A stretch of DNA of 64,000 nt from Bacteroidales bacterium. Lineage in GTDB: Bacteria; Bacteroidota; Bacteroidia; Bacteroidales; WCHB1-69. The position numbers and the translations under genes are program-made. The notes under the pieces are model-generated. The model searched no databases and was not told where the DNA came from. It was given only the letters and a program-made list of their open reading frames with translations. Location: assembly GCA_024400835.1 (NCBI GenBank), contig JAKSMC010000008.1, forward strand, positions 5,082 to 69,081, in the 5' to 3' direction. Positions 1-64,000 of this stretch are shown one piece after another (the first letter of the stretch is position 1; each line of letters starts with the position of its first letter).

Positions 1-811
1 TGGCCAGCTGCTGTTCCTCCTCAATGCGCTGCTGTTCGAGGTCGAAGACGCTCTGCTCGGATTGCAGGATGCTCATCTGCTGGTTGTCAACGCTCATCCG
101 CGATGATTCAAATGAGGACTGCTGCTGCAAGTAGCTGTTCTTGGAAGACTGGTACTCTGACAGTGAAAGCATTCCTTTGGCATACAGTGACGAGTCCATG
201 GAAAAGAGACTGTGTGCCGAAGCGAGCTGTTTTCTGCTGATCTGCAACTGGTTGACGGTCTTTTGCAGCAGACTCCTTTGCGATGAAATTTGTTTGCGGA
301 TGACCTTTATTTTGCGGTTGTGGTAGTCGGTTTCGATGAAATGCCGGTAATCCGTCAGGGCCTTGTCGAATGCGGTGTAGGCGGATTGGATGTCGCCCAA
401 TTGCAGGGACGAAAAATTTGTGGATTGGATGTCGCCCGTTTGTATGGACGAAAAATTTTTCGTCCGTACAATGTCGCGCAGCATCGTTTTCACCAGCATT
501 ACGTCCTCCAGACGGGCGGTATTGTGGATGACGGCCAGCAGGTCGCCCTCGCGCACCAGCTGTTTCTCGGCCACGGCGAGGGTGTCTATTTTGCCGGTGG
601 TCATCGCCATCACGCCGGCGGGCAGGTTCTCGGTGGTCACGGTGATGGTGGCGGGCAGGATGTCCGGGTACTTGAGGAAGTAGCTGCCCACGAATAGGCC
701 GGCCACCACGATGAAGATGACGCTGATGCCCGCACGCACTATCCAGCGCGGCGGCCTGCCGAGGATCTCTTGTACTTCCTCGCTGCGGAGATTTATGTTG
801 TCGGTTGGCAT
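1..811 (-). CDS. HlyD-family secretion adaptor (membrane-fusion) protein, N-terminal part; the gene runs off the window start
   Basis: It is absent from the ORF track because it leaves the window. The minus-strand ATG at 811..809 gives MPTDNINLRSEEVQEILGRPPRWIVRAGISVIFIVVAGLFVGSYFLKYPDILPATITVTTENLPAGVMAMTTGKIDTLAVAEKQLVREGDLLAVIHN..., followed by Q/S-rich coiled-coil. This is a TM anchor plus lipoyl-like hairpin, typical of bacteriocin-exporter HlyD partners. It lies downstream of the C39-ABC gene on the same strand. Confidence 0.8.
   Translation of the reverse strand, partial: MPTDNINLRSEEVQEILGRPPRWIVRAGISVIFIVVAGLFVGSYFLKYPDILPATITVTTENLPAGVMAMTTGKIDTLAVAEKQLVREGDLLAVIHNTARLEDVMLVKTMLRDIVRTKNFSSIQTGDIQSTNFSSLQLGDIQSAYTAFDKALTDYRHFIETDYHNRKIKVIRKQISSQRSLLQKTVNQLQISRKQLASAHSLFSMDSSLYAKGMLSLSEYQSSKNSYLQQQSSFESSRMSVDNQQMSILQSEQSVFDLEQQRIEEEQQLA
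383..460. repeat. In-frame 39-bp tandem duplication (2 units, 34/39 identical) inside hlyD, overlapping a perfect 20-nt palindrome at 446..465
   Basis: Unit 1 (383-421) is ggattggatgtcgcccaattgcagggacgaaaaatttgt. Unit 2 (422-460) is ggattggatgtcgcccgtttgtatggacgaaaaattttt. They encode NFSSLQLGDIQSA / NFSSIQTGDIQST. The palindrome is ggacgaaaaatttttcgtcc. Confidence 0.85.
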
Positions 812-818
812 TTTTTTA

Positions 819-881
819 GGGAATAGGTAATAGGGAATAGGGAATAGGGAATAGGTGATGGGGGTAGGGGTTAGGGATTGG
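819..881. repeat. Heptamer array A (GGGAATA/GGTAATA orientation on the + strand, degenerating to GGGGTAG/GGGTTAG)
   Basis: The sequence reads gggaata ggtaata gggaata gggaata gggaata ggtgatg ggggtag gggttag ggattgg. It fills the space between the hlyD start (811) and the four-helix-bundle gene and overlaps that gene's stop codon (871-873). Confidence 0.95.
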
Positions 882-1227
882 ATTTGGCGGTTTTTATGCG
901 TGAGGTGAGTAATTTTATCAGTTCGGAGCAGTCGTTGCTGATGCTTTCGAAGGCGATGTTGTCAATGTATTCTGATTCGTGTAGTAGTTCTAACCAATAT
1001 TCCGTTTCTGCAGCTTCCTTGAGCGCAATGGAAGATTTTGAAACGAAGTCCGCCTTAGATTGTGCGTAGGTGCTCTCAGTCAAATTGGCCCCGATGCTTG
1101 TTCCGCACCGCAGCACTTGCTTGGACATCACAAACTCCTTCCTCTCCTCAATCAGAAACTTATACAATCGTATAACCCTCAATGCAAAAGCCTTCGCTTT
1201 TTTCATAATAATTCCTTTATTTTCCAT
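871..1227 (-). CDS. Four-helix-bundle protein (23S rRNA intervening-sequence protein / S23-like family)
   Basis: The 118-aa ORF contains ...AFALRVIRLYKFL...VLRCGTSIGANLTESTYAQSKADFVSKSSIALKEAAETEYWLELL.... The GxSIGANxxE and EtxYWLxL motifs are characteristic of this family. An alternative start is M8 at 1206. Confidence 0.8.
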   Translation of the reverse strand: MENKGIIMKKAKAFALRVIRLYKFLIEERKEFVMSKQVLRCGTSIGANLTESTYAQSKADFVSKSSIALKEAAETEYWLELLHESEYIDNIAFESISNDCSELIKLLTSRIKTAKSNP

Positions 1228-1289
1228 GTTTTTTTCACAATAACGTGAAATAAAAGTTAATATTGTATTAAAAAATATTTTTTTAAAAA

Positions 1290-1353
1290 CTATTACCTAC
1301 CACTTATTACCTATTACTTATTACTTATTACCTATTCCCTATTACCTATTCCC
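1290..1353. repeat. Heptamer array B (CTATTAC/CTATTCC orientation), inverted relative to array A
   Basis: Nine heptamers read ctattac ctaccac ttattac ctattac ttattac ttattac ctattcc ctattac ctattcc. Positions 1331-1353 (cctattccctattacctattccc) are the exact reverse complement of 819-841. The last codons and stop of the ABC gene (LGNR*) are encoded by the array. Confidence 0.95.
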
Positions 1354-3675
1354 TAACTCCAGCTGGTTCCTCACCAACTCGAAGTACTCGCCTCGCAGGG
1401 CGGTGAGTTCCTCGTGTGTGCCCGTCTCCGTGATGCGGCCGTGGTTGATGACCACGATTTGGTCGGCGTTCTTCACCGTGCTCAGGCGGTGCGCCACCAC
1501 GACAACCGTCCTTCCCTTGAAGAACTGCTGGAGGTTCTCCATAATCACCTTCTCGTTGTTGGCATCCAAGGCGTTGGTTGCCTCATCGAAGAAGAGGTAG
1601 TCGGGATTCTTATAGACGGCGCGGGCGATGAGTATGCGCTGGCGCTGGCCCTGACTGATGCCTTTGCCCTCCTGTCCTATCTTGGTGTTGAAGCCTAACG
1701 GCAGCCCGTCTATCATCTCCTGGATGTTGGCCACGCGCACGGCGTTGAGCAGGCGCTGGGTGTCGATGTGCTCGTCACCCACGGCGATGTTGCGGGCGAT
1801 GGTGTCCGAGAAGATGAATCCGTCCTGCATCACCGCGCCGCAGCGGTCACGCCAGAAGCGGTGACTGATGTTCTGCAGCCCCGTCTCGCCCACGCGGATC
1901 TCACCCTTGTTGGGCGGGTAGAAGCCGAGCAGCAGTTTCACCAAAGTGGTCTTGCCGCTGCCGCTCATCCCCACAATGGCCGTCACCTTGCCCTCCGGAA
2001 TGTGCAGCGACAAATCGTGCAGCACATCCTCCCCCAACTCATCATACCGAAATGTTATATTATTGATGTCGAGAGACGCGGCACGCCACGTCCCCACAAA
2101 ATCCCTATTCCCTATTACCTGTTCCTTATTCCCTATTACCTGTTCCCTATTACCTATTACCTGTTCCCTATTACCTATTACCTGTTCCCTATTACCTATT
2201 ACCTGTTCCCTATTACCTATTCCCTCTTCCCTCTCCTCGTCCTCGCGATTATGAATCTCCCCCAGCCGTTCCAGACTGATTTTGGCATCCTGCGCCGACT
2301 GGATGAAGCCTATCATCTGGTTGATGGGGGCGTTGAGCTGGCCGATGATGTACTGAACGGCGGTCATCATACCCAGGGTCATGTCGCCCTTGATGACGGC
2401 GGCGGCGGAGACGAAGGAGATGAGGATGTTCTTGGTCTCGTTGATGAAGAACGCGCCCGACTGCTGGTACTGGCTGAGCGCCAGGCCCTTGATGCTTACG
2501 CGGAAGAGCTTGGCCTGTATGTTCTCCCATTCCCAGCGTTTCTGCTTCTCGCAGTTGTTGAGCTTGATTTCCTGCATTCCCGTGATGAGCTGGTAGAGGT
2601 TGCTCTGCTCGGCGGAGGCCTGCGCGAAACGCTTGTAGTCCAACTCTTTTCGTTTTTTCAGGAATATGGTAATCCACAGCACGTAGAGGATGGAGGCCAC
2701 TAAAAAGACGAGGAACAGCTTGAGGCTGTAAAGCGCCAGCACGATGCTGAACACGATGAGGTTGACGAACGAGAACAGCGTGTTGAGCGTGGTGGAGGTG
2801 AGGAAGGCCTCGATGCGGCTGTGGTCGCCGATGCGCTGCATAATGTCGCCGATCATCTTGGTGTCGAAGAAGCCGATGGGCAGCTTCATCAGCTTGATGA
2901 GGAAGTCGGAGATGATGGAGATGTTGATGCGGGTGCTGATGTGCAGCAAGATCCACGAGCGGATGAACTCAACGGCGGTCTGCGCTAAGTAGAGGGTGAG
3001 CTGGGCGATGAGGATGACGATGACGAAGCTGAGATTGTTGTTGCCGATACCGTAATCCACGATGCTCTGCGTGAGGAATGGGAAGAAGAGCTGCAGCAGC
3101 GTGCCGAGCAGCATTCCGAGGAAGAGCTGCACGATGAGTTTCTTGTAGGGTTTGAGGTATTGGAGTACGAAGCGCAGTTTGGTCTTGTCCTGTTTTTCGT
3201 CTTCCTGTTTGTAGAAATCCGGGGTGGGTTCCAACAGCAGGGCGATGCCCTCGTCTTGGCCGTCCGTTTTGGTGCTGAGCCATCCTGACAGGAATTCCTG
3301 CACAGTGAATTTGATGAGACCCTGTGCGGGGTCAGCCACATAGACCAGTGAACTGTGATCAGTGAGCTGTGAACTGTCTTTGGGAGGTTTGATGTCGTAA
3401 ACGACCACGAAGTGGTTCTGTTTCCAGTGTACGATGCAGGGTAGGGGTGCCTCGCAGAGCTGTTGGAACGAGATGTGCACACCGACGGTGCGGAAGCCGA
3501 TGCCCTCGGCGGCGGTGCTGATGCCGAGCATACTCACCCCCTCGCGCCCGATGAAGCACTTCTGCCGGAGCGTCTCCAACGAATAGTGCTTGCCGTAGTG
3601 CTTGGCAATCATCCGCAGGCACGTCGGCCCGCAGTCCATCGCATCGAGCTGCTGATAAAACGGAAACTTACCCAT
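1342..3675 (-). CDS. Peptidase-C39-domain bacteriocin/RiPP ABC exporter (peptide cleavage/export permease-ATPase)
   Basis: The 777-aa product has an N-terminal C39 domain (QLDAMDCGPTCLRMIAKHYG...HWKQNHFVVVY...VADPA). It then has a six-TM ABC membrane domain and an NBD with Walker A GMSGSGKTT, signature ISQGQRQR, Walker B LFFDEATNALD and H-loop VVVAHRLST. Confidence 0.95.
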   Translation of the reverse strand: MGKFPFYQQLDAMDCGPTCLRMIAKHYGKHYSLETLRQKCFIGREGVSMLGISTAAEGIGFRTVGVHISFQQLCEAPLPCIVHWKQNHFVVVYDIKPPKDSSQLTDHSSLVYVADPAQGLIKFTVQEFLSGWLSTKTDGQDEGIALLLEPTPDFYKQEDEKQDKTKLRFVLQYLKPYKKLIVQLFLGMLLGTLLQLFFPFLTQSIVDYGIGNNNLSFVIVILIAQLTLYLAQTAVEFIRSWILLHISTRINISIISDFLIKLMKLPIGFFDTKMIGDIMQRIGDHSRIEAFLTSTTLNTLFSFVNLIVFSIVLALYSLKLFLVFLVASILYVLWITIFLKKRKELDYKRFAQASAEQSNLYQLITGMQEIKLNNCEKQKRWEWENIQAKLFRVSIKGLALSQYQQSGAFFINETKNILISFVSAAAVIKGDMTLGMMTAVQYIIGQLNAPINQMIGFIQSAQDAKISLERLGEIHNREDEEREEGIGNREQVIGNREQVIGNREQVIGNREQVIGNKEQVIGNRDFVGTWRAASLDINNITFRYDELGEDVLHDLSLHIPEGKVTAIVGMSGSGKTTLVKLLLGFYPPNKGEIRVGETGLQNISHRFWRDRCGAVMQDGFIFSDTIARNIAVGDEHIDTQRLLNAVRVANIQEMIDGLPLGFNTKIGQEGKGISQGQRQRILIARAVYKNPDYLFFDEATNALDANNEKVIMENLQQFFKGRTVVVVAHRLSTVKNADQIVVINHGRITETGTHEELTALRGEYFELVRNQLELGNR
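2104..2229. repeat. Heptamer array C inside the ABC exporter ORF: six 21-nt units of three heptamers each
   Basis: The unit cctatta cctatta cctgttc occurs as three perfect copies (2146-2208) flanked by three variant units. It is translated on the minus strand as GIGNREQV IGNREQV IGNREQV IGNREQV IGNKEQV IGNRDFV, in the linker between the TM domain and the NBD. Confidence 0.95.
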
Positions 3676-3680
3676 ATCAC

Positions 3681-3785
3681 CTATTCCCTATTACTTATTC
3701 CCTATTACTTATTCCCTATTACTTATTACTTATTACCTATTACTTATTACCTATTACCTATTACCTATTACCTATTACCTGTTCC
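3681..3785. repeat. Heptamer array D: 15 tandem heptamers forming essentially the whole intergenic spacer
   Basis: The array reads ctattcc ctattac ttattcc ctattac ttattcc ctattac ttattac ttattac ctattac ttattac ctattac x4 ctgttcc. It is bounded by the ABC start codon (3675) and the SPASM-gene stop (3786). Confidence 0.95.
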
Positions 3786-4898
3786 CTAATCTTCCCCCAA
3801 AATCTCCTTATTCAGTTTGTCAATCCGTTCCTTGTCCGGCACAAATCCCGTTTCGCGGGAATACGTGCCGCACTCCTCTACAGGCACGTAGCCTTCCTGG
3901 CCTTCCCAGAGGCAGATGTAGGGGTTGTAGGTACACTTGGCGGGTTGGGAGTAGATGTTTTCGGGATCTTTGATGAAGGCGCGGCAGTCGGTACACATAT
4001 AGCGGAACTCGCAATCCTTGCAAACGTCAATCTTGTCCTTATTGATGAACCAGAGATCCTTGAATCCCGGCTTGTTGATAGCCTCCTCCAAAGTGGTATC
4101 CCTGATGTTGCCGTAGCTTTTGGCCATAGCCGGACAGTTCTTGATGTTGCCCTCGGCATCAATGCACACCTTGCGGTTGAGGCAGGTGTTGTGGCACTGG
4201 GCTTCGGTGAAACATTCAATTGTTCTACAAAAATAATAAGGATGAATATTGCCGCAACTTATTGAGTTATCTATTTTCTCTTTAGTAATAATTATAGTAT
4301 TTTCTCCTTCTTGAATTATTTTATTGTAGTCAGAATTTGTAACAACAATTTTGCTAATAGAGGAGTTGTTTCTCCTCCAAGTTAAAAGTTCAGCTTCAGA
4401 TGCTATATTTGAAGCATTTATGACATACTCGAAATATTTCATACCTACATTACTGGCATAGTGTTGAATTTCAGAGATTTTTTCCGATTCAAAACGGCTA
4501 AAAATCAAAAATTGTATATTAACACAATTCAAACGGAGAAGTTCACTAAGTATGTTTTTATAAAATTTATAATTGAAATTGTTTAATACCAATATTGCAT
4601 TGGTGACATGTGCTGGATACGCCCAGGTCAGATCCATTTTGGGGAAATTTTGCAACTCATTGTCTTCTATCTCAAATAGATACTCTTCTTTAATAAGGCT
4701 ATTAATAAAAGAAGAAATGTTTTTTTGAGAGAACTTATCATATAGACCTATTGTTAGGGAATCAATCACATTATTATCATTGAATAAGCCAGTAATACCA
4801 TTTGGTATAAATATATGTTTGTCTCGCTGTAGATCGTATATACAACTTCTTCCATAACCTACCACAAGTCTACAGCATTCGAATAATCTATACTTCAT
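3786..4898 (-). CDS. SPASM-domain peptide maturase of the 'grasp-with-spasm' type (no canonical radical-SAM CX3CX2C motif visible)
   Basis: The 370-aa product starts MKYRLFECCRLVVGYGRSCIYDLQRD.... Its C-terminal Cys-rich SPASM-like region is CHNTCLNRKVCIDAEGNIKNC...CKDCEFRYMCTDC...C. The N-terminal half has no CxxxCxxC. The gene is adjacent to an ATP-grasp gene. Its 3' ~430 nt are GC-rich and its 5' ~680 nt are AT-rich. Confidence 0.8.
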   Translation of the reverse strand: MKYRLFECCRLVVGYGRSCIYDLQRDKHIFIPNGITGLFNDNNVIDSLTIGLYDKFSQKNISSFINSLIKEEYLFEIEDNELQNFPKMDLTWAYPAHVTNAILVLNNFNYKFYKNILSELLRLNCVNIQFLIFSRFESEKISEIQHYASNVGMKYFEYVINASNIASEAELLTWRRNNSSISKIVVTNSDYNKIIQEGENTIIITKEKIDNSISCGNIHPYYFCRTIECFTEAQCHNTCLNRKVCIDAEGNIKNCPAMAKSYGNIRDTTLEEAINKPGFKDLWFINKDKIDVCKDCEFRYMCTDCRAFIKDPENIYSQPAKCTYNPYICLWEGQEGYVPVEECGTYSRETGFVPDKERIDKLNKEILGED

Positions 4899-5091
4899 AA
4901 TTAGACAGATTAAAATTTAGAATTTTTGAAATGGTTTTATAAAAAGTAAACACCTTTTCCACTTCATTTGAATATTGTTTGATTTGTTCTTCGTTTGAAC
5001 TAGTGCTTTGGTCGATTTCCCAAAAATGTGCTATTACAGGATAGCGTTCGGGATTGTCCATTATTTCTTTCGTTAAGGGGGTTTCTTTCAT
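4888..5091 (-). CDS. Small acidic hypothetical protein (67 aa), translationally coupled between the ATP-grasp and SPASM genes
   Basis: Its start shares an ATGA overlap with the ATP-grasp stop (5088-5091), and it overlaps the SPASM gene start by 11 nt. No recognisable motif and no GG leader are present. Confidence 0.5.
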   Translation of the reverse strand: MKETPLTKEIMDNPERYPVIAHFWEIDQSTSSNEEQIKQYSNEVEKVFTFYKTISKILNFNLSNYEV

Positions 5092-6047
5092 TTCAATAAA
5101 TAATCTGCGATTGTTTTTTCTAAATGATAATTACAATTCCTGCTAAGCCATCCAAATTGTCCAATGGGATTGACTTCAAGAAAAACATACTGGTAGTCGG
5201 GAGTGACGATGATATCGGCGGATCCAGAGGTTAGTTTTAGTTGTCGATAAAGTTTAAGAAGTTTTTTCTCGTACCATAAAGGTAGTTTGTATGGTACGTT
5301 TCTATTGGGATTATCACTATCATAGTTCCGGAAATCCACTTGTGTCTTTTTATTATTTTGACTGAAGATTGCCATACTATAGATTTTGTCATCAAGAAAA
5401 AAACTTCGAATCTCATATTTCTTTTCAATATATTCTTGAAAAAGAGAAGGAACGAATGAAGCTGGAAGTTTCGCAATCTTGTAGTCGTTTAGCAGGACAG
5501 TTGAGGACGAGAACCTGTATTCCTTCCCGTTAATAATAGCATTTCCTAATGGAGCGACAGTGGATTTCGTAATAATTTTCCCGAATTTTTTTGCAAACTC
5601 TTCCAAGTCAGATTTACTACTAGTTACTAAGGTTGCAGGTATATTAATTCCTAAATGTTTGCAATTGTACAAAACATTCATTTTTTCAAGAAAATTATCA
5701 GAAGCACAATTGATATTACTAGTGAAATTCAAACTTTCCAGAAAAGTTTTAACTGGCGCCACATGTTTGTTCCACAAATACGTATTTACGCTGGGGTATT
5801 CTGATTTGCATTGAGTAAAAAAATTCAGCATACCTCTTCTGTACCAATATTTATCTTTTTCTGACACAGTATGCTGGTTGAAATCGACTATCACGTCATT
5901 GTCTGACACCAAAAGTTTCACGGATTCGATATCATAAAAATCATTTATTTCTATCAAGCAATCAGTATGACCATAGTAATTAAGCCATCGTACAACCTCG
6001 CTTGAGGATTCATCATCACTAACAGTTTGTATATATATATTCCTCAT
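5088..6047 (-). CDS. ATP-grasp RiPP maturase ('grasp-with-spasm' / MvdD-like graspetide ligase)
   Basis: The C-terminal half contains ...KIITKSTV...YEIRSFFLDDKIYSMAIFSQNNKKTQVDFRNYD...ADIIVTPDYQYVFLEVNPIGQFGW..., an ATP-grasp fold signature as in microviridin-type ligases. The start is chosen at M19 (6047), which abuts the upstream stop (6049-6051); the longest ORF would start at 6101. Confidence 0.82.
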   Translation of the reverse strand: MRNIYIQTVSDDESSSEVVRWLNYYGHTDCLIEINDFYDIESVKLLVSDNDVIVDFNQHTVSEKDKYWYRRGMLNFFTQCKSEYPSVNTYLWNKHVAPVKTFLESLNFTSNINCASDNFLEKMNVLYNCKHLGINIPATLVTSSKSDLEEFAKKFGKIITKSTVAPLGNAIINGKEYRFSSSTVLLNDYKIAKLPASFVPSLFQEYIEKKYEIRSFFLDDKIYSMAIFSQNNKKTQVDFRNYDSDNPNRNVPYKLPLWYEKKLLKLYRQLKLTSGSADIIVTPDYQYVFLEVNPIGQFGWLSRNCNYHLEKTIADYLLK

Positions 6048-6048
6048 A

Positions 6049-7200
6049 TTATAAGTATTGCGTATGTCCCCACCTAAAGACACAGCCCTGGTCTTCAGCA
6101 AATCGAATCTTTGCTCTGTCTGCTTCTAAAGAACAAATACAAAACTTTTTTCGAAGACCGTTAATTCTATCGTCTGGAATGATGGAGGCTAACGATGAGA
6201 CACCTACGGAACGATCAACAAAGAAAATTGCCATATTTTTTTCTGAGCAAAATAAAGGATTTTTACTCAAATAAGTGTCATACATAAAAGCATACAATCT
6301 TGGATGGAGGTTCCCTTTCTCTATTTCTTCAATGGCATATTTTTCAATATAGGCATACATACTGTCTTGATGGACATAGAAAGATTCCAATAGACCTTGT
6401 GTGAGTCTGTTTGTGTTCATTTCGTATAATATCGTGTCGATATGGTCAAATTCGATGTAAATAGTGTCGCCATTGGGCATTACGGATGTCAAAGGCCTAT
6501 CCCCAATAATTCTGGTCAATGCCGCTGAATCCCTAAATACTTTTGATTTGAAATCCAAGCAAGAAATTCCTAATTCGTCAAACAGTTGATTGTCATCAAT
6601 GCCGAGAATCTTTTGGCCGGGGAATCCGTATTTTTGAACAAGTTGCTGATATTTCATATCCCATACAAGGAGGCTGTCTTTATACGGGTTGTTTTCACTG
6701 TTTTCATATTCCTCCAGCACCATTTTTTGATCTGCTATGCAAAGGTCATAAATTTGGCACAGGTAGTCCGTGCTGATTGAATGAAGATAATATCGGTGCC
6801 TTTGCTTTCCTTCTTCTAAATTTTCATAAACCTGAAAATCTTTTAGAACTTCTGATTCCGCCCACATTGGAATGAATGCGAGGTGTTTGGACCGAAGGCC
6901 GTACTTTACGCCTTTATGAAGGTAGTATTCATAATTGTGCTTCGGATAATATGGAAATCTGTCCTTTGAAGTGTAAAAAGAAATTTGTGCTGCATTAAGC
7001 AAGTCGTTTACATAATTGAATTCAAAGTTGTCAAAAGCAAGGTCGTAATAATATAAGCAGCTATCCGCATTGTTATCCACAAAGAATGCATTTTCGGCTT
7101 GAGCTATCCACTGATGATATTGCCAATAATTGTCCCCAGCATATGGCTGTGCCACAAGGTACAAAGGGAACAACAATACAGTAATAAGTTTTTTTAGCAT
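6049..7200 (-). CDS. Hypothetical exported protein (383 aa) encoded between the precursor and the ATP-grasp gene
   Basis: The N-terminus MLKKLITVLLFPLYLVAQP looks like a signal peptide. The protein is Tyr/Asp-rich with no motif I recognise. It is tightly packed in the operon. Confidence 0.65.
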   Translation of the reverse strand: MLKKLITVLLFPLYLVAQPYAGDNYWQYHQWIAQAENAFFVDNNADSCLYYYDLAFDNFEFNYVNDLLNAAQISFYTSKDRFPYYPKHNYEYYLHKGVKYGLRSKHLAFIPMWAESEVLKDFQVYENLEEGKQRHRYYLHSISTDYLCQIYDLCIADQKMVLEEYENSENNPYKDSLLVWDMKYQQLVQKYGFPGQKILGIDDNQLFDELGISCLDFKSKVFRDSAALTRIIGDRPLTSVMPNGDTIYIEFDHIDTILYEMNTNRLTQGLLESFYVHQDSMYAYIEKYAIEEIEKGNLHPRLYAFMYDTYLSKNPLFCSEKNMAIFFVDRSVGVSSLASIIPDDRINGLRKKFCICSLEADRAKIRFAEDQGCVFRWGHTQYL

Positions 7201-7220
7201 AAACTTTGATTTTAATTTGT

Positions 7221-7260
7221 CAAGTGAGAAATTGACCAGAAACGGTCAGTTTCCCACTTG
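7221..7260 (-). terminator. Stem-loop immediately downstream of precursor gene 1 (attenuator or stabiliser; no U-tract)
   Basis: The sequence caagtgagaaattgacc-agaaac-ggtcagtttcccacttg forms a ~17-bp interrupted stem. It sits between the precursor stop (7278) and the next start (7200). Confidence 0.45.
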
Positions 7261-7277
7261 ATTTAAATTTTCATAAT

Positions 7278-7511
7278 CTACTTTTTATCTTCGGGGCATG
7301 GGATAGTGTAAGTATCGGATAGAACTTGTCCAAAACCACTTAGAGAATCATCGTAAATGTCACATTCGGTTGATATTATATTACCATTTTGATCTTTGTT
7401 ATATATTGTCGTTTTTCTTTTCGACCCACCTCTGATTTTCAAAGGAGAATCAATTGATTGAGATTTATAGTCTTCTAATTTTTTATTGTTGATTGTTTGT
7501 ATTTTTTTCAT
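7278..7511 (-). CDS. RiPP precursor peptide 1 (double-glycine leader; candidate graspetide/SPASM substrate)
   Basis: The sequence is MKKIQTINNKKLEDYKSQSIDSPLKIRGG | SKRKTTIYNKDQNGNIISTECDIYDDSLSGFGQVLSDTYTIPCPEDKK. The 29-aa Lys-rich leader ends in GG, which fits a C39 cleavage site. The 48-aa core is rich in Ser/Thr (10), Asp/Glu (8) and Lys (5), with 2 Cys. The start is taken at MKK (7511); the ORF track starts 2 codons earlier. Confidence 0.7.
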   Translation of the reverse strand: MKKIQTINNKKLEDYKSQSIDSPLKIRGGSKRKTTIYNKDQNGNIISTECDIYDDSLSGFGQVLSDTYTIPCPEDKK

Positions 7512-7517
7512 AACCAA

Positions 7518-7740
7518 ATAGTTTAAATGGTAAAACTCCTCTTTCCCGCGGGTGTGTCGGCACTTTGCGCGGCACTTTCGGGTATGTCATCACAACGGGA
7601 AAAATGGTATCTTTGCCGCCTGATTTGCAGTGCCATCGCGTTACAAACATCACGATATATGCGACCTCGGTGCTTTTGAGCAGGGTACATCGTACTAAGA
7701 ATGCGACTTCCTTGGCGATGTCCCTGCGGGGGCACCTGTT
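7518..7740 (-). other. GC-rich non-ORF segment upstream of precursor 1, paralogous to 11899..12120 upstream of precursor 2
   Basis: Collinear similarity blocks have matching spacing and matching distance (about 71-75 nt) to each precursor ATG: 7586-7634 vs 11969-12016, 7678-7691 vs 12055-12068, and 7717-7733 vs 12097-12113. The segment also contains the direct repeat cggcacttt N3 cggcacttt at 7557-7580. Confidence 0.6.
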
Positions 7741-7743
7741 TTA

Positions 7744-7778
7744 GGGAATAAGTAATAGGTTATAGGTAGTATGTGATG
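7744..7778. repeat. Heptamer array E (GGGAATA orientation, degenerate, 5 units)
   Basis: The array reads gggaata agtaata ggttata ggtagta tgtgatg. Positions 7744-7759 are the exact reverse complement of cctattacttattccc, which is present twice in array D (3687-3702 and 3701-3716). Confidence 0.8.
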
Positions 7779-8088
7779 AGTTTACTTATTCACCTGTTTA
7801 CGTCCTGCCAACGGTCTTTACGCACCACGATGGCAGGACTTCAATCAAGGAAGTGATTCTTCCCCAACCAATAGAGGTCGGGCAGCAAATAAGGATTCAG
7901 GTTGTCATCTTTCATTCATTCGTCATTTTTAGTTAGCGGTTGTCTTATTCAGTGTGTTAACCTTTTACGGTCCTCTTCATCGGCCGCGCCCAGCCCGTAA
8001 AAAGCGAGTGCAATAATATTAAAAACTTTTGTATATAGGTCGTTTTTCTGTTTTTTACTTTAATGATTATCAAATAGTTAGCGATTGC

Positions 8089-8535
8089 TTAAGTAATAAA
8101 ACAGCCTATCGAGAAGCGGAATTTTCGGAGAAAATCCGATGGGGGATGGTGGGGATTTCGGAGAAATTTGATGAGGCCCTGCGCGGGGTCCGCCACATAG
8201 ACCAGTGAACTGTGATCAGTGAGCTGTGAACTGTCTTTGGGGCGTTTGATATCGTAAACGACCACGAAGTGGTTCTGTTTCCAATGCACGATGCAGGGCA
8301 ATGGTGCCTCGCAGAGCTGTTGGAACGAGATGTGCACGCCGATAGTGCGGAAGCCGATGCCCTCGGCGGCGGTGCTGATGCCGAGCAGGCTCACGCCCTC
8401 GCGGCCGATGAAGCACTTCTGCCGGAGCGTCTCCAACGAATAGTGCTTGCCGTAGTGCTTGGCAATCATCCGCAGGCAAGTGGGGCCGCAATCCATGGCA
8501 TCGAGTTGCTTGTAAAACGGGAATTTTTTACTCAT
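8089..8535 (-). CDS. Stand-alone peptidase C39 domain: a truncated paralog of the 5' end of the ABC exporter gene (functional status unknown)
   Basis: The 148-aa ORF has its first ~123 aa nearly identical to the exporter N-terminus (MSKKFPFYKQLDAMDCGPTCLRMIAKHYG...HWKQNHFVVVY...VADPAQGLIKF). The nucleotide homology 8166-8535 vs ~3318-3675 is roughly 90% by eye. It then diverges into an unrelated 24-aa tail. The catalytic Cys, His and Asp positions are retained. Confidence 0.55.
   Translation of the reverse strand: MSKKFPFYKQLDAMDCGPTCLRMIAKHYGKHYSLETLRQKCFIGREGVSLLGISTAAEGIGFRTIGVHISFQQLCEAPLPCIVHWKQNHFVVVYDIKRPKDSSQLTDHSSLVYVADPAQGLIKFLRNPHHPPSDFLRKFRFSIGCFIT
8138..8157. repeat. G-rich heptamer-like patch at the C39-paralog breakpoint, flanked by a 10-bp direct repeat
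   Basis: The patch gatgggg gatggtg gggatt resembles the degenerate end of array A. It is flanked by ttcggagaaa at 8124-8133 and 8157-8166. Homology to the full-length exporter gene ends here. Confidence 0.6.
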
Positions 8536-8577
8536 TGATAGTTACTCATTACTAAATCCTAATTGTTAATCCTCTCC
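8536..8577. repeat. Heptamer array F (degenerate, TATTACC orientation) directly upstream of the C39 paralog
   Basis: The sequence reads ..tagttac tcattac taaatcc taattgt taatcct... It occupies the same position relative to the C39 start codon as array D does for the full gene. Confidence 0.55.
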
Positions 8578-8583
8578 CCAAAT

Positions 8584-8660
8584 CTATTTGTTCAACTCAG
8601 CAATCCTCTTCTTGTCGGGCATTCCCTCAAGCCTGTCCGAGAACTCCAAATCATGTATTT
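8584..8660 (-). pseudogene. Remnant of the 3' end of a SPASM maturase gene (last ~20 codons plus stop)
   Basis: The minus-strand translation ...LEFSDRLEGMPDKKRIAELNK* aligns with the C-terminus of the 3786..4898 product (...TYSRETGFVPDKERIDKLNKEILGED*). It has the same order (SPASM end, heptamer spacer, C39 start) as 3786-3675. Confidence 0.5.
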
Positions 8661-8850
8661 TTATTCACAAGTTACATGTGAAAAAAAAACTCTTTTTTTC
8701 AATTTTGCGGAGAAGGGGATAAATGAGTTCTCGGACGAACTTATCTTTTCGTGGTAAGCTGCTTCGAACACCTCTACGGGTATCTATCCTATCAAGAGCT
8801 ACCTGTCTGTACAAAAAGAGTGAGCATGATTCGTTTTATTTTTTTTAAAT

Positions 8851-10275
8851 CTATTTCTTGTCATTCATCACCATTTTCACAATCTCTTCGACATCACTAT
8901 TCTCGAAATCCCTTTCCACATCAGGGGCAATCCCGTTCGAGCAGTCGCGGTTGCGGGTGTCAAAACTTCTGAACGAGTTGATCATGCAGATGATGCCTGA
9001 GGGGAGCGGTACCACAAGCGGCTGACCTGTAGCACCCGCAGTGGTTTTTCCCACCACACACACATTCGGACTTTGCACGAGCTGCATCACGAAACCCTCT
9101 GCGGCGGAGGCTGTGCGCGGACCGACCAAGACGTAAACTTTCCCATGATACCGTTGCGAGTTCGGATTCCCGTTCGCCACCGTAGTTGCTTGGATGGTAT
9201 CGAACGCATTATTGAATAAATGCGGACAATAGACCCGTTTGGTGTATTCATCCATGGATTCAGGATCTCCATACAGCATTCTCACAGCCGCCCAAGCCCG
9301 GTAGGCCGAATTGTTGACCCGCGACAACAGCACTCCCGACAACATAATCGAATCTTTATCAACAAGATAAGGCGTTATAGGAGAATAGGCTCTGCCGTCG
9401 CCCCCCAAATTGTTGCGCAAATCCAGAACGAAATGCATATTTTGGTTGATTGTGGGTAAATATTTCATGAAAGTGTCCACCGTGGCCGCATTGCAATCGT
9501 CGATACGCAGATATGCAGCATCTTGTGCCGGAAAAACCACAAACAGATTATTATTTCCAGCCAAGTTTTCACTTTCTATCGCCATCCAATGGTATTTCAA
9601 CTGTTCCTCTTCCTGTTCTTTTGATGGAGAAAAATGCCAGTCGTAACCTATTGACAGCTTCTTGAGCCCATTTCCCGATTTCACCTCCATTTCCAGCTTT
9701 GTGTTATAGCTTTTCGGTTGGAAAATCATGGGATGCAAGGCATTCGGCGTGAACATCGCGGCTTCAAGCAAGGTCTCTTGATTGGTGCAAGAAATCAGTG
9801 GCGCTACATTTTGCGTAAACCATTCCACTGCAGGAATCCCATCTATACGGACAATTTCATCCCCAACTGAAACCTTGTCGGCGTATTGAGAGCTGATATT
9901 GCGGATATAAATCCTGCCGTCTCTGTACTCCGTCTGCAGTCGAATCATCGCCAACGAAGGCATTAGCTGTTGCGGCATCATGCAGTAGGTGTGGCTGTTA
10001 TGAAAATGCGCCAAGAACTCCTGCATCGTCAGGTAGTGCTCGAAATCGTCCTTTGTCCGCTGAATCTTGGGGATATAGGCGGCATAGAGACTGTCCACGT
10101 TCAGTCCCTGACAATTATCCATATTGGCGAAGTTGTAGGACAACTCTTTCCAAACCACAGCGAGTTCGTATATTTTTTGAGATGATGTGAGCTGTTCTTT
10201 ACCGCCAACTTGTGCGATAAGGGTTGGCGTAATCAAGATTGTCACAAAAGCTAAAATAAAAGGAATTTTTTTCAT
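8851..10275 (-). CDS. Peptidase S41 family (tail-specific/C-terminal processing protease-like), with signal peptide
   Basis: The 474-aa product starts MKKIPFILAFVTILITPTLIAQ. It contains FVLDLRNNLGGDG and VYVLVGPRTASAAEGF, which match S41 DLRxNxGG and S-A-x-E type motifs. Its start lies 12 nt downstream of the rSAM gene. Confidence 0.8.
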   Translation of the reverse strand: MKKIPFILAFVTILITPTLIAQVGGKEQLTSSQKIYELAVVWKELSYNFANMDNCQGLNVDSLYAAYIPKIQRTKDDFEHYLTMQEFLAHFHNSHTYCMMPQQLMPSLAMIRLQTEYRDGRIYIRNISSQYADKVSVGDEIVRIDGIPAVEWFTQNVAPLISCTNQETLLEAAMFTPNALHPMIFQPKSYNTKLEMEVKSGNGLKKLSIGYDWHFSPSKEQEEEQLKYHWMAIESENLAGNNNLFVVFPAQDAAYLRIDDCNAATVDTFMKYLPTINQNMHFVLDLRNNLGGDGRAYSPITPYLVDKDSIMLSGVLLSRVNNSAYRAWAAVRMLYGDPESMDEYTKRVYCPHLFNNAFDTIQATTVANGNPNSQRYHGKVYVLVGPRTASAAEGFVMQLVQSPNVCVVGKTTAGATGQPLVVPLPSGIICMINSFRSFDTRNRDCSNGIAPDVERDFENSDVEEIVKMVMNDKK

Positions 10276-10287
10276 TTCAAATGTCTA

Positions 10288-11589
10288 TTACTTTTTTGCA
10301 ACTTTGCTTCTAATATATCTTTGGAATGATATTTCTGAATAATCATTGCGACATACAAAATCATGCTTACCTTTTTGTATTTCATAATGGTGTTGCACAC
10401 AGGGACCATAACACAATGGTAATATTTTACAATTCAAACATTTTTCATTGTCAAAAGTGGTTTTGCCAAAATAGGTGCTCATAACATTGTCATCGAGTAT
10501 CAAATCTCCATCAGAGCATAATCTTCCAATTACTAAACTGTCATCATAGTCCCGTGCTGCACATTTGTAGATTTTACCATCATAATTTATCACTCTGTGG
10601 TAATAGTTGTCTGAATAACACGCTGAAAAGCCACGATGCCTATACGCAAAATACTCTACTTGAAATCCAGCCTCCTCAAAATCACGTTTCCTTTGTAATA
10701 GAGTTTCGTTTTCACCAGAAATGGGATCTTTAGACAATCCAACCTGCCATATTCTTTGAAAATCAACAAAAATACTTTTTCTGTTCTTAACGGGGAAAAA
10801 GTCTATTATTTCTGAAATATCCGACAACGTGTCAGTGTCATAATTGATTCTCAGAACCACCATTGAGTTTTCAATACTTTCGCAGATATAATTTACATTA
10901 TCTATTATTTTTTTAAAATGCCCTTCCCCCTTGATATTTTTCACCATATTATGCCTTGTTTCGTTCCCGTCAATCGGAATTTGAAATTTATTCAAATTGA
11001 TGGTATTACAGGCTTTTATTATTTCCTCATTGAAATAATAACCATTGGTGGTGATTTGGTTAATAAACGGCAATCTGTGGCGTTTGCATAATTCAATAGC
11101 ATGTGTCGAAATCGGAAGTATTACTTCGTTAAAATACATTAATGGTTCTCCTCCAAACCAATCAATATGTAAAGAATTAACGCCGTTCTTCACTATCTTG
11201 AGTATGTGATTCTTTATTTTCTGAATGGTTGAGTTGTCCATTCGTCTCTTTTCATATTTAGTGTTCATTTCTTCTACACAACAATACCAACACCTATAAT
11301 TACATTGTAACGTTGGATTTATCGTTAAGTGGTAATTCCTTTCCGACAGGATTGTCTCTTTGTTTTTGAACAATAAATAATTTATTTCGTCGAATTTTTC
11401 GTCTACAATGAAATGACATTGAATAAAATACTGAAAGATATCCGGATAGTGTTCTTCAAATTCATTCAAGTTGGTTAAATAGTACTTGATGTCATTGGTT
11501 TCTTTAGAATCAAATTCGATTGCTATATCTGAAAAAGAGTTATAAAGAATGTTCTCTTGCCAAATATTAAATACGCTGTTTTTTTTCAT
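10288..11589 (-). CDS. Radical SAM/SPASM peptide maturase
   Basis: LTINPTLQCNYRCWYCCV provides the CX3CX2C motif. The C-terminal SPASM motif is CLNCKILPLCYGPC (CX2CX5CX3C) plus auxiliary Cys residues. The start is chosen at MKKNSVF (11589); the longest ORF starts at 11619 but would run through the hairpin/U-tract. Confidence 0.88.
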   Translation of the reverse strand: MKKNSVFNIWQENILYNSFSDIAIEFDSKETNDIKYYLTNLNEFEEHYPDIFQYFIQCHFIVDEKFDEINYLLFKNKETILSERNYHLTINPTLQCNYRCWYCCVEEMNTKYEKRRMDNSTIQKIKNHILKIVKNGVNSLHIDWFGGEPLMYFNEVILPISTHAIELCKRHRLPFINQITTNGYYFNEEIIKACNTINLNKFQIPIDGNETRHNMVKNIKGEGHFKKIIDNVNYICESIENSMVVLRINYDTDTLSDISEIIDFFPVKNRKSIFVDFQRIWQVGLSKDPISGENETLLQRKRDFEEAGFQVEYFAYRHRGFSACYSDNYYHRVINYDGKIYKCAARDYDDSLVIGRLCSDGDLILDDNVMSTYFGKTTFDNEKCLNCKILPLCYGPCVQHHYEIQKGKHDFVCRNDYSEISFQRYIRSKVAKK

Positions 11590-11606
11590 ATCAATTATTT
11601 TTACTG

Positions 11607-11671
11607 AAAAAATGCCCAAAAGGATCTTATCAAAACCTTATGCTCTTATTGTTTTAATGCCCTTTTGGGCA
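11607..11671 (-). terminator. Intrinsic-terminator-like attenuator between precursor 2 and its rSAM maturase
   Basis: An 11-bp perfect stem pairs 11661-11671 with 11613-11623 (gcccaaaagg/ccttttgggc core) around a 37-nt loop. It is followed on the minus strand by UUUUUU (11612-11607), 18 nt before the maturase ATG. Confidence 0.55.
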
Positions 11672-11694
11672 AGCTTGTTATGTTAGTTCATTCA

Positions 11695-11898
11695 TTAAGA
11701 TTTAGGGAGACAAGCAGGAATGCACAAAGAGAATGGCTTAATGCGACATGGATTGTCCAAAGGGAGACAATAAGGGTTTTGGATTGGGGGAAGCGGTGGA
11801 ATATCCCCTTCGCCTCCGATTATTTTTTGTGCATTTTTAAGTTGTCTAAGAGACTCTTTACAAAGAGACAACGATGGTTTGTTTTTTTTAACTTTCAT
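11695..11898 (-). CDS. RiPP precursor peptide 2 (double-glycine leader; Pro/Cys-rich core)
   Basis: The sequence is MKVKKNKPSLSLCKESLRQLKNAQKIIGG | EGDIPPLPPIQNPYCLPLDNPCRIKPFSLCIPACLPKS. The 29-aa leader ends in GG. The 38-aa core has 10 Pro and 4 Cys. It lies immediately upstream of the rSAM/SPASM gene. Confidence 0.7.
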   Translation of the reverse strand: MKVKKNKPSLSLCKESLRQLKNAQKIIGGEGDIPPLPPIQNPYCLPLDNPCRIKPFSLCIPACLPKS

Positions 11899-12304
11899 AT
11901 CATGTAATTTATTTGTTCAACTTTCCCCTTCTGCTTTTGCCGGCAGGAAAGAATCTCCGGTTGCTCCACACTCACAACAGAAAAAATGTTACTTTTGCCA
12001 TCGAATTTGGGTGCCAAGCAGTAGAGCCATACCCGACCGTTTTCGGATGCCGATAGCACAGGGACATCATCATATATCCGTTATAACATCAAGGGTGATG
12101 TTCCCTGTGGGGCATCCTTTTCTTCCGTGCCGTCCCGGTAATCGCAGAACAGGATTTCCTGCCTTACGACTGCGCCCCTCAGACGGCACGCGAGTCAGCC
12201 AAGTTATTTTTGCCCAACCATTGCAGATCAGGGGCATCGGTTTTTATGTGAATTGCTTTTTTCATGTTTCTCCTTTTCGTTCAGCCGCAAGGAAGCGGTA
12301 GCTC

Positions 12305-12805
12305 CTAATTGTTACTGTATGCAGCTGATTCGCTGAAGAACAGTCCCGTAAAGGTAAACTGCTGCGTGGTGCGGTTTCTGTACACCATCTGCTCCGGAAT
12401 GTTTAGAAAGATGTCGTTCCCCTTCTCGTCCTTGTAGCTCAACGAACGGTCTGGCATCAGAAAGAAGTCCTCCGAAGTCAAGTCAAACGTGTCAGTCGTA
12501 GTAGCAATTACGTCAGTTCCTATTTGCTGAAGTTGGACGGCAGCCATCTTCTGACAAAGATTTCCCTCCCCCACACAGTTCACGTGAACATACATGCCAT
12601 CCTCCCACACGCATCCTTTGCAAGTCTTGCCATCATGGCCAACACATAGGGCCAGTATCACCTCCGAGTTTCCGGTCTTACCTTCTTCGGGCAGTACTAT
12701 CACTCTGTTAAACCTGTGTTTCTGATCCGTAGCCTGGGTTCCATCCTTCTCACATGCGATGAGCACCATAGCAGTAAGCAGTACCATTGTCAATATTTTT
12801 TTCAT
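12305..12805 (-). CDS. Small Cys-containing lipoprotein (166 aa), function unknown
   Basis: MKKILTMVLLTAMVLIAC has a lipobox-like signal (LIAC). The mature part contains CVGHDGKTCKGCVWEDGMYVHVNCVGEGNLC. The start is chosen at M62 of the track ORF (12805). Confidence 0.65.
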   Translation of the reverse strand: MKKILTMVLLTAMVLIACEKDGTQATDQKHRFNRVIVLPEEGKTGNSEVILALCVGHDGKTCKGCVWEDGMYVHVNCVGEGNLCQKMAAVQLQQIGTDVIATTTDTFDLTSEDFFLMPDRSLSYKDEKGNDIFLNIPEQMVYRNRTTQQFTFTGLFFSESAAYSNN

Positions 12806-13105
12806 CGTGTTTGGTTTTATAAATACATTAAACAATTGATTTTCGACGGCAAAAATACTATTGATTTCAACATAATTTAAACCCTCACAGCAAAATGTGA
12901 ACCCCCTTATGGAAAAATATGCACCCATTGGCAGACAAGCTGATTTTAGGAGGTGTATCGTATTAACAATCAGTATGTTTAAAAACACCCTATTTTATCA
13001 ATTGCGTGAGGGGAAAAGTACTTGTTATGAGGGGATAGAGCTACTTCGCACAATAAGATATTTGAATATTATCTATCTTTGCCGCAGTATTCAAATCAGT
13101 TCACA

Positions 13106-14272
13106 ATGAAACCCCTAAACACAGTTGTAAGCATTGCTCTAAACGTACTGTTTTGCACAGTATTGCTTTGGTTTTTCACCCGTAACGCCTTCTTACGCCC
13201 CTACGCAGGGACACCCCTCAAAGAAATCCTGGCCGGACTCCTGCTTTTAGGGACAATCTATGCAAACTACTTTTTTCTCTATCCAAAACTCAATCAACAT
13301 TACCCGCACATCTTCTATTGGCTTGTACTGCTCTTTTTATCTTTGACGACAGGATTCTTGGACCTAGCTCTCGCCTATCGTAACATATCATCTTGCTGCG
13401 ATGATGTTATACAATCGATTGGTTTCTTTAGTTTCTTTTCAAAACGTTTGTTTTTCATCGCTTCGCGCAATTTCGCTTTCAACTTATTTCCCTTTTTGTT
13501 CAGGGAACGACAATATTATCAGCAATTACAGGAAAAAGAAGTCCACGTTGTTTGCAAAGACACCCGAAAACTTGATGTGATAGACAATGAAAGCAATGTT
13601 CTCCTCGTTTGCATCGATGACATTCTTTATTGTCAACAGCAAAGGAACTTCACGGACATATATATGGTGCAAAACAAGCATTTCACACGGACCGGTTCTA
13701 TGAAACATCTCGAACAACTGTTCGGAGAAGAGGATTTTATCCGCATCACTAATAATCTGTTAATACCATTCCGGCACATTAAGGCATGTAAAAACAACAC
13801 AGTGGTTATGAGGAAAATGCCATGGAAAGAAGAACCCATCTCGTTTGAGTTGGAGTCCAAGAACTCAAATAAAATTGAAGAAAAAATTATGGAGGGCCTT
13901 TTGCGATATCGGTCAAAGACAAACGGTGAGAGCATCCCCAAGAGCCCCAACCGTCCAAAGACCAGGCAGAAGCCAATAACACCTCCTGATGAGAAACTCA
14001 AAGCTGTACTTTCCCATATCAAAAGACACCCGAACTGCAATGCGAAAATGATTGTCACTGTGACAAAAATCCCCTTGAGCACAGTCGAGCGTTGCATCGC
14101 TGTGTTAAAAAAGCAGGGGCTTATAGAACATACGGGCAGCAAAAAATCCGGCGGATACCATTTGGCCAGCACCCCACAGGAGGGAGGCGTTAGCGAAGAA
14201 AATACTGCAGAGGAGAAGCCCAACCTGCCATCATCCGAGGAAACAAACAAAAGAGCCTTGTCCAGCGATTAG
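13106..14272 (+). CDS. Membrane-anchored LytTR-domain transcriptional regulator with an extra C-terminal winged-helix domain
   Basis: The N-terminal ~130 aa form several hydrophobic helices. The LytTR-like core is LVCIDDILYCQQQRNFTDIYMVQNKHFTRTGSMKHLEQLFGEEDFIRITNNLLIPFRHI. A Lys/Pro-rich linker follows. The C-terminus LKAVLSHIKRHPNCNAKMIVTVTKIPLSTVERCIAVLKKQGLIEHTGSKKSGGYHL is wHTH-like. The start is taken at MKPLNT. Confidence 0.75.
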   Translation: MKPLNTVVSIALNVLFCTVLLWFFTRNAFLRPYAGTPLKEILAGLLLLGTIYANYFFLYPKLNQHYPHIFYWLVLLFLSLTTGFLDLALAYRNISSCCDDVIQSIGFFSFFSKRLFFIASRNFAFNLFPFLFRERQYYQQLQEKEVHVVCKDTRKLDVIDNESNVLLVCIDDILYCQQQRNFTDIYMVQNKHFTRTGSMKHLEQLFGEEDFIRITNNLLIPFRHIKACKNNTVVMRKMPWKEEPISFELESKNSNKIEEKIMEGLLRYRSKTNGESIPKSPNRPKTRQKPITPPDEKLKAVLSHIKRHPNCNAKMIVTVTKIPLSTVERCIAVLKKQGLIEHTGSKKSGGYHLASTPQEGGVSEENTAEEKPNLPSSEETNKRALSSD

Positions 14273-14339
14273 GGTTTGTACCCCCGCACATCTACTGCTT
14301 ACTGCGCAATAAAAAAGCCCCGAGAATTCGGAGCTTTGG

Positions 14340-14423
14340 TGGTGCGGATAGGGAGACTCGAACTCCCACTCCAAAGGAACTAGATCCTAAGTCTAGCGCG
14401 GCTACCAATTACGCCATATCCGC
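14340..14423 (-). tRNA. tRNA-Leu (anticodon UAG), CCA encoded
   Basis: The reverse complement is GCGGATATGGCGTAATTGGTAGCCGCGCTAGACTTAGGATCTAGTTCCTTTGGAGTGGGAGTTCGAGTCTCCCTATCCGCACCA. It has a 7-bp acceptor stem GCGGATA/TATCCGC, anticodon stem CTAGA/TCTAG with loop CTTAGGA, and a long variable arm. Confidence 0.9.
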
Positions 14424-14502
14424 GTTTTTTTGGAGGGCGCAAAAATACACTTTTTTCTGAATCATTCGGGTTGTGACAATCACGAGTTCAAGTTTATTCT
14501 CT

Positions 14503-16818
14503 TCATTCTTTAACAAAGCTCTTCACTATCACTCGACCTTTCGTTTCTTTAACACCCAGATAATAGACACCAGCCTTCAGGTTGCTGACATTGACACTGT
14601 TGTCTCCAAGTTTCAATTTGAGTGTTTTCACCTTTCTACCTGTTGTGTCGTACAATACGGCCTGAGCGTTACCGCCAACGCCGTCCAGCCATACGTTCAG
14701 TTTGTCAACGACGGGATTCGGATATATATGCAAAGAGACATTTGAAGAGTACTCGGTCACACTGGCCGTGGGGTCTCCTACAGCCAAACAGTACTGTCCG
14801 GGCATCAGATTCTCGGTTTTGAGGTAACCCGCCACGGGACTGCCACTGCGCGTCACCGGGACAATCACCCACGGAGCAGAGGCCGTCGGGCGATAAAGCA
14901 GTTTGAGGTTGTCCTGGTTATATCCGGCCATCAGCTCATAATCGAGATTGGAAGGCGTGCCTGACTGGAAGCGGAACTGGAGATAACCTTGCGGGATAGT
15001 GTTCACCGCATTGTCGTAGGCCATCAAGACATTCCAATAGTGGTTGTCGGAGACACGGTAAATGCCGTCGGGCAGTTGCTGCGGCATATCGGCAGAAACC
15101 AAGTTGTGCTCCACGCGCACGAAAACGGAATCGGGGAAACTTTCCAAACGGACCGAGCAGTTCGCTTCACTGCAAGACAGATTAGTGGCTGGGGCCATCG
15201 TTTGGGTGTAGTCTATGGTGGCATCCGTCAGTTTCTCATAGAAATCCACCACACCGAAAGCCGGAACAAACGGCAGCGTCACATCCACGGTTCCGAACTC
15301 GCCGGAGAACATAGCATTTTCGACCGTGAAGAGTTCGCGATTGGGCGCGACGAACGTCAAATCCACCTTGTTGCTGTTGGCGAAGTGCGTGCCTCCCAAC
15401 AATTTCTGATGGAGATAGACACGATAATCGTTATTCTGCAACGGGACAATAGAATCAATGGAAAAATGCAGGAATCCGGGATTGTGGACCCAGCCTTCGT
15501 AAAAATCGTGCAAAGGCAAGCCCGTCACCTGAGCCAGGTACTCGAACATTTCTTCTGAAGAGACATTTTGGTAGGCGAAATGATTCAGCAGACTTTTAAT
15601 GCCGCCGAAGAAGAGGGAATCGCCCATATAGCTGCGCAAAGAATGCACTATCAGAGAACCTTTGTCGTAGGAATGCGTGCCGTATGTCACCTCTTGGGGC
15701 ACATTGTCCAAGGCATAATGGCCGCCATCGTATTTCACAATGCCTTTGAGGGTGGCGCGATGCACCTCGCGGATATGCTCCTTATAGGCATCTTCGCCGC
15801 CCATCAGGCCATCCACAAGAGCCTCCGAATAGGTGGCAAAGCCTTCATTTATCCACATCTCCTCTGCCCTATTGCAAGTTATCAGATCGCCGAACCAGTG
15901 ATGGAAGAGTTCGTGCGCATAAAGCGACTGGTTGGCCACCGTGCCCGTAATTGCCGCATTGGGATAAGCGATGTTAGTGGCGTGTTCCATCGCACCACTC
16001 GAGAAGTTGACCGCCACATAGCCGACCCGGCTCCAACGATACGGTCCGAAAAGTTGTTCGTACATCCGCAATATTTCCTTCAGATGCACAAATGAGCCGG
16101 CCACCTTGTTGATGGTGCTGGGCTGGGCATAGATATTTATGGGAATCGTTCTTTCCATTCCCTGGAAAGTGTCAGCATATAGGACGTACGGGCCGACTGC
16201 CATAGAAGCCAGGTAAGTGGGGATTGGTTCGTTCAGCTGCCACGTCCACACGCGCGTGCTGTCGGCCAGCGTCAGAGAATCGGTCAGCTCGCCGCCGCAG
16301 ACGGCCATCTTGCCGTTCTCCGTGCGGATGTGCATCGTATAGGAAGACTTGTCCGTAAAAACATCGAGGCAGGGGAACCAGCAACGGCCGAAGTTATGGG
16401 GCTGGTAGTCGAAAGCCGCCCCCATATTGTAACAGTATTGTCCTGAGAAATAGAAGCCGCCCCATCGCGTGTCCGAAATGGGCGTTCCGCGATAATAGAT
16501 GCGCACAACGGCCGTATCATTCTGACTGCTATTATGGTTGACGAACACCTTATAGTCATCTTGGCTAAAGGCCACAGGCTGCGTGCCCACAAGGACGGAG
16601 TCAACCGTAAGGCTTTGCAAGTCGAGCACATACTGTGACAAAGTCGGGACTTTGGTAACCACCGTCAAGTCGACGTAGCCGTCGATAGTTCTGTTCGCGA
16701 AATCCAGCACATTGAGATGAAGGTCATAGTGTGCTACGTGAAGGGTATCGCTTATGTTCTGCGCCAGGCAGAAAGTGCATGCGAACATTATGGGAATGAG
16801 GGCGAAAAGTTTTTTCAT
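14503..16818 (-). CDS. M1-family zinc aminopeptidase with T9SS C-terminal sorting domain
   Basis: It has a signal peptide MKKLFALIPIMFACTFCLAQ. It contains the GAMEH exopeptidase motif, the HELFHHWFGD zinc site (HEXXH) and a downstream NEGFATY. The C-terminal ~80 aa (LHIYPNPVVDKLNVWL...GVYYLGVKETKGRVIVKSFVKE) look like a Por-secretion tail. Confidence 0.9.
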   Translation of the reverse strand: MKKLFALIPIMFACTFCLAQNISDTLHVAHYDLHLNVLDFANRTIDGYVDLTVVTKVPTLSQYVLDLQSLTVDSVLVGTQPVAFSQDDYKVFVNHNSSQNDTAVVRIYYRGTPISDTRWGGFYFSGQYCYNMGAAFDYQPHNFGRCWFPCLDVFTDKSSYTMHIRTENGKMAVCGGELTDSLTLADSTRVWTWQLNEPIPTYLASMAVGPYVLYADTFQGMERTIPINIYAQPSTINKVAGSFVHLKEILRMYEQLFGPYRWSRVGYVAVNFSSGAMEHATNIAYPNAAITGTVANQSLYAHELFHHWFGDLITCNRAEEMWINEGFATYSEALVDGLMGGEDAYKEHIREVHRATLKGIVKYDGGHYALDNVPQEVTYGTHSYDKGSLIVHSLRSYMGDSLFFGGIKSLLNHFAYQNVSSEEMFEYLAQVTGLPLHDFYEGWVHNPGFLHFSIDSIVPLQNNDYRVYLHQKLLGGTHFANSNKVDLTFVAPNRELFTVENAMFSGEFGTVDVTLPFVPAFGVVDFYEKLTDATIDYTQTMAPATNLSCSEANCSVRLESFPDSVFVRVEHNLVSADMPQQLPDGIYRVSDNHYWNVLMAYDNAVNTIPQGYLQFRFQSGTPSNLDYELMAGYNQDNLKLLYRPTASAPWVIVPVTRSGSPVAGYLKTENLMPGQYCLAVGDPTASVTEYSSNVSLHIYPNPVVDKLNVWLDGVGGNAQAVLYDTTGRKVKTLKLKLGDNSVNVSNLKAGVYYLGVKETKGRVIVKSFVKE

Positions 16819-16966
16819 ACAGACATTTTTAAGGCTGCAAAGATACTAAATATAGTCTTGCGTCCAAAAACAGTTCATACCATCCAGTGAAAAATAGCGA
16901 CCAATATTGCCTATCATAAAACAAAGGATAAAAAAAATCAAATTATCTGATATAAAACATATTAAA

Positions 16967-17030
16967 GAATGAAAATTTGGAGTACCACTTCAAATTTTGA
17001 ATGAAATTTTGGAGTAGCGCTTCAGATTTT
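16967..17030. repeat. 32-bp tandem repeat (2 units) in a gene-free AT-rich region
   Basis: The two units are gaatgaaaatttggagtaccacttcaaatttt and gaatgaaattttggagtagcgcttcagatttt. Confidence 0.8.
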
Positions 17031-17205
17031 CATTCAAAAAAAGGAGCCTACTCGCCTATTGGCCCATAAATAAGGGTAACTATATACTTGTTGACCTAAT
17101 TGCTTTTTATAACATAATTTTGGGATTACTACTGATGCGATAAATTTCGAATGCCAATATATCTGTTCTATTCCCGTCGGGCCTGCCCGAACGGAGGCGC
17201 CCATT

Positions 17206-17354
17206 CCCCTTCTTTTAGAAGGGGTGGCTGAAAGCCGGGGTAGTGATATGGGTGTTTGCGAAGCAACCTTTATATAACGGATAATAATGTACGGCTTCGC
17301 CGTGATGTTTATGCCACTACCCTGCCCTACGGGCACCCCTTCTAAAAGAAGGGG
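17206..17354. repeat. 149-bp GC-rich MITE-like or structured element bounded by exact 19-nt inverted repeats that are themselves hairpins
   Basis: 17206-17224 (ccccttcttttagaagggg) is the exact reverse complement of 17336-17354 (ccccttctaaaagaagggg). The interior has nested complementary segments: gggtagtg/cactaccc and gcgaagc/gcttcgc. Confidence 0.6.
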
Positions 17355-18002
17355 AATTTATGATCGCGCAAAATTTGCTTTTGCGCTTAATGTGTGATGA
17401 TAATAACCTTGCGCCTTTGAGAAATGAACAAATAGTGTTTTTCAAATCAAAAAATCAAATAATGTTTGTATTTTATATTATATCAATAACTTATAAGATT
17501 TTTTCAAAATTTATCGCAACATTAGTATTTTGGGATATAGACATAGCCCTACGATTTTCACCAACGAACACGAATGTAGATCAACCTCTATATAATTCGT
17601 GTGTATTCGTGTTAATTCGTGGGAAAAATAAGCAGGGCAACAAATATGTGCCCCCCATTTATATGATTTTCAACACGATTTTTATTTGATTTTGAGCGCA
17701 GCGACCTTGTTTTTCCCAAACATTTTCGAGCAGATTCTTTTTTGATTTTAAAACATCCATTTAAAAAATTTCTGCCACAACGCAGTCACCTATGCAAGTT
17801 TCAAAATACCAATGAAAATCCCATCAAAAATAGCCAGGGAAAACTGGCTTAATATGGGGTCGTCGTCTTTCAGACTCCTTAAAATCATATTGAAAATCCA
17901 ATAAAAAATCTAATGAAAATATCGCAGACTTCTCAATAGCCCAAATATTGTCCAAAAATTGCTAAACAATCAATGTTTTCGGGCCAACAAGTATATGGTT
18001 GC

Positions 18003-18036
18003 AAAAAAAATCCGGCACCACGCAAATGGCACCGGA
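18003..18036 (-). terminator. Rho-independent terminator of the PLP-enzyme gene
   Basis: The minus-strand RNA is uccggugcca-uuugcg-uggugccgga, a 10-bp stem including two G-U pairs, followed by U8. Confidence 0.7.
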
Positions 18037-18060
18037 TTTCTATGATTGAACTATCTACAA

Positions 18061-19257
18061 TTAGCAAGTAGCGTCGATAGCTTGTTTAATCAATTGGAAT
18101 GTGCGTTCCGGATCGTTGTCGAGGCCGACGGAGAAGCGGATAAGGCCTTCGCTCATGCCCATTTCCTTTTGGATATCTTCAGGAACTTCGGAAGATGTAG
18201 ATTTACCGGAGTTGGAGAAGAGGGTCTTGAAGTAGCCCAAGCTGACGGCGAGGTAGCCAACGCCGAGTTCCTGCATTTTTTCCATAATAGCAGAAGCTCT
18301 GTCAGCCGTACCCATATCGATGGAAATCATACCGCCGAAGCCGTATTCTTCATTCATCATAGTCTTGAACAATTCGTGGTCAACGTGTTCAGGAAGGCCT
18401 GGGTAGTTGTATTTGATACCGGTTTCTTTGAAGCGTTTTGCCAAATACATAGCGTTTTCGCTGTGTTTCTTCATACGGATATGGAGGGTGTGCAGATTCT
18501 TTTGGATGCTGGAAGCGCGGAAAGAATCCAAGACAGGACCGAGCAACATAGCAGTACCGTCGTTAACATCGATCAAAGAGTTGATGTAAGCAGCAGAACC
18601 ACAGATAGCACCAGCCACACAGTCATTCATACCGTTGACATATTTGGTCATACTATAGATAACCACATCAGCGCCGAGACGATACGGAGAGAAGATCATC
18701 GGAGTGAAGGTGTTGTCAACCAACAATTTTGCGCCAGCAGCGTGAGCGATCTTAGAAAGTTCGGGAACATTAGCGATGCGGAGCAAAGGATTGTTCATTG
18801 TTTCGGTATAGAGGACCTTTGTGTTCGGGCGGATAGCAGCCTTAACAGCGTCCAGGTCTTGCATATTAACGAAAGTAACTTCAACACCGAATTTCTTGAT
18901 GTAGTTGTTCAAGAAGGCGAAAGTACCACCGTAGGTTGTCATACTGGAGACGATGTGATCGCCAGCTTTCACTTCGTGCATCAAAGCAACGGTGATGGCA
19001 GCCATACCGGAACCGGTAGCCCATGCGCATTCTGTACCTTCCATAGCAGCCAATGATTCGCAGAGAGCCATTGCGCTCGGATTCCAATGTCTGGAGTACA
19101 AATAGTAACCTTCGGTCTCACCGTGGAAAGTATCCGTCATAAGGTGAGCTTTTTCAAACATAAAGGTTGCGCTATCGTTGATAGCCGGGTTGACGCCACG
19201 GTAAGCATCTTTTTTGTCCAACTTTTCGATGTTGGTTGCGGGATCAAATTTTTCCAT
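18061..19257 (-). CDS. Cys/Met-metabolism PLP-dependent enzyme (trans-sulfuration family; methionine gamma-lyase / O-acetylhomoserine sulfhydrylase-like)
   Basis: The 398-aa product contains ...YSRHWNPS...GSGMAAI...DNTFTPMIFSPYRLGADVVIYSMTKYVNG..., with the PLP-lysine motif S-x-TKY. Substrate specificity cannot be read from the sequence. Confidence 0.8.
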   Translation of the reverse strand: MEKFDPATNIEKLDKKDAYRGVNPAINDSATFMFEKAHLMTDTFHGETEGYYLYSRHWNPSAMALCESLAAMEGTECAWATGSGMAAITVALMHEVKAGDHIVSSMTTYGGTFAFLNNYIKKFGVEVTFVNMQDLDAVKAAIRPNTKVLYTETMNNPLLRIANVPELSKIAHAAGAKLLVDNTFTPMIFSPYRLGADVVIYSMTKYVNGMNDCVAGAICGSAAYINSLIDVNDGTAMLLGPVLDSFRASSIQKNLHTLHIRMKKHSENAMYLAKRFKETGIKYNYPGLPEHVDHELFKTMMNEEYGFGGMISIDMGTADRASAIMEKMQELGVGYLAVSLGYFKTLFSNSGKSTSSEVPEDIQKEMGMSEGLIRFSVGLDNDPERTFQLIKQAIDATC

Positions 19258-19386
19258 ATTATTTGTGTTTAATTGTTGTTGAAATTTGGGAGCGCAAAGA
19301 TATGATTTTTTTTGTCACGTTGAACGAATTTCAGCATAATGAAAAGCATTGATTCCGAAGGCAAACAAAGGCAAGAATACCAGATT

Positions 19387-20523
19387 CTATGCTCTATCGG
19401 CAGATTTCCCGCCGCGCGCAAGCAGCACCATTCCGATAACAGCGGCGGCGGCAGAAGAGAGCAGAATGGCAATTTTGGCGGAGTCCACCATCATAGGACT
19501 GTCAAATGACAAAGCGGCAATGAAAATGGACATCGTGAAGCCAATGCCTCCGAGGCAGCCAGCGGCCAGGAGGTGGCGAGTGCTCATCTCCGGAGGCATT
19601 TCCGCCAGGCCTAAGGTGATCACCAGCCAAGACATCACGAAGATGCCCAAAGGCTTTCCGATGAGGAGGCCGGCCATAATGCCGAGTGCGTGGGGTCGGA
19701 ACAGTTCTGCCAGCATCGGTCCTTTCAACACTATAGCCGTATTGGAGAGCACAAACAGCGGGAGAATGACCCAATAGACGGGCAGGTGCAGCCAGCGTTC
19801 GGCGCGCACGGCGGGGCGCTTCTCGCCCCCGTCACGATACGGCATAGCCACGGCGGTCAGTACACCTGCTATAGTTGCGTGCACCCCAGAGGCCATAATC
19901 AGCGCCCATAGCACAATGCCAAGGGCCAAATAGAGCCACAGCGCGTCCACGTGCCGCGACTTGTTGAGCCAGAGCATCACCACGAAGAGCAGCAGTGCGG
20001 CAACAATGAAGACAACGTCAATGCCCGAAGTGTAGAAGATGGCAATGACCAATACGGCGCCGATGTCGTCAACAACGGCCAGCGTGAGCAAAAAGGTTTT
20101 CAGTGAGGCCGGCACGCGCGAGCCCAGAAGGGCCAGGATGCCAACCACAAAGGCAATGTCCGTGGACATCGGAATGCCGAAGCCCATAGAGGAGGGTTTC
20201 CCGTAATTGACGAGCAGGTAGATGGTGGCCGGCAGCAGCATACCGCCGAGCGCCGCAGCCAAAGGCAGTACCGAACGCCTCCACGTGCTCAAGGTGCCCA
20301 CCAGCATCTCACGTTTGATTTCCAAACCGACGAATAGGAAGAACACAGCCATGAGCCCGTCGTCTATCCAGTGCGACACGGGATGGCCGAGCAGCGAACG
20401 GTTCCAAAAATCCAAATATCTTTCGCCGAAGCCGACATTGGCCAGCACCAGCGAAGCAACGGCGCACAGCAGCAAAAGATAGCCGCCAATCGCATCTTTC
20501 TGTAATACAGCATACTTTTTCAT
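19387..20523 (-). CDS. nhaA: Na+/H+ antiporter NhaA
   Basis: The 378-aa polytopic membrane protein contains ...HWIDDGLMAVFFLFVGLEIKREML...AVVDDIGAVLVIAIFY..., which are NhaA family hallmarks. Confidence 0.88.
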   Translation of the reverse strand: MKKYAVLQKDAIGGYLLLLCAVASLVLANVGFGERYLDFWNRSLLGHPVSHWIDDGLMAVFFLFVGLEIKREMLVGTLSTWRRSVLPLAAALGGMLLPATIYLLVNYGKPSSMGFGIPMSTDIAFVVGILALLGSRVPASLKTFLLTLAVVDDIGAVLVIAIFYTSGIDVVFIVAALLLFVVMLWLNKSRHVDALWLYLALGIVLWALIMASGVHATIAGVLTAVAMPYRDGGEKRPAVRAERWLHLPVYWVILPLFVLSNTAIVLKGPMLAELFRPHALGIMAGLLIGKPLGIFVMSWLVITLGLAEMPPEMSTRHLLAAGCLGGIGFTMSIFIAALSFDSPMMVDSAKIAILLSSAAAAVIGMVLLARGGKSADRA

Positions 20524-20610
20524 AAGGCAATTGTTCTAATGTTGATGCCGCAAAAGAACAAAAATACCTTTTGAAAAAAAATTGATTTTATAGATAAGGA
20601 AATGGACGTA

Positions 20611-22533
20611 CTACTCACTAAGTTCCAGCCACTCCATCTCTTTTTCTTCGAGTTGCTGCTTAGTTTCTTCGTACTGCTTGTACAATTCGCCGGAGGCAAT
20701 CTCCGCCGCATATTTGTCCGGATCCGCCAACTTGGCTTCAATCTCTGCAACCTTTTGTTGAAGTGCCTCGACTTCATCCTCAAGTTTGCGAAGACGGTTC
20801 TTTTTCTTACGGTCGGCTGCTTCCTGCTCCTTGCGGCGTTCGTAGTTCTCCTTGTTGGATGACACCACCTTCTCTCCAGAGGCAACGGCAGCGGCCTGTT
20901 TGCGCTGCAACTCGTTCAAAGACTCCAGTTTGCGCTCGGCGAGGAAATCATACACGTCACCCGTGTAACCGCGGAGTTGCTTGTCCTTGAACTCGTAGGT
21001 CTTAGTAGAGAGGCCTTCCAAAAAGTCACGGTCGTGGGAAACGAGAATCAGGCTGCCCTCATATTGCAGCAGCGCGTTTTTCAGCACATCCTTTGAGGGC
21101 ATATCCAAGTGGTTGGTAGGTTCGTCCAGAATGAGGAGATTGAAGGGTGAAAGCAGTAACTTCGCCAAGGCGAGGCGGGCCTTCTCACCGCCGGACAGCA
21201 CTTTCACCTTCTTCTCCGTGGCCTCCGTGTCAAAGAGAAAACTGCCGAGAATGGTTCTGATTTTGGGACGGATGTCGCCCACCGCCACATCATCGATAGT
21301 CTCAAACACCGTTTTTTCAGGGTCCAGAAGTTTGGCTTGGTTTTGAGCATAATAGCCGATGACGACTTGGTAGCCGAGGTTGAGTTCGCCGCCTTGCGGG
21401 GCCAATTCGCCCACAATGGCTTTCACCATAGTGGACTTGCCTTCGCCATTTCTTCCCACAAAGGCCACACGTTCGCCGCGTTCCAGATGGAAATCGACCT
21501 TGTTCAGCACATTGAGGTCATCATAGCCGAGCGAGAGTTGCTTGGCCTCCACCACCATACGGCCGGAATGCGGGGCCGGTGGAAACTTGAAAGTGATAGA
21601 TGATGAATCGTACTCGTCAATCTCCACCCTATCCATTTTTTCCAGCATCTTCAACCTGCTCTGAACCTGTCTGGCCTTGGTGGCCTTGTAACGGAAACGT
21701 TCGATAAAACGTTCTATCTGGGCAATCTGCTGTTGTTGGTTTTCGTAAGCAGCCTGTTGATGTTCAATGCGTTCCAATCGTTGTTCAACATATTTGGAAT
21801 AACTGCATTTATAATCCTGAATAGTGCCGCAGGTAATTTCCACGGTGCGGTTCGTCACACGGTCAAGGAAAGCACGGTCGTGGGAAACCAGGATAACACA
21901 GCCGTCATAGTTGGCCAGGTAGTCCTCAAGCCACTGGATAGACTCAATATCCAAGTGGTTGGTAGGTTCGTCTAACAAGACGATTTCCGGTTTTTGGAGC
22001 AGGATTTTGGCCAGGCACACGCGCATTTGCCAGCCGTTGCTGAACTCTGCCATCGGGCGTGGGAAATCCGTGCGTTTGAAGCCCATGCCAGTGAGGACCT
22101 TCTCAGCCTCCCCTTCTATCATATTGCCTCCGAGATGAGCATAACGATCGTTAGCATCGGAAAGTTGCTGGGCAAGTTTGGCATACTCCTCAGATTCGTA
22201 ATCGGTGCGGTCGGAAAGTTCCGTCGTAAGGCGCTGCATCTTGCTTTCCAATTGCTTGACCTCAACAAACGCAGACATAGTCTCCTCCCAAACGGTTTTA
22301 TAGGAAGTTTCGGCCAGTTCCTGCGGCAGATAGCCGGTTTTGAAACCGGTAGTGATTACCATCGTTCCGGAAGTCGGTTCTTGATCCTTGTGGATGATTT
22401 TGAGCAAGGTGGACTTGCCCGCTCCATTATGTCCGACCAAACCGATGCGGTCTTTGTCGCCTGCCACAAAGGAGATGTCATGAAACAGAAAATCACCAGT
22501 GAAATTAACAGATAGTTTGTTGAGCTGAATCAT
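20611..22533 (-). CDS. ABC-F family ATPase (two ABC domains, no TM domain, C-terminal coiled coil)
   Basis: It has two Walker A sites (GHNGAGKST and GRNGEGKST), two signature motifs (FSNGWQMR and LSGGEKAR) and a Lys/Glu-rich C-terminal tail. Confidence 0.9.
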   Translation of the reverse strand: MIQLNKLSVNFTGDFLFHDISFVAGDKDRIGLVGHNGAGKSTLLKIIHKDQEPTSGTMVITTGFKTGYLPQELAETSYKTVWEETMSAFVEVKQLESKMQRLTTELSDRTDYESEEYAKLAQQLSDANDRYAHLGGNMIEGEAEKVLTGMGFKRTDFPRPMAEFSNGWQMRVCLAKILLQKPEIVLLDEPTNHLDIESIQWLEDYLANYDGCVILVSHDRAFLDRVTNRTVEITCGTIQDYKCSYSKYVEQRLERIEHQQAAYENQQQQIAQIERFIERFRYKATKARQVQSRLKMLEKMDRVEIDEYDSSSITFKFPPAPHSGRMVVEAKQLSLGYDDLNVLNKVDFHLERGERVAFVGRNGEGKSTMVKAIVGELAPQGGELNLGYQVVIGYYAQNQAKLLDPEKTVFETIDDVAVGDIRPKIRTILGSFLFDTEATEKKVKVLSGGEKARLALAKLLLSPFNLLILDEPTNHLDMPSKDVLKNALLQYEGSLILVSHDRDFLEGLSTKTYEFKDKQLRGYTGDVYDFLAERKLESLNELQRKQAAAVASGEKVVSSNKENYERRKEQEAADRKKKNRLRKLEDEVEALQQKVAEIEAKLADPDKYAAEIASGELYKQYEETKQQLEEKEMEWLELSE

Positions 22534-22579
22534 AGGATTAAGAGGATGATAGGGGTAAAGAAGCTTTGAAAATCAACTT

Positions 22580-22608
22580 AAAAAAGGGTGAAGTCGAAAC
22601 TTCACCCT
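22580..22608 (-). terminator. Rho-independent terminator downstream of the rpoBC-DUF3467 unit
   Basis: agggtgaagt-cgaa-acttcaccct forms a perfect 10-bp stem. It is followed on the minus strand by a U-run. Confidence 0.7.
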
Positions 22609-22656
22609 CCATAATAATTTATAGTATAAAGAATTTTGAACGTTTCTCAAATAAGA

Positions 22657-22962
22657 TTAAGCCAAGCCGCCGCCATTCATCATAGGAGGGAGGCCGCCTT
22701 GCTGGTTGTCAACAATAACGCCGTTTTGGTCTTCGAACTTAGCGACATTATCGGACAAAGCAGCTAAGAGGCGTTTGGCATTTTGCGGAGTCATGATGAC
22801 GCGGGAGCGGACGTTGCCCTTTTTCATACCCGGCAGCATGGCCACAAAATCAACGATAAATTCGCTGTTGGAATGAGAGATGATAGCCAAGTTGGAATAT
22901 ACGCCTTGAGCTACTTCTTCAGGAATGTTGATGTCTATTTTCTGTTCTTGCATAATATTCAA
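22657..22962 (-). CDS. DUF3467-like small protein, commonly found after rpoC in Bacteroidetes
   Basis: The 101-aa product contains ...GVYSNLAIISHSNSEFIVDFVAMLPG...VRSRVIMTPQNAKRLLAAL.... The family name is from memory and its placement after rpoC is consistent. Confidence 0.7.
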   Translation of the reverse strand: MNIMQEQKIDINIPEEVAQGVYSNLAIISHSNSEFIVDFVAMLPGMKKGNVRSRVIMTPQNAKRLLAALSDNVAKFEDQNGVIVDNQQGGLPPMMNGGGLA

Positions 22963-23006
22963 ATATAAGCCCAGAGGGTTGCTCTGGGCTTGGGATTAAC
23001 AATTTA

Positions 23007-26000
23007 TTATTCTTCTTTGGATGCCATAAGGGAAGCATATTCCTCTTGAGAGCCAACTTCCATGTGCTGGTAGGAGCGGATACCTGTACCTGCCGGAATC
23101 TTCTGGCCGACGATGACATTCTCCTTCATACCTTCCAAGTCGTCAGACTTAGCGTTGATAGCGGCCTCAGTAAGCACCTTCGTTGTTTCCTGGAAGGAAG
23201 CAGCGGAAATAAAGCTACGGGTCTGCAATGACGCACGTGTGATACCTTGGAGGATCGGCTTACCTGTTGCCGGGCGAGCATCGCGAGTTTCCACCAGACG
23301 CATATCCTTACGTTTGAGCAGAGAGTTGATATCACGCAATTTCTTAGCGGTGATAATCTGGCCCTTGCGCACTTCTTCGGAATCACCGGGTTCTTCAACA
23401 ACCTTCTTATCCCAAATCATATCGTTTTCTTCTTGGAAATCGATCTTGTTGATCAATTCGCCTTGGAGGAACTTGGTATCACCTGGGTCTTCGATTTCCA
23501 TCTTACGCATCATCTGGCGTACGATGACTTCGAAGTGTTTGTCGTTGATTTTTACACCCTGGAGACGGTAAACTTCCTGAATTTCATTGATAATATATTC
23601 CTGAACTTTCTGTGCACCCTTGATGTTCAAGATGTCAACAGGAGTAAGGGAACCTTCAGAAAGCGGAGTACCAGCCTTCACGAAGTCGTTTTCCTGAGCC
23701 AAAATCTGTTTGGACGTCGGGATGAGGTATGTCTTAGCGCCTTCGCCGTCATCGTTACGCGGAGTAATCTTGACGACACGGTTACCACGTTTCAGTTTCT
23801 TTTCGAAGGAAACAACACCATCGATTTCAGAGACAATAGCAGGATCTGACGGGTTACGAGCCTCAAAGAGTTCGGTTACTCGAGGAAGACCACCCGTGAT
23901 ATCGCCGGTCTTACCGAAGGAACGGAGGATCTTAACGAGGATTTCACCTGAATCGATTTCCTGACCATCTTCGACAGCCACACGAGCACCCACCGGGAAG
24001 TCAAAGCTCTTGATGACATTGCCGTCTTTGTCAACGATATTGACACCAGGGTTCTTAGTCTTCAAACGGGTTTCGATGATGACCTTGTCGTGGATATTGG
24101 TCTGTTCGTCGGTTTCAACACGATAGGTGACACCTTCGATGATATCATTATAGACAACCTTACCAGCGACATCGGAAAGGATGACAGCGTTGAACGGATC
24201 CCAATCGGCAATCAAATCACCCTTCTTAATGGCGTCGCCATGTTTGAAGTAGAGGTTAGAACCGTAAGGCACGTTAGCGGAAGCCAAAGCGATACCGGTT
24301 TTAACATCGATGATTTTGATTTCAGCGGTACGGCCGATAACCTTATAGTAAGTAGCGCCGAGAGCATCTTTCTTCTCCAAAGCACGGAGTTCGTCAACAC
24401 TCAGGATACCGTCATAGGAAGCTTGGATAGAACTGTTAGCAGCCACGTTACCAGCAACACCACCGACGTGGAACGTACGCAGTGTCAACTGTGTACCCGG
24501 CTCACCGATTGACTGAGCGGCAATCACACCAACAGCCTCACCGATTTGAACCAACTTACCTGTTGCCAAGTTTCTACCATAGCACTTTTGGCAGATACCA
24601 CGCTTGGATTCGCAAGTCGGGACTGAACGGATTTCAACTTCCTCAATTGGGGAATCTTCAATGATTTGGCAATATTCTTCTGTTAATTCCTCACCGGCTT
24701 TGATAATGAGTTCGCCAGTTTGAGGATGATAAACGTCATGCAAAGTGACACGGCCTAACAAGCGGTCGTAGAGGGTTTCTACCACTTCGTCGTTCTTCTT
24801 CAAAGCGCTAACTGTCATACCACGGAGGGTGCCACAGTCTTCTTCATGGATGATGACATCGTGGGAAACGTCAACCAAACGACGGGTCAGGTAACCAGCG
24901 TCAGCGGTCTTCAAAGCGGTATCTGCCAAACCCTTACGAGCACCGTGGGTAGAGATGAAGTACTCTTGCACGGACAGACCTTCCTTGAAGTTAGACAAAA
25001 TCGGGTTTTCAATAATCTCACCACCGGTAGAACCAGCCTTACTCGGCTTAGCCATCAAACCACGCATACCGGACAGCTGACGGATCTGCTCAGCAGAACC
25101 ACGAGCACCGGAGTCACGCATCATGTGTACCGGGTTGAAACCTTGACGGTCTTCTTCGATTTCTTTCATCAAAATCTTAGAAAGACGGGTGTTGCACTGT
25201 GACCAAACATCGACCACCTGGTTGTAACGCTCGGTGTTGGTAATGAAACCCATATTATAGTTCATGGTGATTTCATCGACCTGGGCGTTAGCTTCAGCGA
25301 TAAGTTTCGGTTTTTCAGCCGGGATGAGGACGTCACCCAAGTTAAATGAAAGACCGCCTTCGTAAGCCATACGGTAACCGAGGCTCATGATGTTGTCCAA
25401 GAAATCGGTACAAACCTTGTTGCCGCACTTATGAAGGACTTCGCCGATGATATCACGCAGAGCCTTCTTGGTAAGCAGCATATTGATAAAGCCGTATTCA
25501 TCAGGAACCACCTGGTTGAACATCACACGGCCGACTGTAGTGTCGATGATCTTCATCGTACCATTACCGTCAACGTTCACACGGCATTTGATCTTAGCAT
25601 TCAGATCAATCTTCTTTTCATTATAGGCAATCATAACCTCTTCCGGACCATAGAAGATGCTACCTTCGCCTCTGACATGATGATCAGGAGTTGACGGTCT
25701 CTCTTTGGTGATATAGTACAGACCCAAGACCATATCCTGAGAAGGCACAGTCACAGGGGCACCGTTAGCCGGATTCAAAATATTATGAGAAGCCATCATC
25801 AGCATTTGGGCTTCCATAATGGCAGCGTTTCCAAGGGGAACGTGTACAGCCATCTGGTCACCATCGAAGTCGGCGTTGAAAGCCGTACAGCACAACGGGT
25901 GCAGACGGATAGCCTTACCTTCGACCAAACGAGGTTGGAATGCCTGGATACCGAGACGGTGCAATGTAGGAGCACGGTTCAGCAATACAGGGTGACCCTT

Positions 26001-27290
26001 CAAAATATTTTCGAGGATTTCATATACAACGGGATCCTTACGGTCGACAATTTTCTTTGCAGACTTCACCGTCTTCACAATGCCTCTTTCGAGGATTTTG
26101 CGGATGACGAACGGTTTGAACAATTCAGCTGCCATATCTTTCGGCAGACCGCATTCGTTCAAATGCAAATCCGGACCGACGACGATAACGGAACGGCCAG
26201 AGTAGTCGACACGCTTACCCAACAAGTTCTGACGGAAACGACCTTGTTTACCTTTCAAACTGTCGGAGAGGGATTTCAGTGCGCGGTTGGACTCAGTCTT
26301 AACGGCACTGGACTTCTTTGAGTTGTCGAACAAGGAGTCAACAGCTTCCTGCAACATACGTTTTTCATTACGCATGATGACATCAGGAGCCTTGATTTCG
26401 ATGAGTCGTTTCAAACGATTGTTACGAATGATGACACGACGATAGAGTTCGTTCAAGTCAGATGTAGCGAAACGGCCGCCATCCAACGGTACCAACGGTC
26501 TGAGTTCCGGAGGGGTGACAGGGACGATTTTGATAACCATCCATTCCGGACGGTTTTCAGCGCGCTTACGGCTGTCGCGGAACGCTTCGAAAACATGCAG
26601 ACGTTTCAACAAGTCTTTCTTACGTTGTTGAGAAGTTTCCTTGTTGGCTTTGTCACGCAATTCGTATGATTCAGCATCCAGGTCAACTTGGCAGAGCAGG
26701 TCATAGACTGCTTCTGCACCCATCTTGGCCACGAATTTGTTAGGATCCGTATCTTCAAGATATTTGTTGTCTTCTGGCAGGTTGTCAACGATTTCGAAAT
26801 ATTCTTCCTGGGTAAGGAGAGTCTTGCGTTGAACATTATCGCTTTCAGCGACACCAGGTTGGATGACTACATATTTTTCATAATAGATGACTGCATCGAG
26901 GTCTTTGGAACCGATACCGAGCAAAGCACCTATCTTGTTAGGCAAAGATTTGAAAAACCAAATATGGGCAACGGGAACGACCAATTGGATGTGGCCCATT
27001 CTCTCACGACGCACCTTACGTTCAGTAACTTCAACACCACAGCGGTCGCAGATAACGCCTTTGTAACGGATTCTCTTATACTTTCCGCAATAGCATTCCC
27101 AGTCTTTGGTAGGTCCGAAAATCTTTTCGCAGAACAAACCATCACGTTCGGGCTTATAAGTCCTGTAGTTGATAGTTTCCGGCTTCTGTACCTCGCCATG
27201 GGATTGCTCCAAGATAGTCTCGGGGGAAGCCAGACTGATGGTGATCTTTTGAAATTCTTTTCTTGTATTATTGTCTTTTCTAAGAGCCAT
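23007..27290 (-). CDS. rpoC: DNA-directed RNA polymerase subunit beta'
   Basis: It contains the NADFDGDQM catalytic motif, zinc-finger cysteines ([20 protein letters not shown]) and full-length homology. The start is chosen at MALRKDNN (27290), 3 codons inside the track ORF. Confidence 0.97.
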
Positions 27291-27316
27291 AATGTACAAT
27301 ATGTTTATTTAATGAC

Positions 27317-30300
27317 TTATTCAAATTTAATATCCAATGCAAGTCCGCGAAGTTCGTTCACTAACACGTTGAAAGATTCAGGGATGCCTGCAATCGGCAT
27401 ATTATCACCCTTGACAATGGCTTCGTAGGCTTTGGCTCTTCCGATGACGTCATCGGACTTGACAGTCAGAATTTCTTGAAGCACGTTGGATGCGCCATAG
27501 GCTTCAATTGCCCAGACCTCCATTTCACCGAAACGCTGACCACCGAATTGGGCCTTACCGCCGAGCGGCTGTTGTGTAATCAAGGAGTACGGTCCGATGG
27601 AACGGGCGTGCATCTTATCATCAACCATGTGGTGCAGTTTCAGATAGTAGATGTAACCAACGGTGGCTTTCTGATGGAAAGGTTCACCGGTTTCACCATC
27701 GTACAACTGTGTGCTACCGTTTTCAGGAAGACCTGCTTCGCGCATGTATTCGTTGATTTGGTCGATGGAAGCGCCGTCGAAAATCGGTGTTGCGAATTTG
27801 CAGCCCATTTTCTTACCAGCCCATGCCAAGACGGTCTCGTAAATCTGACCCAAGTTCATACGGGAAGGCACACCCAGCGGGTTCAGGACTACGTCCACAG
27901 GACGGCCGTCTGCCAAGAACGGGAGGTCTTCTTGTCTTACAATCTTAGCCACACAACCCTTGTTACCGTGACGACCAGCCATCTTATCGCCGATGCGGAG
28001 TTTACGTGCATTTGCGATATAGACCTTAGCCATTTGTACGATACCGGATGGGAGGTCTGCGCCAATCGTTGCGTCAAATTCTTCACGAGTCTTACGAGCC
28101 GTAATATCGCGAACCTTGACAAGATAATTGCGGATGATTTCTGCAACTAAGCCGTTAATCTTTCCATCGCCTGTCCACTTCGTGACAGCAACGGTTGTAA
28201 AGTCAACAGTGTTGAGCAATTTCTGAGAGAACTTGGCACCCTTGGCAATGACGACATTCTTAGCATTGTCGTGGATGTTGTGAGCAATCTTGCCTTCCAA
28301 GATCTTGTACAACTTAGAAACTGCTGCGTCGTGCAGACGATTGTATTCAGCTTGGTACTTGTCTTCGATTTCCTTAACGATTTCCTTATCCTTAGCCTTG
28401 GACTTTCTGTCCTTGATCAGACGGGACATAGATTTAGCACCGATGACAACACCCTTCATGGATGGGGGTGCCTTGAGGGAAGCATCCTTCACATCACCGG
28501 CCTTGTCACCGAAGATAGCGCGGAGCAATTTCTCCTCAGGAGTAGGATAGGATTCGCCCTTCGGGGTAATCTTACCAATGAGGATGTCACCTTCGTTGAC
28601 TTCAGCGCCAACGCGGATCAAACCGTCTTCGTTCAAATCCTTAGTAGCCTCGGTAGAGACATTCGGGATATCATTGGTAAATTCTTCCACACCGCGTTTG
28701 GTGTCGCGGACTTCCTGGGTAAAAGTTTCAATATGGATAGAAGTGTACAAGTCGTCCGTAACGGCCTTTTCAGAAATCACGACAGCATCCTCGAAGTTGT
28801 AACCCTTCCAAGGCATGAAGGCGACCATCAAGTTGCGACCGAGGGCGAGTTCGCCGTTCTCAGTAGCATAGCCTTCCGTAAGAACATCGCCCTTCTTCAC
28901 TTTCTGGCCTTTCACCACGATAGGACGCATGTTGATACAGGAGTTCTGGTTGGTTCTTCTGAACTTGAGCAATTGGTAGTTCTTGACATTTGTGTCGAAG
29001 CTTACCAAGGCTTCCGTTTCGGTACGTTCGTACTCAATTTCGATATGTTGTGCATCCACAGTCTTCACGACACCGGTGCCTTCGGCAACCAGTACCACGC
29101 GGGAGTCAACAGCGACCTGGTGTTCCAGACCAGTACCGACGATAGGAGCTTCAGGGCGCAACAACGGCACAGCCTGACGCATCATGTTAGATCCCATCAA
29201 CGCACGGTTTGCGTCGTCGTTCTCCAAGAACGGAATCAAGGATGCAGCAATAGAAGCAATCTGGTTCGGTGCGACATCGATCATGTCAATTTCTTCACGA
29301 GGAAGGATCGGGTAGTCGGCCAAACGACGGGCCTTTACCTTTTCACCGAGCAGACCATTTTCATCCATCGGCGTATTAGCCTGAGCAATACGCAAGTTGT
29401 CTTCTTCTTCTGCGGTGAGGAAGACAGGCGGTTCGTTAAATTGGACCTGGCCGTTCACGACTCTACGATACGGAGTGGCGATGAAACCGAGGTTGTTGAT
29501 TTTAGCGAAAACGCACAAGGATGAAATCAAGCCGATGTTCGGACCTTCAGGGGTCTCGATGGTACACAGACGACCGTAGTGGGTGTAGTGTACGTCTCGA
29601 ACCTCGAAACCGGCACGTTCACGGGACAAACCGCCAGGACCCAAAGCAGAAATACGACGTTTGTGCGTGATTTCAGACAGCGGGTTGGTTTGGTCCATGA
29701 ACTGAGAAAGTTGGTTGGTGCCGAAGAATGAGTTCACCACGGATGACAACGTCTTAGCGTTAATCAAATCCACTGGTGCAAACAACTCATGGTCGCGTAC
29801 GCTCATCTTTTCACGGATGGTACGGGACATACGGTTCAAACCTAAACTGAATTGGTTATATAATTGTTCGCCGACGGTACGGATACGACGGTTGCTCAAG
29901 TGGTCGATATCATCCACTTCTGTCTTGGAGTTGATCAACTCGACAAGATAACGGATAATGGAGATAATGTCCTCGTTGGTCAACACACCGGTTTCCATCG
30001 GGATATTGAGATTCAATTTCTTGTTGATACGGTAGCGGCCCACTTCACCGAGGTCGTAACGTTTGTCGGAGAAGAACAATTTCTCGAGGGTGGCGCGAGC
30101 GGTTTCCTCGTCAGGAGCTGCCGTACTCTTAAGTTGCATGTAGATATACTCGATAGCCTGTTTGCCAGAATTTGTCGGGTCTTTCTGCAACGTATTGAAA
30201 ATCACAGAATAGTCAAGCTGTTTTTCGTCATTCTTATGGAAGAGGACGGTCTTGATATTAGCATCTGTGACGATGTTGATATGCTGTTTTTCGAAGATTG

Positions 30301-31117
30301 TTTCGCGGTCGATGAGGACTTCGGTACGTTCGATATTGACGACTTCACCGGTTTCATCATCCACAAAGTCTTCGTTCCAAGTTTTGGTGACAGCAGCGGC
30401 GACTTTTTCGCCGATAAATTTCTTAAGGTTAGCCTTCGTAGCCTTCACCTCATGAGCGATATCGAAAATGCTGAGGATATCCTTATCGGTTTCGTAGCCG
30501 ATAGCACGAAGCAAAGTGGTAACCGGTAATTTCTTCTTTCTATCGATATAAGCATACATCACGTTGCTGATATCGGTAGTGAATTCCATCCAAGAGCCCT
30601 TGAAGGGGATGATACGGGCGGAATACAACGGTGTTCCGTTAGTATGGTATGAAAAACCGAAGAATACGCCGGGGGAACGGTGAAGTTGGGAAACGACAAC
30701 GCGTTCAGCGCCATTGATGATGAAAGTACCGCTGGGGGTCATATAAGGGATCATGCCCAAATAGACATCTTGGATAACGGTTTCAAAATCTTCGTGTTCG
30801 ACATCCGTACAGGAGAGCTTAAGTTTAGCTTTCAAGGGAACACTGTATGTCAAACTTCTTTCAAGGCATTCGTCCATGGAGTAACGCGGAGCGTCGATAT
30901 AGTAGTCGAGGAATTCCAGGACAAATACGCCTCTTGCATCCGTAATGGGGAAATTCTCTGCAAAAGCACGATAAAGACCTTCATTATGGCGGCATTCTGC
31001 ATCAGTGTTGATTTGGCAGAATTCCTGGAAGGACTTCAGTTGGATATCCAAGAAGTCCGGATACGGGATCGGTCTTGTGGATGCAAAGCTTATTCTTTTA
31101 GTGATATTGGTTGCCAA
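27317..31117 (-). CDS. rpoB: DNA-directed RNA polymerase subunit beta
   Basis: The 1266-aa product contains conserved blocks such as ...[10 protein letters not shown]..., ...[12 protein letters not shown]... and ...[12 protein letters not shown].... Confidence 0.97.
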
Positions 31118-31190
31118 GGCTATTGATTTTTTGTTGTGAAAAATACTGATTTAAAGGAATACCAATCAGTGGGTATTAAATACAACAATA

Positions 31191-31226
31191 AGTACAATAC
31201 TTCCACCGAAGTGGAAGTGTTGTACT
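31191..31226 (-). promoter_or_regulatory. rplL-rpoB intergenic hairpin (attenuator-type stem-loop with UUCG tetraloop)
   Basis: The minus-strand RNA is aguacaacacuuccac-uucg-guggaaguauuguacu, a 16-bp stem with one C-A mismatch. It occupies the classical position of the L7/L12-rpoB attenuator. Confidence 0.6.
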
Positions 31227-31248
31227 ATTGAAAAGATTATGAAGAAAA

Positions 31249-31626
31249 TTATTTAATTTCTACTTCAGCGCCAGCTTCTTCGAGAGATTTCTTCAAAGAT
31301 TCAGCTTCGTCTTTAGAAACGCCTTCCTTAACTGCCTTAGGAGCACCATCAACTAATTCCTTAGCTTCTTTGAGGCCGAGGCTTGTGAGTTCCTTCACGA
31401 GTTTAACAACTTGAAGTTTTTGAGCGCCAGCGGCTTTCAAGATAACGTCGAATTCAGTTTTTTCTTCAGCTGCGGCTGCGCCACCTGCTGCAGGACCTGC
31501 TGCTACTGCTACTGCTGCAGCTGCGGGTTCGATACCGTATTCGTCTTTGAGGATTTGAGCTAATTCGTTAACTTCTTTAACGGTTAAGTTCACTAATTCT
31601 TCTGCAAATGCTTTTAAATCTGCCAT
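31249..31626 (-). CDS. rplL: 50S ribosomal protein L7/L12
   Basis: [34 protein letters not shown] is followed by an Ala-rich hinge and the C-terminal domain ...[13 protein letters not shown]. Confidence 0.95.
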
Positions 31627-31677
31627 AACTTTATTTTTTAAATGTTTGTTACTAAATTATTTTTTATAAAAATTGTT

Positions 31678-32199
31678 TTATTCTGCTCTTTCGGATAATG
31701 TTTTAACAATACCAGCCAGCTTGCCACCACCTGATTGCAATGCGGATACCACATTCTTGGCAGGTGATTGAAGTAATGCGACGATATCGCCAATCAATTC
31801 CTCGCGAGACTTGATGCTGCACAAAGCTTCCAGATTTTCGTCTCCGATATAAGCGGTTTCTTCGATGAACGCAGCCTTGATGATCGGTTTCGCATTCTTA
31901 GCGCGGAATTCCTTGATCAACTTAGCAGGTACGTTGCCTGTGTTACAGAGCATGATAGAAGTTGCACCGTTCAATGTCGGATAGAGTTCGGAATAATCTG
32001 CTTCGCACTGATCCATTGCGCGTTTGAGAAGGGTGTTTTTAACCACTTTCAATTTGACATCGCGCTTGTTGCACAATCTGCGCAACTGGTTGACCGTACT
32101 AACTGTGAAACCGGAGATATCGGTTACATATACATGTGAATAGTTAGTCAAGTCTTGTGCTATTTCTTCAATAATTTGACTTTTTTGTTCTTTTTTCAT
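31678..32199 (-). CDS. rplJ: 50S ribosomal protein L10
   Basis: The 173-aa product is placed by its position between rplA and rplL and by L10-like sequence. Confidence 0.9.
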   Translation of the reverse strand: MKKEQKSQIIEEIAQDLTNYSHVYVTDISGFTVSTVNQLRRLCNKRDVKLKVVKNTLLKRAMDQCEADYSELYPTLNGATSIMLCNTGNVPAKLIKEFRAKNAKPIIKAAFIEETAYIGDENLEALCSIKSREELIGDIVALLQSPAKNVVSALQSGGGKLAGIVKTLSERAE

Positions 32200-32217
32200 A
32201 CTAACTAAACTTTAAGA

Positions 32218-32913
32218 TTATAATGTAACGGATTTAGGATCCACTTGTACGCCAGGACTCATGGTCGTGGAGAGATAGATACTCTTGATGTAGGTACCCT
32301 TTGCGGAAGTCGGTTTCAACTTGATGATGGTTCCCATCATTTCGCGGGCGTTGTCTGTAAGTTCTTCTACGGAGAAACGATTCTTACCGATGGAGCTATG
32401 GATGATACCATATTTGTCCACCTTGAAGTCGATCTTACCGGCTTTAACTTCCTTGACGGCCTTACCGATTTCCATCGTTACAGTACCGGACTTAGGGTTC
32501 GGCATCAAACCGCGGGGACCCAGGACACGTCCGAGGGCACCGATTTTCGGCATCACGCTCGGCATGGTGATGATAACGTCAACGTCTGTCCAACCTTGTT
32601 TGATTTTGTCAACGTATTCTTCCAAACCAACGTAATCAGCTCCCGCAGCCTTTGCTTCTTCCTCCTTGTCGGGGGTACAGAGTGCAAGTACGCGAACCAC
32701 TTTACCTGTTCCGTGAGGAAGGGTAACGATACCACGAACCATTTGGTTTGCTTTTCGAGGGTCAACACCCAGACGGACGTCGATGTCGAAAGAAGCGTCA
32801 AACTTCGTATAGGTAAGGTCCTTCACCACTTGGATAGCTTCTGGCAAAGTGTATACTTTACTCTTATCAAATTTAGCAAAAGCTTCTTTGCGTTTTTTTG
32901 ATATTTTAGCCAT
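32218..32913 (-). CDS. rplA: 50S ribosomal protein L1
   Basis: The 231-aa product contains ...[19 protein letters not shown]...[10 protein letters not shown].... Confidence 0.95.
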
Positions 32914-32937
32914 GTGATTTTTTGATTTTACTTGTTA

Positions 32938-33387
32938 TTAATTCTGTTCAAAAGGATTCTGACCACCTTTCACTACGACACCCATGCTGCGAGCCGTACC
33001 TGCCACCATTGACATTGCTGATTCTACTGTGAAGCAGTTCAGGTCAGGTAACTTAAGTTCGGCAATACTGCGCACTTGGTCCCAAGTGATGGTACCGACT
33101 TTGTTACGGTTAGGTTCGCCGGAACCTTTTTGAAGTTTGGCTGCTTCCTTAACTTGTACAGCCACTGGCGGAGTCTTTGTGATAAAGTCAAAGGATTTAT
33201 CCTTGTAAACTGTGATCACAACAGGGATGATTTTACCAGCAAGGTCCTGTGTACGAGAATTGAACTGCTTGCAAAATTCCATGATGTTCACGCCCTTTGA
33301 ACCCAATGCAGGTCCTACTGGCGGTGACGGATTGGCGGCACCTCCCTTGATTTGTAACTTAATTAATCCAGCTACTTCTTTTGCCAT
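32938..33387 (-). CDS. rplK: 50S ribosomal protein L11
   Basis: It contains [43 protein letters not shown]. Confidence 0.95.
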
Positions 33388-33426
33388 TTTTTTGAATTGA
33401 TTTGATTGTTTGTAACTATGTTGGAA

Positions 33427-33981
33427 TTATATTTTTTCAACTTGCGCAAAGCCCAGCTCGAGCGGGGTCTTACGGCCGAAGATTTTCACCGTAATCTTCA
33501 GCTTCTTCTTCTCAGTGTCAATCTCTTCGATGACACCTTTGAATGTGTTGAAAGGTCCGTCCGTAACATTGACCTCTTCGCCCACTTTGTAAGGTTGCAG
33601 CAACGATTCGTCTTGAGAGAGCAACTCGTCAACCTTGCCTAACAGGCGGGAGACTTCTGCCTGACGCAGGGCCACAGGAAGGTCGCTTTTGTGTTTACAT
33701 CCTACAAAACCCAACACGCCCGGAATGTCCAAAATCATGCTGAACACTTTGTTCATCTCCGATACCTCTACAAAAATGTAGCTCGGAAAATAGTTGCGCT
33801 CAGTCACTACCTTCTTTCCACTCTTCGTCGTGTGGAACACCTTCTCTGTCGGTATCAGAACCTTGTGCACATGGTCCTTCAAAATGGAAAGCTCGACTTC
33901 GTTCTCGATGTTCTGCTTAACCTTTTTCTCAGTACCCGTGACGGCCTTGATCACATACCACTTGCGTTCGACTTCTGCCAT
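33427..33981 (-). CDS. nusG: Transcription termination/antitermination factor NusG
   Basis: It has an NGN domain (KWYVIKAVTGTEKKV) and a C-terminal KOW motif (YKVGEEVNVTDGPFNTFKGVIEEID). Confidence 0.93.
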   Translation of the reverse strand: MAEVERKWYVIKAVTGTEKKVKQNIENEVELSILKDHVHKVLIPTEKVFHTTKSGKKVVTERNYFPSYIFVEVSEMNKVFSMILDIPGVLGFVGCKHKSDLPVALRQAEVSRLLGKVDELLSQDESLLQPYKVGEEVNVTDGPFNTFKGVIEEIDTEKKKLKITVKIFGRKTPLELGFAQVEKI

Positions 33982-34020
33982 GATCTGTTATTTTCGATAT
34001 AACACCAACGTTTAAGAAAA

Positions 34021-34209
34021 CTAAATAGCCGGGAATAACAAATCCATTCCCAAGTTGAAAATAGCATCCATCAAAAACACGATTAACGCGATGATAAGGG
34101 AAGCAATAGATACTACTACAACACTATTCCCAAGTTCCTGCATAGTGGGCCAGCTTGTCTTATGAGCCAGCTCATCATACATCTCTTTAAAATAATTAAC
34201 TATCTTCAT
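34021..34209 (-). CDS. secE: Preprotein translocase subunit SecE
   Basis: The 62-aa product has a single C-terminal TM helix and lies directly upstream of nusG. Confidence 0.85.
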   Translation of the reverse strand: MKIVNYFKEMYDELAHKTSWPTMQELGNSVVVVSIASLIIALIVFLMDAIFNLGMDLLFPAI

Positions 34210-34520
34210 TTTCTTTGTATTTTTTTATTATTCGATATTTTTAGAAACTTTTTCTCTCGTTCTTGCGAATTTCATCACCTTATACCAACCGCTCATTGTT
34301 CAAAAACGCACATTATAACTGCTTGAAATTCAACAAGACACAATAAAATTCACTTGCTCTCCACAAGGCCTCATGCCGACTTTCGAACAAGTTGGCAAAT
34401 ATAGAAAAATTTTATTCCGATTCAGCTATAAAAAAATTTTTTTTATTCTATGGCATTATTTTTGCAAAAGCACCTTCCCGAAGCCTCGATTTCCATATTT
34501 GAAGTGCCCTGCCCTCACTG

Positions 34521-35183
34521 CTAAATCTTTATTTTCACAAAGGATATTCTCTTCCCCTGCGCCAGCCACATCTTCTCATAAAATGTCTGCACTTCCTTGA
34601 GTATGGGCGCGCACGGCTCATTATAGACATCGTCAACATGCTCGACGACAGGCCAGTTTTGTTCCGGCGCGACTTCCAAAACATACTCGTAAAGTTCCCG
34701 ACTGTCCGTCTTCAGATTCAGCAGTCCCCCACCCTCTTTCATGACTTGGCGGTAGTATCCGACAAAACGTGGCGAGACCAGCCTTCTGCGCTCATGCTGA
34801 AGCTGCGGGTCTGGGAACGTCACCCATATCTCATCAACTTCGCCTTCGGCAAAATAATATCCGATTCGGTCAATGGTAATGCGCAGGAAAGCGACATTGT
34901 CCATGCCGGACTCCAAGGCATCCTTACAACCGCGCCACAAGCGGGCTCCCTTTCTGTCAATGCCGATGAAGTTCTTATTCGGGTCACGCTGGGCCATAGC
35001 TATTGTGTACTCGCCCTTGCCGCAACCCAATTCCAATACGATAGGATTGTCATTGTGGAAATAATCCGTTCTCCACTTCCCTTTCAAAGGAAATTCCACC
35101 CCTTGGCAGTCGTAGTGGGAACGTTGGAAAAGATTGCCGAAAGTTTCATTCTCAGCGAAACGCTGTAATTTATGTTTAGCCAT
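34521..35183 (-). CDS. trmB: tRNA (guanine-N7)-methyltransferase
   Basis: It contains the VLELGCGKGEYTIAMAQRDPNKNFIGIDRKG SAM-binding motif and the ...VTFPDPQ... TrmB pattern. Confidence 0.88.
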   Translation of the reverse strand: MAKHKLQRFAENETFGNLFQRSHYDCQGVEFPLKGKWRTDYFHNDNPIVLELGCGKGEYTIAMAQRDPNKNFIGIDRKGARLWRGCKDALESGMDNVAFLRITIDRIGYYFAEGEVDEIWVTFPDPQLQHERRRLVSPRFVGYYRQVMKEGGGLLNLKTDSRELYEYVLEVAPEQNWPVVEHVDDVYNEPCAPILKEVQTFYEKMWLAQGKRISFVKIKI

Positions 35184-36976
35184 TAGTTGAAATTTTGAAT
35201 TTTAATCAGATTATTATAAATACCGCCCATATTGACCAGTTCCTCATGCGTGCCTTGCTCGACGACACGACCTGCGTCGAGGACGATAATCTTATCCGCA
35301 TTCTGGATAGTGGAAAGACGATGGGCAATGACCAGCACGGTTCTATCCTTGACGACATTGTCCAAAGCCTGCTGGACAAGATGCTCAGATTCAGTGTCCA
35401 TGGCAGAAGTGGCCTCATCCAGAATAATTATGGGGGTGTTGCGCAAAACCGCACGGGCTATGCTGATACGCTGCCGCTGGCCTCCGGACAAATTCAATCC
35501 GCGGTCGCTCAGCTGATGCTGCAAACCATCAGGCAACGATGTGACAAAGTCCAAAATGTTTGCGACTTTAACAGCCTGCAAAACATCGTCTTCAGTAGCA
35601 GACAAACCCATAGTTATATTATTATACAATGTATCATTAAACAATATGACATCTTGGGAAACAAGTGAAAACAAGGCACGATAATCGTTCAGGTCATAAT
35701 TTCGAATATCCACGCCATCGAATAGTACAGAGCCAGACGATGGATCATAGAAGCGCTCCAGCAAATCAGCTAACGTCGTCTTACCAGATCCAGACTGACC
35801 AACCAAAGCAACAGTCTGTCCTTTCATGATATCAAAAGAAACATCATGAAGAACGTCGGACTTGTCATAAGCAAAAGTAAGATGGTCGAACGAAATTGAA
35901 TCCTGGAAAGAAGAAATCGGAACAGGGTTAGCAGGATTCTTGATAGATTCATCAGCGTCAAGAATTTCATGAATACGATCCAGGGAAGCTTGTCCGCGCT
36001 TATAATTGGAAAAAGCCGTTGATAAATCTTTAATAGGTGTTATGATTTGTGTAAAGAGCGCGATATACGTAATGAAAAGCTCGGCAGTAAGATTCTGGTT
36101 GCCGGAAAGAACCATGAACCCGCCGATGATAAGGATAATCATGACAACTGCGACGCCCAAAAATTCGCTCAGCGGTGAAGCCAAATCAGTGCGACGATAT
36201 ATTTTGATTTGAGTGTTGGTAAAAGAATCATTCAAATCAAAAAACACCCGCTCGGCATTATCCTGAGCATTGAAGCCTTTGATAACACGTAAGCCAGACA
36301 GGGTTTCTTCAACATGAGAGATGAGAGAGCCCAGACGATTTTTGGCAGTTCTCGCATCCTTTTTCAAGGCAGCGGTAACATAACCAATAAGCAAAAAAGA
36401 AACAGGTATAAGCAGCAGTGCATAAAGAGTCAGCCGCGGCGATATGACAAACAGGAAAATGACAAAAAACAAGGCGGTAATGGGATCAGTCATAAAAGAC
36501 TTCAGAGCACTGAGTATAGTGTGTTCAATTTCCTGTGTGTCACTGATAGCACGGGAAATCACATCGCCATTTTTCTGTTTGGAAAAGAAGCCCAAAGGCA
36601 GAACGAGAATTTTATGGTACAGCTTATTCCGGTATTGGAAAAGAAGGTCGCTTCTGACGGAAGCCATTACCCACTGTGCCAAATAGGCAAAACCAGTTTT
36701 TAAGAAATAGACCACGATGGCAATAAGAACCAAAGTAGAGATACAAGAACCGAGACTGGCGACATCCAAATAGGGTTGCACAAAACCAAGGAAAAAAGAT
36801 GAGATAGGGCTCAAGTCTTGAAGAGAGCCGCGGAAGAGGAGTTTTGCGAACGGTTCTATCATCAGAAAAACCAAAAGCGTTAACAAGACGGATAGCAAGT
36901 TGAAAAAGAAAACAAGCAACAGGCGTCCTGAGTAACGACAGAATAATTTGAATAAGAAATGATTTTTCGATGTCAT
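35183..36976 (-). CDS. ABC transporter permease/ATPase (MsbA-like exporter)
   Basis: It has a six-TM domain plus an NBD with GQSGSGKTT, LSGGQRQR, ILDEATSAMD and VIAHRLST. The start is chosen at MTSKNHF (36976), because the 13 upstream codons of the track ORF are encoded by the adhesin-gene terminator. Confidence 0.88.
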   Translation of the reverse strand: MTSKNHFLFKLFCRYSGRLLLVFFFNLLSVLLTLLVFLMIEPFAKLLFRGSLQDLSPISSFFLGFVQPYLDVASLGSCISTLVLIAIVVYFLKTGFAYLAQWVMASVRSDLLFQYRNKLYHKILVLPLGFFSKQKNGDVISRAISDTQEIEHTILSALKSFMTDPITALFFVIFLFVISPRLTLYALLLIPVSFLLIGYVTAALKKDARTAKNRLGSLISHVEETLSGLRVIKGFNAQDNAERVFFDLNDSFTNTQIKIYRRTDLASPLSEFLGVAVVMIILIIGGFMVLSGNQNLTAELFITYIALFTQIITPIKDLSTAFSNYKRGQASLDRIHEILDADESIKNPANPVPISSFQDSISFDHLTFAYDKSDVLHDVSFDIMKGQTVALVGQSGSGKTTLADLLERFYDPSSGSVLFDGVDIRNYDLNDYRALFSLVSQDVILFNDTLYNNITMGLSATEDDVLQAVKVANILDFVTSLPDGLQHQLSDRGLNLSGGQRQRISIARAVLRNTPIIILDEATSAMDTESEHLVQQALDNVVKDRTVLVIAHRLSTIQNADKIIVLDAGRVVEQGTHEELVNMGGIYNNLIKIQNFN

Positions 36977-37024
36977 AAAAAAAGAATAAAAAAGGGAGTT
37001 GTGTGATTGAGGCACAACTCCCTT
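36977..37024 (-). terminator. Rho-independent terminator of the giant adhesin gene
   Basis: A perfect 12-bp stem aagggagttgtg / cacaactccctt (36992-37003 / 37013-37024) has a 9-nt loop. It is followed on the minus strand by UUUUUUAUUCUUUUUUU. Confidence 0.8.
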
Positions 37025-37044
37025 GAATATGTTATAAAACTTGA

Positions 37045-40000
37045 TTACTTCGTAACAACAAGTTTTCTAGATACAGTAGCGTTTTCGCCCTTAACGTAGA
37101 TGAAGTAAACACCAGGAGCGAGGTTGCTGATTTCGCGGCTGTAAACATAGTCAGCAGCAGCAGGGATGTTGATAGCATCTTCAGCGAGAACCTTACCAGC
37201 AAGGTTGACAACTTGAACCTTAGTGTCACCAGCGATACCCTTGATATGAGCCTTAACAGTGTTAGCAGAAGTAGCCGGGTTCGGATAGAGAGTCATTGTA
37301 GGACCATCAACTTCAGCAACAACAGGAGCAGGAGTCATAGAAGGAGTAGCAGCGAGGTTATCTTCACCTTCAACATTGATAGTGAGTACGTCGTAAGCGA
37401 GAGTATCATAATGAGCACTTGCAACAACTGCATCGTAACCACCGATAACAGCAGGAGTAGATGTACCATTGTTGTATTGGTGACCATTAGGATGAGAGTT
37501 AGAAGTAGACATCAAAGTGTAGACAATCTTGTATTCACCAGCTCTTCTGAACTTGTTGACAGTCTTGTAAACAGGTCTTTCAGCGAGGAAGTGGAGATAA
37601 AGATCATCATAGTTAGCTGCAGGTAAATTAAAAGTACCAGCAGGATAGTGGTTAGATTGATAATAACCAGATGTCATGTTAGATTGAGCGTAGTTATAAT
37701 AACAGGTAGCATTCATAGGAGTTCCATGAGCTGAGTACCAATTGATACTGTCACGAGTAACGTATCTGTTGGTCATTGTACCAGCTTCTGTGATATACAA
37801 ACCAATGCTGTCATCATCGATGAGCTCGCCGTTGAAGTAGATATCGAAGTTAACGAATACCAATTCATCAGGATTGTATTCACAAGGATTAGAAACCATC
37901 CAAGTGTAATTTGTCTGAGCATCAGCAGTGTTAGCGTCGAATTCGTGAGTTTCAGCGCCTTCGTGAGTGAAGATGAAGTGAGGTTTGCCAGTAACTTCTA
38001 CGGTAACAGCGTCATCAACAGAGAATGTACGAGCATCAACAGTAGCGTTAACGTTAGCTACGGAAGTACAACCGTTAGCATCTGTAACTTCTACATTGAA
38101 TTTATAAGTACCTTCACCATCAACTGCGTTGTAAGTATAAGTTTGAGCAGTAGCACCATCAATAGCTTCATCATTCATGTACCATTGATAAGATTCGAAC
38201 TCTTCAGTAACGGAGAGTTGAGCAGTAGCGCCGTTACAAATGATTGTATCAGATAAGATTTGAGGAACAGGAAGTTCGTGAACCTTAAGAGTATCAGCAA
38301 CAGTGTCAGTACCACAAGCGTTAGTTGCGATGAAGTAGAGAACCTGACCATTGAGAGCCATTGTAGAAGCGGAATCCCAAGCCATGGTATCAGCACCAAT
38401 CATCCAAGCAGTAGTAGTAGCAAGACCGTTAGAGTCAATATCGTTGATTGTAGGAGCTGTAGGCATGATGAAGAGATCACCAACACAGACTTCGAGGTCA
38501 CCACCAGAGATAGGAGCATTAATCTCAGGAGCACCGTTAACCTTAATAGAAAGGGTTACAGACTTAGGATCACATTCTGGTACAGCAGTGCTGGTAGCAG
38601 TAACGACGAATTTGAAAGTATCTTCTGTCATAACTGTAGGAGCACCAGCAAGAGTACCATTTTCAGCGTCAAATACAAGACCAGGAAGTACACTGTCAAC
38701 GGAGAGAGTAGCATTAGCAAATTCAAATGTGATTGTATCGATTTCAGTGTTCATACAAACAACTTGGTTGATATTTGTAGCATTCAACTTAACAGTGTCG
38801 TTAACAACGATAGTGTCATTGATAACCTTTTCTGTACAACCATTAACGCTTGTAGCTTTGATTACATAAGCGTATGTACCAGCAGCGGTAGGAGTACCGG
38901 AAATTGTCATAGTAGTATCGTTAAATGTAACACCAGCAGGAAGAGTATCAACTGTAACAGTAGCGTTAGTAGCTTCGATTGCGATGTCAGCGATAGGTTG
39001 ACCGAGGCAAATAGCTGTTTGATCAAGACCTGTAGCAGACAATGTAACAGTGTCGCTAATCATAATAACACCGGTGAGAGTCTTAACGCCGCAAGAAGGA
39101 GTAGCATTGCTTGTAGCTGTAATTGTATAGGTAACAGTGTCAGCTGCAACAGGAGTACCGGAAATAGTATCATTTGCAAATGTAACACCATCAGGAAGAC
39201 CTTCGACTTTGACCGTAGCATTTTCATAAGAAACAACTACTGGAACCATGGCATTGCCGAGGCAGAATGCAGCTTGGTCGAGATTTGTAGCGGAAACCTT
39301 AACAGTATCATTAACGATGATAGTACCGAAAATAGTGTCGTTTGATGAAGGACAATCCGTATTGGAAATTGCAGCGATAGTATAACGAATAGTATCTGCA
39401 GCAATAGGAGTACCGGAAATAGTCTTATTCAAAGTGTCATACACAAGACCAACAGGGAATTCAGTTACTTCAATCGTAGCATTAGCAGAAGTGAATGCGA
39501 TAGGAGCAATAGCTTCACCTAAACAGATAGTTTGATCAGCTTGTGCATCAGCAGCGAGTTCGAGTTTAACTGTATCTCTAACGATAATAGTAACAGTATC
39601 AAATACAGCAGGACATGCAGATAAATTTCTATATACTGTAAAACGCTCAATAAGAGTATCGGCTACAGTAGGAGTACCTTCAAGGAAAATGATGCCAGGC
39701 ATCCCCTGTTTATGTTGTAAACCAGGTGAAGCAGTACTAGTGAAATAATCACGGTCAGATGATCTAATAATAACTTGTTCTATTGACTGACCCAAACAAA
39801 TAGTTTGGTTTTTATTAGAAACAGTATAAGTAACAGGTTCTTCAACTGTGATAGTAGCAACGACAGTCTTTTCACGGCAGTAACCTTCAGCCTTAATATT
39901 CATAGTATATGTTCCAGCAACCGTTGGAATACCAACAATTGTATCATTTACTAAGGAAAGACCAGGACAAAGGGTGTCAACAGAAATTGTAGAGAATGCA

Positions 40001-43000
40001 TAATTAAGAGCAATAGGAGCGATTTCAGAACCTAAACAGATCTTCTGTACAAGATTTGTAGCAGCCAACTTAACAGTGTCATTAACAGTGATAGTAACAG
40101 GACCGTCAACAACGATAGTGTCACAAGCATTAGCAGCAACAACGCGGATTTGGAATGTATCAGTCAAAGTAGGAAGAAGTGCAGTTGTAGGATCAACAAC
40201 TTGCCATGTTCTACCACCATTAACAGTGTATTCTACAGAAGTAGTACCATTTGAACCATTCCAAACAATAGCGTCGATACATTCAACATTAAATTCAGCA
40301 ACTTCGCCAAGGCAGATAGTGTCATTAGCAAGAGTCTTATCAGTGTCAGCCAACATAGGAATGTCGGTAACGTTAAGAGTGTAAACGCGTGAAATCAATG
40401 TATCGCAGCCATTAGCAACATAAGCGTAAACTTGCTTACCATTCATGTCGTATGTAAGGGCAGCTGTAGGAACGAATTCAACACCGGCAGTCTTATATGT
40501 AGAAACAGCAGGAACATCATTTGCGCCAATCATACGCCAGCCAGCTTCAACAGCATTAGTAACAGTATAACCAATACCTGTTTCGATAACAGGAGTACCA
40601 GCGCAATAAGAAGTACCGAGTTCTGTTTCAATATCAACAGTCAGAGTAGGATCAACGCTGAGAATGATAGTATAAGTAACGATGCTATCGCAACCGTTAA
40701 CTGCATTCAAAGTATCAATGATAGTGTAAACATTAGCGCTATCAGCATCATAGTTGAATGTAGTGTCAGCAACCTTGTTACCATCGAAGAAGTAAGAGTT
40801 GCAAGCGTAGATAGTTTCAGCGCCGGTAGCGATAGGCAGTGTAGTTACATTAACAGCTTGAGGACCGGAAGCACAACCGTTGAAGTCAACAACTCTTACA
40901 CAGTAAGAAGTGCTACCAGGAGTCAAAGTATTAGCATCAATTGTGAAGCAAGCTTCAGAACCTGTGTAACCGTTGGTCCATTCAATAGATTTGAAACCAG
41001 GATCAGCAACACACATTGTGAATGCATTGTTTTCGCAATTTGAATAAGTAGCGTTAGGATTCATAGAAACCAAACTGATGGATTCGCCAGTAGCATTGAA
41101 TCGGATAACAGGCAATGTATCGATGCAAACCTTAACATCCATTTGGTTTTCACAACCTGTGATTAAGCTCTTAACAAATACTGTGTAAGTACAGCAGTAG
41201 TTTTGTTGAGTGTAAACATCAACTCTAGCATGAGTGCTGTCAGTGATATGGTCACAGGAAGATCTCCACAAGTAAGAGAAGTTGTCACCAGCGAGATCAG
41301 TAGTAGCTTCAGCAACTAAGTAAGCATTGTTCTGACCGAAGCAGAAGTGATAATCTTCAGTATTGAGGTTGCGGTTGTAAGCAGAAACTACGATTTCAGG
41401 AGTGTATTCAGCATTGTTAGGAACAATAGCTGTATCAGTATAAGTACAACCAGTAAGGCTATCCATTACATTGATAACATATTTACCACCATTCAAACCA
41501 GTGAAAGAACCGTTTTGAATTTCAACTTGGAAATGACCCTCACCGAGAGTGGCGTCAGCATAAGTAACAGTAGCGTGAACTTCACCATTGTAAAGAGTAG
41601 GATCACAAGCGGTGTTAGCAACATTATTGTATTCAACAGCGATCTTGTATTGACCTTGTTCAACAGTGATATCAGCATCAGCGAGTGCGTCATAGATACA
41701 ACGAGTAACAGTATCCATAACTACGATATGGTATTCACCGTCTTTTACATTTGTGAAAGAACCCGTGGTGTTGTAAGTAATACCACCGTCAATAGAGTAA
41801 GCAAGAACAGAAGCCTGGCTTGCAGAAACTGCATGAACATTGATAGTACCATTGCCAGCATTTTCATTGCAAATGTAATCAGGAGTAGAAGTCAAAGCGT
41901 CGATAGTTACAGCGATAGGTTGATAAGGAACGTAAACAGAGTCTTTAGAAACACAACCTGTTCTTGTATCAGTAATTTGAACAAGATACCAACCATCTTC
42001 TAATGTGTACTTAGTATAATCGATAGGTTCGAAATGATCAACATCATAATGATGAGAAGGAGTAAGATCTGTGAAGATATAGTCACAAAGTTCGCTTTGC
42101 GGAGTGAGAACTCTGATTTGACCATTACCAGGTTTACTTGCAGTAGGATTACAAACGCTGTTAGGAACAACTGCGAATTCAGTAATGACAAATGCACTGT
42201 CTTCAACTTCAATCATAAGAGAAGCTGCAGTACAATGATAATCTGTAACAGCATTAATAGTATAGAGACCATCATTAAGAGCAGTCATCGGGCTGGTTAC
42301 AACTTCATTGTCAACTGTATAAGTAACAGCATTGTAATTAACATTAGTATTAACATCATTAAATGTGATAGTACCATTCTTAACTACGTTACACATGTAG
42401 TTAGCAGTAGCTGTAGCGTTGATGATAGGATAAGTATAATCAGAAGCAACGCGAACTGTATCTGTATAAGAACAACCAGTAGCAGTTACAGTAGCAGTTA
42501 CGGTATAAAGATCAGGATTGAGGCCTGTCATAGCAACAGCTTCATTTTCTGAGTTCATAACTGTAAATGTAGCAGGAGTAGTGCACAAAACAGTAATTGC
42601 ACCAGTACCGATTTCATCAGAACAATCTTTATCCTTAGAAGCAGAAACTGACCAATTCAATTCAGGTTGTTCATAGCCAACGTGAACTTCTTCAGAAGCA
42701 ACGCAACCAGTTACAACGTTTGTCTTGTAAACTACATAAACACCACTATCAAGAGTAGAGAGGTTAGCAACGACTTCGTCTGCGCTATTCTTAACTACAT
42801 AGGCGTAACCGTTAGCTTCAGTAATATTAATTTCACCATCAGCGAGGGTTACGTCACAAGATGTACGAGGAGAAGTTTCAACTTCTGTTGCGGTAAAGAT
42901 AGGCATAACAGGAGCATCATTGATAGTATAAGTACCATTGCTAGCACAACCAGTAGCAGGATCAAATACAGTAAGAGTATAAATACCTGCAGCGAGGCCG

Positions 43001-46000
43001 GTAGAAGCAACAACATTTTCAGATGCATCTGTCAATGTATATTGCAAAGAGGGAACAGAAAGGAACTCGATAGAACCATTGCTACCAACGCAATAAGTAT
43101 TAGGATTAACAGTAACCTTAGGCATTGCAGGAGCATTAGAACTGTCAGGAACTGCAATAACCATTGTGTTAGAGCAACGAGTATATTTATTAGCCACTGT
43201 CAATGTATATTCACCAGCGGAAAGATTTTCGAAGAAAATGCTTCCGTTGTTACCACGGATTTCGAGGCCATTGATAGTGTACCAATAATCAGTATTAGTA
43301 TTGTTAAGAGTAATCGTACCATTAGGGTTAACACAATTTGTGTTAGCTACTACAGTATTAGTAGGAAGTTCAGGAGTATGACGATGATCCTCAACAGTAA
43401 TTTCAGCATTGCTACGGCAATTGAACGGAGAAACAACAGTTACAGTATAGTCACCTTGATACAAGAAGTTGAAACGTACAGAATTCAACATTGCAGTGTT
43501 GTAAATAATGGTTTCGTCACCAGAATTTTCAAGACCAGCAGAAACGTGATATTCATAGCCAACTGCAGGGTTGGTAACTTCGATTGTACCACTCCAAGGA
43601 GCTGTACAGTTAGCATTGTCAGTAATGATAGCTAAGTTGAGTGCGAGGTTAGCGTCAACTGTATCTTTAGCTACAGTAACTTCAGCAATAGCTTCAGAAA
43701 CACAACCATGAATAGTATGTAAGTCGAATTTATAAGTACCATCAGCAACAGTCTCCGTGTAAGGAAGAGTATGCCATTCAGTTTCACCATTAAGTCTTAC
43801 ACCATCAATTTCATTGTTAGCAGAAGTAACGGTAAATGTACCATCAAAATGTTCAGCATCGCAATAGTGATTAGGTGTAGAAGCAAGAGTAACATCAGTA
43901 GCAACAGGAGTATGGTAAACAACCAATGTATAAGAAGCAGTAGCTTCACAACCATTAGCGTCAACAACTCTTACGTGGTGTGCAAGACCAGCGGTTTCAG
44001 ATGTAGTAGTGAATTCTTTATTTTCAGCAGAAACAGCAGCACCATCCCAATAAATATTAAGAGGAGCAGTGAAGTTAACAGTATTAGCTGTGAAATTAGT
44101 AGTGTAAGGGAAGCAAGAGCTATCAACAGAAGCAACGATTTCAGTAGCGATACGAGGTTCTGGGAAGCAAGCCTTGATTGTATAAGAAGCGGTAGGACCA
44201 CACTTAGGAGCAACAGTGATAACAACATCAGTGTTTTCAGCAAGTTGGGTACCAGCAGCAATACTTTGAGTAACTTTAATGCTATCCATTGTCCAGCATT
44301 CGTCAGAAACAGTAGAAGCATTGAAGAGAGTAGTATAGTCAGGAACGATAATCTTACAATTTTCCATATTTGTAATCGTATCGGTCGGCATATCAAGAGT
44401 GATAACAGGAGCAACAGTATCCTTCACATTAATTGAGTAAGAAGCAGTAGCTTTACAGCCCTTAGCATTAGTTACTTCAACATAAGCAGTATATTCACGA
44501 TCGCAAATATTTTCATTTACAGCGATGAAGGAGTTCTTAGTTGTAGAAGTATAGTCAATAGCTTCACCAGACCAAACGTATGTAAGATTTTGATTTTCGG
44601 CGATAGGAAGATTGCTGTGATCAACAGTAGTCAGCAAATAGTGACCGAATGTCGGGCAAACAACAACCGGAGCAGCGTGTGCATAATCATCATTATTGTA
44701 AGCTTCGATGATGGTAACATCAGGAATACCGAACCATCTGATAGCGTTGGATGTATCAGTTGTAACACAACCGTAAGCATCTTCGACAGTCATAATGAAT
44801 TGTGCAGAAGTATTGTAAGCACCACCATTGAGAGCCCAGACGTCGATTTCAACGCCGTTATCAGCAACAGTCATACCGCATTCTGCAGGAACAGGAGTTT
44901 GAGACCAAGTATAAACATAAGGAGCCAAACCATTGTGGATCATAAGAGGATCGAAAACAACGTGAGCAGTTTCAGTATTACAGAATTCGTAATCAGGAGT
45001 ATAAATAGCGCCGTGTGCGATTTCGAGATCAGCAGGTTTGTTCAAAACGAAAACAGGAACCTTAGCAGAAAGATTACCGCAAGCATCTGTGATTTGAGCA
45101 TAAACAGTAACTTGAGCTGTTTCAGCAAAGATATCAGTATTGCCATCAGCAACAACAGTAGTGTTACCCATGAAGAAATGAATATCGTCATCAGCAACAG
45201 CAGCGTCGCAACCTGTAGTTGTTGTGAAATTATCGTGGAAAGCAGCTAACAAAGCAGCACGTACAGGGAGGTTGGATTTACAATCATTATGAAGCGGGCG
45301 AACCGGTTCCATAGTGTAAAGAGCACCATTGATTGCAGGCTTTTGATTGTTAACTATAGTAACAACTTGAGAAATGGTATTGGATTCATTACCACATTCA
45401 TCAACGAGTTTGTAATTTCTCGTAACAACGGTGGTACAAGGAGCAGCTGTAGTATTTACATCTACAGTGTAGATAGCTTTAACTGCATTGCTACAATGAT
45501 CAGCAACGATTTTGATAGCGCTTGTAGAGGTAGTACCTTCTTCAGCATCAGCAATAGTATAAGGAGCAGCCCAAGCAAAACCTTCAAAAAGGTTAGCAGT
45601 GTCACAACCATTGATTGTCATTTGAGCAGTAGCGTTGTTTCTCCAAGCAATGCTGAGAGCGTCAACATCAGAGCCTTCAACTGTGAAACGGCGAGTGATA
45701 GTTTCTCTACAGCCGTGTTCGGATTCTGCAACAGCAGTAACCTCATAAACGTCTTTTTGACCACAGCCAGGAGCAACAACAGTATAATTAGCTGCATCAG
45801 CACCAGCGATGCGAGCGCCGTTCTTTGTCCAAGAATAATTCCAAGTGAGATCAGCAGCATTGAAATTAGTGCTGTTGAAGTTGCTGTTCAAAGCAATATT
45901 TTCAGTGTTCGGACATTTGACGATGCTGTCGCCGCCAACATTTGGTTTAGCAACGAGAACCGGGTTCTTCCATACATTGATAGTAACAGTAACACCAGTT

Positions 46001-47571
46001 GTGGAATACGTTTCAGTGCTTTCATCAATAGAGAAAGCCGTGTATTTAATAACACGGTCAACGTTATTGCCAGCAGGAACTGTAGCTTCAAAAGTAGAAG
46101 ATGTAGCAACAGGAGTACCTGTAGCTGTCAGACCTTCAAACCAATGAATGTTATCTGCGCAATCATTATCAGAAGTGTTGTTCAATTTAGCTTCTAAAGT
46201 GATGTTTTCAGGAAGTTCACTATAGCAGTATTCGAAAGCATCAGCAGTATTATGAAGAACAGGAGGAAGAACATCACGAACAGTCATTGTGAAAGCAGCG
46301 ACTTCACCGCAGCATTCAAATTCCTCACCTGTTACAGCGTCATATTGATTACATTGTTGTACTTCAAAATTATAAACACCAGGAACGTTGGTGGCATGAG
46401 CAGGAATGTTTTCACTCCACTCAGTCCAAGTGCCATTAGCTTTTTGAGCTCTCCACTTAATAGTGTTGCTAACATAACCCTGGGCATCTGTGTTAACTGC
46501 GGGAGCTAATTCTGCAAATTGAGCGTTAGTAACGAGTTCGTTTTTACAAACAATCAAATTGCGAGCAACGATGTTAGGATTGGTACGGGTATAGAAAGAG
46601 AACAAGTCAATGCTGTCAACTTCCCAGTGGTCGCAAGTATAAGTACCGAAGAGAACGTTGTAATTACCTTGTACAGAATAGTCAGCAGCGGGATTACCAT
46701 AAGTAAACACATCACCAGCACAAACAGCTTTTTGAGAAGTAGTGTTGGTAAGATAAGAAAGGGAGTCAGTAGCAATAACGGGACCGCAGCAGGTACCATT
46801 AGAACCGATATTCTGGAAACCTTCACCTACACCGGCACCGCCTTGTGTACGTTGACGAAGTCTAACAACTAAAGAATAGTTACCGAATTGTTTCCACGTA
46901 ATAGCCATACGGGTTTCGGTCTGAGAGAAGAAAGAATAACGGAAGGCATCAAAATTATAATAAGAGAGAGGAGTATATCCAGCGGAGATAAAACTAGCAA
47001 AGCCATAAGGATGTGTATTATCTACATCAGCCAAGGCGCCAGGGTAACCACCATCACAATTGTTATGGACTTCTTCGCAAACACCAGGTTTGTAAACATG
47101 GCCACCTAACCATTGCATGTGTCCGCAAGTAGCATCAACCACACCATTGTTTGCGATTTGGTCATACTTGGTGTAGATGTAGATATCTGCGAAATTATGC
47201 AATTGTTCTGTTGGGATGGCAACACCATCTTTGTAGAGGATCCATTCCAAAGAAACAAGATCATCAGGATTTGCGCAATTACCACTCATATGAACGCGGA
47301 ACCAATCGGTACGGTCAAATACGATCTGACCTTGTTCCCCGTAATGGAACGGGACATTGTCCACACGATTCAATGTGTTGTTCAACACAAGGGCATTGCC
47401 GTGTCCTGGAAGAAGTGCGGCCGTTCCGGGCATGCCCAGATTGGACACATCTTGCACAGTATCTGGCTGCAAGTTCTCCAGCCAGAAACAGCAATTTGTT
47501 TGCGCTTTCGCGGTGAACCCCGCCAGCACAAGCAACATGCTTAAAAAGCAAATTGATAATAGTTTTTTCAT
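37045..47571 (-). CDS. Giant (3508 aa) SprB-like cell-surface repeat protein/adhesin with T9SS C-terminal sorting domain
   Basis: It has a signal peptide MKKLLSICFLSMLLVLAGFTAKAQ. It carries dozens of ~75-90-aa Cys-bracketed Ig-like modules with C-x3-(N/D)G-x-I motifs (for example NCVNPNGTITL, YCVGSNGSIEF) resembling SprB repeats. Six He_PIG-like modules follow (see the repeat feature). The C-terminus LYPNPATSANTVKAHIKG...GVYFIYVKGENATVSRKLVVTK is a Por secretion tail. Confidence 0.9.
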   Translation of the reverse strand: MKKLLSICFLSMLLVLAGFTAKAQTNCCFWLENLQPDTVQDVSNLGMPGTAALLPGHGNALVLNNTLNRVDNVPFHYGEQGQIVFDRTDWFRVHMSGNCANPDDLVSLEWILYKDGVAIPTEQLHNFADIYIYTKYDQIANNGVVDATCGHMQWLGGHVYKPGVCEEVHNNCDGGYPGALADVDNTHPYGFASFISAGYTPLSYYNFDAFRYSFFSQTETRMAITWKQFGNYSLVVRLRQRTQGGAGVGEGFQNIGSNGTCCGPVIATDSLSYLTNTTSQKAVCAGDVFTYGNPAADYSVQGNYNVLFGTYTCDHWEVDSIDLFSFYTRTNPNIVARNLIVCKNELVTNAQFAELAPAVNTDAQGYVSNTIKWRAQKANGTWTEWSENIPAHATNVPGVYNFEVQQCNQYDAVTGEEFECCGEVAAFTMTVRDVLPPVLHNTADAFEYCYSELPENITLEAKLNNTSDNDCADNIHWFEGLTATGTPVATSSTFEATVPAGNNVDRVIKYTAFSIDESTETYSTTGVTVTINVWKNPVLVAKPNVGGDSIVKCPNTENIALNSNFNSTNFNAADLTWNYSWTKNGARIAGADAANYTVVAPGCGQKDVYEVTAVAESEHGCRETITRRFTVEGSDVDALSIAWRNNATAQMTINGCDTANLFEGFAWAAPYTIADAEEGTTSTSAIKIVADHCSNAVKAIYTVDVNTTAAPCTTVVTRNYKLVDECGNESNTISQVVTIVNNQKPAINGALYTMEPVRPLHNDCKSNLPVRAALLAAFHDNFTTTTGCDAAVADDDIHFFMGNTTVVADGNTDIFAETAQVTVYAQITDACGNLSAKVPVFVLNKPADLEIAHGAIYTPDYEFCNTETAHVVFDPLMIHNGLAPYVYTWSQTPVPAECGMTVADNGVEIDVWALNGGAYNTSAQFIMTVEDAYGCVTTDTSNAIRWFGIPDVTIIEAYNNDDYAHAAPVVVCPTFGHYLLTTVDHSNLPIAENQNLTYVWSGEAIDYTSTTKNSFIAVNENICDREYTAYVEVTNAKGCKATASYSINVKDTVAPVITLDMPTDTITNMENCKIIVPDYTTLFNASTVSDECWTMDSIKVTQSIAAGTQLAENTDVVITVAPKCGPTASYTIKACFPEPRIATEIVASVDSSCFPYTTNFTANTVNFTAPLNIYWDGAAVSAENKEFTTTSETAGLAHHVRVVDANGCEATASYTLVVYHTPVATDVTLASTPNHYCDAEHFDGTFTVTSANNEIDGVRLNGETEWHTLPYTETVADGTYKFDLHTIHGCVSEAIAEVTVAKDTVDANLALNLAIITDNANCTAPWSGTIEVTNPAVGYEYHVSAGLENSGDETIIYNTAMLNSVRFNFLYQGDYTVTVVSPFNCRSNAEITVEDHRHTPELPTNTVVANTNCVNPNGTITLNNTNTDYWYTINGLEIRGNNGSIFFENLSAGEYTLTVANKYTRCSNTMVIAVPDSSNAPAMPKVTVNPNTYCVGSNGSIEFLSVPSLQYTLTDASENVVASTGLAAGIYTLTVFDPATGCASNGTYTINDAPVMPIFTATEVETSPRTSCDVTLADGEINITEANGYAYVVKNSADEVVANLSTLDSGVYVVYKTNVVTGCVASEEVHVGYEQPELNWSVSASKDKDCSDEIGTGAITVLCTTPATFTVMNSENEAVAMTGLNPDLYTVTATVTATGCSYTDTVRVASDYTYPIINATATANYMCNVVKNGTITFNDVNTNVNYNAVTYTVDNEVVTSPMTALNDGLYTINAVTDYHCTAASLMIEVEDSAFVITEFAVVPNSVCNPTASKPGNGQIRVLTPQSELCDYIFTDLTPSHHYDVDHFEPIDYTKYTLEDGWYLVQITDTRTGCVSKDSVYVPYQPIAVTIDALTSTPDYICNENAGNGTINVHAVSASQASVLAYSIDGGITYNTTGSFTNVKDGEYHIVVMDTVTRCIYDALADADITVEQGQYKIAVEYNNVANTACDPTLYNGEVHATVTYADATLGEGHFQVEIQNGSFTGLNGGKYVINVMDSLTGCTYTDTAIVPNNAEYTPEIVVSAYNRNLNTEDYHFCFGQNNAYLVAEATTDLAGDNFSYLWRSSCDHITDSTHARVDVYTQQNYCCTYTVFVKSLITGCENQMDVKVCIDTLPVIRFNATGESISLVSMNPNATYSNCENNAFTMCVADPGFKSIEWTNGYTGSEACFTIDANTLTPGSTSYCVRVVDFNGCASGPQAVNVTTLPIATGAETIYACNSYFFDGNKVADTTFNYDADSANVYTIIDTLNAVNGCDSIVTYTIILSVDPTLTVDIETELGTSYCAGTPVIETGIGYTVTNAVEAGWRMIGANDVPAVSTYKTAGVEFVPTAALTYDMNGKQVYAYVANGCDTLISRVYTLNVTDIPMLADTDKTLANDTICLGEVAEFNVECIDAIVWNGSNGTTSVEYTVNGGRTWQVVDPTTALLPTLTDTFQIRVVAANACDTIVVDGPVTITVNDTVKLAATNLVQKICLGSEIAPIALNYAFSTISVDTLCPGLSLVNDTIVGIPTVAGTYTMNIKAEGYCREKTVVATITVEEPVTYTVSNKNQTICLGQSIEQVIIRSSDRDYFTSTASPGLQHKQGMPGIIFLEGTPTVADTLIERFTVYRNLSACPAVFDTVTIIVRDTVKLELAADAQADQTICLGEAIAPIAFTSANATIEVTEFPVGLVYDTLNKTISGTPIAADTIRYTIAAISNTDCPSSNDTIFGTIIVNDTVKVSATNLDQAAFCLGNAMVPVVVSYENATVKVEGLPDGVTFANDTISGTPVAADTVTYTITATSNATPSCGVKTLTGVIMISDTVTLSATGLDQTAICLGQPIADIAIEATNATVTVDTLPAGVTFNDTTMTISGTPTAAGTYAYVIKATSVNGCTEKVINDTIVVNDTVKLNATNINQVVCMNTEIDTITFEFANATLSVDSVLPGLVFDAENGTLAGAPTVMTEDTFKFVVTATSTAVPECDPKSVTLSIKVNGAPEINAPISGGDLEVCVGDLFIMPTAPTINDIDSNGLATTTAWMIGADTMAWDSASTMALNGQVLYFIATNACGTDTVADTLKVHELPVPQILSDTIICNGATAQLSVTEEFESYQWYMNDEAIDGATAQTYTYNAVDGEGTYKFNVEVTDANGCTSVANVNATVDARTFSVDDAVTVEVTGKPHFIFTHEGAETHEFDANTADAQTNYTWMVSNPCEYNPDELVFVNFDIYFNGELIDDDSIGLYITEAGTMTNRYVTRDSINWYSAHGTPMNATCYYNYAQSNMTSGYYQSNHYPAGTFNLPAANYDDLYLHFLAERPVYKTVNKFRRAGEYKIVYTLMSTSNSHPNGHQYNNGTSTPAVIGGYDAVVASAHYDTLAYDVLTINVEGEDNLAATPSMTPAPVVAEVDGPTMTLYPNPATSANTVKAHIKGIAGDTKVQVVNLAGKVLAEDAINIPAAADYVYSREISNLAPGVYFIYVKGENATVSRKLVVTK
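38530..40100 (-). repeat. Six tandem ~255-270-nt coding modules (putative-Ig/He_PIG-like) within the adhesin gene
   Basis: The recurrent pattern is (V/I)(N/R/S)DTVKL.ATNL.Q..CLG..I.PI......NATV.V..LP.G..F......ISGTP...GTY.Y.I.A. Module starts lie near 40090, 39840, 39590, 39320, 39065 and 38815. Confidence 0.75.
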
Positions 47572-47683
47572 ACTGTTTTTTTTTGATTGTTATTAATTAT
47601 ATATTTTTTTTACTTTTTTTCTCGTTATTTCATTGTTTTAGAAGATTATACACTATATTACACTTCACTAAAAATTCAACTTG

Positions 47684-47691
47684 CAAAAATA
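47684..47691 (-). promoter_or_regulatory. Candidate Bacteroidetes -7 promoter box (TAnnTTTG) for the adhesin gene
   Basis: The minus strand reads TATTTTTG about 113 nt upstream of the ATG. The A10/T10 homopolymer tract 47694-47703 lies immediately upstream of it, in the spacer region. Confidence 0.3.
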
Positions 47692-47943
47692 CATTTTTTT
47701 TTTACACTTATACAATTTCTATCTTTTTTTTATTTTTTTTTCGGGAAAGACTCCTAAAAAAAAGCAATTTAAGTGTGAAAAACGTAGCCACTAATTGAAC
47801 AAAATCCTAATAATAGTCTCATTGTCAACAATTTACACGCTCTTTATATCTAATCATTATAAACATTTTATCATTGAAATTTTTACCTATTCCCATCAAA
47901 TAAGTTACAAGCACGACAAACCGACTTTTTTTAATAGTTTATT

Positions 47944-47978
47944 CAAAAAAAAGAGACCCGCCATAACAGCGGGTCTCT
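47944..47978 (-). terminator. Rho-independent terminator of the OmpA-family gene
   Basis: A perfect 10-bp stem agagacccgc / gcgggtctct has a 7-nt loop. It is followed on the minus strand by U8. Confidence 0.8.
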
Positions 47979-47999
47979 TTATATATACTATATACATTA

Positions 48000-49934
48000 T
48001 TATTGTACAATCTTGAATTCCGTCCTTCGGTTGGCAGCTCTGCCCTCTTCAGTATTGTTGTCAGCAATCGGCTGGCGCTTTCCATAGCCGCGGTAACTCA
48101 ATCTGTCCGCTGTGATCCCATGAGAAAGCAAATATTCGTATACAGCCTTGGCACGTTCCTCAGACAATCTGTCATTATACTCATCAGTACCCTGATTGTC
48201 CGTATGGCCACCGATTTCAATATTCACCTTGTTATGAGTCAAATAATCAACCAGCACGTCCAACTCAACAAACGACGCAGGCTGGAGGTCACTCTTATCA
48301 AAATCAAAGAAGATGTTTTTCAGAACCACAACCGTTCCGACATCAGCTTTCTGCAATGCAATGTCCTTCAAATACGGAGACAAGACGGTATAGCTCTTCT
48401 CGATCTGGAAATTTTCAGAGTAGAAAGGATATCCGGGATTGGAGACATTGAGCATTACGTTGCTGCCCGTCTGGATACAAGCTAAATATTCACCCGTTTG
48501 AATATCTGATTTAACTGAAGTGAGCGTCTGTTTGCTATTCAAATCCACCATTTCGACAAGAGCTTCCAACGGAGCACCTGTTTCAGCATCCTTTACGACA
48601 CCTTTGATATAGGTGACGGGATTGGGGCGAAGATTGTCATCCAACTCAAAGCTGTATAGGTCAAGTCCGCCATAGCCGCCGACCTTGTCAGACGCCATAT
48701 AGGCAGTTGTACCAGCCGCATTGATAAAGATATTAATTTCATCAGCCCACGTATTAATGGGATAACCTAAGTTTTTCGGTTCGCTCCAAGTGCCATCATC
48801 CTGAAGTGTGGAATAATACAAGTCATATCCACCCATGCCGACACGGCCATTTGATGCAAAATACAAAGTCTTGCCGTCGCTATGGATAAAGGGAGCGGCG
48901 TCATCTCCAGGCGTGTTGATTGTAGAGCCAAGATTTTCCGGGGCGGTGAAGGCACCTTCAGCGGTCATAGTCGTTTTCCATATATCCATGCCTCCGAAAC
49001 CACCGGGGCGGGAAGAGACAAAATATATGGTTTTGCCATCAGAAGCCATAGAAGGTTGGGACTCCCAGACATTCGTATTCACCGGAGCGCCGAAATTTCT
49101 GGGGCGAGACCACTTATTGCCAATCTTCTTTGACCAATAGAGGTCGCAACTGCCCATACCGAAATCGGCATCACACATGGTATAAAGCAAATAGACACCA
49201 TCGGGAGAAATGCACTGAGCCCCCTCGTTGTAACTTGTGCGGATCGGCTGTCCAAAGGCTTCACGATTTCGCCATCCCTGGGAATCGCCTTTCGCAAAAT
49301 AGAGATCTTCCTCAAAGAGACAGAAAGCGCAAATAGTCTTATCATCTTTCGGCCTATTTACCGTATAGACAATGGTGCCATTATCAGCAGTCAAAGATGC
49401 CAATGATTCATCCCAAGAGGAATTCACATTCGGTCCCAAATTGACAGGCTGAAATTTGACGGGATTTTTCATAGCTTCAATTGCAAACTGGCAATTGGCA
49501 ATACCCTTTTGAGCATCAGACAGGACATCCGTATATTGAAGGCCCTTCGCCATAAAAAGTTCGTAATTATGCAGAGCATTTTCATATTGCCCGCACTTTG
49601 AACCTTCATTAGCAGCAATATAATACAACAACGGATCGGGTTCACCAATCAAATCGATTGCTTTATTATAACAATTCATTGCCGAATCGGACTTCAGCGT
49701 GAAATTATAGATGTCACCCATCAAAATATAGGTGTCTGGGAATGAGGGATCTTTCGACTTAGCCTGGGCCAACAGGCTTAACGCCTTGTCGAAGTTGCGC
49801 TCATTAATCATCTGCTCAGCCTTCTGACAAAGTGAAGCAGCTCTTGAATTCTTCTGAGCCGAAACCACATTTGGCCTAAAAAAACAAGCAGTTAATGACA
49901 ATAATATTATATATACTATTTTTATATTATGCAT
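48000..49934 (-). CDS. OmpA-family outer-membrane protein with TPR, PD40 (TolB-like beta-propeller) repeats and C-terminal OmpA/MotB peptidoglycan-binding domain
   Basis: PD40-like repeats include SPDGVYLLYT, ASDGKTIYFVSSRPGGFGGMDIW and HSDGKTLYFASNGRVGMGGYDLY. The C-terminus is GHTDNQGTDEYNDRLSEERAKAVYEYL...NRRTEFKIV. Confidence 0.88.
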   Translation of the reverse strand: MHNIKIVYIILLSLTACFFRPNVVSAQKNSRAASLCQKAEQMINERNFDKALSLLAQAKSKDPSFPDTYILMGDIYNFTLKSDSAMNCYNKAIDLIGEPDPLLYYIAANEGSKCGQYENALHNYELFMAKGLQYTDVLSDAQKGIANCQFAIEAMKNPVKFQPVNLGPNVNSSWDESLASLTADNGTIVYTVNRPKDDKTICAFCLFEEDLYFAKGDSQGWRNREAFGQPIRTSYNEGAQCISPDGVYLLYTMCDADFGMGSCDLYWSKKIGNKWSRPRNFGAPVNTNVWESQPSMASDGKTIYFVSSRPGGFGGMDIWKTTMTAEGAFTAPENLGSTINTPGDDAAPFIHSDGKTLYFASNGRVGMGGYDLYYSTLQDDGTWSEPKNLGYPINTWADEINIFINAAGTTAYMASDKVGGYGGLDLYSFELDDNLRPNPVTYIKGVVKDAETGAPLEALVEMVDLNSKQTLTSVKSDIQTGEYLACIQTGSNVMLNVSNPGYPFYSENFQIEKSYTVLSPYLKDIALQKADVGTVVVLKNIFFDFDKSDLQPASFVELDVLVDYLTHNKVNIEIGGHTDNQGTDEYNDRLSEERAKAVYEYLLSHGITADRLSYRGYGKRQPIADNNTEEGRAANRRTEFKIVQ

Positions 49935-50702
49935 CTATTCGAGTTGTTTAGATTGCTGCCAATAGGTTTCCATTTGTTCCAAAGACATATCATACATACT
50001 TTGACCAGCAAGTTTAGCCTGCTCTTCAATATATTGGAATCTGCGAATAAACTTTTTATTAGTTTTTTCCAAAGCATCGTCCGGATTGATATGCAAGAAT
50101 CTTGCATAATTAATCAAAGCGAACAAGACATCACCAAACTCATCTTCAATTTTGTCGGATTGCTTGTCGACTTCGTCTTTAAACTCACCAAGTTCCTCTT
50201 GAACTTTTGCCCAGACGTCATCGACATTTTCCCAGTCAAAGCCAACACCGTTAGCTTTTTCCTGAATTCTATAGGCTTTGACAATAGATGGAGCACTTTT
50301 AGGTACGCCGCCAAGCACAGAGCGGTTCCCTTCTTTCTTCAACTTGATTTTTTCCCAATTTTCATGGACTTCCTGTGCATTCTGAGCTTGTCCGTCCCCA
50401 TATATGTGAGGATGGCGTCGAATCAACTTTTCGCACAATTGATTGATAACCTGCGTGATATCAAATAACTTTTCTTCAGAAGCAATCTTAGAGTAGAAGA
50501 CCAGATGCAACATAAGGTCTCCTAATTCCTTACACATATCGCTGTAATTTTTATCGACAATTGCTTCTGAAAGTTCGTAAGTTTCCTCAATAGTGAGACA
50601 GCGCAAAGTGTCAAATGTCTGAACACTATCCCAAGGACACTTTGCACGTAATTCGTCCATAATATCCAACAAACGTTGGAAGGCAACAAGTCTCTCGTCC
50701 AT
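49935..50702 (-). CDS. mazG: Nucleoside triphosphate pyrophosphohydrolase MazG
   Basis: It contains LLDIMDELRAKCPWDSVQTFDTLRCLTIEETYELSEAI and a second EExGExxD-type MazG repeat (VQEELGEFKDEV...EFGDVLFAL). Confidence 0.88.
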   Translation of the reverse strand: MDERLVAFQRLLDIMDELRAKCPWDSVQTFDTLRCLTIEETYELSEAIVDKNYSDMCKELGDLMLHLVFYSKIASEEKLFDITQVINQLCEKLIRRHPHIYGDGQAQNAQEVHENWEKIKLKKEGNRSVLGGVPKSAPSIVKAYRIQEKANGVGFDWENVDDVWAKVQEELGEFKDEVDKQSDKIEDEFGDVLFALINYARFLHINPDDALEKTNKKFIRRFQYIEEQAKLAGQSMYDMSLEQMETYWQQSKQLE

Positions 50703-50726
50703 AGAACCTAAAATAAATTAAAGTTT

Positions 50727-52202
50727 CTAATAAGATCTAGCAAAAAGAACACGTTGTTTAGAAGGTTTGCCTGTCAATATGCATTTTCCTTCTTCCAGCG
50801 GGTTATTGAAAGGAATGCATCGAATGGTAGCCTTCGTCAGTTCCTTAATTTTATCTTCCGTTTCCGGAGTACCATCCCAATGCGCATAAATGAATCCAGG
50901 ATGATTATCCAAGAGGTCAACGAATTCTTCCCAGGTATCGGCCTTTCTAGTATTTTCCTCTCTAAACTTCAATGCTTTATCAAACAGATTCTGTTGAATA
51001 TCCTTAAGTAACTGTTGGATATGCTCAACTAAATTATCGAACGGTACAACTTCTTTCTCAAGTGTGTCACGACGAGCGACTTCAGCATCGTTGTTTTCCA
51101 AATCACGAGGTCCGATTGCAATTCTAACAGGAACACCCTTAAGTTCGTATTCGTTGAATTTCCAGCCAGAACGTTTAGAGTCATCATTATCAAATTTGAC
51201 GGAGATATTCAAAGACTTTAATTTTTCAATCAGCGGTTGGACCTTATCGGCAATGGCCTGTCTTTGTTCTTCATTCTTATAAATAGGAACGATAACAACT
51301 TGAATAGGAGCAAGATTCGGAGGAAGGACAAGACCGTTGTCATCAGAATGCGTCATGATAAGCGCACCAATCAAACGAGTGGAAACGCCCCAGGAGGTAG
51401 CCCAAACATAATCCAGTTGATTGTCTTTGTTCAAGAATTTCACATCAAAAGCCTTAGCGAAATTTTGTCCGAGGAAGTGAGACGTACCTGCCTGCAAAGC
51501 CTTACCATCCTGCATCAGAGCTTCGATACAATAGGTATCCAATGCACCGCCGAAGCGTTCATTCGGAGATTTAACACCTTGGATCACAGGTATAGCCATG
51601 AAATTTTCAACAAAATCAGCATAAACATGCAACATACGCTCTGTTTCTTCAATAGCTTCCTGCTTTGTAGCGTGAGCGGTGTGTCCTTCCTGCCACAAAA
51701 ATTCTGCTGTACGAAGGAAGAGTCTCGTACGCATTTCCCAACGGACGACATTTGCCCACTGATTACATAAAATAGGAAGATCCCTATAAGAATGTATCCA
51801 ATTCTTATATGTATCCCAAATGATAGTTTCGGATGTAGGTCTTACAATAAGTTCCTCTTCCAATTTGGCTTCAGGGTCAACAACAACTCCAGCACCATCA
51901 GGATCGTTTTTGAGACGATAATGCGTTACGACCGCACACTCTTTAGCAAATCCCTCTACGTGACTTGCTTCACGGCTGAAGAAGGATTTCGGAATAAATA
52001 TCGGAAAATATGCATTGACGTGACCAGTATCCTTGAACATTTGGTCCAATGTGCGTTGTAATTTTTCCCAAATAGCATAGCCGTATGGTTTGATTACCAT
52101 ACATCCTCTAACTGATGAATTTTCAGCAAGATCTGCTTGTTTTACAATGTCATTATACCATTGAGAATAGTTCTCTGCTCTAGTTGAAATATTTTTTGCC
52201 AT
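50727..52202 (-). CDS. proS: Proline--tRNA ligase (archaeal/eukaryote-like type)
   Basis: The 491-aa product contains ...[35 protein letters not shown]...[16 protein letters not shown]..., which are class II aaRS motifs. The C-terminal ...ARSY ending is typical of this ProRS type. Confidence 0.9.
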
Positions 52203-52306
52203 TAAAAAATTATTTAGGTGTGTTAACTTTTTAGTATTTTTGCCGTCTTAAAGACGTTATTATTGACTTGCAAAAGTACGAAATTTAAAGATATAAGGAG
52301 GAAATT

Positions 52307-53986
52307 ATGAAAAAACTATTTTCAATTGCTTTAATTTCAGCGGCTTGCCTGCTCGCAGCATGTTCCACAAGCTCTTTTACCTACTACGACGACATCTACT
52401 CTTCAACGCAGGATGCTCAATATGCTCCCAAGAGAACTGCAAGAACAGAATCATCGCAAACTGCTAGTACAAAAGAACTTCAGGCAGACTCCATCGTATA
52501 TGAATACGATGAGGCCGGAAACCTGCTGGACACCAAAACTTACTATCCCGGTTACAGCGAACCTGTCATCGAGTACGCAGAAACTGCAGAAAACGGCACT
52601 GGCAGTTCCTACGTGATCAACAACTACAATTATTATGACGAAGACGACTATTATGATTATTACTATACGTCTCGTCTCCGCCGTTTCCACACCAACGTAT
52701 ATTGCGGCTGGGGCTACTACGATCCGTTCTACACCAACCTCTATTGGTATGACTACTGTCCATCTTCTTGGGGCGTAAGTATTTACATGGGGTACAATTG
52801 GTGCTGGCCAAGTTACTACTATCGTCCATATTACTATGGTTACGGCTTTTATGACTACGGCTTCACCTATGGTTGGGGATGGGCATACCACCACCCATAC
52901 TATTACGGATATAACAGCTACTGGAATGGCTATCATGACGGATATCTGGCCGCCAACTACTATCACAACAATTTCGACAGCAACAATTCCTTCTATTACG
53001 GACATCGCAACAATGTAGGACCTGCTGTAGGAAACAATATCGATCGAGGAGGAAGACCTACAGGTTATTCTCACCCCAGCGACTACGGCAACAATGACAA
53101 TGCCAACCACTATTCCATGACCAGCTCATCAGCTGCGACTTTCAATCAGTCCTACCCTACTTTAGCTGCTCAATATTCTGGTACATCTAGTAACAGCTCA
53201 TCATCCAGCATAACCTCCAATACTTCTTCTATCCCAACAACTCCCGTTACAAAACCGACAACTACAAGCAGTACTGTTGCTAAGCCAAACACTTTGAATT
53301 CCGGTGTGACCACCTCTACAGTCAACAATCCTGCAAACACCTCTGCATCCAGAGTTTCAACCAACACTCAATCAAATACGGTTTCCACCTATGGAAACAA
53401 GCCGGCAACCACTTCCAGTAGTTCTAGAACAAATACGACGACAATTGTTTCCAAACCGGCTGCAAACACTTCCTCCAGCACATCTACGGTTAGCAAACCG
53501 ACGACAATTTCCAGAACTGTGACAACGCCATCCAGCACAACTCGTCCGGCCACCACAACCAGTCGTCCTGCAACCAGCACGTCTACAAGAACAATTACAA
53601 ATCCTACACAGTCAAGACCTTCCTCCTCATATTCGGCGCCTTCCTCATCAAGTTCTAGAAACAGCTCATCCTATTCTCGCCCAAGCACTTCCTCCACATC
53701 CACCACAACTTCTCGTTCAAGTTCATCCTATTCAAGACCAGCTTCTAGTTCTTCATCTTATTCAAGACCTTCCTCAAATTCATCTTCTTACTCTAGACCA
53801 TCATCCTCAAGTTCATCTTCATATTCAAGATCATCATCAACCAGTTCCTCTTCATATTCAAGACCGAGTTCATCATCCAGTTCTCACTCCTCATCATCCT
53901 ATTCTCGTTCCGGTTCTTCCTCATTCAGCAGCAGTTCTTCGCGTAGCAGTAGTTCTTCATCACACAGTTCTAGCAGCAGAAGATAG
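52307..53986 (+). CDS. Lipoprotein with a Tyr/Trp/Gly-rich central region and a long Ser/Thr-rich low-complexity tail
   Basis: It has the lipobox signal MKKLFSIALISAACLLAAC. The Tyr-rich block is (YYDPFYTNLYWYDY...YYYRPYYYGYGFYDYGF...). The last ~250 aa are almost only S/T/P/R, with SSSYSRP(S/A)S repeats. Confidence 0.75.
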   Translation: MKKLFSIALISAACLLAACSTSSFTYYDDIYSSTQDAQYAPKRTARTESSQTASTKELQADSIVYEYDEAGNLLDTKTYYPGYSEPVIEYAETAENGTGSSYVINNYNYYDEDDYYDYYYTSRLRRFHTNVYCGWGYYDPFYTNLYWYDYCPSSWGVSIYMGYNWCWPSYYYRPYYYGYGFYDYGFTYGWGWAYHHPYYYGYNSYWNGYHDGYLAANYYHNNFDSNNSFYYGHRNNVGPAVGNNIDRGGRPTGYSHPSDYGNNDNANHYSMTSSSAATFNQSYPTLAAQYSGTSSNSSSSSITSNTSSIPTTPVTKPTTTSSTVAKPNTLNSGVTTSTVNNPANTSASRVSTNTQSNTVSTYGNKPATTSSSSRTNTTTIVSKPAANTSSSTSTVSKPTTISRTVTTPSSTTRPATTTSRPATSTSTRTITNPTQSRPSSSYSAPSSSSSRNSSSYSRPSTSSTSTTTSRSSSSYSRPASSSSSYSRPSSNSSSYSRPSSSSSSSYSRSSSTSSSSYSRPSSSSSSHSSSSYSRSGSSSFSSSSSRSSSSSSHSSSSRR

Positions 53987-54026
53987 TTATAAACCAAATA
54001 TTTAGAGGATATAAAACTCAACGGCA

Positions 54027-55475
54027 ATGAAAAAACTTATCATAATCACACTGATGTTAAGCGCAATAACATTCACATTTGCGCAAGGATCCTATGAAGC
54101 ATTCCGCTTCTCACAAATAGATTACATGGGTACAGCCAGATATATGGGTGCCGGCGGTGCATTCAGCGCAACAGGCGGTGATTTCTCAGCACTCAGCACA
54201 AACCCTGCCGCCATAGGCATTTTCAAACGCAATGAGGTTTCATTTACCCCCATGACACTCTCTTTTTTCAAGGACAACACCTTATATAACGGAATGTCCT
54301 CATTCACACAGAATCCTAAATACACCGTTCCTCAATGTGGTCTGGTTATTTCCAGCCCTATTGCAAATTCCGCATGGAAAAGATGGCAATTCGGCTTCGG
54401 ATACAATAGAATCATGGATTTCAACAATACGTTCCGTATCCAAGGTCCTAACCACTCATCTTTCATTGATCCTGTTCTCAACCTCGCCAATGGCACAATA
54501 TACAACAATTTGACTGGCGATGCCCAAATCGCATGGGACACATACCTGATAGACACCATTCCGGGCTCCATCAACAGATATCGCAGCGCATTCCATGACC
54601 AAGATGTCGATCAAACAGCTGTTGTCTCTCAATACGGGGGCCTTGATGAAATGACCATCACTTTTGGTGGCAACTACAATGACAAATTGTATTTAGGCGC
54701 AAGTATCGGCATTCCAATTTTGGACTATACCGAACAAACGACTTTCACAGAAGAGCTCTCTAATGATAGCCAAGGCACCTATAAGTACAAAGTATCTACA
54801 AGGCAAAACGACAGAGGCGCCGGCATCAACGCAAAAATAGGCGTCATCTACCAACCCGTCAACTTCTTACGTTTAAGTGCCGCCATTCAGACCCCGACTT
54901 ATTTTGCTAATATCAAGGATACATATACAAGAGATATGGCGAATATCAATTACCATTCCGAATACACAAATCGTTATGACTATGCCCTTGCATCACCATT
55001 TAGATTTAATGTCGGCACGTCGTTCATCATAAACAAACGCGCTTTCATTTCCGCAGAATATGAGTTCAACGACTATGGAATGGCTACGCTTTTTGCCAAT
55101 GACTATAGCTTCGATTTTGAAAATGAAGATATAAGAAACAACTTTGGCACAAGCCACACACTTAGAATCGGCGGCGAAGTCAATCTGACATCCAAATTCA
55201 TGCTCCGCGCCGGATACAATCTTAAGACATCCCCATATCTTAAGAGCATCGACGATGCCAATCTTACCGCAGTTACATCACCTGCACACTACGGTTCCAT
55301 CGGTTTTGGCTTTCATACCAACTTCGTATTTTTCGACATAGCTTATGTCCTTCGCTATTCAAAAGACAACTACACACTGTACACAACCAACTATCTTATA
55401 AATGATTATAGCACAACTGCTTTAGTCAAAAACACCACTCATAGAATTGTAGCAACTATCGGTTGTAAGTTCTAA
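54027..55475 (+). CDS. Outer-membrane beta-barrel protein (FadL/OmpP1-like; family assignment tentative)
   Basis: It has the signal peptide MKKLIIITLMLSAITFTFAQ. The N-terminal ...ARYMGAGGAFSATGGDFSALSTNPAAIG motif, alternating beta-strand pattern and terminal aromatic (...ATIGCKF) fit this class. Confidence 0.55.
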   Translation: MKKLIIITLMLSAITFTFAQGSYEAFRFSQIDYMGTARYMGAGGAFSATGGDFSALSTNPAAIGIFKRNEVSFTPMTLSFFKDNTLYNGMSSFTQNPKYTVPQCGLVISSPIANSAWKRWQFGFGYNRIMDFNNTFRIQGPNHSSFIDPVLNLANGTIYNNLTGDAQIAWDTYLIDTIPGSINRYRSAFHDQDVDQTAVVSQYGGLDEMTITFGGNYNDKLYLGASIGIPILDYTEQTTFTEELSNDSQGTYKYKVSTRQNDRGAGINAKIGVIYQPVNFLRLSAAIQTPTYFANIKDTYTRDMANINYHSEYTNRYDYALASPFRFNVGTSFIINKRAFISAEYEFNDYGMATLFANDYSFDFENEDIRNNFGTSHTLRIGGEVNLTSKFMLRAGYNLKTSPYLKSIDDANLTAVTSPAHYGSIGFGFHTNFVFFDIAYVLRYSKDNYTLYTTNYLINDYSTTALVKNTTHRIVATIGCKF

Positions 55476-55482
55476 TTCTTCA

Positions 55483-56268
55483 ATGAAAAGACAAATTTCC
55501 CTCCTTATATTTATTGTCGCTCTTGGCAGTTGCTTTGCCCAAGAGCGACCTTCTTTTATCGATACTCGGTGCGAAAATTTCACAACCGACATCCAAGACA
55601 ACATATATATTTGGAGGGAGTCTACCTTGGAAAAATATTCTTCAGAAGGAGAATTCCTATGTGCATTCAGCAGCCCAGCCTTTGGCGACATCGCTGATGT
55701 AGATGCATCAACGCCTTCAAAAGTCCTTGTTTTTTACAAAGAGGGAGGAATAATCCTATTTCTTGACAACAAGCTCAATTCTATCGGCAACGAACTAAAC
55801 CTTTTTGAACACGACCTATTTTCCATATCCTTAACGGCGCTATGCAACACCAATCACATTGTGCTGTATGATGAAAGCGCTCATGATTTAATCATCACTG
55901 ATTTAAATTTAAATGTCAAAAGTACAACACACTGCCGTTTCGAAAAAACATTTTCTCCTTTTTCCATCGAGGTCAATTTCGACAAAGAAATTATGCTTGT
56001 CGATTCCACATCGGGCATTTATCTGTTTGATAAATTTGGAACTTTTGAAAAGAGCCTTCCCTTTCATGGAATCACATCCGCCCAACTTTTCGGAAACGAC
56101 ATTATCTACTATAAAAATTCTTCCATATACAGATACGACAAATTCGCTTTGGACAATATTCTAATATTATCAGGCGTTTCGAACATCAAAAAGTTTGAAA
56201 AGACAAAGTACTATATATATACATTAGTTAATAAAGGATATCTCTACAGAACCCCCATTACTAGATAA
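55483..56268 (+). CDS. Hypothetical exported protein (261 aa)
   Basis: It has the signal peptide MKRQISLLIFIVALGSCFAQ and starts 7 nt after the preceding gene. It has no recognisable motif. Confidence 0.6.
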   Translation: MKRQISLLIFIVALGSCFAQERPSFIDTRCENFTTDIQDNIYIWRESTLEKYSSEGEFLCAFSSPAFGDIADVDASTPSKVLVFYKEGGIILFLDNKLNSIGNELNLFEHDLFSISLTALCNTNHIVLYDESAHDLIITDLNLNVKSTTHCRFEKTFSPFSIEVNFDKEIMLVDSTSGIYLFDKFGTFEKSLPFHGITSAQLFGNDIIYYKNSSIYRYDKFALDNILILSGVSNIKKFEKTKYYIYTLVNKGYLYRTPITR

Positions 56269-56269
56269 A

Positions 56270-57541
56270 ATGAAAGCATCCAGAAGAATTATTTTCAGCC
56301 TTATCATCATTCTTGCGTGCGCGACTCGAGGAATGGCAACATATATTCTCATTCCAATGGACATGGAGCAATCCAACCATCTAAAAGCGTATGGTATCGC
56401 CTATTATGCTGTATCGCATCAAATAGATATGAGTTGGCTGCTCAACTACCGTGGAGGCAGTTTCATGTGCCAATACAATTCCAATATTGAAAACGAGTGC
56501 ACGGTGCGTGGAGTTTCTTATCAAGTTATCGCTGACCTCCAGGCCCAAGGCATTTTGTCCGAGATTGCCGCAGTAGAGAACAACATGAATGAAATCCGGC
56601 TCACCAAAGAACCGAAAATTGCTGTGTACTCCCCAAAAAACAAGTTGCCGTGGGATGATGCAGTGACTTTGGTACTTACTTACGCTGAGATACCATATAC
56701 TGTCATTTATGATGATGAAGTCATAAATGGGGAACTTCCCAAATATGATTGGTTGCACTTACACCATGAAGATTTCACTGGACAATACGGGAAATTCTGG
56801 GCGAACTACCGCAATGCCAAATGGTATCAAGACGATGTCAAAGAGCAGGAAGAACGTGCTGCCCGTCTTGGATTTTCCAAAGTCTCAGAAATGAAATTAG
56901 CCGTAGCCAAAGGCATTCGCGACTTCGTCGCAGGCGGAGGTTATCTTTTTGCCATGTGCTCAGGACCTGACAGTTATGACATCGCATTGGCAGCTGAAAA
57001 TGTTGACATCTGCGACGTAATGTTCGATGGCGACCCCATGGACCCGCAGGCCCAGAGCAAATTGAACTACGACAACTGCTTCGCTTTCACAGATTTCAAA
57101 ATAGAGACCAATCCTTACGAATACGAAGTCTCCAGCATTGATGTCAGCCCTACACAGCACATGACGAACAAAAGCAATGACTACTTCACATTGTTTGATT
57201 TTTCTGCGAAATGGGACCCTGTTCCAACCATGCTATGCCAAAATCATTTGAAAGTCATTCCTGGCTTTATGGGGCAGACGACAGCTTTCCGCAAAGAATT
57301 CATCAAACCGACCGTTACAATTATGGGAGAAGCCCAGTTATTCAATGAAGCGAAATATATTCATGGCGAATATGGCAAAGGAACCTGGACTTTTTATGGA
57401 GGACACGATCCTGAAGATTACCAGCATTTGGTAAATGACCCGCCAACAGATTTGAATCTGTTTCCGAACTCTGCAGGATACAGGCTCATCCTCAACAACG
57501 TTCTCTTCCCTGCTGCTAAGAAGCAACAACAAAAGACCTAA
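56270..57541 (+). CDS. Hypothetical exported protein (423 aa), possibly with a glutamine-amidotransferase-like/ThuA-like fold
   Basis: It has an N-terminal hydrophobic signal. It starts 1 nt after the preceding stop. The central GGGYLFAMCSGP segment resembles a nucleophile-elbow region of class I GATase-like folds. This call is weak. Confidence 0.5.
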   Translation: MKASRRIIFSLIIILACATRGMATYILIPMDMEQSNHLKAYGIAYYAVSHQIDMSWLLNYRGGSFMCQYNSNIENECTVRGVSYQVIADLQAQGILSEIAAVENNMNEIRLTKEPKIAVYSPKNKLPWDDAVTLVLTYAEIPYTVIYDDEVINGELPKYDWLHLHHEDFTGQYGKFWANYRNAKWYQDDVKEQEERAARLGFSKVSEMKLAVAKGIRDFVAGGGYLFAMCSGPDSYDIALAAENVDICDVMFDGDPMDPQAQSKLNYDNCFAFTDFKIETNPYEYEVSSIDVSPTQHMTNKSNDYFTLFDFSAKWDPVPTMLCQNHLKVIPGFMGQTTAFRKEFIKPTVTIMGEAQLFNEAKYIHGEYGKGTWTFYGGHDPEDYQHLVNDPPTDLNLFPNSAGYRLILNNVLFPAAKKQQQKT

Positions 57542-57548
57542 AATAAAA

Positions 57549-57574
57549 AGGGCAATGACTTACATCATTGCCCT
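57549..57574. terminator. Bidirectional stem-loop between convergent genes
   Basis: agggcaatga-cttaca-tcattgccct forms a perfect 10-bp stem with A/T-rich flanks. Confidence 0.6.
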
Positions 57575-57592
57575 AATTTATATCTTCATTTC

Positions 57593-58204
57593 TTACAAGC
57601 CTAAGGTCTGCTTTATCTTTGAGGTCAGGATGTCAATGCCCTTTTCATTTTGCCCTCCAATAGGGATAATGATATCAGCAAGTCTTTTCGATGGTTCGAT
57701 AAAAAGTTCATGCATCGGCTTGACGAAGTTCTGATAATGCACTATAGATTTGTCCAGTCCGCGACCGCGTTCGATGACATCGCGCTGAATGATTCGAATC
57801 AGTCGTTCATCGGCATCAGTATCCACAAAAACTTTTAAATCGAGGATATCGCACAAATCCGAATCAGTGAATATCAGAATACCTTCAACGATTAGAACGT
57901 CACAAGGTTTAACAGGAATAGTATCCTTGCCTCTACCGCAGGTTACATAGGAGTAGGTCGGCATTTCGACCACTTCCCCTCTTTTCAAAAGATTGATATG
58001 GTGAATCAACAATGGCCATTCAATAGCATTTGGATGGTCGAAATTGATCTTTTCCTTTTCCTCTTGAGGAAGATGGCCATTATCTTTATAATACGCATCC
58101 TGAGACAGCACACTCACATGTTCTCCTGGAATGCTTTGGATGATTTTCTTAACGACAGAGGTCTTACCGGAACCAGAGCCTCCTGCTATACCTATAACAA
58201 GCAT
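57593..58204 (-). CDS. udk: Uridine kinase
   Basis: It contains the MLVIGIAGGSGSGKTS P-loop, has the typical length of 203 aa and carries ...DHPNAIEW...VEGIL... motifs. Confidence 0.88.
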   Translation of the reverse strand: MLVIGIAGGSGSGKTSVVKKIIQSIPGEHVSVLSQDAYYKDNGHLPQEEKEKINFDHPNAIEWPLLIHHINLLKRGEVVEMPTYSYVTCGRGKDTIPVKPCDVLIVEGILIFTDSDLCDILDLKVFVDTDADERLIRIIQRDVIERGRGLDKSIVHYQNFVKPMHELFIEPSKRLADIIIPIGGQNEKGIDILTSKIKQTLGL

Positions 58205-58269
58205 GACAATAAAATTTAGATTAGGAATGCAAAAATAGTAATTTTATAAAGGGCGTTGCGAGACAAAGC

Positions 58270-58296
58270 AAAAAAAAATCACGCGAAATGCGTGAT
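58270..58296 (-). terminator. Rho-independent terminator after tRNA-Gln
   Basis: atcacgc-gaaat-gcgtgat forms a 7-bp stem. It is followed on the minus strand by U8. Confidence 0.6.
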
Positions 58297-58303
58297 TTTA
58301 AAG

Positions 58304-58374
58304 TTGCCCCGATAGGACTCGAACCCATACAAACAGAACCAGAATCTGCTGTGCTACCATTACACCACAGGGCA
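58304..58374 (-). tRNA. tRNA-Gln (anticodon CUG)
   Basis: The reverse complement is TGCCCTGTGGTGTAATGGTAGCACAGCAGATTCTGGTTCTGTTTGTATGGGTTCGAGTCCTATCGGGGCAA. It has a U1-A72 acceptor stem, anticodon loop TTCTGGT and a T-arm GGTTCGAGTCC. CCA is not encoded. Confidence 0.88.
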
Positions 58375-58428
58375 ATTGATTGAGCGCGCAAAAATAAGAT
58401 TTTTTTTGAATAAACGCGCTCAATCAAT
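58375..58428. other. Perfect 14-bp inverted repeat (hairpin, 26-nt loop) abutting the tRNA-Gln 5' end
   Basis: The arms attgattgagcgcg (58375-58388) and cgcgctcaatcaat (58415-58428) are followed by T9 on the + strand. It lies between the stop of the 58438..59559 gene and the tRNA. Confidence 0.6.
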
Positions 58429-58437
58429 TATTTTTTT

Positions 58438-59559
58438 TTATGCGACGAAGAGCACTTTGTACCAGTAGTATCCGTTTACGACAACTTCCTTATAGTAAAC
58501 ATTATCCACTTTGTAGTACACGCGGCCTTCCAGAATTATCGTTTGATAGTTGCAAGGCAATTCAGCTACAAGAGCGCCAACCGGAGGAGCAACCACAACA
58601 TAATCTCTATTTCTTGGGAGGTAGAAAGTACCATCATCGTAATAATATCTGATATTGTTGTGGACGACAATCACAGGATTCCAAGTGTGGAAGATTGAGT
58701 AGGCGATGACAGCTCCCAATGGAGGACGGCAAATCACATAGTAACCATTCATCATAGTGCAGAAGACACTGTTGTAGAAATAGTAGGGAATGCCACCATA
58801 GTAAACCGGCTGTACGCGTGGAGGTACATTCATGTGACCGCCAAAGTTGTGGTGATTGGGGTGCATATAAGGATCAGGGCCATAGCCTTTTTTGGGATCA
58901 TTAGGCACCGCATTGCCACGTCCGCCGACAGGTGCGGGTTGAGGACTTGCCGAACCACGATCATCGTAGCCACGCTTGATTTCCGTATTGGCAACCGTGC
59001 CTGCAGTTGTCACCTTATTTCCGCTCACAGTAGTTGACACTGAAGAAGAAGTACTGGCATTGTTCACTGCAGTTCCAGACGTATTGGGCTTAGACGTTGT
59101 TGTCGATACCGTTGCAGGTTTGGTTGTAGAAGTAGACGTTGCAGAAGTACGATTCGCATTGGAAGAAGTACTTGTACTTGACGTCGGTTTCGCCGTCGTT
59201 GATACACTTGAAGAAGTGTTGGGTTTCACAACAGTCGTAGAAGACGCCGGTCTGCTATTGGAAGATGTTGTAGTTGTAGATGGTCTGTTCGTATAGGAAG
59301 ACGTTGTTGTACGACTGGCATTAGTAGCTGGTCTGGCAACTGATGAAGCGCTTGCAGACTGAGCTCGCTGATAGCTGTTGTTAGCTTTACTCAGCTGCGC
59401 ATCTCCTTTCTTAATTTGACGGTCAGCAGCATTGACAGTTGTTGTCGGAGTTTTACTGCCTGAAGAGACTGTAGATCTAGAAGCAGGATTTTGCCCGGCA
59501 GCATTCATGGAGAGACCTACAATGCACAAAATGCTAAACAAAACAATCAACTTTTTCAT
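58438..59559 (-). CDS. Secreted protein with a Ser/Thr-rich low-complexity region and a Tyr-rich C-terminal domain
   Basis: It has the signal peptide MKKLIVLFSILCIVGLSMNAAGQ. About 190 aa are S/T/A/N-rich. The C-terminal ~140 aa are ...YYGGIPYYFYNSVFC...VYYKVDNVYYKEVVVNGYYWYKVLFVA. Confidence 0.7.
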   Translation of the reverse strand: MKKLIVLFSILCIVGLSMNAAGQNPASRSTVSSGSKTPTTTVNAADRQIKKGDAQLSKANNSYQRAQSASASSVARPATNASRTTTSSYTNRPSTTTTSSNSRPASSTTVVKPNTSSSVSTTAKPTSSTSTSSNANRTSATSTSTTKPATVSTTTSKPNTSGTAVNNASTSSSVSTTVSGNKVTTAGTVANTEIKRGYDDRGSASPQPAPVGGRGNAVPNDPKKGYGPDPYMHPNHHNFGGHMNVPPRVQPVYYGGIPYYFYNSVFCTMMNGYYVICRPPLGAVIAYSIFHTWNPVIVVHNNIRYYYDDGTFYLPRNRDYVVVAPPVGALVAELPCNYQTIILEGRVYYKVDNVYYKEVVVNGYYWYKVLFVA

Positions 59560-59619
59560 AATATTAATTTTTAAAGGTTATTAAAAACGATTTGTAAGAC
59601 GTAAAAATATATGAGATGT

Positions 59620-61719
59620 TTAATGAGCTACAACAAACTTCTTTTTCAACACTTTTCCATTCCCCTTACAGACCAAAAAGTAGATGCCACTGTTAAATCC
59701 AGCTACTGTAATCTCAGCTCTATCACCTTTTGCTATAATATTTTGCACACCAATCTGTCTACCGCTGAAATCCATAATCTCCAAATCCCATGAATCTGCA
59801 TCCGGAAGTATCACATTTACCACATCCGCAGATGGATTCGGATATATTATCATAGATTCCTCTGTAAAATCTTTCACAGAAGAGGCTGTGTCCGTAGTCC
59901 AATGCATCGTAAATCCTTCACCATTCAAGTAATTATCCGTTATGAAGGTAATCATTATCACATTTGAATTAAATGTCACTTGCTGTGGCAAATCGCAGCC
60001 AGAATAAGAAGCCAGCAGTTCCTTGGGACTGGTTTTAAGATTATAGAAATTCAATTGATCCTCAGGGCTCAAGCAGAACTCAGAAAAAGAAAATGTAATA
60101 CTCGGCCTATTTTCGACACGTATTCTCCAAAAGCAGTTCATGTTATTTCCATAATTATCCGGTCCGCTGCCATCTGTGATATCTCCAGAATATTGATAGT
60201 TTATCTGCCCGGAATTGCACGGAAGCACATCTCGGCCCACATTGTATTTCAGTTTCCACCCGCTTGCTGTCAAGGAATCATCTGTATCGAAAATGATATA
60301 GAGACTATCAGTATTGAAAGTATACGAGCCTTGGGGCATTGAACCCGAAATAGCCAAAAGTCGATTGCCGTTTTGAGGATTTCCATCCCAAAAAGACAAG
60401 GAGTCTCCTGGTTCGGTTTCAAACTTGACAAGTTCAACTGTGACGCTATAAGTTCTATCTTCAGTAATAACATACTCGCAGTGCATATTGTTCTGATAAT
60501 CCAAAGGGCCACTGCCATCCTCCAAAGTTCCATTTGAGCATGTAATAACTCTTGAATCACAGGAATAAGGATATTGTTCGTCGGCAGGATAGCAGTTCAC
60601 AATAGCACCTTGTCCGCTGCTAAATCCACCCACCGGATTTGAAGCGCCACCGTTGGAACTCAGAGCATAATAGCCATTTGAAGAGCCTCCCCAGCCAAAA
60701 TTAAAATGGAAAAGATTATCTGAATTGTATCCGTCGCAGATAAACGCATGCCCACCGTCGTCAGAATATCCGGAATAATACAGGGGCCTATTAGCATCCA
60801 ACTCAGAAGCGAGCAACTGTCTCCAAGAGCTACCGCTGTATTGGTATTTATGTTCGAAAGAACAATTCGGGGCATAACCGAAATACTGCACTAAAGCATC
60901 AGGAACATTCTCTGAATAGGCACCGGAGCCTTCCGGAGAATACATCATATCTACAGAGGTTGCACAATGAAAGATCAACTTCGCGACTTCCTCATTATAA
61001 AATGAGAGTTCGTCTTCCATAGCATCGTAATAATAGGTTTGTTCCGCGAAATTAACATGAAAATTTCCATATTCGGTATAATTGGTATGAGAGCCCCAGC
61101 CATGTGAAGGGTAGCGATAGTAGTACAAAAGCGAAGACATTGCTACAGCCACACAACCATTGGGGACACGATTGTCGTATCCGGCCGGCGACTCGGAATC
61201 CATCGGAGAATATTTGTTATAGTACTTATTCTGGTTCCACATAGAAGTAATCAAGGGAGATACGACAACGGAACGGGATTGCTTAGTGCTCGGTCTTTCC
61301 AACATTGCCCATTCGGCCGCAACCTCATCCGTTTGATCGAAGTTATTGTCCCTCATAAATTGGATTTCTTTCTGATACAAATCTATCCAATATCTCGCGC
61401 CTGGGGCAGCCTGGTCCATAACAAGATTGCTTGTGAACGAATAAGCCAGGACCGGCATAGCCACGTCATCAGCAGCCAGAAGAAGGAATCCCTTGTTGAA
61501 ATTGAACAATGCGAGGAGAGGCGCATCAGAAGTTCCTCCAAGATATTGAACATCTTTCAACTCGATATCATTGGTGCTAACACTAAGAATTTCAGCTTTT
61601 TGTTTAAAGGCACGCTGGCCAAAAGCAGTTAATTTCGATTTAGAAACGGGATTAGCGCCTGCTGCTAATGACAGGAAGCCAAAAACCAAAAACAAGGTAA
61701 TGTAACGATATACTTTCAT
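59620..61719 (-). CDS. Peptidase C10 (streptopain/SpeB-like cysteine protease) with Spi-type propeptide, two CUB-like domains and a T9SS C-terminal sorting domain
   Basis: The propeptide-like region is ...LLALFNFNKGFLLLAADDVAMPVLAYS. The catalytic Cys context is NGCVAVAMSSLLYYYRYP and the His context is GGHAFICDGY. The two CUB-like segments are CSNGTLEDGSGPLDYQNNMHCEYVI and CNSGQINYQYSGDITDGSGPDNYGNNMNCFWRI. The C-terminal tail is IIYPNPSADVVNVIL...GIYFLVCKGNGKVLKKKFVVAH. The start is chosen at MKVYRY (61719). Confidence 0.85.
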   Translation of the reverse strand: MKVYRYITLFLVFGFLSLAAGANPVSKSKLTAFGQRAFKQKAEILSVSTNDIELKDVQYLGGTSDAPLLALFNFNKGFLLLAADDVAMPVLAYSFTSNLVMDQAAPGARYWIDLYQKEIQFMRDNNFDQTDEVAAEWAMLERPSTKQSRSVVVSPLITSMWNQNKYYNKYSPMDSESPAGYDNRVPNGCVAVAMSSLLYYYRYPSHGWGSHTNYTEYGNFHVNFAEQTYYYDAMEDELSFYNEEVAKLIFHCATSVDMMYSPEGSGAYSENVPDALVQYFGYAPNCSFEHKYQYSGSSWRQLLASELDANRPLYYSGYSDDGGHAFICDGYNSDNLFHFNFGWGGSSNGYYALSSNGGASNPVGGFSSGQGAIVNCYPADEQYPYSCDSRVITCSNGTLEDGSGPLDYQNNMHCEYVITEDRTYSVTVELVKFETEPGDSLSFWDGNPQNGNRLLAISGSMPQGSYTFNTDSLYIIFDTDDSLTASGWKLKYNVGRDVLPCNSGQINYQYSGDITDGSGPDNYGNNMNCFWRIRVENRPSITFSFSEFCLSPEDQLNFYNLKTSPKELLASYSGCDLPQQVTFNSNVIMITFITDNYLNGEGFTMHWTTDTASSVKDFTEESMIIYPNPSADVVNVILPDADSWDLEIMDFSGRQIGVQNIIAKGDRAEITVAGFNSGIYFLVCKGNGKVLKKKFVVAH

Positions 61720-61807
61720 AAAGAGAAAAAATGCTGGCAAAAGTACAAAAAAAGGGGAACGCATCAAAACGCCCCCCAACTTCAGTAAAATTTTGTTTTA
61801 CAATATA

Positions 61808-62269
61808 TTACAAACTGTCAATATCAGAGATAGGATCCAACAAGTCATCATCTCTGTCACTATGGGTAGAAACTCCCGCACTTCTTTGCAAAGACGCGAT
61901 AAGAGAGCCTATCATTTTAGTCAGTTCCATAAGTTGTGTCCTGGAATAAACTTTAGCATCGTCGTCCAGCAATTGCATACGGTAAGCCAGCTCCGTATAT
62001 ACGACACATTCTCTGACAGAACTTTTTGCCATTTTCAAATAATATAAAAACTGGGTTTTGCTCCTTGAAGAGCCTTCCGCCGTATTCAATGCAATATTAT
62101 TTGCAGATTTCTGGAATGATTCTTTTAAAAAAATAAGATTTTTTTCATCACACATTGGAGATGAAGTGGAAATTCTTTCATAAAGCCACGTGATATAATC
62201 CATAGCTTTTGCGTATATACGCAGGTCTTCAAACCGAAAGAAGCTTACATTAATATCTTGCTCATTCAT
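61808..62269 (-). CDS. Four-helix-bundle protein (23S rRNA IVS protein family), second copy
   Basis: It contains ...FRFEDLRIYAKAMDYITWLYE...NNIALNTAEGSSRSKTQFLYYLKMAKSSVRECVVYTELAYRMQLL.... The start is chosen at MNEQDIN (62269). Unlike the first copy, it is not flanked by heptamer arrays. Confidence 0.7.
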   Translation of the reverse strand: MNEQDINVSFFRFEDLRIYAKAMDYITWLYERISTSSPMCDEKNLIFLKESFQKSANNIALNTAEGSSRSKTQFLYYLKMAKSSVRECVVYTELAYRMQLLDDDAKVYSRTQLMELTKMIGSLIASLQRSAGVSTHSDRDDDLLDPISDIDSL

Positions 62270-62436
62270 AATAATAGTGTTTAGAGTTTTAAAATGGCAA
62301 AGATACTTTTTTTTCATATACGGAGATGTCGTTAACATTTTTTAACAATTATTTTTTTCAAACTGCAGAAGAGAGAGTGTGAAGGTGCGATTACTACAGC
62401 ATTTTTTGTATTTTTGCCTTCCAAATTTTACAAGTC

Positions 62437-63702
62437 TTGCAAAAGCCATTAGCAGAGATATTACGTCCTCGGACTTTGGAATCCTACGTCGGTCAGGAGC
62501 ACCTGATGGGCGAAGGGGCCGTTTTGCGCACAGCCATAGAGAACAACAACATACAATCCATGATTTTCTGGGGTCCTCCAGGTGTAGGCAAGACAACACT
62601 GGCGCTTCTGATCGCCGAACTCACCGGATCGGAATTCTTCATGCTAAGTGCTATCAGCAGCGGTGTGAAAGACATCCGCGACGTCATCGAAAAGGCGAAA
62701 AAGGCCGAACATCGCTCTTTGCTATTCATCGATGAAATACATCGTTTTTCGAAAGCACAGCAGGATTCGCTCTTGGGAGCCGTAGAGCAAGGCATTGTCA
62801 CGTTGATAGGCGCCACTACGGAAAATCCTTCTTTTGAAGTGATATCCCCACTGCTCTCCAGATGCCAGGTTTACGTTTTGAAACATCTTTCCAAAGAAAA
62901 CCTGGAAACCATTCTGGCCACAGCCACAGCTCATTTGGAATCCCAAATGGGCTGCAAAATAGTCTTGGAAGACACAGAGGCTCTGCTTAGGATTTCCGGA
63001 GGAGATGCCCGGAAACTAATAAATGCCATAGAGCTCGTCACCTGGATGACAAAGCCGGTGGATGGCGTTATTACAGTAACTCGGGATTCGGTCGTTCAAG
63101 TAATCCAACAGAATCTGGCCATATACGACAAAAAGGGAGAACAGCATTACGACATCATCTCAGCATTTATCAAATCCATGCGAGGAAGCGACCCCAATGC
63201 CGCCGTGTACTGGATGGCGCGCATGTTAGTCGCTGGCGAAGACCCGTTGTTCATTGCACGCCGAATGATAATTTTAGCATCAGAAGACATCGGCAATGCC
63301 AACCCCAACGCACTTTTGCTGGCCAACAACTGTTTCCAGGCCGTCAATGTGATAGGCATGCCGGAAGCACGGATACCGCTCACGCAGACAGCCGTCTACC
63401 TGGCCTCGTCACCGAAAAGCAATGCCGCAGTCATGGCCATCGACACCGCCTATTCCATCATCAAGCAAACAGGAGACTTACCGGTACCATTGCACATCCG
63501 GAATGCGCCCACCAATTTGATGAAGGAACTGGGATACAGCAAAGGCTATCAGTATGCGCACAATTACGAGCACAATTTTGTCAATCAAGAATTCATGCCG
63601 CAGCAAATAAGCGGCGTGAAAATATACGAGCCTCAAAACAACCCCAGGGAAAACGAGTTACGCAAATATCTAAGAAGTTGTTGGAACGGCAAATACAAAT
63701 AC
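62437..63702 (+). CDS. rarA: Replication-associated recombination protein A (RarA/MgsA AAA+ ATPase); TTG start inferred and no stop codon at the expected end
   Basis: It is not in the ORF track. The frame opens after TGA at 62380-62382. (TTG)QKPLAEILRPRTLESYVGQEHLMGEGAVLRTAIENNNIQSMIFWGPPGVGKTTLA...LFIDEIHRFSKAQQD...GATTENPSFEV...YDIISAFIKSMRGSDPNAAVYWMARML...YEPQNNPRENELRKYLRSCWNGKYKY gives 422 codons of RarA homology. The first in-frame ATG would delete the conserved N-terminus. Confidence 0.8.
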
Positions 63703-64000
63703 GTCATCCTGCTCCTTGTGGCGCTCAGCTGTTTTTTTTTACCCTGTAAGGCACAAAACTACCACTTCTCACAGTTTTACACCCAGCCTGTCAGTCTCAA
63801 TCCCGCCTTATCAGGAGCCTACGATGGGATAATCAGGGCCACTACTGCCTACCGGTCACAATGGCATTCCGTCACGGTGCCATTTCAGACCTTCGGTATC
63901 GGCGTTGACGGAGCAGTGTACCGGAACAACCGAAGGCAGGAACTCATCGGCCTTGGTGCGTCATTCAATGCAGACAATGCCGGAGACGTCAACTACACAT
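63703..64000 (+). CDS. PorP/SprF-family T9SS membrane protein, N-terminal part (runs off the window), in-frame with rarA and without its own ATG
   Basis: VILLLVALSCFFLPCKAQ is a signal-peptide hydrophobic core. It is followed by NYHFSQFYTQPVSLNPALSGAYDGIIRATTAYRSQWHSVTVPFQTFGIGVDGAVY...GLGASFNADNAGD, which matches the PorP/SprF N-terminal pattern (FSQY...NPA..G......YR.QW). Confidence 0.75.

Follow-up and report, generated by a model that had tools for sequence, protein, structure and literature searches.

An in-frame 21-nt repeat in the linker of a Bacteroidales peptide exporter, probably derived from an intergenic heptamer family

The exporter gene and the heptamer arrays around it

The window, that is the whole stretch of 64,000 nucleotides analysed here, carries near its start a gene for a peptidase-containing ABC exporter of 777 aa. 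According to Pfam, the protein combines a C39 peptidase (Peptidase_C39, PF03412, aa 4-132, E = 1e-30), a 6-TM membrane domain (TMD; ABC_membrane, PF00664, aa 185-450) and an ATPase domain (NBD; ABC_tran, PF00005, aa 552-701). Cys15 and His88 of the C39 domain are invariant in 41 homologs, and the solved PCAT1 (4ry2), ComA (8hf7) and HlyB (7sgr) match the exporter with E = 1e-84 to 1e-103. The predicted architecture is of the PCAT / bacteriocin type, with an N-terminal C39 domain, a type-I membrane domain and the NBD on one polypeptide. Judged by NCBIfam scores, which stay below the curated values of both TIGR03796 (470.3 vs 853.3 bits) and TIGR01193 (405.8 vs 523.85), the exporter belongs to neither of these named subfamilies. 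Two grasp-with-spasm maturases (TIGR04192 and TIGR04193, both over cut-off) are encoded upstream and an HlyD-like gene lies downstream; PCAT genes are typically found beside genes for precursor peptides, maturases and HlyD-type adaptors, and the exporter gene has such a neighbourhood. The host gene is under purifying selection: the TMD is 95-100% identical at the protein level despite 5-12% DNA divergence.

Five arrays of the heptamer GGKAAYA, here called A to E, lie within or around the exporter gene, together with the following features:

817..881, plus strand: array A, oriented opposite to B, C and D and separating the four-helix-bundle gene from the HlyD-like start codon
871..1227, minus strand: four-helix-bundle gene (PF05635 / TIGR02436; Pfam, NCBIfam), between the inverted arrays A and B
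1291..1360, minus strand: array B, about 10 heptamers, beginning within the final exporter codons and including the exporter stop
1342..3675, minus strand: the exporter gene (Pfam, NCBIfam and matches to solved PCAT1, ComA and HlyB)
2067..2098, minus strand: GC-rich hairpin directly 3' of array C, GUGGGGACGUGGCGUGCCGCGUCUCUCGAC, translated FVGTWRAASL, part of the inserted block (fold)
2099..2231, minus strand: coding array C, about 18.7 heptamers grouped into 6.2 copies of the 21-nt unit ATAGGTAATAGGGAACAGGTA (TRF, sequence, frame analysis)
3346..3377, minus strand: second in-gene heptamer tract, AGTTCAC x4.3, in the C39 beta-hairpin loop at about aa 97-109 (TRF)
3675..3793, minus strand: array D, about 16 heptamers, occupying the entire gap between the SPASM stop codon and the exporter ATG
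7744..7771, plus strand: array E, short and degenerate, inverted relative to D

The GGKAAYA pattern matches 45 times in the window vs 0.02 matches expected by chance. Every match belongs to one of the five arrays, which all lie in the first 8 kb, at 817-860(+), 1291-1360(-), 2099-2231(-), 3675-3793(-) and 7744-7771(+). The remaining 56 kb of the window hold no GGKAAYA array. That the arrays are a genome-wide property is unsupported within the window, all five being in its first 8 kb.

The initial annotation had described the family as non-coding outside the exporter. This holds insofar as the arrays are mostly intergenic, but three of them reach into genes. The exporter's last five codons and its stop (ELGNR*) come from array B, whose variation alters the exporter C-terminus (ELGNR* vs ELGDRE*). 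The upstream SPASM gene terminates at the first TAG of array D, and array A runs with its degenerate end into the final codons of the four-helix-bundle gene.

Reading frame and length of the coding array

TRF reports the coding array at 2102-2232 both as a period of 21 with 6.2 copies (95% matches, score 227) and as a period of 7 with 18.7 copies. On the minus strand it reads GGGAATA GGTAATA GGGAACA and so forth, and the exporter ORF reads through it as ...EEREEGIGNREQVIGNREQVIGNREQVIGNREQVIGNKEQVIGNRDFVGTWRAASL..., corresponding to about aa 484-527. The sequence, the TRF call and the ORF translation confirm that 21-nt units of three heptamers are translated in frame as (IGNREQV)n; the array includes a variant fifth unit, IGNKEQV, and has ordered flanks.

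Frame analysis showed that a pure array of the GGKAAYA heptamer has TAA or TAG stops in all three forward frames, and the non-coding arrays A, B, D and E are indeed shut in all three. Array C escapes in a single frame: each third heptamer reads GGGAACA instead of GGGAATA, and this T-to-C change turns the in-frame TAG into CAG. Both alternative frames have TAA or TAG in every unit. Since GGGAACA recurs at every third heptamer, array C is effectively a 21-nt minisatellite in mutational terms. Its self-identity is 0.93 at a shift of 21 and 0.79 at a shift of 7, and perfect periodicity extends over 90 nt for the 21-nt period vs only 17 nt (2.4 copies) for the 7-nt period. In the non-coding array D, perfect 7-nt periodicity extends over 36 nt.

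Array C has 6 units in the window vs 2 in three independent near-identical alleles, a difference of exactly 84 nt (4 x 21), while the alleles are 96-100% identical outside the array. The linker is therefore hypervariable, as had been suggested from the sequence. This length spectrum rests on the four full-length alleles in the searched collections (6, 2, 2 and 2 units, all in frame), a very small sample from databases that favour intact ORFs. Related in-gene sites also differ by 7 aa, at the linker (P0064 vs P0017) and at the C39 loop (P0044 vs P0005), so that all in-gene length differences observed are multiples of 21 nt. In contrast, the flanking non-coding arrays differ between strains by arbitrary numbers of heptamers; array D has 16 in the window, about 11 in L001, about 6 in L002 and 0 in L003. 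No frameshifted allele of array C occurs among the four alleles in the databases. Scanning of JGI metagenomes gave 0 matches for the array-hairpin junction GGGATTTTGTGGGGACGTGGCG and 0 for the 21-nt unit junction GGGAACAGGTAATAGGTAATAGGGAACAGG. With a translated unit that is a multiple of 3 nt and a copy number that is polymorphic in close strains, array C has the properties of a coding minisatellite (VNTR).

The six-unit count comes from one MAG assembly, and the true allele could be two units like that of the relatives, the four others being a product of short-read assembly. An array of 133 nt is near the read or k-mer length of typical short-read assemblies, and three independent assemblies have 2 units. 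Simple k-mer looping is, however, not expected to generate a variant fifth unit and ordered flanks, and the flanking arrays vary between assemblies in a strain-like manner. We consider an artefact extremely unlikely.

The initial annotation had also proposed that slipped-strand mispairing, by adding or removing a single heptamer, would frameshift the gene between TMD and NBD and thereby switch peptide export on and off, as in a contingency locus. Its attraction is clear: the underlying period is 7, the stops in both other frames would truncate the protein at once after a +/-7 event, the family is unstable to judge from the flanking arrays, and four GGTAATA-GGTAATA doublets persist within array C. 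Known contingency loci, however, use homogeneous tracts. The 17-nt run at period 7, against 90 nt at period 21, is not a homogeneous tract of a unit that is not a multiple of 3, and a 7-nt misalignment would cost about 4 mismatches per 21 nt. The array behaves as a 21-nt repeat in its observed length changes, and none of the 11 members of the 90% cluster is truncated at the array. On the four full-length alleles an ON/OFF switch is unsupported and very unlikely, though rare +/-7 events may occur.

The linker site and its equivalents in other exporters

The alignment of the exporter with the solved HlyB stops at query aa 480 and restarts at aa 535, leaving 54 residues (query aa 481-534) vs 14 in HlyB. 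This agrees with the location in the TMD-NBD linker given by the initial annotation, and the alignment places the insert precisely after the last TMD helix and before the first NBD strand. An AF2 model gave pLDDT 27-44 for aa 481-530 and a first NBD strand from aa 535 with pLDDT 83. This model, built on a 41-sequence alignment of close homologs, has a mean pLDDT of 59.8 and a poor membrane domain; it was used just for the confident C39 and NBD boundaries, the linker position being taken from the HlyB alignment. The insert region is predicted to be disordered in this weak model. A coiled-coil reading of the 7-aa repeat was rejected on inspection, as there is a Gly in every heptad and no a/d hydrophobic pattern, and model confidence is low.

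Comparison with orthologs supports the view that the insert is an addition. The segment from the SLERL motif to Walker A measures 64-66 aa in 72 of 79 Bacteroidota species-level loci vs 102 aa in the window; because most loci have this short segment devoid of an insert, the insert is well supported as the derived state of the exporter linker. Two rumen MAGs have a segment of 79 aa, and one termite-gut MAG, with 115 aa, carries an independent insert at the same site.

Relatives in the rumen clade have other heptamer arrays and a GC hairpin at the linker site: AATTAGG x4.7 (L004), GCAATGG x3.9 (L005) and CAATGTA x4.7 (L086), each followed by a hairpin. L013 has two 9-mer arrays flanked by two hairpins. 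The hairpins after the arrays of L004, L005 and L013 are equivalent to that of the window, which folds at -16.2 kcal/mol (z = -2.07). The peptides encoded at the site are unrelated across lineages (IGNREQV, LGIRNEE, QCTMYNE, FAMGNGQ and SEQLIVN).

One could argue that the (IGNREQV)n peptide is adaptive, as a tunable spacer or a TMD-NBD interaction module whose length modulates coupling or partner binding. A repeat of some kind occupies the linker site in most of the rumen clade, and strains differ in unit number. Against this stand the unrelated site sequences, the predicted disorder and the fact that most orthologs work in the absence of an insert; moreover, IGNREQV is simply the product of the only open frame of the DNA repeat. 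We regard an adaptive role of the peptide as highly improbable.

The C39 loop is a second insertion hotspot in the ortholog alignment. In the AF2 model the AGTTCAC tract lies between strands 88-96 and 110-115, and L086 carries CAATGTA x4.4 at this site. Across loci, hairpins of the GAGACGC...GCGTCTC type occur at one gene end and in frame in three different genes or sites. In-frame hairpins and repeats are present in the linker, the C39 loop and the HlyD-like gene. Neither a common full-length element nor a target duplication was identified for these hairpins across loci. The conserved C-terminal codons ...GAATTAGGAAATTAG could plausibly have seeded arrays of the GAATTAG / TAGGGAA types; such seeding fails to account for the unrelated heptamers that follow the stop codon in distant loci.

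Module borders, origin of the insert and known systems

Recombination tract ends fall at both in-gene inserts, the linker array and the C39 hotspot. In the C39-5', TMD and NBD segments, divergence from the window is 15.6% / 5.5% / 15.6% for L084 and 3.7% / 8.0% / 8.8% for L085, a rank reversal that is significant in these two informative contigs. Arrays also stand at other borders. The four-helix-bundle gene (Pfam E = 1.2e-27; TIGR02436 103.8 bits vs a cut-off of 24) is enclosed by inverted arrays in the window and, with unrelated heptamers, in L022, L018 and L029. The inverted arrays D and E enclose a low-GC block of grasp-with-spasm genes beside a truncated duplicate of the C39 region. Array A is 87-90% complementary to arrays B and D over arms of 47-50 nt, and its complementarity to array C is 85-92% over 38-47 nt. 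The complementarity of A to B, C and D recalls the stem that encloses the ORF in 23S rRNA intervening sequences. Literature searches yielded nothing specific on inverted repeats around four-helix-bundle or 23S IVS genes of Bacteroidetes, and nothing on heptanucleotide repeats in Bacteroidales.

Together, the arrays at module boundaries and the tract ends at in-gene inserts hint that the arrays may act at the DNA or RNA level. All of them, including the coding one, would then be functional cis-elements, either as module boundaries at which recombination between exporter and RiPP cassettes is promoted or delimited, or as arms of long-range RNA duplexes. However, divergent inserts also passively block heteroduplex extension, so that tract ends would accumulate with no active role of the array, the mosaic sample is small, with two informative contigs, and no recombinase or array-binding protein was identified. 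Such a function is, in our view, unlikely.

A further reading, speculative and decidedly doubtful, is that the arrays are the joints of modular Bacteroidota peptide-export loci and promote recombination at module borders. The exchangeable modules would be the four-helix-bundle cassette, the maturase block and the C39, TMD and NBD segments, with inverted or direct arrays as their borders. The linker array could even interconvert a fused and a split exporter: a +/-7 event would put stops in frame and make the array indistinguishable from those between cistrons, and the nearby in-frame GTG at Val527 might serve as the start of a separate NBD. If this were true, a +/-7 event would fuse or split the transporter, which differs from a simple ON/OFF state.

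The explanation that we favour as probable is an in-frame coding minisatellite which derives from the intergenic GGKAAYA family and its adjacent GC hairpin and is lodged in a permissive exporter linker. An intergenic heptamer array with a GC-rich hairpin would have entered the linker between membrane and ATPase domains. The surviving in-gene version would be one in which a T-to-C change in every third heptamer created the 21-nt unit coding for IGNREQV. This unit, and not the heptamer, would then expand and contract, probably by replication slippage or unequal recombination, so that alleles have 2 or 6 units and the exporter presumably tolerates a disordered linker that varies in length. We infer that the insert is neutral, with no required function of its own. 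The insert-free orthologs, the same family flanking the gene and the periodic T-to-C change removing TAG bear out the earlier proposal that an array invaded a coding region selected to stay in frame.

Read in this way, the locus is an unusually legible case of non-coding repeat DNA turned protein, in which one substitution per third unit unlocks translation. In PCAT exporters, both the TMD-NBD linker and a C39 loop emerge as recurrent permissive sites, useful for engineered insertions or tags. Heptamer arrays, unexplained in Cyanobacteria, Beggiatoaceae and Bacteroidota, stand at gene and module borders in these rumen Bacteroidales RiPP export loci. If the association of arrays with tract ends and with four-helix-bundle (23S-IVS-type) genes is general, it would offer a handle on the function of both.

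Arrays of the TAACTGA heptamer have been described in Beggiatoaceae, Cyanobacteria and some Bacteroidetes (MacGregor 2015, PMC4679880), beside the cyanobacterial STRR and long simple sequence repeats (Mrazek et al. 2007, as cited in PMC4679880). The published heptamer arrays adjoin start codons, are blocked by stops in every forward frame and open on the reverse strand, vary in copy number between strains, and have been suggested to play a role in translation or rearrangement (PMC4679880). Arrays A, B, D and E resemble TAACTGA and STRR arrays in being intergenic, beside start codons, copy-variable and closed in the forward frames. Unlike TAACTGA arrays, the heptamer here is GGKAAYA, and array C is a derivative, not a typical member. 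The published heptamer repeats within ORFs are peripheral or reverse-oriented, whereas array C is forward, in the middle of a multidomain protein, and rescued by a periodic stop-removing substitution that yields the 21-nt unit.

Rickettsia palindromic elements and MITE-like repeats are hairpin-forming non-coding DNA found in frame in unrelated genes, at positions compatible with the fold (PMC10969869). The hairpins and repeats in frame in the linker, the C39 loop and the HlyD-like gene recall them. Here, however, the repeats share no conserved element of about 100-150 bp, neither terminal inverted repeats nor target-site duplications were recognized, and a tandem copy-variable array dominates.

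Simple-sequence contingency loci include tetranucleotide and heptanucleotide tracts in Haemophilus influenzae (PMC2651432). Array C resembles such loci in its short unit, its place in an ORF, an underlying unit that is not a multiple of three and an unstable family. It differs in that it is not homogeneous at period 7, has an effective unit of 21 nt and shows in-frame variants only (four alleles).

In bacterial coding VNTRs the unit is a multiple of 3 nt and gives an amino-acid repeat, and the copy number is polymorphic between strains. Array C shares all three properties with the VNTRs and minisatellites of bacterial genes (surveyed in PMC6749651). Unlike them, its origin from intergenic heptamers can be read in the sequence, and its site is the cytoplasmic linker of an ABC exporter and not a surface protein.

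The coding array and its place in the exporter

Tandem Repeats Finder called array C, the coding array under study, at window 2102-2232 with a period of 21, 6.2 copies, 95% matches and a score of 227; the same stretch was also called with a period of 7 and 18.7 copies. On the - strand it reads GGGAATA GGTAATA GGGAACA GGTAATA GGTAATA GGGAACA, and onward. Its host ORF, 1342..3675(-), encodes 777 aa in which Pfam places Peptidase_C39 (aa 4-132), ABC_membrane (185-450) and ABC_tran (552-701), and is therefore a peptidase-containing ABC exporter. The repeat corresponds to about aa 484-527, between the membrane domain (TMD) and the ATPase domain (NBD), and translation through it gives (IGNREQV)n exactly as in the initial annotation. 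The feature is real, and its anatomy was rightly described. A three-heptamer degenerate pattern of this family is matched 45 times in the window (0.02 expected), and every match belongs to one of five arrays in the window's first 8 kb:

Heptamer arrays in the window
Array A, 817-860, + strand
Array B, 1291-1360, - strand
Array C (the coding array), 2099-2231, - strand
Array D, 3675-3793, - strand
Array E, 7744-7771, + strand

Exporter aa 300-600 were compared with solved structures by alignment. For HlyB (7sgr, 8dck), the membrane-domain match stops at full-length residue 480 (...SLERLGEIHNREDE) and the NBD match restarts at residue 535 (LDINNITFRY...), with 14 intervening residues in HlyB versus 54 in the window protein; the NBD match to PCAT1 (4ry2) runs from residue 524 onward. 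In an AlphaFold2 model built from 41 close homologs (mean pLDDT 59.8), the membrane domain was of low quality; the NBD was modelled with confidence, and its first strand spans 535-543 (pLDDT 83). From these alignments and this boundary, the insert is in the canonical TMD-NBD linker, as first proposed. Residues 481-530 have a pLDDT of 27-44 in the model, and the insert is probably disordered.

The segment from SLERL to Walker A was measured in 79 species-level genome loci with orthologs (Bacteroidota, 57-84% identity):

Length of the SLERL-Walker A segment
64-66 aa, 72 loci
67-68 aa, 4 loci
79 aa, 2 rumen MAGs
115 aa, 1 termite-gut MAG
102 aa, the window (outside the 79 loci)

The insert is thus absent from most orthologs. 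The best 120 database proteins all come from Bacteroidales of gut or rumen metagenomes. Among them, the deeper branches have no insert, and an 83-89% identical clade carries different 7-aa-periodic peptides at exactly the linker site (LGIRNEE-LGIMTDG, QCTMYNE-QCTMIGD, FAMGNGQ-WAMNGDM, SEQLIVN-SEQLESF), and after these come peptides such as VGTYRIRPMDL, VETCHGASLQ or VGTWRAASL. The underlying DNA consists of heptamer arrays and then GC-rich hairpins (AATTAGG x4.7 in locus L004, GCAATGG x3.9 in L005, CAATGTA x4.7 in L086). An independent insert occurs in the termite-gut locus L013; its parts are a hairpin with a perfect 12-bp stem (-22.2 kcal/mol, z = -5.2), a pair of 9-mer arrays and another hairpin. 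Judged from these sequences, the linker insert is derived and the linker site is an insertion hotspot. The same peptide encoded by non-repetitive DNA would have spoken against an array invasion; no ortholog encodes IGNREQV in that way, so the invasion reading stands on this point.

Reading frames and length variation

None of the three forward frames of arrays A, B, D and E is free of TAA or TAG. A homogeneous GGTAATA or GGGAATA repeat cannot escape such stops, since every frame is read in the course of three heptamers. Their reverse strand is open in all frames, and the same property, closed forward frames and an open reverse strand, has been reported for TAACTGA repeats (PMC4679880). Array C has exactly one open frame, since GGGAACA takes the place of GGGAATA at every third heptamer and the in-frame TAG becomes CAG (Gln); the other two frames carry stops in every unit. 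This substitution creates the 21-nt superstructure of the array. Self-identity is 0.93 at a shift of 21 versus 0.79 at a shift of 7, and perfect periodicity extends over 90 nt (4.3 units) at 21 nt but only 17 nt at 7 nt. The period-21 preference is absent from the non-coding arrays; array D has a perfect-heptamer run of 36 nt. The coding copy is shaped by selection, for which the 21-nt superstructure is direct evidence, and its recently amplified unit is the 21-nt unit. The proposal of an array that invaded a coding region and was kept in frame is therefore well supported by the removal of stops at every third heptamer and by the orthologs lacking the insert.

The 90%-identity cluster of the window protein has 11 members, four of them full length: the window protein (777 aa) and proteins of 749, 749 and 750 aa from three independent assemblies. 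Linker DNA of these four alleles differs by exactly 84 nt (6 units in the window versus 2), in agreement with a hypervariable linker. The heptamer count of array D in these contigs is 16, about 11, about 6 and 0, and array B also varies, moving the exporter stop (...ELGNR* or ...ELGDRE*). Two further 7-aa differences lie within the gene in the wider family, the loss of one QCTMYNE in database proteins P0064/65 and QCTMG versus QCTMNNVQCTKG in the C39 loop of P0044. In this small sample, non-coding copies vary by single heptamers and coding copies by steps of three. JGI metagenome scans for more array C alleles added nothing.

The initial annotation also proposed that gain or loss of one heptamer switches the exporter ON or OFF. 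A +/-7 event would indeed cut the protein short at once, stops being present in both other frames. However, the tract is not a homogeneous heptamer repeat, a 7-nt misalignment costs about 4 mismatches per 21 nt, and the variants seen in this small allele sample are all in frame, with no frame-shifting variant among the four full-length alleles. No member of the 11-member cluster ends at array C, in databases of called proteins that are biased to intact genes. Such a switch is unsupported, and we consider it very improbable. A shifted array C would look like the inter-cistronic array D, with stops and then a close in-frame GTG at Val527. ABC transporters with TMD and NBD as separate polypeptides are common, so one may speculate that a frameshift might split the exporter instead of silencing it.

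Other insertion sites and history of the locus

A second in-frame heptamer tract, AGTTCAC x4.3 at 3346-3377, falls within a beta-hairpin loop (about aa 97-109) of the C39 domain, with a copy at 8203-8234. At this loop some orthologs have CAATGTA arrays (QCTMNNVQCTKG), others have hairpin peptides (VETRHGTSLQ, VVGANNHSPLR), and others carry no insert; L086 has the same heptamer, CAATGTA, at both loop and linker. Nucleotide divergence from the window shifts abruptly at both insert sites:

Divergence of two related loci from the window
L084: nt 1-270, 15.6%; TMD, 5.5%; NBD, 15.6% (22.9% in its first 375 nt)
L085: nt 1-270, 3.7%; TMD, 8.0%; NBD, 8.8%

The rank reversal is significant for each segment (Fisher p = 3e-6, 0.025 and 1e-4), so recombination tracts end at or near the repeat inserts. 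Arrays may promote exchange, or unalignable inserts may halt heteroduplex extension. Among relatives the TMD protein (aa 150-478) is 95-100% identical and the NBD (aa 536-777) only 84-88%. In ABC transporters the pattern is usually the opposite; mosaic recombination would fit this reversal.

The neighborhood is listed along the - strand, in order of falling coordinates:

10288-11619, radical-SAM/SPASM maturase
8851-10275, S41 peptidase
8089-8535, truncated 148-aa C39 copy, followed downstream by array E
3786-7740, low-GC block (28-36% GC versus 50-60% in the exporter gene) with a precursor-sized ORF, an unknown gene and the next two genes
5088-6101, grasp-with-spasm ATP-grasp maturase (TIGR04192, above cut-off)
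3786-4898, SPASM maturase (TIGR04193, above cut-off)
then array D, the exporter and array B
871-1227, four-helix-bundle gene (PF05635 / TIGR02436)
then array A
812 to <1, - strand, HlyD-type adaptor gene, running off the window edge

The truncated copy of the exporter C39 region shares 94% nucleotide identity with 3308-3607 over 300 nt. Similar C39-only fragments (143-149 aa) are present in other metagenomes. Inverted arrays D and E bracket the grasp-with-spasm maturase block, which suggests a separately acquired module. Relatives have the order rSAM-S41-exporter (L003) or DUF6624...SPASM-exporter (L002, L084, L086), and the window therefore looks like both combined, as though two RiPP clusters with homologous exporters had fused and left a remnant of the first exporter gene.

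Arrays A and B are mutually inverted (arms 47-50 nt, 87-90% complementary) with the four-helix-bundle gene between them. A profile search found five more such genes among the fetched loci, four directly downstream of the exporter (L002, L018, L022, L029). Three of these four, from distant lineages, lie within inverted repeats of unrelated heptamers (L022:6193-6759, L018:6595-7102, L029:6178-6686), those of L022 being AGCAGTT with arms of 36-43 nt and 86-97% complementarity. L086 is an empty site with 2 nt from exporter stop to adaptor ATG, so the cassette and its arrays look like a discrete insertion. Pairing of its arms could give a long stem in RNA or DNA. This stem-plus-ORF layout recalls the 23S rRNA intervening sequences that gave PF05635 its name. 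Short heptamer arrays of many unit sequences occur 0-130 nt beyond the exporter stop in at least nine distant loci across Bacteroidota (L018, L022, L031, L035, L036, L043, L046, L050, L056), and of all arrays found in about 0.8 Mb of flanking sequence, roughly half hold this position.

A second gene of the four-helix-bundle family in the window (61808-62338, - strand, 176-aa ORF) has inverted repeats of 17-20 nt on either side (61717-61752 and 62397-62418, 85-94% complementary), which are not heptamer arrays. The HlyD-like gene contains at 383-465 a 39-nt tandem repeat (x1.9) with hairpin GGACGAAAAATTTTTCGTCC, translated in frame as KNFSSIQTGDIQS-TNFSSLQLGDIQS; at a similar position (8676-8697), a GAGACGC...GCGTCTC hairpin lies in frame in the adaptor gene of L086. 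After the linker and the C39 loop, this is a third in-frame repeat-insertion site of the same export operon.

Comparison with known systems

Array C is best explained as a captured intergenic array turned 21-nt coding minisatellite: an intergenic heptamer array would have been captured in a permissive linker and then converted to 21-nt coding units. Its interest is modest, raised somewhat by the clear frame-rescue logic, the recurrent hotspots and the link of heptamer arrays with recombination boundaries and four-helix-bundle cassettes. For arrays A, B, D and E the nearest description is in the heptamer-repeat literature (TAACTGA repeats, STRR, LSSR; PMC4679880). Array C lacks the tract homogeneity that defines contingency loci, and its best formal label is VNTR. 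As repeat DNA turned protein, its closest analogue is the Rickettsia palindromic elements inserted in frame (PMC10969869).

Follow-up and report, generated by a model that had tools for sequence, protein, structure and literature searches.

Why does one uninterrupted gene change its base composition abruptly in mid-frame, and does the step record a single past event or something that keeps happening at this locus? The gene in question (3786..4898, minus strand) encodes GwsS, a SPASM-domain protein, and lies in a stretch of 64,000 nucleotides from a Bacteroidales bacterium (GCA_024400835.1 JAKSMC010000008.1:5082-69081), which was analyzed over its whole length and is called the window here. The locus is of the type known as the grasp-with-spasm graspetides of Bacteroidota (TIGR04192/TIGR04193), assigned to 'branch 5' (Makarova et al. 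2022, PMC8939145), and the same type appears as graspetide 'group 14' in PMC13097080. The original prediction, made from the window alone, took the step for the junction of a recombination that had placed an AT-rich block onto a constant GC-rich one. Our analysis points, with a probability of roughly 80%, to the following answer: the 3' boundary of a 3.3-kb interchangeable cassette falls inside the GwsS gene, and this cassette is exchanged by recombination while the SPASM domain and the exporter are kept.

The composition profile is simple, with G+C of about 0.52 up to approximately position 4200 and about 0.29 beyond it. Within the ORF at 3786..4898, a two-segment likelihood model placed the change point at 4209/4210, with a 2-lnL support interval of 4202..4220 (no strand assigned), and G+C is 0.524 on the 3' side of this point versus 0.293 on the 5' side. 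The change point has a 2dLL of 58.7, compared with a maximum of 14.4 among 500 codon shuffles of the same ORF, and the internal step ranks fifth strongest among the 1650 ORFs of the genome that are at least 250 aa long. Across codon 229/230, GC3 jumps from 0.14 (aa 201-229) to 0.81 (aa 230-260); over the whole halves of GwsS it is 0.25 (aa 1-229) versus 0.74 (aa 230-370). The step therefore sits in synonymous sites and is not due to amino-acid content. The AT-rich stretch covers 4213-7537 (3325 nt, G+C 0.337), and a second change point lies at 7535/7536. These values agree with the compositional part of the original prediction. Its hand counts of 34/60 G+C in 4141-4200 and 12/60 in 4261-4320 are exact, the switch that it placed at about 4205-4215 inside a continuous frame is where the change point falls, in a frame with a full-length TIGR04193 match, and the AT-rich stretch that it followed upstream of the junction through 7520 extends to 7537. 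It had also treated the GC-rich block as constant. That block is itself a compositional outlier, on account of its high GC3.

This last point follows from the source genome, which has 3.0 Mb, 47% G+C and a median GC3 of 0.60 for long ORFs. The cassette genes, with GC3 of 0.25-0.39, stand at percentiles 0.2-3.5 of the genome, and the SPASM segment, ABC and HlyD genes, with GC3 of 0.74-0.80, stand at the 93rd-99th, so both sides are compositional outliers. High GC3 as an expression-linked codon bias is ruled out by EF-Tu, which has a GC3 of only 0.40 in this genome. As a separate observation, two T9SS-secreted proteins in the source genome consist of a variable AT-rich N-terminal module and a common GC-rich C-terminal module, joined exactly at a homology boundary. 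Among the clade loci described below, the N part of the GwsS gene has a GC3 of 0.21-0.54 and the C part one of 0.43-0.77, with every locus but L025 lying at 0.64-0.77 for the C part. The corresponding values are 0.18-0.29 and 0.33-0.38 in nearer outgroups, and in nine more distant Bacteroidota family members the difference between the N and C parts is at most 0.15. GC3 steps of this size are specific to the rumen Bacteroidales clade.

The ORF is an intact frame of 370 aa that matches TIGR04193 (GwsS) with 268.4 bits (cut-off 175), and the match covers residues 4-332, corresponding to profile positions 3-333 of 342. Its 3' segment, here also called the 3' arm (3786..4212, minus strand; G+C 0.52), comprises aa 230-370 and the stop and encodes the SPASM domain with a clade-specific tail. 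This C-terminal domain matches PF13186 SPASM with 27.6 bits (cut-off 21.5). The 5' segment (4213..4898, minus strand; G+C 0.29, GC3 0.25) encodes a hypervariable N-domain, aa 1-229. In an alignment of 91 sequences, the invariant cysteines are C239, C293, C296, C302, C305 and C322, and C245, C255 and C343 on the SPASM side are nearly invariant; only C9 and C215 reach that level in the N-domain. The window GwsS contains no CX3CX2C motif, as had been noted in the original prediction, none is conserved in the 91-sequence alignment, and a Pfam search of the window GwsS returned no Radical_SAM match (PF04055). With neither the motif nor the domain, GwsS would not be classed as a radical-SAM/SPASM enzyme.

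An AlphaFold2 model built with the 91 sequences is confident in the N-domain, where pLDDT mostly exceeds 90 across residues 1-200. Foldseek aligned this model to the stand-alone RRE TbiB1 over the whole TbiB1 length (86-90 columns, probability 1.0, TMt 0.67-0.70), in a result that names no aligned query residues. The top match was SuiB, an RRE-rSAM-SPASM enzyme, and was weak (E = 1.2e-3, TM 0.22); pieces of TIM barrels were returned as well. A sequence search of solved structures with GwsS gave nothing meaningful. The N-domain is predicted to combine an RRE-like leader-binding fold with a partial or degenerate beta/alpha barrel that lacks the radical-SAM cluster motif. On this model, the N-domain would bind the leader peptide, and the swapped half of GwsS is plausibly the leader-recognition half, required to match the precursor, with the Fe-S domain as the half that is kept.

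The blastn comparison of the window drew on loci of other species in its genus-level group, represented by MAGs of uncultured Bacteroidales from the rumen of cattle, yak, goat, red deer and reindeer. The GC-rich part that encodes the SPASM domain is 80-91% identical in nucleotide sequence to the clade loci, and wherever a clade locus includes an assembled 3' arm, its alignment ends at 4211/4212. The support interval of the composition change coincides with this breakpoint, with codon 229/230 and with the domain edge. The ORF is a mosaic joined at a domain boundary, which is what had been proposed. In all clade members examined, among them loci that also have the AT-to-GC step, the junction lies at the same codon, 'FTE(A/S)Q.HNTCLNRK'. 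The 5' homology edge is at 7534-7538 in most clade loci, where the second G+C change point also falls, and homology across this edge resumes about 20 nt upstream of the precursor start. Positions 4213-7537 are a hypervariable AT-rich cassette, bracketed by a 423-nt SPASM segment and a leader of approximately 165-200 nt. With two common breakpoints that enclose unrelated inserts, this has the layout of a cassette-exchange locus. Within the clade, synonymous identity is 0.88 in the first 10 codons past the junction versus about 0.6 elsewhere, an excess seen only in the clade and in near relatives. The idea of a conserved nucleotide 'site' at this point was considered and rejected, because the motif is not kept in the nine distant members and a second block is equally conserved.

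Protein identities show a similar discontinuity. GwsS residues 230-370 are 83-95% identical in the clade and 59-78% in distant Bacteroidota, and the ABC exporter is 82-84% and 44-45% identical, respectively. For GwsS residues 1-229, identity is 22-29% in the clade, with L036 (99%) and L037 (48%) as exceptions, and 25-29% in distant Bacteroidota; for the ATP-grasp protein, it is 31-45% and about 33-35%. Within the clade, these two parts are thus no more alike than they are across the phylum. The contrast between a conserved C-terminal and a variable N-terminal part thus holds throughout the family and is therefore no proof of recombination on its own. Part of the discontinuity in protein identity would reflect constraint rather than recombination.

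The interchangeable cassette (4213-7537, minus strand) carries all that defines the product: the genes for a precursor with a double-glycine leader, for an accessory protein that is secreted, for the ligase GwsG of the ATP-grasp type and for a small putative chaperone of 67 aa, and the part of GwsS that encodes the N-domain (aa 1-229). The first cassette gene is the putative precursor (7278..7517, minus strand; likely start, the ATG at 7511), with a double-glycine leader, '...LKIRGG/SKRK...', and 59% identity in L037. A 383-aa protein with an N-terminal signal-like sequence (6049..7200, minus strand) is 53% identical in L037 and 31% identical in L016. It has no Pfam or NCBIfam match and may correspond to the 'cluster 23' accessory family. 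The ATP-grasp peptide maturase GwsG (5088..6101, minus strand; GC3 0.33) matches TIGR04192 with 247.3 bits (cut-off 230) and is 100% identical in L036 and 31-58% elsewhere. Directly upstream of GwsS and overlapping its start is the 67-aa ORF (4888..5091, minus strand; GC3 0.29), 98.5% identical in L036 and 42% in L037, with no family match in Pfam or NCBIfam; the position of the 'LPL-family' protein in branch-5 graspetide loci (PMC8939145) makes it a putative small chaperone. The window matches other grasp-with-spasm loci in both the set and the order of its genes, which run from a precursor through an accessory protein, an ATP-grasp protein and a small protein encoded just before the SPASM protein to the C39-ABC and HlyD exporters.

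Upstream, the cassette is bordered by a conserved GC-rich leader element, or 5' arm (7538..7741, minus strand; G+C 0.53), with many invariant alignment columns. In many clade loci, a conserved stretch of approximately 165-200 nt of this element abuts the upstream end of a cassette, and one of the cassettes so preceded is of the radical-SAM type. With nhmmer, most clade copies score 150-187 bits and a few loci give weaker partial matches. L020 has two leader copies by this search, and one full copy precedes its radical-SAM cassette. A candidate leader copy before the second (radical-SAM) precursor of the window was rejected, as nhmmer gave just 45 nt and 9 bits there. The element had no match in Rfam, no sigma-70-like promoter was found in it, and RNAalifold returned only 6 covarying pairs with a weak covariation term, a weak hint of RNA structure.

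Next to the leader lies the inter-cassette region X (7742..8164, minus strand), which in L036 is found between one SPASM stop and the leader of the next cassette; window positions 8167 to 7538 and L036 2319-2963 are 89.7% identical. It is followed by a truncated duplicate of the constant block (8165..8621, minus strand), consisting of the last 55-90 nt or so of the SPASM gene, the spacer and the first 370 nt or so of the C39-ABC gene. The duplicate is 92% identical over 362 nt to window 3308-3669 and aligns to the SPASM-end/ABC-start junction of L019, L021, L037 and L042. It is the scar of an earlier rearrangement at the same arms. The source genome contains a single GwsS and the truncated remnant at 8165-8621 only, which rules out a second GwsS locus in the same genome as a gene-conversion source.

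Downstream of GwsS, a tandem array of TATTACC-type heptamers (3676..3785, no strand assigned; period 7 and 16 copies by TRF) fills the spacer between the SPASM and ABC genes. Heptamer arrays are almost confined to this locus within the source genome, and the spacer is just 10-25 nt or so in several relatives (e.g., L037, L021 and L040). The C39-peptidase/ABC exporter (1342..3675, minus strand; Pfam C39, ABC_membrane and ABC_tran) is part of the GC-rich backbone, with a GC3 of 0.80 at the 99th percentile. The source locus is chromosomal and adjoins housekeeping genes, and the ORFs that flank it showed neither an integrase nor a transposase domain. The locus does not appear to be integron-like, an arrangement defined by a dedicated recombinase and by sites at the cassette ends.

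The same constant parts are combined with many different cassettes. Among 43 proteins with a C-domain at least 85% identical to that of the window, there are at least 15 N-domain types, and cassettes are found in tandem, before ABC, or between ABC and HlyD. G061 carries two cassettes on one 204-kb contig, the second between ABC and HlyD. Its two SPASM segments share 80% identity, and here too the similarity begins only at the junction; homogenization of SPASM copies is therefore not pervasive. This diversity bears on the possibility that a foreign low-GC operon integrated once and was fused to a resident SPASM gene. A single acquisition of this kind would suit the position of the cassette in the bottom 0.2-3.5% of the genome by composition, and a truncated SPASM-end/ABC-start duplicate such as the one upstream is expected after integration or rearrangement. 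We nevertheless consider it improbable, because at least 15 cassette types share this junction, which also recurs in all clade genomes examined. A word-index search of 5.8 billion clustered proteins also argues against it. The C-half of GwsS recovered 1337 protein clusters, whereas residues 1-228 recovered only two, and both of these already sit on the same GC-rich SPASM segment; the same search found no low-GC donor lineage for the AT-rich cassette.

Comparison with individual loci separates the histories of the two parts. In L036, a metagenome contig of independent origin, the cassette is the same one, with 5 mismatches to the window in 1825 nt (6037-4213), and the contig is 100% identical to the window over 4301-4162, across the junction. 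The SPASM segment of L036 has 43 mismatches in 474 nt relative to the window, the first of them at 4161 (Fisher p = 4e-25). Here the slow SPASM domain is 33 times more diverged than the fast part of the gene, and recombination is therefore, in our assessment, the sole explanation. Downstream of its SPASM gene, L036 continues with a homologue of window 8167-7538 and then with a second, unrelated cassette, such that region X and the leader precede cassette A in the window but a different cassette in L036. The second cassette of L036 is also carried by L042, where it adjoins the ABC gene and a four-helix-bundle gene and where the backbone is 93-95% identical to the window. The window SPASM segment is not a simple hybrid of the two L036/L042 copies, being 90-91% identical to each. 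L041 and L036 have unrelated cassettes (N-domain, 22% aa identity), yet their SPASM segments are 96.3% identical in nucleotide sequence, with differences that are all synonymous and with homology that begins exactly at the junction. Among 94 cluster representatives, identities of the N-domain and the C-domain are almost uncorrelated (r = 0.18), and 22 pairs of representatives combine a C-domain identity above 97% with an N-domain identity below 40%. Insert and arms are phylogenetically decoupled, as actual exchange would have it.

The same comparisons decide against a gene inherited vertically as one unit, in which a constrained SPASM domain would keep host-like or 'accurate' codons as the fast N-domain and the rest of the cassette drift to AT. 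Differences of this sort in rate and codon use are in keeping with the conserved-C/variable-N contrast across the whole family and with the mild excess of GC3 in the C-domain (0.10-0.16) of several moderately distant relatives. However, the L036 cassette is 99.7% identical to that of the window and the SPASM segment 91%, the reverse of what drift would predict, and SPASM segments on the unrelated cassettes of L036 and L041 are near-identical even at synonymous sites. Further, the ATP-grasp protein is a constrained enzyme and yet has a GC3 of 0.33, the poorly conserved C-terminal tail of GwsS still has a GC3 of 0.63, EF-Tu has a low GC3, and the nine distant family members lack the step. Vertical descent of the whole gene is very improbable, and the L036 discordance together with the L036/L041 synonymous identity largely refutes it.

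All of the compared sequences are metagenome-assembled, and assemblers can make chimeras at conserved repeats. That the DNA of two organisms was joined at the conserved SPASM segment, by assembly or binning, into a chimeric ORF that exists in no cell is scarcely credible. In its favor, every nameable relative is either a metagenome contig or an uncultured MAG, and in several MAGs a contig begins or breaks off within the SPASM segment, which marks the region as hard to assemble. Against it, a k-mer chimera would join inside the conserved segment, but the switch from AT to GC falls at the edge of that segment; the same junction with an intact full-length ORF recurs in assemblies that were made independently, with different assemblers and from different samples (L036, L037, L038, L039, L041, L042, L014 and the G061 204-kb contig); and the window and L036 do not differ across the junction. 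The linkage of a given SPASM/exporter copy to a given cassette in one MAG could still be wrong. Cassette exchange would also explain why these loci fragment in metagenome assemblies.

The reading that we favor, exchange of whole cassettes, is supported by these comparisons in the sense that the junction is no unique scar but a cassette-exchange boundary that recurs throughout a clade of uncultured Bacteroidales from the rumen. We observed the step, a shared breakpoint on either side, divergence that is decoupled between insert and arms, and cassettes in tandem or at alternative positions; homologous recombination is the probable source of all of these. The 423-nt SPASM segment, the leader and the exporter genes beyond them would act as homology arms, and homologous recombination or gene conversion within these arms would replace, stack or delete whole cassettes. 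Homology ends at the same codon, a domain boundary, in every locus because the cassettes are too diverged to align with each other. Neither a recombinase nor a mechanism was seen directly at the locus.

The module swap of the original prediction is retained in that the AT-rich block behaves as a swappable module on a conserved GC-rich block, but the single scar is not, as the junction recurs throughout the clade. The expectation that the two halves come from different lineages failed; the best matches of both come from the same pool of rumen Bacteroidales sequences. It had been argued in advance that halves from the same source, with the same step in relatives, would make the step a property of the family. 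This is formally what we found, yet the discordant divergence still shows recombination. The grouping of the SPASM domain with the exporter is correct insofar as both are conserved and GC-rich, but the SPASM segment forms the 3' end of every cassette copy and is followed by ABC, HlyD or another cassette.

The difference in composition between the two blocks probably reflects separate histories of the AT-rich cassettes and the GC-rich recombining backbone. As a more specific and rather doubtful suggestion, GC-biased gene conversion would enrich the recombining arms in G+C and the unique cassettes would drift to AT. The leader and the SPASM segment would then owe their conservation to more than function, serving as the homology arms of a natural plug-and-play platform for RiPP cassettes, and the same rule would apply to other mosaic genes of this genome, such as those of the two T9SS-secreted proteins.

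Unrelated precursors in closely related genomes were already remarked on by Makarova et al., whose searched text has neither the word 'recombination' nor the word 'cassette' (PMC8939145). The accessible parts of PMC13097080 and of a second report (bioRxiv 10.64898/2026.08.04.741601) make no mention of a constant/variable junction inside GwsS, a composition step, a leader element or cassette exchange. The second report locates gwsG/gwsS of Porphyromonas gingivalis on ICEs (bioRxiv 10.64898/2026.08.04.741601), in contrast to the chromosomal locus of the window.

The locus described here shows wholesale exchange: the substrate gene and the ligase move together with the putative recognition half of a second enzyme, which is fused each time, at one fixed codon, to an Fe-S domain that stays conserved. 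The usual account of how RiPPs diversify has core peptides vary while the enzymes that process them are conserved. Mix-and-match recombination between maturase types is not commonplace in RiPPs according to a 2026 review (PMC13500794). Such exchange would account for the extreme precursor diversity reported in Bacteroidota graspetide loci, and the junction at '...FTE(A/S)Q.HNTC...' would be a naturally validated place for building hybrid GwsS enzymes. The biochemistry of GwsS may be of interest as well, as that of a SPASM-domain protein without a radical-SAM cluster motif.

Several known systems share parts of this arrangement. The cyanobactin pat and tru loci of Prochloron, studied by Donia, Schmidt and colleagues, reportedly have near-identical ends and a sharply different center with intragenic transitions, a pattern that is said to have been read as a module swap by homologous recombination. 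They belong to another RiPP class and another phylum, and their swap alters the tailoring chemistry around a common precursor scaffold; in the window, unlike in pat/tru, it is the precursor that changes, along with the part of the enzyme that would recognize it, whereas exporter and Fe-S domain stay in place. To our knowledge, no composition step has been described for pat/tru. In the blp locus of pneumococci, and in class II bacteriocin loci like it, conserved genes for regulation and transport flank a variable cassette, which holds the peptide genes and their accessory genes. These cassettes are reshuffled among strains by homologous recombination, and one C39-ABC exporter serves several peptides. 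Polymorphic toxins, such as CdiA-CT/CdiI after the VENN motif and Rhs tips, have a sharp constant/variable junction within an ORF, marked by a conserved peptide motif; partner genes move along with the variable part, whose G+C is often different, and orphan or truncated copies lie nearby. In these toxins, however, the C-terminus is variable and the cargo is a toxin-immunity pair, whereas in the window it is the N-terminus of a biosynthetic enzyme that varies, together with a substrate gene. The boundaries of blp-type cassettes fall between genes, whereas one boundary here falls in an enzyme gene at a domain edge, such that every swap would produce a hybrid enzyme. This boundary inside an enzyme gene is what distinguishes the locus from known cassette-type bacteriocin and RiPP loci.

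The AT-rich cassette that supplies the variable part of the maturase GwsS is preceded by a GC-rich leader element of approximately 165–200 nt (window 7538–7741, minus strand) with many invariant positions. Copies occur in the related loci L020 (2290–2444 and 7246–7411), L036 (2802–2964) and L017 (458–622), and a partial copy lies on another contig of the window's own genome (G000:C27:16290–16393). The element sits immediately 5′ of RiPP cassettes of differing type, both graspetide and radical-SAM. It had no match in Rfam, and support for an RNA structure was weak; it may act as a promoter, an operator or a leader RNA.

A second, unrelated cassette was found in L036 (2993–7162) and L042 (83–4623), and this variant suggests an additional tailoring step. 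In G045 (CAINEZ01, “uncultured Bacteroidetes bin-7249”), a low-GC Bacteroidales MAG, at least seven GwsS matches were present, each on a separate short contig, which implies numerous cassettes in each genome or population, along with heavy fragmentation of the assembly at the GwsS gene.

The conserved exporter block, comprising HlyD, ABC and the SPASM segment of GwsS (window 1–4212), has GC3 values of 0.74–0.80, at the 93rd–99th percentile of the genome, whereas EF-Tu has a GC3 of 0.40. Biased gene conversion and foreign origin are possible causes of this high GC. The exporter operon carries tandem arrays of a heptamer (TATTACC/TATTCCC) at window 817–855, 1290–1355, 2102–2232 and 3675–3788; they take up its spacers, and one array sits in frame within the ABC gene. 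Another lies just ahead of the window (G000:C59:4482–4579), and, apart from these, a strict pattern search of the 3-Mb genome turned up just a single additional array. In several relatives, the SPASM–ABC spacer carries no heptamer array. Upstream of the cassette, a truncated 5′ fragment of the ABC gene encodes a 148-aa ORF (window 8089–8535, minus strand), whose C39 peptidase domain (PF03412 at 103 bits) appears complete.

The strongest G+C steps within single ORFs of this genome fall outside the window, in two T9SS-tailed secreted proteins, both on the minus strand: one of 1336 aa (G000:C26:32791–36798; 0.39 to 0.62) and one of 1253 aa (G000:C17:31616–35374; 0.37 to 0.58). Their N-terminal enzyme modules are AT-rich and unlike each other. 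The GC-rich C-terminal halves are homologous, with 88% identity over 175 nt from the step onward and 99.8% identity across the final 417 nt. Both proteins match the pattern seen in GwsS, a variable AT-rich module joined to a shared GC-rich module.
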